Of a stretch of 64,000 nucleotides of DNA, positions 1 through 64,000 are shown in pieces. The DNA lies in contig CM059432.1 in the NCBI GenBank assembly GCA_030390025.1, positions 134,726,001 through 134,790,000 on the forward strand. The letters run 5' to 3'. Under the pieces are notes generated by a model. It was given only the letters and a program-made list of their open reading frames with translations, had not been told where the DNA came from and made no database searches. Origin of the DNA: Squalus acanthias. Taxonomy: Eukaryota. Position numbers and translations under genes: made by a program. How positions within the stretch are numbered: position 1 is the stretch's first letter; each line of letters begins with the position of its first letter.

Positions 1-37074: not shown

Positions 37075-37595
37075 TCTCACTTGAGCTCATTCAAAACTCT
37101 GCTGCCCGTATCCTAACTCGCACCAAGCCCCGTTCACCCAATACCCCTGCGCTTGCTGACCTACATCGGCTTTTGATCGGGCAAGGCCTCAATTTTAAAA
37201 TTCTCATCCTTGTTTATAAAAATCCCTCCATGTCCTCGCCCCTCCTTCTTATCTCTGTAATCTCCACCAGCCCTCCAACCCTCCAGGATCTCTGCGCTCT
37301 TCCAATTCTGGCCTCTTGCGCATCCCCTATTTTAATCGCTCCCACATTTGCGGCAGTACTTTCAGCTGCCTAGTCCCTAAACTCTGGAATTCCCTCCCTA
37401 AACCTCTCCGCCTGTCTACCTCGCTCTCCTCCTTTAAGACGCTCCTTAAAACCTACCTCTTTGACCAAGTTTTTGGTCAGCTGTCCTAATATCTTCTTAG
37501 GTGGCTCAGTGTCAACTTTTATTTGATAACGCTCCTGTGAAGCGCCTTGGGACATTTTACTACGTTAAAGGCGCTATATAAATACAAGTTGCTGT
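37075..37595 (+). mobile_element. L2-type LINE 3' fragment
   Basis: LELIQNSAARILTRTK..PALADLH..FKILILVYK and tail AAAGGCGCTATATAAATACAAGTTG. Confidence 0.9.
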
Positions 37596-38087
37596 GGAAC
37601 GACACAAAAAGTCCTCCTTTTCACTTATTCTGCAAATATTCTCATGGGCAAAGATTGTTTCTAATCCTAAATGCACCCTGGATTATATAGGACTTGAAAA
37701 CAAAAAATGGTACATGCAAAGCATGCGTTCTGTCACTGAACTTTATCTGCTCACTACTTTTGTTTGGCATTTGCAATGGTGGAACAGAATTTGAGTGTGA
37801 TTACTTACCATTGATAAATATCCAGAACTAATGCTGTATAACTTGTTGGCTAGATTTGTAATGTTGCATACAATTTTAAGCACCCTACCTTAAAAAGAGC
37901 AACAAGAACAAATCGAGGACTTAAGGTACGAAACCAATGGTTTGGTCCGGGTTCTAGGTAGGAAGAACCTTGCTTATACTGTCTGGCTCGGATTCAAATT
38001 CTCCTGGCCAGGAGACACAAGCCTTAGACAAATGTAAAACTCCACGCCTGGCCGTTAAAGTTTAAATGTATGAGCATGGGTGGGAGT

Positions 38088-40963
38088 GGCCACAGTGACC
38101 CTGCAAAATCTTCCTCACCAACATCTGGGGACTTGTGCCAAAATTGGGAGAGCTGTCCTACAGACTAGTCAAGCAACAGCCTGACATAGTCATACTCACA
38201 GAATCATACCTTTCAGCCAATGTCCCAAACACCTCCATCCCCATCCTTGGATATGTCCTGTCCCACCGGCAAGACAGACCCACCAGAGGTGGCTGCACAG
38301 TGGTATACAGTCGGGAAAGATTGGCCCTGGGAGTCCTCAACATTGACTCCGGACCCCATGAAATCTCATGGCTTCAGATCAAGCATGGGCAAGGAAACCT
38401 TCTGCTGATTACCACCTACCGCCCTCCGTCAGCTGATGAATCAGTACTCCTCCATGTTGAACACCACTTGGAAGAAGCACTGAGAGTAGCAAGGGTACAG
38501 AATGTACTCTGGGTGGGGGACGTCAATGTCCATCACCAAGAGTGGCTCGGTAGAACCACTACTGACCGAGCTGGCAGAGTCCTGAAGGACATAGCTGCCA
38601 GTTTGGGCCTGCGACAGGTGGTGAGAGAACCAACATGAGGGAAAAATCTACTTGACCTCGTCCTCACCAATCTACCTGTCGCAGATGCATCTGTCCATGA
38701 CAGCACGGGTAGCGCTGACCACCGCACAGTCATTGTGGAGACGAAGTCCCATCTTCACACTGAGAACACCCTCCATTGTGTTGTGTGGCACTACCACCAT
38801 GCTAAATGGGATAAATTCAGAACAGATCTAGCAGCTCAAAACTGGGCATCCATGTGGCGCTGTGGGCCATCAGCAGCAGCAGAATTGTATTCCACCACAA
38901 TCTGTAACCTCATGGCCTGGCATATCCCCCAATCTACCATTACCACCAAGCCAGGGGACCAACCCTGGTTCAACAAGGAGTGTAGAAGAGCATGCCAGGA
39001 GCAGCACCAGGTGTACCTAAGAATGAGGTGCCAACCTGGGGAAGCTGTAACACAGGACTACATGCATGCTAAAAAGCGGAAGCAGCATGCTATAGGCAGG
39101 GCTAAGCGATCCCACAATCAACAGATCAGATCAAAGCTCTGCAGTTCTGCCACATCCAGTCGTGAATGGTGGTGGACCATTAAACAACTAACGGGAGGAG
39201 GAGGCTCCATGAATAACCCCATCCTCAATGATGGTGGAGCCCAGCACGAGTGCAAAAGACAAGGCTGAAGCGTTTGCAACCAGCTTCAGCCAGAAGTGCC
39301 GAGTGGATGATCCATATCAGCCTACTCCCGAGGTCCCCACCATCACAGAAGCCAGTCTTCAGTCAATTCGATTAACTCCACGTGATATCAAGAAACGGCT
39401 GAGCGCACTGGATACAGCAAAGGCTATGAGCCCCGACAACATCCTGGCTGTCGTGCTGAAGACTTGTGCTCCAGAACTAGCTGCGCCTCTAGCCAAGCTG
39501 TTCCAGTACAGCTATAACACTGGCATCTATCCGACAATGTGGAAAACTGCCCAGGTATGTCCTGTCCACAAAAATGCAGGACAAATCCAATCCGGCCAAT
39601 TACCGCCCCATCGGTCTACTCTCAATCATCAGTAAAGTGATAGAAGATGTCGTCGACAGTGCTATCAAGCGGCACTTACTCACCAATAACCTGCTCACTG
39701 ATGACCACTTTGGGATCCGCCAGGACCACTCGGCTCCAGACCTCATTACAGCCTTGGTCCAAACATGGACAAAGGAGCTGAATTCCAGAGGTGAGGTGAG
39801 AGTGATTGCCCTTGACATCAAGGCAGCATTTGACCGAGTGTGACATCAAGGAGCCCTAGTAAAACTGAAGTCAATGGGAATCAGGGAAAAATACTCTCCA
39901 CTGGCTGGAGTCATACCTAGCACAAAGGAAGATGGTTGTGGTGGTCAATCATCACAGCTCCAGGACATCACTGCAGAGGTTCCTCAGGGCAGTGTCCTAG
40001 GCCTAACCATCTTCAGCTGCTTCATCAATGACCTTCCCTCCATCATAAGGTCAAAAATGGGGATGTTCGCTGATGACTGCAGTGTTCAGTGGCATTCGCA
40101 ACTCCTCAGATAATGAAGTAGTGTATGCCCGCATGCAACAAGACCTGGATGACATTCAGGCTTGGGCTGATAAGTGGCAGGTAACATTCGCGCCGCACAA
40201 GTGCCAGGCAATGACTATCTCCAACAAGCGAGAGTCTAACTACCGCCCCTTCACATTCAACGGCATTACCATCGCCGAATCCCCCATCAACATCCTGGGG
40301 GTCACCACTGAACAGAAACTTAACTGGACCAGCCACATAAATACTGTGGCAACAAGAGCAGGTCAGAGGCTGGATATTCTGCGGCGAGTGTCTCACCTCC
40401 TGACTCCCCAAAGCCTTTCCACCATCTACAAGGCACAAGTAAGGAGTGTGATGGAATACTTTCCACTTGCCTGGATGAGTGCAGCTCCAACAACACTCAA
40501 GAAGTTCGACACCATCTAGGACAAAGTAGCCTGCTTGATTGGCACCCCATCCACCACCTTAAACATTCACTCCCTCCACCACCGGCGTACCATGTCTGCA
40601 GTGCGTACCATCTACAAGATGCACTGCAGCAACTCGCCAAGGCTTCTTCGGCAGCACCTCCCAAACCCGCGACTTCTACCACCTAGAAGGACAAGGGCAG
40701 CAGGCGCATGGGAACACCACCACCTCCAAGTTCCCCTCCAAGTCACACCATCCTGACTTGGAAATATATCGGCCGTTCCTTCATCGTCGCTGGGTCAAAA
40801 TCCTGGAACTCCCTCCCTAACAGCACTGTGGGAGTACCTTCACCACACGGACTGCAGCGGTTCAAGGCGGCGGCTCACCACCACCTTCTCAAGGGCAACT
40901 AGGGATAGGTAATAAATGCTGGCCTTGCCAGCGGCGCCCAGATCCCATGAACGAATAAAAAGA
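38088..40963 (+). mobile_element. CR1-group LINE ORF2 (APE endonuclease + RT), near complete but frameshifted
   Basis: Endonuclease motifs PDIVILTES, YRPP, GDVNVHH, LDLVLT and DH. RT motifs NYRPI, ALDIKAAFDRV, PQGSVLG and FADD. A-rich 3' end. Distinct from the canonical CR1 at 55883-58138. Confidence 0.92.
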
Positions 40964-42936
40964 AACTCTCAATATATATAAATAAATGCTGCGTAAGCTT
41001 TAAAAGAAGTGTTCAGGGGTTCTACGGGAACCTCTGAGCACATTTTGAAACCTGTTTAATACAGCGCTGCAGTGTCAACCCCAAGCAGTGCGAGACTGCA
41101 TCCTCCATAGGGCTGGGGTCTCACACTTCGGTCAGGACCCAACTCCATAATTACACAGTTACTTTTTTGTAACCGCAGTATAAAAGCACTATTAGAGTTC
41201 TAAGTTATGAAGACAAACTTAGATCATTTATTTCTACCAGAGAAAAAAAAAAGTAGATGGGGGAAAGGGGCATGAAATGCATGGATAATAATGTTAAACT
41301 GTGATCCTAGAACCAGAAGACACAGGTAAAAAAAACTGATGACTCTTGATTTAGACTAGAAATTGACATATTTTTGCTCCACAGAATACTGGATCAATAT
41401 AATAGATTGCGAGTGAAATGTCAATTAATCTCTTGACAACATATATAGACAAATATCAGTTTAAGAATAAGATTAAAGAGTATAGGATTAGTTTAAGTAT
41501 GTACTCCTTTTTCCTTAAAGATCAAGTCACGAGATGGCACACCAGAAGGTTTTCTGTGTGCCGTGGCTGTTCCGCATTGAACTGAATGGAGATCATTTCG
41601 CAACTTGGGAGATTCATTTTTCGGTGTATGCAGGAGGAGGCCATGCCTCTGACAAAAACATTACTATTTAAAATAATGTATTCGTTTTCAGAACTTCTGC
41701 ATTCAACCAGACAAACATATTTTGAATAGTTTGAGAATAATCTGAATAAACTAGTTAAGTGGACTTAAAATGTCACAGCAAGTCACTTCTAGCACCTTTT
41801 AAAGATTGTATGCTTGATGAAACGCCCAACATTTAAAAAAATAATTGAATTGCAGATAATGGGGCTGCAGAATTAAACTGTTTCAGTCGGAAAACATTCT
41901 GATTACAAATTCTGCAATTACGTAGGAGTCACATCCACAGAGGTATTGCATCGACTTCTTTTGCAAATATAATTTTTTGAAAAGCAAAACTTTGGTTACA
42001 CATTTAATTATACTCATTAAATATTTCATCTATCGAAATTGGTTATTTGTACCGAGTCTATAATACCATAAGAAATGTTTATTTTCCCTCTCAACGATGT
42101 GTTTTGAAGTAATTGCTGACCTCTGGCTTTCCAACAACAAATCAAAGCCTCTAAAAATCATCAGATCATTTAAAAAGAGCATTAGTTGCTGAGGAAATGT
42201 ACAAATATTGCTGTAACTATGGCCTTGTGCACAGTGAGTCACAGATTAAGCTGTTGTGGGAGGCGGGTGCTGGTGTGTGAACATGCAGAGCGGTGCACAT
42301 CTCCACTGAAAAGATTTGGAAATAAATTTGTAAAAGTGCTCTCCAAAGACACTGATGTAAACAGGTTCCCCGCCCCCCACCCCCACCTTGGTTCCTGGAA
42401 AATAAATATTAATTTTCTTTCCCTATTGCAGGTAGATAAATAGAGAAATGTGTTCTCTCTCACCTCCTACGTACACCAAGAAATGTCTGAAACTTCAGAT
42501 AAATTTGCAGTTTTCCTTCTTTATCAAATATCTTTTCCACAGCACTTAGATGTTACCAAAAATGAAGTGTTTAAATTCAAGACATTTATTGCAAACTTCC
42601 CTCTGAATTTGAACAATTGTGCAGTGCTCCTAATACTTGATACTGTAATATGAACGGTGTTCATTTTAAATTTTGAAAAATAAACATGAAAAATGTAACT
42701 TCAAAATATAAAAATCAGGCTTCTCACGGAGGTGACAGAAAACAAGAGTATTAGGCAGTTCAGAAACAGAAAATGCTATTGTAGAAGTTTAATCATCTTC
42801 TTGTAAATTTTGAGAGTTTTTTCAATGTCTTCACAAAATTATGATGTGGCGATGCCGGTGTTGGACTGGGGTGGACAAATGTGAGAAGTCGCACAACACC
42901 AGGTTATAGTCCAACAGCTTTATTTGAAATCACAAG

Positions 42937-43130
42937 TGTCGTAAGAATGAGCCTTACGCGTGGTGAACTTAAAGTAAGCTTTAATCAACTAAAAAGGTGC
43001 TACATACAAAAGAGGTCTTACTCTATGCCTCTCCAGGATCCCACTGATCAGCCCAGTATTTATCCTGGACTAATCACAGGAAGTGATGTAATAAAGTTCG
43101 AGTCACAGGAAGCTGTATTGTGTTACCACA
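42937..43130 (-). repeat. 3' LTR
   Basis: Direct repeat of 47223-47416, preceded on the minus strand by the PPT GGGGGGGGAGAA (43131-43142). Confidence 0.96.
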
Positions 43131-43193
43131 TTCTCCCCCCCCAAAAGATTAGGAGGCCGGGATGAAGTTCGAGTCACAGGAAGCTGTATTGTG

Positions 43194-46100
43194 TTACCAC
43201 ATTCTCCCTCCATTTCGTAGCCGCTGGACGAGGGAGAGCCGCACCCGTTTGGGTTCTCGTAGCGGTAGAGGGCCCCTAGCCCGTTTACCCGCCGCGGGCC
43301 ATGGACCAGAGTCCGAGTGATCCAGCCCGCTCTGTGAGGGGTCAGGACGATCCTGACTGTGTACTGGTGCCCGAACGGGTGTCGGGCAGGGCTGTGGCAG
43401 ATCCGTTTCCGAGCGTATGGTACAGGGTGGATCGTGGCTGCGCGTGCGAGCCCCGACGGGCTCATAGTCAGTCTGCCCCAGGTCGGCACGCTGGAGTGAG
43501 GTACCAGCCGGCGTCAGATCCAGATCGTGATGAGAGGTACCTGGCGAGCCCAGAGATGTGCCTGGTACAATATCATCCCCTGGTGTCCCTCTATGTTTCG
43601 GCAGGCAGGGAGCCAGATCCCGCAATGACACGGTAGATTCCCGACCGTCAGGATACCGAATATAGGCGTAGGTAGGGTTGACGTCAGTGAGCTCAACCTC
43701 ATCTACCAGGGGGTCATTCTTAGACGCCCGAACATATCTTCGGAGTAGCACTGGTCCCGGTGCAGTCAGCCACGACGGGAGAGATATCCCATAGGATGAG
43801 CGACGCTGAAATCGGAAGAACCGTTCATGAGGCGTCGTATTTGTGGCGGTCGAAAGGAGGGACCGTGTGGAGTGTAATGCGTCTGGAAGTACTGCCTCCC
43901 ATTGCTGGTTGGGTAGGCCCCGAGATCTCAAAGCCAGACGTACCGCATTCCAGATGATAGCGTTAAAACGCTCGACTTGCCCATTCCCGACCGGATGATA
44001 AGGCGTCGTTCTGCTGGCAGCAATACCCCGTTCCGAGAGATAGGCCTTGAGTTCTCCTGACATAAAAGAAGGGCCCCGATCCGAATGAACATAGGATGCC
44101 ATGCCACAGAAAGCAAATACCTGCTCAAGGCAGCTGATAACCGTGGTCGTCAGCATATTGGGGCAGGGAAAGGCAAACGGAAAACGGGAATACTCATCGA
44201 CCATGGTCAATAGATAAGTGTTGCGAGTTGAAGAGGGCAACGGCCCCTTAAAATCGATGCTAAGCCGTTGCATTGGCTGGGTCGCATGTATGAGTATACC
44301 ACCCGAGGGGCGGAAAAACTGAGGTTTCAATTCCGCACAGACTCTGCAGTCCGAGCACATCTTCTTTACATCCCCGGTAGAGAATGGGAGATTTCGGGAC
44401 CGCACGAAGTGTAGCATGCGAGTAACGCCTGGATGACACAACCCATCATGGATGTCTACGAGCGTAGAGGGTGCCATGGCGGAGCAGAATGCTCGTGTGA
44501 GGGTATCCGGAGCCACATTCTCCTTGCCAGGTCGATAGTGGATGGTGTAACCAAAAGAGGCCAATTCCAGCCGCCAAAGCTGGATTTTATTATTTTTAAT
44601 TTTGGTCCGTTTTCGATTATCGAGCATGAAGGCGACCGATCGCTGGTCCGTGATTAAGGTAAAGTGCTGGCGAGCTAGGAGATGAGTCCACTTCCGTACT
44701 GCCTCTATGATGGCTGTAGCTTCTTTCTCGACTGGAGGATAATGTAGCTCCGCCCCTTGAAAAGTCCTGGACAAAAATGCCACCGGACGACCTTCCTGAT
44801 TCAGAGTGGCCGAGATCGCCACCTCCGAGGCATCACACTCAACAACAAAAGGAAGACTCTCATCGATGGAGTGAAGAGCCGCTTTCTCCAACTGTTTTTT
44901 CAGGAGGTTAAAGGCTGCAACAGCCGCTGTGTCTAGTGGGAATGTGCTGGCCTTCAGTAGAGGTTGGATTCGGTCCGAGAAGTTAGGAATCCATTTAGCA
45001 TAGTATGCAAACAGCCCGAGGGCCCGGCGCAAGGAGGCCGGATTCTTAGGTGGCGGGAGTTCTTGGAGTGGGCGAAGCCTTTCAGGGTCAGGTTTAATGA
45101 TGCCATTGCCCACACAATAGCCAAGGATGTTGATGGTTGGTTGTGACTCAATGGATTTAGCCGCATTTAATGTCAAATTACGGTGCTGGAGTGCATCCCA
45201 AAATCGTTGGAGATTGGCGTCATGTTCCCGCTGATTGCGACCTGCGACAGTAATATTATCCAGATAAGGAAACGTATCCTTTAAGTCTTCCTGTTTGACC
45301 AGGTCATCCATTGCTCGCTGGAAGACAGCCACTCCATTAGTGACCCCAAAGGGGAGGCGACGAAATTGATACAGCCGTCCATTGGCTTCAAAGGCCGTAT
45401 ACTGCTTGTCTGAGACCTTCAAGGGTACCTGATGATAGGCACTTTTCAGATCATATGTTGAGAACACCGTGTACTCAGCCAGTTTATTAACCATATCATC
45501 GATGCGCGGCAATGGGTATGCGTCCAAGTCCGTATATTGATTGATGGTCTGTGAATAGTCAATGCACAGCCGTTTCTTGTGAGGTTGTAGAGGGTTCTTA
45601 ACAATAACGACCTGGGCGCGCCATGGCGACGAACAAGGCTCGATGATATCCTCTGCTAAAAGCCGAGAAATCTCAGCCGCAATAAAAGACTGGTCTTCCT
45701 GACTGAAACGTCGTGACTTTGTTATAATCGGTTTGCATCGAGGAGGGATACTGGTAAACAGTGAGGGTTCATCCAGTGAAGCTGCTGACAATGCACAGAA
45801 CGGTAATCGAGGTCGTATATTAGAAATAGTGAGTTCAGGTTTGGATCCGCCGAACTCAATGGTGAGCTTCTTATGCTGCTTTTGAAAATCTAGCCCTAAG
45901 ATAAGATCACTACATAAGTCCTTGAGCACCGAAAGCCGGGTGGAGGGATACCTGTGACCATTAAGTGTTATTTCAACCATACAAAAGCCAGAAATTCTGG
46001 TATTAAGTGATGACTGAGCCATCGCAATTGCCTGGTCCGATGGGAAAACATGTAGCTTTAACTCTGCAACAATCTGTTCCCTAATGAAACTATCAGTGCT

Positions 46101-47144
46101 ACCTGAGTCAATTAAGGCATCTAAAGTATGTCCATTAATTGATGCTTTTGTAGCTGCATGGAATAGGTTCTGAGGACAAGCAGCTGTAATTGGTGTCGTT
46201 GCACAAAGAGTGGCTGAAACTCTAGGTGTGTTTCTTCGAGAGAAAACCCGAGAGGAAGCACGATAGATTTTAGCCGGAACATCTTGATAGGCCCTTACCG
46301 GGGCAGTTCGGTAGGACTTAGCTTGATAAGCCCTCGTAGAGGCTCTTGATAGGCAAACCTTTGCAAAATGACCCTTTTTGTTGCAATGACTGCAAAACGC
46401 ATTGCGAACAGGGCAGAATTTCCGAGGGTGAAACTCATCACCACAAAAGAAGCATTTCTTAGATTGCCAAGAGGCTGCCACAGTGGGGTCATCATCCTCT
46501 TCATCAGTGAAGTCATCAGATTGATCGTCAGGGATAAAGTCCTCCCTAATAGAGTTCACCTGTGGCCTCTTAAATTGCCTGACTGTAGTTAAGGCAGCAG
46601 ACCGAGGTCTGGGCACTGTATAAAGGTCTGCATTTCTTTTTGCCAGATCTAGAGAGCAAGCCATGTCATAAGCTCTCTGAAGCTCAAGTGTCTTACTTTC
46701 CAGTAGACGCTGGCGTATAAATGGGGAGGCAAGCCCGCAGATGAAAGCATCACGGATCATTTCTTCACGGTACAGCTCAGCTGAGGCCGCCTGAAAGTTA
46801 CAGTCCATACTAAGTCTGCGAAGCTCTTGGAGGAATTTATCAATGGATTCCTCCGGCCCTTGTTGGGCTGTAGCTAGTAGATGTCTGGCATAGACCTCAT
46901 TCGGTGTCTTAGTATATAGTCTCTTAAGCGTCCGAATTGCCTCCTCGTAACTGCCCCATTCCTCGACATACTGAAATACATTCGGGGTGACACAGTTGAT
47001 GAGTATCCGCAATTTTGAGTCATCATCAGCCTTGCAATATTCGAGAAAATTGTCAAACGTGCAATACCAGTGTTTCCACACCTTACCGGCTGCTGGGGTG
47101 TTTGGGTCCAAGTCAAGACGTGATGGTTTAAGGATGTTTTCCAT
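43194..47144 (-). CDS. Gag-Pol polyprotein (Gag with two CCHC knuckles, aspartic protease, RT, RNase H, integrase), 1316 aa
   Basis: CFFCGDEFHPRKFC and CSHCNKKGHFAKVC. Protease ALIDSGS. RT RLCIDYS, DLKSAYHQ, LPFGV, YLDN. RNase H VECDAS, TDQRS. Integrase HHCC, IDFKGP, HSDRG, NGQVER. Order is PR-RT-RH-IN. Confidence 0.97.
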   Translation of the reverse strand: MENILKPSRLDLDPNTPAAGKVWKHWYCTFDNFLEYCKADDDSKLRILINCVTPNVFQYVEEWGSYEEAIRTLKRLYTKTPNEVYARHLLATAQQGPEESIDKFLQELRRLSMDCNFQAASAELYREEMIRDAFICGLASPFIRQRLLESKTLELQRAYDMACSLDLAKRNADLYTVPRPRSAALTTVRQFKRPQVNSIREDFIPDDQSDDFTDEEDDDPTVAASWQSKKCFFCGDEFHPRKFCPVRNAFCSHCNKKGHFAKVCLSRASTRAYQAKSYRTAPVRAYQDVPAKIYRASSRVFSRRNTPRVSATLCATTPITAACPQNLFHAATKASINGHTLDALIDSGSTDSFIREQIVAELKLHVFPSDQAIAMAQSSLNTRISGFCMVEITLNGHRYPSTRLSVLKDLCSDLILGLDFQKQHKKLTIEFGGSKPELTISNIRPRLPFCALSAASLDEPSLFTSIPPRCKPIITKSRRFSQEDQSFIAAEISRLLAEDIIEPCSSPWRAQVVIVKNPLQPHKKRLCIDYSQTINQYTDLDAYPLPRIDDMVNKLAEYTVFSTYDLKSAYHQVPLKVSDKQYTAFEANGRLYQFRRLPFGVTNGVAVFQRAMDDLVKQEDLKDTFPYLDNITVAGRNQREHDANLQRFWDALQHRNLTLNAAKSIESQPTINILGYCVGNGIIKPDPERLRPLQELPPPKNPASLRRALGLFAYYAKWIPNFSDRIQPLLKASTFPLDTAAVAAFNLLKKQLEKAALHSIDESLPFVVECDASEVAISATLNQEGRPVAFLSRTFQGAELHYPPVEKEATAIIEAVRKWTHLLARQHFTLITDQRSVAFMLDNRKRTKIKNNKIQLWRLELASFGYTIHYRPGKENVAPDTLTRAFCSAMAPSTLVDIHDGLCHPGVTRMLHFVRSRNLPFSTGDVKKMCSDCRVCAELKPQFFRPSGGILIHATQPMQRLSIDFKGPLPSSTRNTYLLTMVDEYSRFPFAFPCPNMLTTTVISCLEQVFAFCGMASYVHSDRGPSFMSGELKAYLSERGIAASRTTPYHPVGNGQVERFNAIIWNAVRLALRSRGLPNQQWEAVLPDALHSTRSLLSTATNTTPHERFFRFQRRSSYGISLPSWLTAPGPVLLRRYVRASKNDPLVDEVELTDVNPTYAYIRYPDGRESTVSLRDLAPCLPKHRGTPGDDIVPGTSLGSPGTSHHDLDLTPAGTSLQRADLGQTDYEPVGARTRSHDPPCTIRSETDLPQPCPTPVRAPVHSQDRPDPSQSGLDHSDSGPWPAAGKRARGPLPLREPKRVRLSLVQRLRNGGRMW

Positions 47145-47222
47145 GATGGGTGATTCCCTGGATCCTTAGTTCCGAGTTCGTCCAAAAAGTTTGAGTGCGA
47201 AGTTTTTCAAAGTTGATTAAAT

Positions 47223-47416
47223 TGTCGTAAGAATGAGCCTTACGCGTGGTGAACTTAAAGTAAGCTTTAATCAACTAAAAAGGTGCTACATACAAAAGAG
47301 GTCTTACTCTATGCCTCTCCAGGATCCCACTGATCAGCCCAGTATTTATCCTGGACTAATCACAGGAAGTGATGTAATAAAGTTCGAGTCACAGGAAGCT
47401 GTATTGTGTTACCACA
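47223..47416 (-). repeat. 5' LTR
   Basis: Direct repeat of 42937-43130. TATA-like GATAAATA on the minus strand at about 47343-47350. Confidence 0.96.
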
Positions 47417-47528
47417 ACAAGCTTTCGGAGCGCTGCTCCTTCATCAGGTGAAGTGAAGAGATGCATATAGGCACAGCATATATAGTCAGAGAACACTGCC
47501 AGATGATCACTTCATGCATCTCTTCACT

Positions 47529-47565
47529 TCACCTGACGAAGGAGCAGCGCTCTGAAAGCTTGTGA
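47529..47565 (+). ncRNA. Minimal type I hammerhead ribozyme motif (Penelope-associated)
   Basis: TCAC CTGACGA A GGAGC AGC GCTCT GAAA GC TT GTGA: stem I TCAC/GTGA, stem II, and palindromic AAGCTT at stem III. Activity untested. Confidence 0.65.
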
Positions 47566-48479
47566 TTTCAAATAAAGCTGTTGGACTATAACCTGGTGTT
47601 GTGCGACTTCTCACATTTGTTCACAAAATTAGTGAAGAAACCAAGATGGCGGCCAAAAAATGTCAAAAATATTTATAGCAATTTGATTCAGTCTTTTTCT
47701 GTTTTATTGGTGAATTTTGTTGACTCCTCATGCTTGATTTGTGGTTTCCATAGGTGCGCAAGTAGTTCCTCTTTGGAGGTTTACCTACTTTCTTCATTTA
47801 ATTTCTACATTCCTCACCACTTGAGTTGTGAATTGTGATGGTACCTGAGCAGCGTCCTTAAGAGGTTCGGCTGTGTTGCAGGGTCAGCTCCAACGTAGCA
47901 GTTAAACATCATAACCATGTTCTGAACCTCAGACCGCCCATGAGCAACATCACAGGAGATCAGTAAAGTATCTTAAAATAGTAATTTATACTGAAAGCTG
48001 GGCCCAAACAGGGAATATACTTTTAATTACCACAGCTGATAGAGTTCCAATGTTTTATGTCTGCTCACTTTTATACAATTTAGCTGTTAATTTATAACCT
48101 TCCTTAAAATAGGCCTAAATTCTACACTGTAGTTACAACAGGAAGTCAATTCTATTTTACAATGTATTGATTTTTTCTGCTCTTGCAGGACCCACACTTT
48201 AAAAAATAAATTCCCAGAGAAAATCTATAATAGTTGCTACTGATGTTAAGAGTATCTATGCAATTCCACCAGAGCAAATAAATGTCCAATCCATTAATTA
48301 AACTGCCAATTAAATACTATCTGAGCCAGAACGGTGATTTTAAGAAACTTTGCAAATGTTGCATCAGGAATTTTTCCATGTGAAATTAAGATGATCAGCA
48401 AAAGGGAATGTCAAGTTCCCTCCCCCACACCCACAAACCCCATCTGCTCATCCAGGCTGAACCAGGTAAGTGCACAACT

Positions 48480-49110
48480 CAGATTTCTGTTTGACCCTGA
48501 GCTGACCTTCTTGCCCACGTCCAGTCGATCGCCAAGAATGGACTTTTCTATTTCTGGAACACTGTGCCCCATCTCCCTCCTTTCCTGTGTTGAAATGCTC
48601 ATCTTTCGTCACTTGGAGAATTAATATTTTTTGGAACGCTCTCCTCGCCCACCTCCTCTTCTGCAGCCGTAACCAATTCTAGTTAATTCAGAGGTCTTCC
48701 TCCCCTCTCAAACAATCCAGCACACCCACCACCCCTTGATTTCCCAAGCTCCAGCACATTCAATGCAACGTCCTTATCCTAATGAACAAATGCCCTCATG
48801 GTCTCGCTCCACTTTATCGGAACGGACTTGTTCAGTCATACATCCCAGGCTACACCCTCCACTCCTCCCATGCCAGATTTCTGCTCGTCTCCTGCTCTAT
48901 TAAGGTCAATTCTACAGTCATTAGACCCCTGTTCTTTGGAACTCTCTCCCTAAACAGCTTTGTTTGCAGCTCCTCTTCCTTTGTTCAAATGCCTTTTAAA
49001 AGCCAGGCTTTCAGTCTCCCCTCAGTTTTTTTTGTCTCCTACTTGGCATCCTTCTTTTTCCCTTTAAAACACTCAGACATTCTTTTGCTTAAGGGCTCTA
49101 TATTAATGCA
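48480..49110 (+). mobile_element. Very degenerate L2 3' portion
   Basis: TTTGACCCTGAGCTGACCTTC, HGLAPLY-like peptide, TGGAACTCTCTCCCTAAAC and CTATATTAATGCAAG tail. Confidence 0.6.
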
Positions 49111-50192
49111 AGATAGTGCACTTTTTTTTAAACATCAGTATCTTTCTGTCTTGTTGCATACATCAACTGAATCAAATCTGAATTGCATTAAATCACTATG
49201 GAAGCATCCTTTTAGTTTTAAATGACAGTACCTGCATCAACTGTCGACAAAGTGAAAGGATAACGAGTTTGATGCACTATACATTAAGCAGTGCGACTTA
49301 TAGTTCAGTTCCAGGTTTGTGTAAAAAGTTTGATACTTTAAGCCCTTTCATTTTCAAAGATTATTGATTAGGTCTAATATTATGACTATTAAACTATCAA
49401 ATATTGCTGTAAATTAGTCCCTATACCAGGACAGAAACTCCACTAAAGCACGAATACTATGACAAAATGTTCATAACCAAGCGTACAATACACTAATTCA
49501 AACCGGGAGTAACACAGGTTACCAGAGCACAATAAAGCAGTGGCAACTAAATGATAATGTTCTGCATGTTAATTCAAACATGTAGTTGCAACAGTAAACT
49601 GCGTCAAAATATTCATCTGTATTATTATAAGCTCTGAAGGCAGGAAGAGATTACACAAATAACAAACTGCACTATTAGCTGATAAAAAAAAGTTACTATT
49701 CTGATTTTGTTTTTAAATTAATAGCTCGTTGTTCTGCAAGTATTCAAAAACTACCTACACACACACTAGTGTATTCCCCATCCAAAATAAGTTACTTCCA
49801 TGCATAAGCTTAGCTTCATCAACAGTATTTTAAACCTACTGGATCTAAAATCGTTACTGTAAGGGATCAGCACAAAAATAAACAAATACTTACATTTATC
49901 TAGAGAGCACCTTATCATGTGGTTGAAATGTCTCAGTGAATTACTTTTGGACTGCAGATTGCAGTTATGTATCCAAACATTGTGTGGTCTGGCTTTCAGC
50001 ACATCGTTTATAACAGAGTGGTATGAAATTAAAAATAATGAAGAACTGGACTGATCAAGCTCAATTCTTAATAACATAATTTCATGCATTGATCATCCCA
50101 TTACAAACGGCCACTGCCGCTCACAAACGCTGCAAATGATCACATTTCCATCTGATTTGAATCAGTTTCTTTTCTAATTTTTGTTTGCTCAC

Positions 50193-50370
50193 CTCTTTGT
50201 CCATACTCTCCAGGTCCTCTTTGCAGAGTGTGTAGAGGGGCATTGTCTCAGACATGCTAGGCTGACGCTTCCGACCTCCAGCCCGTGATGGGCCAGGCTT
50301 CTCCTCACTCTGACTGGAGATAGGCAGTTCATCTTCATCTAACATCTGATGCTGGTGAGGCTGTACAACT
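50193..50370 (-). CDS. CTDP1: Internal coding exon of RNA polymerase II CTD phosphatase subunit 1 (FCP1), C-terminal region
   Basis: Encodes ...PGPSRAGGRKRQPSMSETMPLYTLCKEDLESMDKE, which I recognise as vertebrate CTDP1. Poly-T tract plus GCAG acceptor (AG at 50372-50371) and GTGAGC donor (GT at 50192-50191). 178 bp, phase 2 to phase 0. Confidence 0.92.
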
Positions 50371-53129
50371 CTGCAAAAAAAAAACACAACCTCGTTTAAG
50401 GCAAATTTTGAAATTAGTAAGATTTTGATTTGCTGTACTAGGGGAAGAGAAAGGCAGGGTCAATTTTTTTCCCCCAATACTAGAACTTTTCCAGTTTTAA
50501 TATCTTTGTCCAACAGCAGCAGCAAAAAACAAACACACGCATAAAATATTTAATGGAACCTAACATATTTCTTTCAATCATTTACAACATCCCAAACCCA
50601 ATTAGAATTGGGTATGGGAATAATATTGAGAGGAGCAATAGTCTACAAAATGAGTTTGGGGAGTTTGGTTATGAGATAATTATTCCATCTGTCCAGGGCT
50701 ATGTTGAGATTCAAAAAATACTGTAAAAGGGTGCCGCAGTTGAACTGGACATGTTTAACTGGTGCTGCTACAGATCTAGAATGTTAAATCAAACCACTCT
50801 TTTACTTTTGTTTCAATCCCTTTGGGAAAAAAACAAACCGGGAAGAGGAGGGAAGCTGTAAACAACTGAATTGTCAAGTAACTATTAAAATTGGTGGTGG
50901 GTGGGGGGGGAACTGAATTATTTGGTGAATTAAATCAATGCCCTTTCACCCTTGGATAAAAATTCAACCAGACTATTGGTTTCCCTCTCTCCTCTTTCTG
51001 CTACCTGCAATGATACAATTGTAAAATACACCTTGGCAATCTCCATCCGGTGAGGAAGAGTCTAAAGAAAATTAAACTGTTCACTATAATGAACAACTGG
51101 TACTAAATTGACACTTTCACTCAAAAAACGATAAGTATTTTAGATCTGCGATATTGGGTAACAGAATAACATTTACAGCTTTAAGCATTAATTTTCTGCT
51201 GACGTATTTGACTGAATTGTCTAAAAAGAGTCCATAGTCTACATTGCTCCCCATTGTAAGAATCATGGCTAATCTAAACTTCTTAAACAAAAATATTTCC
51301 CGAAAGTTTCCAAGAGAAATGAGTGCTGCCAGTTTAAGCAGCTACTGCATCCGGTTTAATCGAGTGTACACTGTTGGAAGGGCCTCAAGATGTTGCATCA
51401 TATTCAATCCACTGGAGAGGCGGGACCATGCTGAGCAGGTCCACTGGGTTTTTTTTGAACACGAGTAGGCCATTCAGCCTCTCAAGCCTGTTCCGCCATT
51501 CAATTGGATCATGGCTGATCTGTATCACAACTCCATCTACCCCCTTGGTTCCGTACCATTCCAAGTAGATATATCGTCTATGCTGAACCGCTATACTGAT
51601 TTGAATACATATTTGAATGCAGAGACCACTGGCTTTCATGTCTCAAAGTACTAGATCACACTGGTGTTGTTCGGTGTAGGAATGAGGTTTGGAAAGAATT
51701 AGACACCAGCCAGACTGAAGTGAACACCAACTTGTTGATGTGCCATGCTGCCCGGCAAATTGCTCGTCGCCCAAGTGAAAAGCTCATCTGGAGAAAAAGG
51801 AATGAATTATAGCTATAACTACATCTACTGTTATATGATGCCTCACTGCAGTACTATTGATAGACTTTTGGCAGCAGCTTATATTGTCGCAAGTATTTTC
51901 AAAACAATTGTGCAGATAAATCAGGTACAAAGAATTGTAAAATGAATCTGGAAGAAAGATGGCCACAACCAGAACTATTCTCTACTTATATAGGAGTGTT
52001 ATCAGCAGCATTTCAGGAAAACAAAGTACAGTATGTCTACTTCAACTGAGAAGAACGCTAGGCAGTATAATTAGATTTTCTTTTTCCAAACTTGGGGTAT
52101 GTCTGGAGAGAGCATTATGAGTTCTACACAACTAGGATGAAGTACCGGTAATGATAGTGGTGGGATCAATTTAAAGGCATAATCAGCACATTGTCTCTAT
52201 AAAAACAAATTGGATCAGGCCAAGCCCAATCTGCAATGTTACCTGTTGCAAGTGTTTTGTTAAACACAGTTCATCTTTTATTCTCTTTTACTAGATCTCA
52301 GGGCACTTTTCAGTTGCCCAAAAGGTGTGGCGCATTTAATTGTGGACTAATATTCTGTGTAATAAAGAAAATTAGAAATCAGCTGTTTCTAAAGTTTGTT
52401 CTTCCAAAAGGCGGCCTATGGGAACAAATCCAATAATCCCAAATTGCCTTTGAATGTTTCGTGGTTATACATAGTTATTGAAGAAATGGATCAACCGAGT
52501 GGAGCCAACTTGACAGGAAAAATGCACAACATATTCCTGAATTGCACAGTGCACAACGACATTCTGAGCACGTGTGTGAAATGACACTCTTTCCCCGCAC
52601 GTATCGACTTATTAAGGCGCAGATGACTCATGTCATTTTTATTACGTCAAATTTTATTACGCGATTTAAATGAGGAAAGAAACATCGAGTTGGATTATGG
52701 TTCCGAACATTTTTTGCATGCTTGGCAATCATTTTGGTATCAAACACTGGAGCGTAATATAATTTCCATGCTGTTAAAAATAAAACACCACCATCAATCA
52801 AGTGTTGGTTAATTTTATTTTGTTGCAAAACTGTGTAGTCATGTAGAAGGTGAACCATTAAAAAACCAATGTTGTTGTGATAAGATCTCAATGATATTCA
52901 GTTACAATGATTAATGGAAACATCAATCTTCTGATTAGATTATCTTTATAGTTTGTGCCGTGACAATTTTTCACACAGTATTCTTCCCCTTTAGAATCAG
53001 ACAGTCAGTGACATTGCACAACAGAGTGTTTTTTTCTTGTTGAAGAAACAGTTTCGCACATTGGTACCAGTACAATTTAGGAAAATTGCACAAGCCAGTA
53101 ACTTTTAATGATGGATGGTATTCTTAATT

Positions 53130-55320
53130 ATCACACTGAGAACACCCTCCATCGTGTTGTGTGGTACTACCACCGTGCTAAAAGGGATAGATTCAGAACA
53201 GATCTAGCAGCTCAAAACTGGGCATCCATGAGGCGCTGTGGGCCATCAGCAGAATTGTATTCCACCACAATTTGTAACCTCATGGCCCGGCATATCCCTC
53301 ACTCTACCATTACCACCAAGCCAGGGGACCAACCCTGGTTCATCAACGAGTGTAGAAGAGCATGCCAGGAGCAGCACCAGGCGTACCTAAAAATGAGGTG
53401 CCAACCTGGGGAAGCTGCAACACAGGACTACATGCATGCGAAAAAGCGGAAGCAGCATGTTATAGACAGAGCTAAGCAATCCCACAATCAACGGATCAGA
53501 TCAAAGCTCTGCAGTCCTGTCACATCCAGTCGTGAATGGTGGTGGACCATTAAACAACTAACGGGAGGAGGAGGCTCCAAGAATATCCCCATCCTCAATG
53601 ATGGTGGAGCCCAGCACGTGAGTGCAAAAGACAAGGCTGAAGCGTTTGCAACCAACTTCAGCCAGAAGTGCCGAGTGGATGATCCATATCGGCCTACTCC
53701 TGAAGTCCCCACCATCACAGAAGCCAGTCTTCAGCCAATTCGATTCACTCCACATGATATCAAGAAACGGCCGAGCGCACTGGATACAGTAAAGGCTATG
53801 GGCCCCGACAACATCCTGGCTATCGTGCTGAAGACTTGTGCTCCAGAACTAGCCGCGCCTCTAGCCAAGCTGTTCCAGTACAGCTACAACACTGGCATCT
53901 ATCCGACAACGTGGAAAACTGCCTAGGTATGGCCTGTCCACAAAAAGCAGGACAAATCCAACCCGGCCAATTACCGCCCATCAGTCTACTCTCAATCATC
54001 AGCAAAGTGATGGAAGGTGTCATCGACAGTGCTATCAAGCGGCACTTACTTACCAATAACCTACTCACTGATGCCCAGTTTGGGTTCCGCCAAGACCACT
54101 CGGCTCCCGACCTCATTACAGCCTTGGTCCAAACGTGGACAAAGGAGCTGAATTCCAGAGGTGAGGTGAGAGTGACTGCCCTTGACATCAAGGCAGCATT
54201 TGACCAAGTCTGGCATCAAGAAGCCCTAGTAAAACTGAAGTCAATGGGAATCAGGGGTAAAACGCTCCACTGGCTGGAGTCATACCTAGCACAAAGGAAG
54301 ATGGTTGTGGTGGTTGAAGGTCAATCATCACAGCCCCAGGCCATCGCTGCAGGAGTTCCTCAGGGCAGTGTCCTAGGCCCAACCATCTTCAGCTGCTTCA
54401 TCAATGACCTTCCCTCCAACATAAGGTCAGAAATGGGGATGTTCACTGATGACTGCACAGTGTTCCGCACCATTCGCAACTCCACAGATAATGAAGCAGT
54501 CCATGCCCGCATGCAACAGGACCTGGACGACGTTCAAGCTTGGGCTGATAAGTGGCAGGTAACATTCGCGCCACAGAAGTGCCAGGCAATGACAATCTCC
54601 AACAACCAAGAGTCCAACCACCTCCCCTTGACATTCAATGGCATTACCATCACCGAATCCCCCACTATCAACATCCTGGGGGTCACCATTAACCAGAAAC
54701 TTAATTGGACCAGCCACATAAATACTGTGGCAACAAGAGCAGGTCAGAGGCTGGGTATTCTGAGGCGAGTGTCTCACTTCCTGACTCCCCAAAGCCTTTC
54801 CACCATCTACAACGCACAAGTAAGGAGTGTGATGGAATACTCTCCACTTGCCTGGAGGAGTGCAGCTGCAACAACACTCAAGAAGCTCGACACCATCCAG
54901 GCCAAAGCAGCCCGCTTAATTGGCACACCATCCACCACCTTAAACATTCACTCCCTTCACCACCGGCTTACCGTGGCTGCAGTGTGTACCATCTACAAGA
55001 TGCACTGCAGCAACTCGCCAAGGCTCCTTCGGCAGCACCTCCCAAACCCACGACCTCTTCCACCTAGAAGGACAAGGGCAGCAGGCGCATGGGAACACCA
55101 CCACCTCCAAGTTCCCCTCCAAGTCACACACCATCCTGACTTAGAAGTATATCGCCGATCCTTCATCGTCACTGGTTCAAAATCCTGGAACTCCCTACCT
55201 AACAGCACTGTGGGAGTACCTTCACCACACGGACTGCAGCGGTTCAAGGCGGCGGCTCACCACCACCTTCTCAAGGGCAACTAGCGACGCCCTGATCCCA
55301 TAAACGATTAAAAAAAAAAA
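53130..55320 (+). mobile_element. 5'-truncated CR1-group LINE, same family as 38088-40963
   Basis: 272-aa and 482-aa ORF pieces with RT motifs (GVPQGSVLGP, FTDD) and a poly-A end. Confidence 0.93.
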
Positions 55321-55882
55321 ATTGTTCCCCACCACCAGTGATTAACTATAACTAGCAATACACAACATCTCAAAGTACCCCGAGACAGTCCCTGTGCTTG
55401 AAAGGTCAAAATCAATCATTGCACTGCTAGGTATTTTCAGTTCACACTGGCTGCGGCAACATAGGACTTAATGGCCTCGAAATTCGGGTGTTTAACGTCA
55501 CCCGTTACCGCCATATTCAAGCGAAAACTGACGGCTGCCGCTCTTCTGCCAGCGGCTCCCGTGGTGGCAGACATTTTGCGATAGCTGGCAGCGCTGTCGA
55601 TAGAAGCGATTGAAATTAAGTAGATCGCGATGTCAGTGAGTGTGCAACGTTCACTCGATGCCCGATCTGCGACACTGGATTTCGCCGCTGCGCTTACCAG
55701 CACGCCTCAACGACGACAGGCAGAGCGAGCATTCAGCAGCAGGCAGGCGGCTCCAGCAGCGGTATTTAAAAAGAGATCATCAGCAATCACTTGCACCTGA
55801 CATGTTTGTTCAGTTTGACTGGCTCTGTGTAACTTTCTGCAAACTCCACCAGCTTTATTAACTTCTTTCAAGGTTCTAAGGT

Positions 55883-58138
55883 AGAATCATAGAATGGTTA
55901 CAGCACGGAAGATCATTCGGCCCACTGAGCCCGTGCCGGCTCTCTGCAAGAGCACTTCAGCTAGTCCCACTCGCCTGCCCTTTCCCTGTAGCCCTGCAAA
56001 TTTCTTTCCTTCAGGTACTTATCCAATTCCCTTTTGAAAGCCACGATTGAATGTGCCTCCACCACCCTTTCAGGAAGTGCATTCCAGATCCTAACCACTC
56101 GCTGCGTAAAAAAGTTTTTCTTACGTCGCCTTTGGTTCTTTTGCCAATCACCTTAAATCTGTGTCCTCTGGTTCTCGACCCTTCCACCAATGGGAACAGT
56201 TTCTCTCTATCTACTCTGTCCAGACCCCTCATGATTTTGAACACCTCTATCAAATCTCCTCTCAATCTTTTCTGCTCTAAAGGAGAACAACCCCAGCTTC
56301 TCCAGTCTTTCAACGTAACTGAAGTCCCTCATCCCTGGAATCATTCTCGTAAATCTTTTCTGCACCCTCTCTAAGGCCTTCACATCCTTCCTAAAGTGTG
56401 GTGCCCAGAATTGCTCACAGTACTCCAGTTGAGGCCGAACCAATGTTTTATACAGGTTCATCATAATTTCCACGCTTTTGTACTCTATACCACTATTCAT
56501 GAAGCCCAGGATCCCATTAGCCTTTTTAACTGCTTTCTCAACCTGCCCTGCCACCTTCAACGATTTGTGCACACATACCCCCAGGTCTCTGTTCGTGCAC
56601 TCCCTTCAGGATTGTACAATTTAGTTTATATGTCCTCTACTCATTCATTCTACCAAAATATATCACTTCACACTTTTCTGTGTTAAATTTCATCTGCCAC
56701 GTGTCCACCGATTTCACCAGCCTGTCTATGTCTTCCTGAAGTCTTTCACTCTCCTCCTCACTGTTCACTATACTTCCAAGTTTTGTCTCATCTGCAAATT
56801 TTGAAATTGTGCCCTGTACACCCACGTCCAAGTCATTAATATATATCAAGAAAAGCAGTGGTCCTAGAACCGAGCCCTGGGAAACACCACTGTATATCTT
56901 CCTCCAGTCTGAAAAACAACCGTTCACCACTACTCTCTGTTTCCTATCACTTAGCCAATTTCATATCCATGCTGCCACTGTCCCTTTTATTCCATGGGCT
57001 TCAACTTTGCTGGCAAGCCTATTATGTGGCACTTTGTCGAACGCCTTTTAGAAATCCATGTACACTACGTCAACTGCATTACCCTCATCAACCCTCTCTG
57101 TTACCTCATCAAAGAACTCAATCAAGTTAGTTAAACACGATTTGCCTTTAACAAATCCGTGCTGGCTTTCCTTAATTAATCCACACTTGTCCAAGTGACT
57201 GTTAATTTTGTCCCTGATTACTGTTTCTAAAAGCTTCCCCACTACTGAGGTCAAACTGACTGGCCTGTAGTTGCTGGGTTTATCTTTACACCCTTTTTTG
57301 AACAATGGTGTTACATTTGCAATTCTCTAGTCCTCTGGCACCATCCCGTATCTAAGGAGGATTGGAATATTATGGCCAGTACCTCTATGATTTCCTCCCT
57401 CAATTCGCTCAGCATCCTAGGATGCATCCCATCCACTCCTGGTGATTTATCTACTTTAAGTACAGCCAGCCTTTCTAATATCTCCTCGATCAATTTTTAT
57501 CCCATCAAGTATCGCCACTACCTCCTCCTTTACTATGTCTATGGCAGCATCCTCTTCCTTGGTGAAGACAGATGCAAAGTACTCGTTTAGCACCTCAGCC
57601 ATACCCCTCTGCCTCCATTGCATAGCTCTCCTTTTTGGTCCCTAATCGGCCCCACCCCTCCTCTTACTACCGGTTTACTATTTATATGCCTATAGAAGAC
57701 TTTTGGACTACCTTTTATGTTGGCTGCCATTCTATTCTCATACTCTCTCTTTGTCCCTCTTATTTTCTTTTTCACTTCTCCTCTGACCTTTCTATATATA
57801 GCCTGATTCTCAGATGTATTTGCAACCTGACATCTGTCATACGCGCTCTTTTTCTGCTTCATCATATTCTCTATCTCTGTTGTCATCCAGGGAGCCCCGA
57901 CTTTAGTTGCCCTGTCTTTCCCCCTAGTGGGAATGTCCCTCAACTGTACCTGAACTATTTCCTCTTTAAAGGCAGCCCATTGTTCCATTACAGTTTTGCC
58001 TGCCAATCTTTGATTCCAGTTTACCCGGGCCAGATCCGTTCTCATCCCATTGAAATTGGCCTTCCTCCAATTAAACACTTTTACTCCAGATTGCTCCCCG
58101 TCCTTTTCCATAGCTAATCTAAACCTTATGATACCATG
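55883..58138 (-). mobile_element. Canonical vertebrate CR1 LINE, 5'-truncated, nested in the Harbinger
   Basis: NYRPVSLTSVVGKLLE, QHGFVKGKSCLTNLIEFF, GVSQGSVLGPLLFLIYINDL, KFADE and YKTLVRPQLEYC. The 3' end carries ATTCTATG-type repeats. Confidence 0.95.
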
Positions 58139-58215
58139 ACAGGGAGTGTTGTTGCAAGTGCAGAACGCCTTAATTATTTTTTAAAGGCTTCTGCTCACAA
58201 CACTTGCTCACAATC

Positions 58216-59472
58216 ATGGGGGCTGTATTGGCAGTCGACCTCGCGCTCCAGGATCTTCGGCAGAGGGAGCGAAGGCAGCGAAGAAGAGGAGAAGATGCGC
58301 ATAAAGGGAGGAGGAGGGCCATGTGGGCTCTCAACAGGAGGCCTTATCCACCTAGGGTCTTCCGAGAGCACTTCTCCTTAAGCCAGGATCAGTGTATTAG
58401 GAGGCTCCGCTTCACCAAGGAGGTGGTCACAGAACTCTGCCACCTCCTGCAACCAGACCTGCAGCCTGACAGCAGGGTGACCACGGCTCTCCCAGTGGCA
58501 GTCAAGGTCACCACGGCCCTCAATTTCTTCCCCAGCGGATCCTTCCGGTCTGCAGGAGGAGACACAGCTAACATCTCCCAGTTCACCGTCCATCGCTGCA
58601 TCCGGGAGGTCACTGAGGCTCTCTACAGCAGGAGAAGGGACCACGTTGTCTTCTCTCTGAGCAGAGAGAAGCAGGGCGAGCGCACCTGTGGCTTTGCCAG
58701 GATAGCGGGCTTCCTCATGGTGCAGGGCGGTACTGACTGCACACCCACGTGGGTTTGCGGGCGCCACACAATAATCCTGAGATCGTCCGTAACTGCAAAG
58801 GCTACCACTCAATGTGCAGGTGGCATGCGACCACAACCAGCGATTCCTCAATGTCAATGCCCGCTATCCTGGCAGCAGTCATGATGCCTCATCCTGCATC
58901 AGTCCGGTGTGCCAGCAATCTTCCAGCCACCACAGCAAACTCGACGGTGGCTGCTCAGAGACAAGGGCTATCCGCTCTCCACCTGGCTTATGACTCCCCT
59001 CCTCAACCCCCAACACTCGTATAATGAGAGCCATGCTTCCACCAGGAACATCATCGAGCAGATCATCGGGCTACTGAAGCAATGGTTCTGCTGTCTTAAC
59101 CGCTTGGGAGGAGCCCTCCAGTACACGACAGAGTGGCTGTCCCATTCTGTGGTGGTCTGCTGCAAGCTTCACAACTTGGCCATCATGAGGGTGCAGCCCT
59201 TGCCAGCAGGGATTGTGGCACCACCTCAGGGGGACGACAAAGAGGAGGAGCAAGAGGAAGAGGAGGGAGGGAGGAGGCAGGCAGCCATTCGTCCTTCCAG
59301 ACCGGCTGTCCATGAACAGCTCATCAGACTCCGATTCCAATCGATGAAACCCCAGATCCCCGTTGCTCACCACACCCCCATCATACCAGCCCTCTGTCAC
59401 GGAATATCACAGCGTCCTCCTGGGCACAAAGCTGAAATAAGAGCCACCACAAAAGATTCCAAACAAAATTAA
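58216..59472 (+). pseudogene. Harbinger DDE transposase (frameshifted)
   Basis: RRPYPPRVFRE, RLRFTKEVVTELC, GGTDCT (D), RDKGYP (D) and RNIIEQ (E). Frameshifts at about 58750-58900. Confidence 0.9.
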
Positions 59473-59584
59473 TAAATTTATCAAAAATCAGTGAACACAT
59501 ATTTACAGGAAAAATATTAACTAATCACCCTTGTGCAATCCTTTAGTGCCTGTTGTTTGTATGCCTTTTCCTAATCTGGTGCTC

Positions 59585-59688
59585 CTAACAGTGACTCCAC
59601 TTCAAAAATACTTCATTGGCGGCAAAGCACTTTGAGACGTCCGGTGGTTGTGAAAGGCGCTATATAAATGCAATCTTTCTTTCTTTCT
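59585..59688 (+). mobile_element. SINE 3' tail inserted at the end of the Myb-like gene
   Basis: ACAGTGACTCCACTTCAAAA...GAAAGGCGCTATATAAATGCAATCTTTC. Confidence 0.85.
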
Positions 59689-59689
59689 A

Positions 59690-61516
59690 CGAAGTGGTCC
59701 CCCAGTAGCTGCAGCATGGCTGCTGAGTTTCCATAGCAAAGACTTCAGATGGCCTTGCAGGATGACCTCGAGCAGCTCTGGCCCTAAAAAGCCCGGCTGT
59801 AGACTGCACCACCTTGGCATGGGTGGCAGCAGTCTGGGCTGGCTGGCCGACAGACAGCAGCAAGGGCAATGGCGGAGTGGCAGAGGTGGGAACAGGAATA
59901 CTGTCATCTTGAGAGAGGACAGCGGGGTCCTCCTGCTCCACTGGCCCACTGCCACTCCCCTGGGGCAGCTCCTCAGCACTCCCAGAAATCTGTTGGAGCA
60001 CAGATTACTGGGCTGCTGTGACACCCTGCAAGCCCCGGTCGACAGTGGTAAACCCAGCCACGATGGCAGCAGTCTGAGCTTAGGTGGCACCAAGCAGAGA
60101 CTGCATGAGAGCAGTCTGAGCTTCCGCTGCAGCACTGAGACGTTGGGTCGCTTCCACCTGTGCGGCAATAGAAGCTGCGACATCGCCCTTGATGCGCACC
60201 ATCGCGTGTGGTTCGCCACGGTCTCTCTGGGAGTGTACCATCATTTCCAGGCTGGAAATCCTGGGCTCCATGCTCTGCGCAGAACCCCGTGTAATGTTGC
60301 AGGCGGACTCCTCCAAACTCCTTGACATTGCCGAGGTGCTCTCTGGCAGGCTTACCATTGCACCCATCAATTCGGTGTGCATGCCCATCACCCTTCTTCT
60401 GAAGGCCGCCCCATTGAAATCCTCATCAGAGTCCTGTGCAGCAAAACTCACACGCGAACTCGCCCTCCGGGGAGCTGGCCCCCAAGCTACCTTTTCCCCC
60501 TGGCCTTGCTGCAGCCCACTCGTGTCTGGTGCATCACCCTTTGCAGATCCTGCTGCTACACTAGCCTCTAAAGTACGCATAGTGCCAGTTTCTGAGCTGG
60601 TGTCAGTGAGCGACAGATGCAGTGACGTGGTGTCTTCTTCCTCCTCTTCTCCTCCTCCCTCACCCTCCGCGGTGATCTCTGGGACGGGCTGCTCGGCTGC
60701 TTGTTGATTATCTGAAAGCAGAAAGGCAAAAGAGTCGGGTTACGGTGAGGGGAGGGCGGGGGATGGAAGCCAGATATGCATGCATACAGCAGGAGTAGCT
60801 TGAAAGTGAGAAAAGATTGTGGGATGAGGGGAAAGTGGCGACGTGAGAAGGAGGATTAGGAATGAACATACCGTTGTTGTCCCCAAGGGGTTCAATCTCG
60901 CTGGTTGCCACAGCCTCTACCACATGCCGCCCAATTAGCTGGAGAACTCGTTCCTCGAGCTGGCTGAAGTCCTGGGTTTCAGCCTGGCCTCCACCTGTCT
61001 GCTGCTGCTCCCTTCGATTATGTGCCAGCTTGGCCTGCAAGAGAAATACAAGTGTGTGAGTGAGTCTAGTGCAATGTGATTGGGTGATGTGCCTGCCATA
61101 GTTGAATAGCTGTCAGGATGTGCAAGGTGTGAGATGTGCAGCAGTGGTAAGGTTGTAAGGGTGAAATGAAGCCATGATTGTGAGGTGTGAGTGGTGATAG
61201 GTAAAGATTGGTAGGTGAGTGCTGGGGGTGTGGTGCTTTGAGCAGCGTGTGAGGCAGATGGTGGGATATGGCATTTGCTGAAGCTTTCACTCACCTTGAC
61301 CCCCTGTGTGAGGTAATTAAACTTCTTCCAGCACCGGATGGTGGACTGTGGCACCACAGTACTCGCCGTTACATGGTCCACTATCTCCTGCCACATGGTA
61401 CGGGACGTGTACGACGAGGGCTTCCTGCCACTTTGGAGGTAGAGTACAGCCCGCCTCCTCTCCACGGACACTACGAGCGCCTCCAGAGCTTTATCCCTGG
61501 TACATCGATCTGCCAT
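59690..61516 (-). pseudogene. Harbinger Myb/SANT-like DNA-binding partner gene; 3 exons (61516-61295, 61034-60872, 60711 to about 59690)
   Basis: Exon 1 has LEALV..V..RR.VL..W..I...V......C.KKFN.L (trihelix Myb/SANT) and exon 2 has RREQQQTGGG..LEERVL. GT-AG junctions keep frame (phases 0 and 1). Exon 3 is acidic then coiled-coil-like and has two in-frame stops. Confidence 0.85.
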
Positions 61517-62493
61517 TGCTATCTATCTGGAACTCTTGCTTGTGCTTCTCCTTCTACTTGTTGGGGCAGCTGCAGATCCAACAGCCTGGACAATGAGGTG
61601 CTGTAGCATCAATGCACCTCCCCTTTAGTAGTGGAAAAAGCCTGTGACACGCACGACTGTGAATTAGACTGGACCCAATTATTTGTCCACCTGTTGAACG
61701 TTAAGCCAGTGAGCAGCAGTCTTAGCGCTGAGATCAAGAATATAATCATGTTAATGAGGACTGAGCACGAATTTTGCCTGCTACCTGGACCATTTTCAGG
61801 TGACGCAGCTTAACATCGTTTGGCCTTAACACCGCCCGTTTCATGGATGTATCCAATTTCTAGGCATCTCCATATTATACGATTTTACATAGCTAGGATA
61901 AATCAATTAAAAAAATGGCATGAGTCGCCCGTGTCTGCATGAGATTTCCTTGGTTTTAAGTCAATACAAAGTTGACCAATACACTTGCTGCCTATATTGC
62001 AATTACACTCATCAATTATTCAATGCAAATATCGATCATAAATGTGTTGTCATCATTGCATTGGCCAAACAAGTCCAGTGCCCACTGACGAGGGATGCTC
62101 CACATTACTACTTTTTGTGAATTCACCTTGGCGATAGCAGTTTGAGAATGAGACGTTAAAGCCAAGCTATCATAAAAGATATGAGAACCAAGGTAGACAC
62201 GCTTCGTTCCTGGACCATTAACTCAACGTTGTCTGCTCAGATCCTACCTATTAAAAACTATCTCCAAAGAGGCTGCTTCTACATCAAAGGAAAAACATGC
62301 TTATATTCCAGGGACGTTTTCATGATCTTCAGTCTGCTATTTGCAGCATCTCTATAAAAGTAAAGAGGCACTAGAAACTCCCTATGTGATCTTATGCATG
62401 TGCCATCGGAGACTACATTAAGAACATGTTCAGAGGAACCTTGACAATGACGGATGTTGTCTTTTTTTAAAATATCAACCCAATTTATATATA

Positions 62494-63230
62494 GGGCCGG
62501 AACTTGCGAGAGTGGTGCATCTCGTGGTGCATCTCGTGGCATGTGCTGTTAGTTAAGACTTTTTCCTGTACCCTTCAGCTCAAAACATTCTTGCGCCATA
62601 ACTTGCTGGAAGTGCGAGCTGATAATGACACGGCCAGGACAACGCAGCATGTGGAACTTTAGTGAACGTCGGGACCAACTGTCTATCTCTTTAACCATTG
62701 AGATTTGAGGATTGAGAAAGAAACAGAGGGAGGGTGGAGAAGGAAATAGGGTGAATTAGAGTCAAATTAGATACAGAAAGAGAAATAAAAAGAGAGGGAA
62801 AGAAAAAGAGTGGATTGAGGGAGATGAAAAAAAGAGACAGAAAGGAAAAGTAAGAAAAAAAATTAAATTTAAAATTTGACATTTTAAGAAAATCTCTAAC
62901 AACAATTGACTGCACGCGCAAATGACACTTTAAATTGTTCCCTTTCTGGGCCAGGGAGGTCGATTGGCATTGCATTAACAATTATCACATCATTAAAAGG
63001 CTACTTCCGCTATTAATTACCAGACTTGACTTTGTGGTAAGTTTAATGGGAAAATCCAGCGAGTTCTTAAAAATAACGAGGAGGCTAAGGCCGAGATGCC
63101 GTTTGTGTGAAGCAAATGGTGGTGCGGCGTAAATCGACCAGCAAGTTCTGGAGATTCGCAACTCATGACATATCTCTTCATCCCCTGAATTTGCTGCCCA
63201 ATTAATAATGGCATGCGTCGTTAACCAGCA
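62494..63230. mobile_element. Harbinger-type non-autonomous element related to 28543-29150 (opposite orientation); right end uncertain
   Basis: Starts GGGCCGGAACTTGC. The purine-rich block at 62760-62880 is the reverse complement of about 28880-28990. Confidence 0.65.
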
Positions 63231-64000
63231 ATGCTTGTGTGGTTATTGTACTATATTTGTGTCTTACCCCATCTTTCTGTTGAGTATTATTTTATCTGTA
63301 AACAAACCTGGACAAGTGGCTTCTGGTTGCATGCAGTGGCCGAGTGGTGTAGTATTTTGCTGCCGAGTTAATGGGAGAATGTGGTGGGCATCTCAGATAC
63401 ACTTTAATGAAATGTAGGGACCATGACAGAATCAGGAACTATTACAGCTCAACAACACTACAAATTTCGAGAGAAGTTGGAGCCCCATCAGTTATCAGCC
63501 AACTTTTGTCACTGCTCTCCTAGATCGGGCTGTCCGACTGAAGTTGCTTCAGTTAAGTGACCATTAGATGAGCAGTTCAGCAGAATTGAGAGAGCATCTC
63601 ATGGTCCTTGGGCTTTCAAAAGGCTTTATGTTGCATCTCGCACTATATTCAGGTCATGCTTTAATTGATTTTGTACTGTCGCCTCCTCTTGCAAAAAAAA
63701 CACACCGACTTTAGTCATGACATGAATCTTGTCATTCATGTATGAAGTAATACTGGGCGGCCTGCTGGTGGCGCTGTCCAGGGAGAGTATAAATACCTGG
63801 GCATGGGCCCAGCTTGCTTAGGACATTCCTCAACAGGAACTGGTGAAGGACACAACTAGATCTCCATGTTGGAAAACAGTTGATTAAAGCTTTGTTTAAC
63901 GCTTAGACCAAGTGCCTAGTAGTTTTCTGACGTCAAGTCATTTAATGCGGCTGAATACTGGATTTCAGTAATCAATAGAATAGAATATGGGTGAAAAAAT

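Follow-up and report, generated by a model that had tools for sequence, protein, structure and literature searches.

To date, experimental proof of self-priming in retrotransposons has come, in the portions of the literature available, from Tf1-type elements only, and the trait is regarded there as a hallmark of the Tf1/sushi group. The self-primer of Tf1 is cut by RNase H between bases 11 and 12 (PMC7175516; bioRxiv 10.1101/2022.12.06.519325); Tj1 is treated in PMC4600332 and the start sites of Tf2 in PMC5341516. According to the available text of PMC6317226, self-priming is also assigned to Tcn1 and, as a prediction, to the plant copia lineage TAR, the criterion being an LTR/PBS complement of at least 10 bp that starts 0–5 bp past the LTR. 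Skipper lacks TGG at this position, yet it has no LTR complement in the available text of PMC5006619.

The element described here has the layout of Tf1 and Tf2 (Schizosaccharomyces pombe), Tj1 and the Tf1/sushi group, i.e., there is no tRNA site and about 11 bases behind the LTR pair with the element's own LTR. The length and position of this complement also lie within the LTR/PBS range applied to Tcn1 and TAR in the available text of PMC6317226. Both of these differ from the present element, since TAR (Houba, Osr-1; plant hosts) belongs to the Ty1/copia superfamily and Tcn1 is a chromovirus. TAR implies that the self-priming layout has arisen outside Tf1/sushi before.

The studied stretch covers the point where the 5' LTR meets the primer site in a complete LTR retrotransposon, which lies on the minus strand of the window, i.e., the whole 64,000-nucleotide stretch of Squalus acanthias DNA that was analyzed (Table 1). 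LTRs with TG...CA ends, a 5-bp target-site duplication and a polypurine tract are present, as in Ty3/Gypsy LTR retrotransposons. Domain matching of the single open reading frame gave the Ty3/Gypsy order PR-RT-RNase H-IN, and the reverse transcriptase (RT) of Ty3 is the best solved relative of that of the element (E 1.9e-48). The element is a chromodomain-less member of Ty3/Gypsy. An extra piece of 39 bases before the polypurine tract is skipped by the contigs of three public runs and looks like the product of a template switch during reverse transcription.

Table 1. Positions of the element's features in the window, all read on the minus strand.
Feature	Position	Strand	Remark
5' LTR, 194 bp, TG...CA	47223..47416	minus	3' LTR identical over 194 columns
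3' LTR	42937..43130	minus	contains a second copy of the LTR arm, without a complement behind it
Target-site duplication CTTGT, 5' side	47417..47421	minus	
Target-site duplication CTTGT, 3' side	42932..42936	minus	
TATA-like box GATAAATA	47343..47350	minus	starts at 47350; putative, from sequence
LTR arm of the duplex (predicted self-primer)	47266..47276	minus	last six bases (47271-47266) are ATTAAA
Inner hairpin CGTAAG (47244-47239)/CTTACG (47231-47226)	47226..47244	minus	in the predicted fold; not conserved across families
Primer-binding-site position, no TGG	47211..47221	minus	complementary to 47276-47266; starts one base after the LTR
Single ORF gag-PR-RT-RNase H-IN, 1316 aa	43194..47144	minus	two zinc knuckles; no chromodomain match
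RT catalytic motif YLDN	45255..45266	minus	residues 627-630; in place of YxDD
39-base extra piece	43165..43203	minus	repeats the LTR start, shortly before the polypurine tract
Polypurine tract	43131..43142	minus	adjoins the 3' LTR

The family is very young and high-copy. A search of the same genome returned 1393 candidate copies, the top 40 of which are 99–100% identical to the element, and an exact junction pattern matched 2138 times, while a control pattern gave 0 matches. Inspection by eye of the first 100 listed of these 2138 matches found the 11 bp intact in 97. With so many junction copies and a mostly intact complement, the element evidently spreads well without a tRNA site. Three junction copies lie about 4250 bases apart on one strand (G000:C1:566502-575082), which suggests a tandem array of elements with LTRs in common. 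Besides this family, the clade is represented in the genome by at least two others and by one subfamily (L124, L121/L141-L143, L107/L145, and L146), and a junction pattern matched 3883 times against 106 for its control.

At the junction itself, the final CA of the LTR is followed by one A (47222) and then by TTTAATCAACT (47221-47211), and no TGG occurs within 9 bases of the LTR end in this copy. The earlier note had read an A plus the 11-mer at 47221-47211; the sequence and the lack of TGG stand, but the leading A is position 47222, outside that range. The exact complement of the 11-mer that it placed within the LTR is indeed found there, as an 11-bp match. Chance complementarity between AT-rich stretches would account for such a match in a single copy most readily because the 11-mer is itself AT-rich, and the fold of the 111-nt region has a z of only −2.3, 5 of 200 shuffles folding equally well. 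An 11-base complement to the first bases past the LTR was reached, however, in just 2 of 5000 dinucleotide-shuffled LTRs.

Relatives of the element were collected through its protein. Among 8000 scored sequences, 731 had E values of 1e-20 or less, and the 120 listed of these are mostly 46–65% identical to the query; the named ones among the matches listed belong to crustaceans, cnidarians and a tunicate, apart from one record labeled as a bacterium. Gypsy elements of animals or other eukaryotes are also deposited as a Wolbachia plasmid (L238, NZ_CP087956.1) and in bacterial genome bins (L241-L244), records that likely represent host contamination; L241 is an unrelated Gypsy element with YVDN. 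No close relatives were found in viral contigs and phages.

Two scans of the junction were made on these relatives. In the first, the longest perfect inverted repeat was sought without anchoring it to the LTR end. The input comprised 86 loci (80 from metagenomes and 6 from the dogfish genome itself), of which 46 include the gag start and 45 of those have enough upstream sequence. The junction duplex was the longest inverted repeat in 31 of the 45, near-duplicates being counted. The 14 misses include L146 (a G-U pair), L074 (a longer unrelated repeat), L037 and L038 (decayed), and loci where no intact 5' LTR pairing was found. In the second scan, LTR ends were called from the repeat pair alone for 27 clade loci, and a complement of 9–15 bp beginning exactly one base past the LTR was present in 16, with the LTR arm 23–52 bases from the LTR end. 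The remaining 11 are accounted for by assembly overlaps, missed or overshot LTR ends, and the G-U copy. We read the non-scoring loci, though not every one of them, as decayed or rearranged copies, assembly overlaps and missed LTR ends, as is visible in L041, L142, L074, L146, and L057. Six control elements of the same genome, which we take to be Mag-like on the basis of their motifs, have TGG 1–6 bases past the LTR in all six cases, and their complement amounts to 4–7 bp only.

The pairing changes its letters from family to family and keeps its register. Twenty representatives, chosen because the duplex is visible in them, pair with their own LTR over a mean of 12.95 bp and over 5.5 bp when sites and LTRs of different families are combined; none of 100000 permutations, uncorrected for relatedness, reached the sum of the own pairs. 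Positions +5 to +8 switch between two to four types of base pair, no further base pair lengthens the duplex toward the LTR end in any of the 20, and a G directly follows the LTR arm in 18. The same picture emerged from a MAFFT alignment of 14 rows that ignored structure and retained the mis-cut L016 and the out-of-register L044, both of which count against structure. There, 93.2% of the cells are complementary against 79.4% in shuffles, and two-sided changes number 16 against 4.4, values reached in 0 of 500 shuffles (relatedness again uncorrected). Such changes occur at 6 of the 11 duplex pairs, and slid registers pair at 20–49% only. An apparent compensatory indel between two subfamilies was left uncounted, because the T run of the site pairs either way. 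The shuffle controls leave relatedness in, but the families are only distantly related, and changes of this kind are repeated at several positions. The conserved, covarying pairing between LTR and primer site is real, and the compensatory changes in related families for which the earlier note had asked are thus found, in one register and with different letters. Such covariation, together with the fixed register, refutes chance complementarity, to which we assign a negligible probability.

The same observation bears on the possibility that a host tRNA fragment or another small host RNA is the primer and that the LTR match is secondary. Half-tRNA priming is known in some Ty1/copia lineages, according to the available text of PMC6317226, and the tRNA sample was small: 50 loci gave 17 distinct calls, some of them spurious, which span four isotypes. 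The best 3'-anchored match of these tRNAs to the site is 1 base; the comparison with host tRNA 3' ends proposed earlier thus yielded no matching tRNA among the four isotypes that it spanned. No Rfam family matches the element, and TGG is lacking. The main argument, however, is that the site varies at +5 to +16 in step with the LTR of each family: its letters follow the family's own LTR, which a fixed host tRNA or other host RNA cannot explain. We therefore consider a host primer very unlikely.

What the pairing serves is suggested by the end of the LTR arm. Its last hexamer is AATAAA or ATTAAA, the latter a common variant of the poly(A) signal, in 14 of the 20 representatives, and GATAAA, GTTAAA or GTTTAA in the others. 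Since the arm ends on a poly(A)-like hexamer, the duplex would mask the signal, and would do so in the 5' LTR only. It could accordingly be argued that the duplex does nothing more than conceal the poly(A) signal of the 5' LTR and thereby allow full-length RNA to form, with priming taking place elsewhere or otherwise; the hexamer lies within the arm, and only the 5' LTR is followed by a complement of that arm, as such a role would require. Masking alone, however, does not need the exact offset of one base that all 16 scored hits display, which is precisely the position that a primer has to occupy if it is to fix the LTR end. In addition, no TGG site remains at the primer position, and the pairing is kept in the 6 of 20 representatives whose hexamer is non-standard. 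Masking as the sole function is therefore improbable.

Collectively, self-priming in some form is the reading that we favor, with a probability of roughly 0.8 on the evidence of sequence comparison. As to its form, the earlier note had proposed tRNA-independent priming by fold-back, and the conserved, covarying pairing lends this proposal support; we lean toward a version in which the 5' LTR RNA folds back, is cut after the ...UAAA and yields a 5'-tailed primer. In the genomic RNA, the 5' LTR portion would fold onto the primer site, and cleavage immediately 3' of the duplex, between the conserved ...UAAA and the conserved G, would free a 3'-OH. Since the 3' base of the arm pairs with the base of the site nearest the LTR, synthesis from a 3'-OH at this point would run directly into the LTR end. 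The cutting agent would most likely be the element's own RNase H, as the Tf1 reports say for that element. The RT would then copy 44 bases back to the cut and jump to the 3' LTR. Masking of the 5' poly(A) signal would be a likely by-product of the duplex.

The primer envisaged here would differ from that of Tf1 in its 5' end. The TATA-like box of this copy starts 74 nt before the LTR arm, which agrees with the distance of about 70 nt given as a caveat in the earlier note, and the distance is 74–90 nt in four sets from this genome; two other families of the genome carry TATAAATA as a TATA-like box at the matching place, TATA-like boxes inside the LTR being found in some families only. The predicted start accordingly lies some 45–60 nt upstream of the arm, and the primer is therefore unlikely to be just the RNA's first 11 bases and would instead carry a 5' tail of about 45–60 nt. 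By comparison, L240, a fungal-type chromovirus from a viral-contig collection used as a control, has a chromodomain (protein P0242) and, at L240:1026-1174, a Tf1-like layout, with a 9-bp LTR/PBS complement and an arm 35 nt behind TATAAATA. In contrast to Tf1, then, the arm of the present element lies 74–90 nt behind the TATA-like box and ends on a poly(A)-like hexamer, and it would probably not coincide with the first bases of the RNA. The distance from TATA-like box to arm is probably the main difference from Tf1.

These distances are open to another reading. The self-primer may come from the copy of the arm in the 3' LTR, on the same or a co-packaged RNA, or else be supplied by a short transcript of the LTR only. 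In that case the RNA would keep its 5' end, strong-stop DNA would extend as far as the cap, and the first strand transfer might be tethered. The arm is present in both LTRs, it follows the TATA-like box at 74–90 nt in this genome's four sets, and the poly(A)-like hexamer at its end would place it at the 3' end of the RNA as well. Against a 3' origin, the 5' copy is only 23–52 nt from the site in the scored loci and would out-compete a distant copy, the short and bounded distance of the arm is what fold-back of the 5' LTR predicts, and the literature examined offers no precedent in its available portions. A search for subfamily recombinants found 0 matches to the pattern expected from fold-back and 0 to that expected from a 3' primer, and it does not discriminate between them. 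We regard a primer from the 3' LTR or from a short transcript as the main rival to fold-back of the 5' LTR, yet rather unlikely.

A splice-acceptor-like site (a pyrimidine run followed by YAG) stands just upstream of the arm in 11 of the 20 representatives, against 4.3 expected from shuffles. It lies 28 nt before the end of the arm in five of them; examples include L022, L028, L039, L041, and L069, and the corresponding site in the window is at 47286 (minus strand). Judged from its sequence, it could have a role in an LTR intron or a spliced gag RNA. Of the public runs listed as containing the element, none is registered as RNA; one raw RNA run placed 0 reads on it, and contigs from seven other runs display neither an RNA end nor a splice joint within the LTR, a result that speaks in neither direction. 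A primer made by splicing was considered for the present family and rejected: the sole donor/acceptor-like pair in the LTR is about 33 nt apart or less, its removal shortens the duplex, and the unspliced arm already pairs fully.

Folds other than the LTR/site duplex received less support. The hairpin CGTAAG/CTTACG that the earlier note had drawn between the two arms exists and is part of the predicted fold. In stability, however, the inter-arm loop of this element does not exceed its shuffled versions (p 0.15), and none of the 20 representatives falls under 0.05 against shuffles. Flanking duplexes of the Tf1 'pretzel' type beat shuffles in 3 and 0 of the 20 representatives, a test that short duplexes could escape. 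Since neither exceeds shuffles, a conserved inner hairpin or pretzel fold was rejected. The clade hence also differs from Tf1 in that its flanking pretzel duplexes are unsupported.

Trees were built from the RT-RNase H region, with three endogenous retroviruses of the dogfish genome as outgroups and three fungal-type chromoviruses as stand-ins for Tf1. The clade forms a single group on a long stem, with a support of 1.0 in FastTree (81 rows, 392 columns) and 100 in a quick IQ-TREE tree (36 rows). It lies outside the chromoviruses and next to the Mag-like elements (SH-aLRT 91–96), as a sister to three Mag-like rows and not within them, the label having been given from motifs, without named references. 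Both groups are long-branched, and we do not trust this grouping, which may be a long-branch join. The Mag-like A/B elements, whose affiliation we again take from their motifs, resemble the present element in having a single ORF, short LTRs and a double zinc knuckle in Gag. They share only about 30% identity with it in RT-RNase H, and unlike it they carry TGG sites and YLDD.

The relation to chromoviruses was examined in the same trees. No chromodomain was detected in any of 15 clade proteins scanned, the control P0242 scoring E 2.7e-13 in the same search, so the description of the element as a non-chromodomain Gypsy holds. None of the five chromodomain places examined in the genome is a chromovirus. 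Forcing the clade together with the three fungal-type chromoviruses was rejected (AU p 0.0003 under LG+G4 and a mixture model, 18 rows), and forcing it together with all seven chromoviruses was not (p 0.075, LG+G4 only, 18 rows). An independent origin of the priming, as the earlier note had envisaged, is therefore backed as regards the fungal chromoviruses, but the test does not reject a position as sister to the chromoviruses as a whole. Among 121 aligned proteins, the RT motif is YxDN or FxDN in 91 and YxDD or FxDD in 25, with gaps in 5, and the YxDN and YxDD states are scattered over the tree of the clade; the catalytic motifs of RNase H are retained in nearly all of the 121. The clade is thus set apart from Tf1/sushi by the lack of a chromodomain, by its separation from the fungal chromoviruses, and by YxDN in 91 of 121 RTs, and on the features tested it is not a member of that group.

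[quoted passage not shown] The available text of PMC2582038 treats Saci-2 as an isolated branch of the phylogeny whose Gag carries an atypical Cys-His motif, and also characterizes the CsRN1 clade by a tRNA-Trp PBS, a CHCC motif in Gag and a 4-bp target duplication. Membership in CsRN1 was excluded, as the element has no TGG, CCHC knuckles and a 5-bp duplication. No description of self-priming in a non-chromovirus animal Gypsy clade was found in the available literature, most subscription journals, Repbase reports and supplements lying outside the search. Primer terms are absent from the accessible text of two surveys of animal Gypsy clades, PMC6238403 (main text) and PMC8556966; the portions of two others, PMC3670739 and PMC3601003, were searched for clade names only; and the available parts of PMC6934838, PMC2774666 and PMC4659654 contain nothing on self-priming in such a clade. 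A literature search for the YxDN motif in RTs found no paper. [quoted passage not shown]

A small palindromic host repeat (window 42840-42936 and 47417-47563), likely MITE-like, surrounds the element; the score of this repeat against Rfam MIR821 was 53.8 bits, far below the threshold of 249 bits. Elsewhere in the window, a fragment of a DDE_Tnp_4 (Harbinger-type) transposase occupies 5682-6620 on the minus strand, and a LINE-type reverse transcriptase lies at 53758-55284 on the plus strand, with related copies near 19080-20335 and 38874-40961. An integrase search of the same genome also returned endogenous retroviruses (L166-L178 and L184), some of them with long open and envelope-like frames.

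If the self-priming reading is true, tRNA-free priming would be a repeated invention in animal retrotransposons. The clade concerned lacks a chromodomain and has relatives in many aquatic animals, and in one large animal genome its near-identical copies number in the thousands. LTR-finding programs that require a tRNA site miss elements of this kind, and host control via tRNA fragments would probably leave them unaffected. The overlap of primer and poly(A) signal also provides a short, sharply bounded RNA in which primer formation and the suppression of 5' polyadenylation may be tested jointly.
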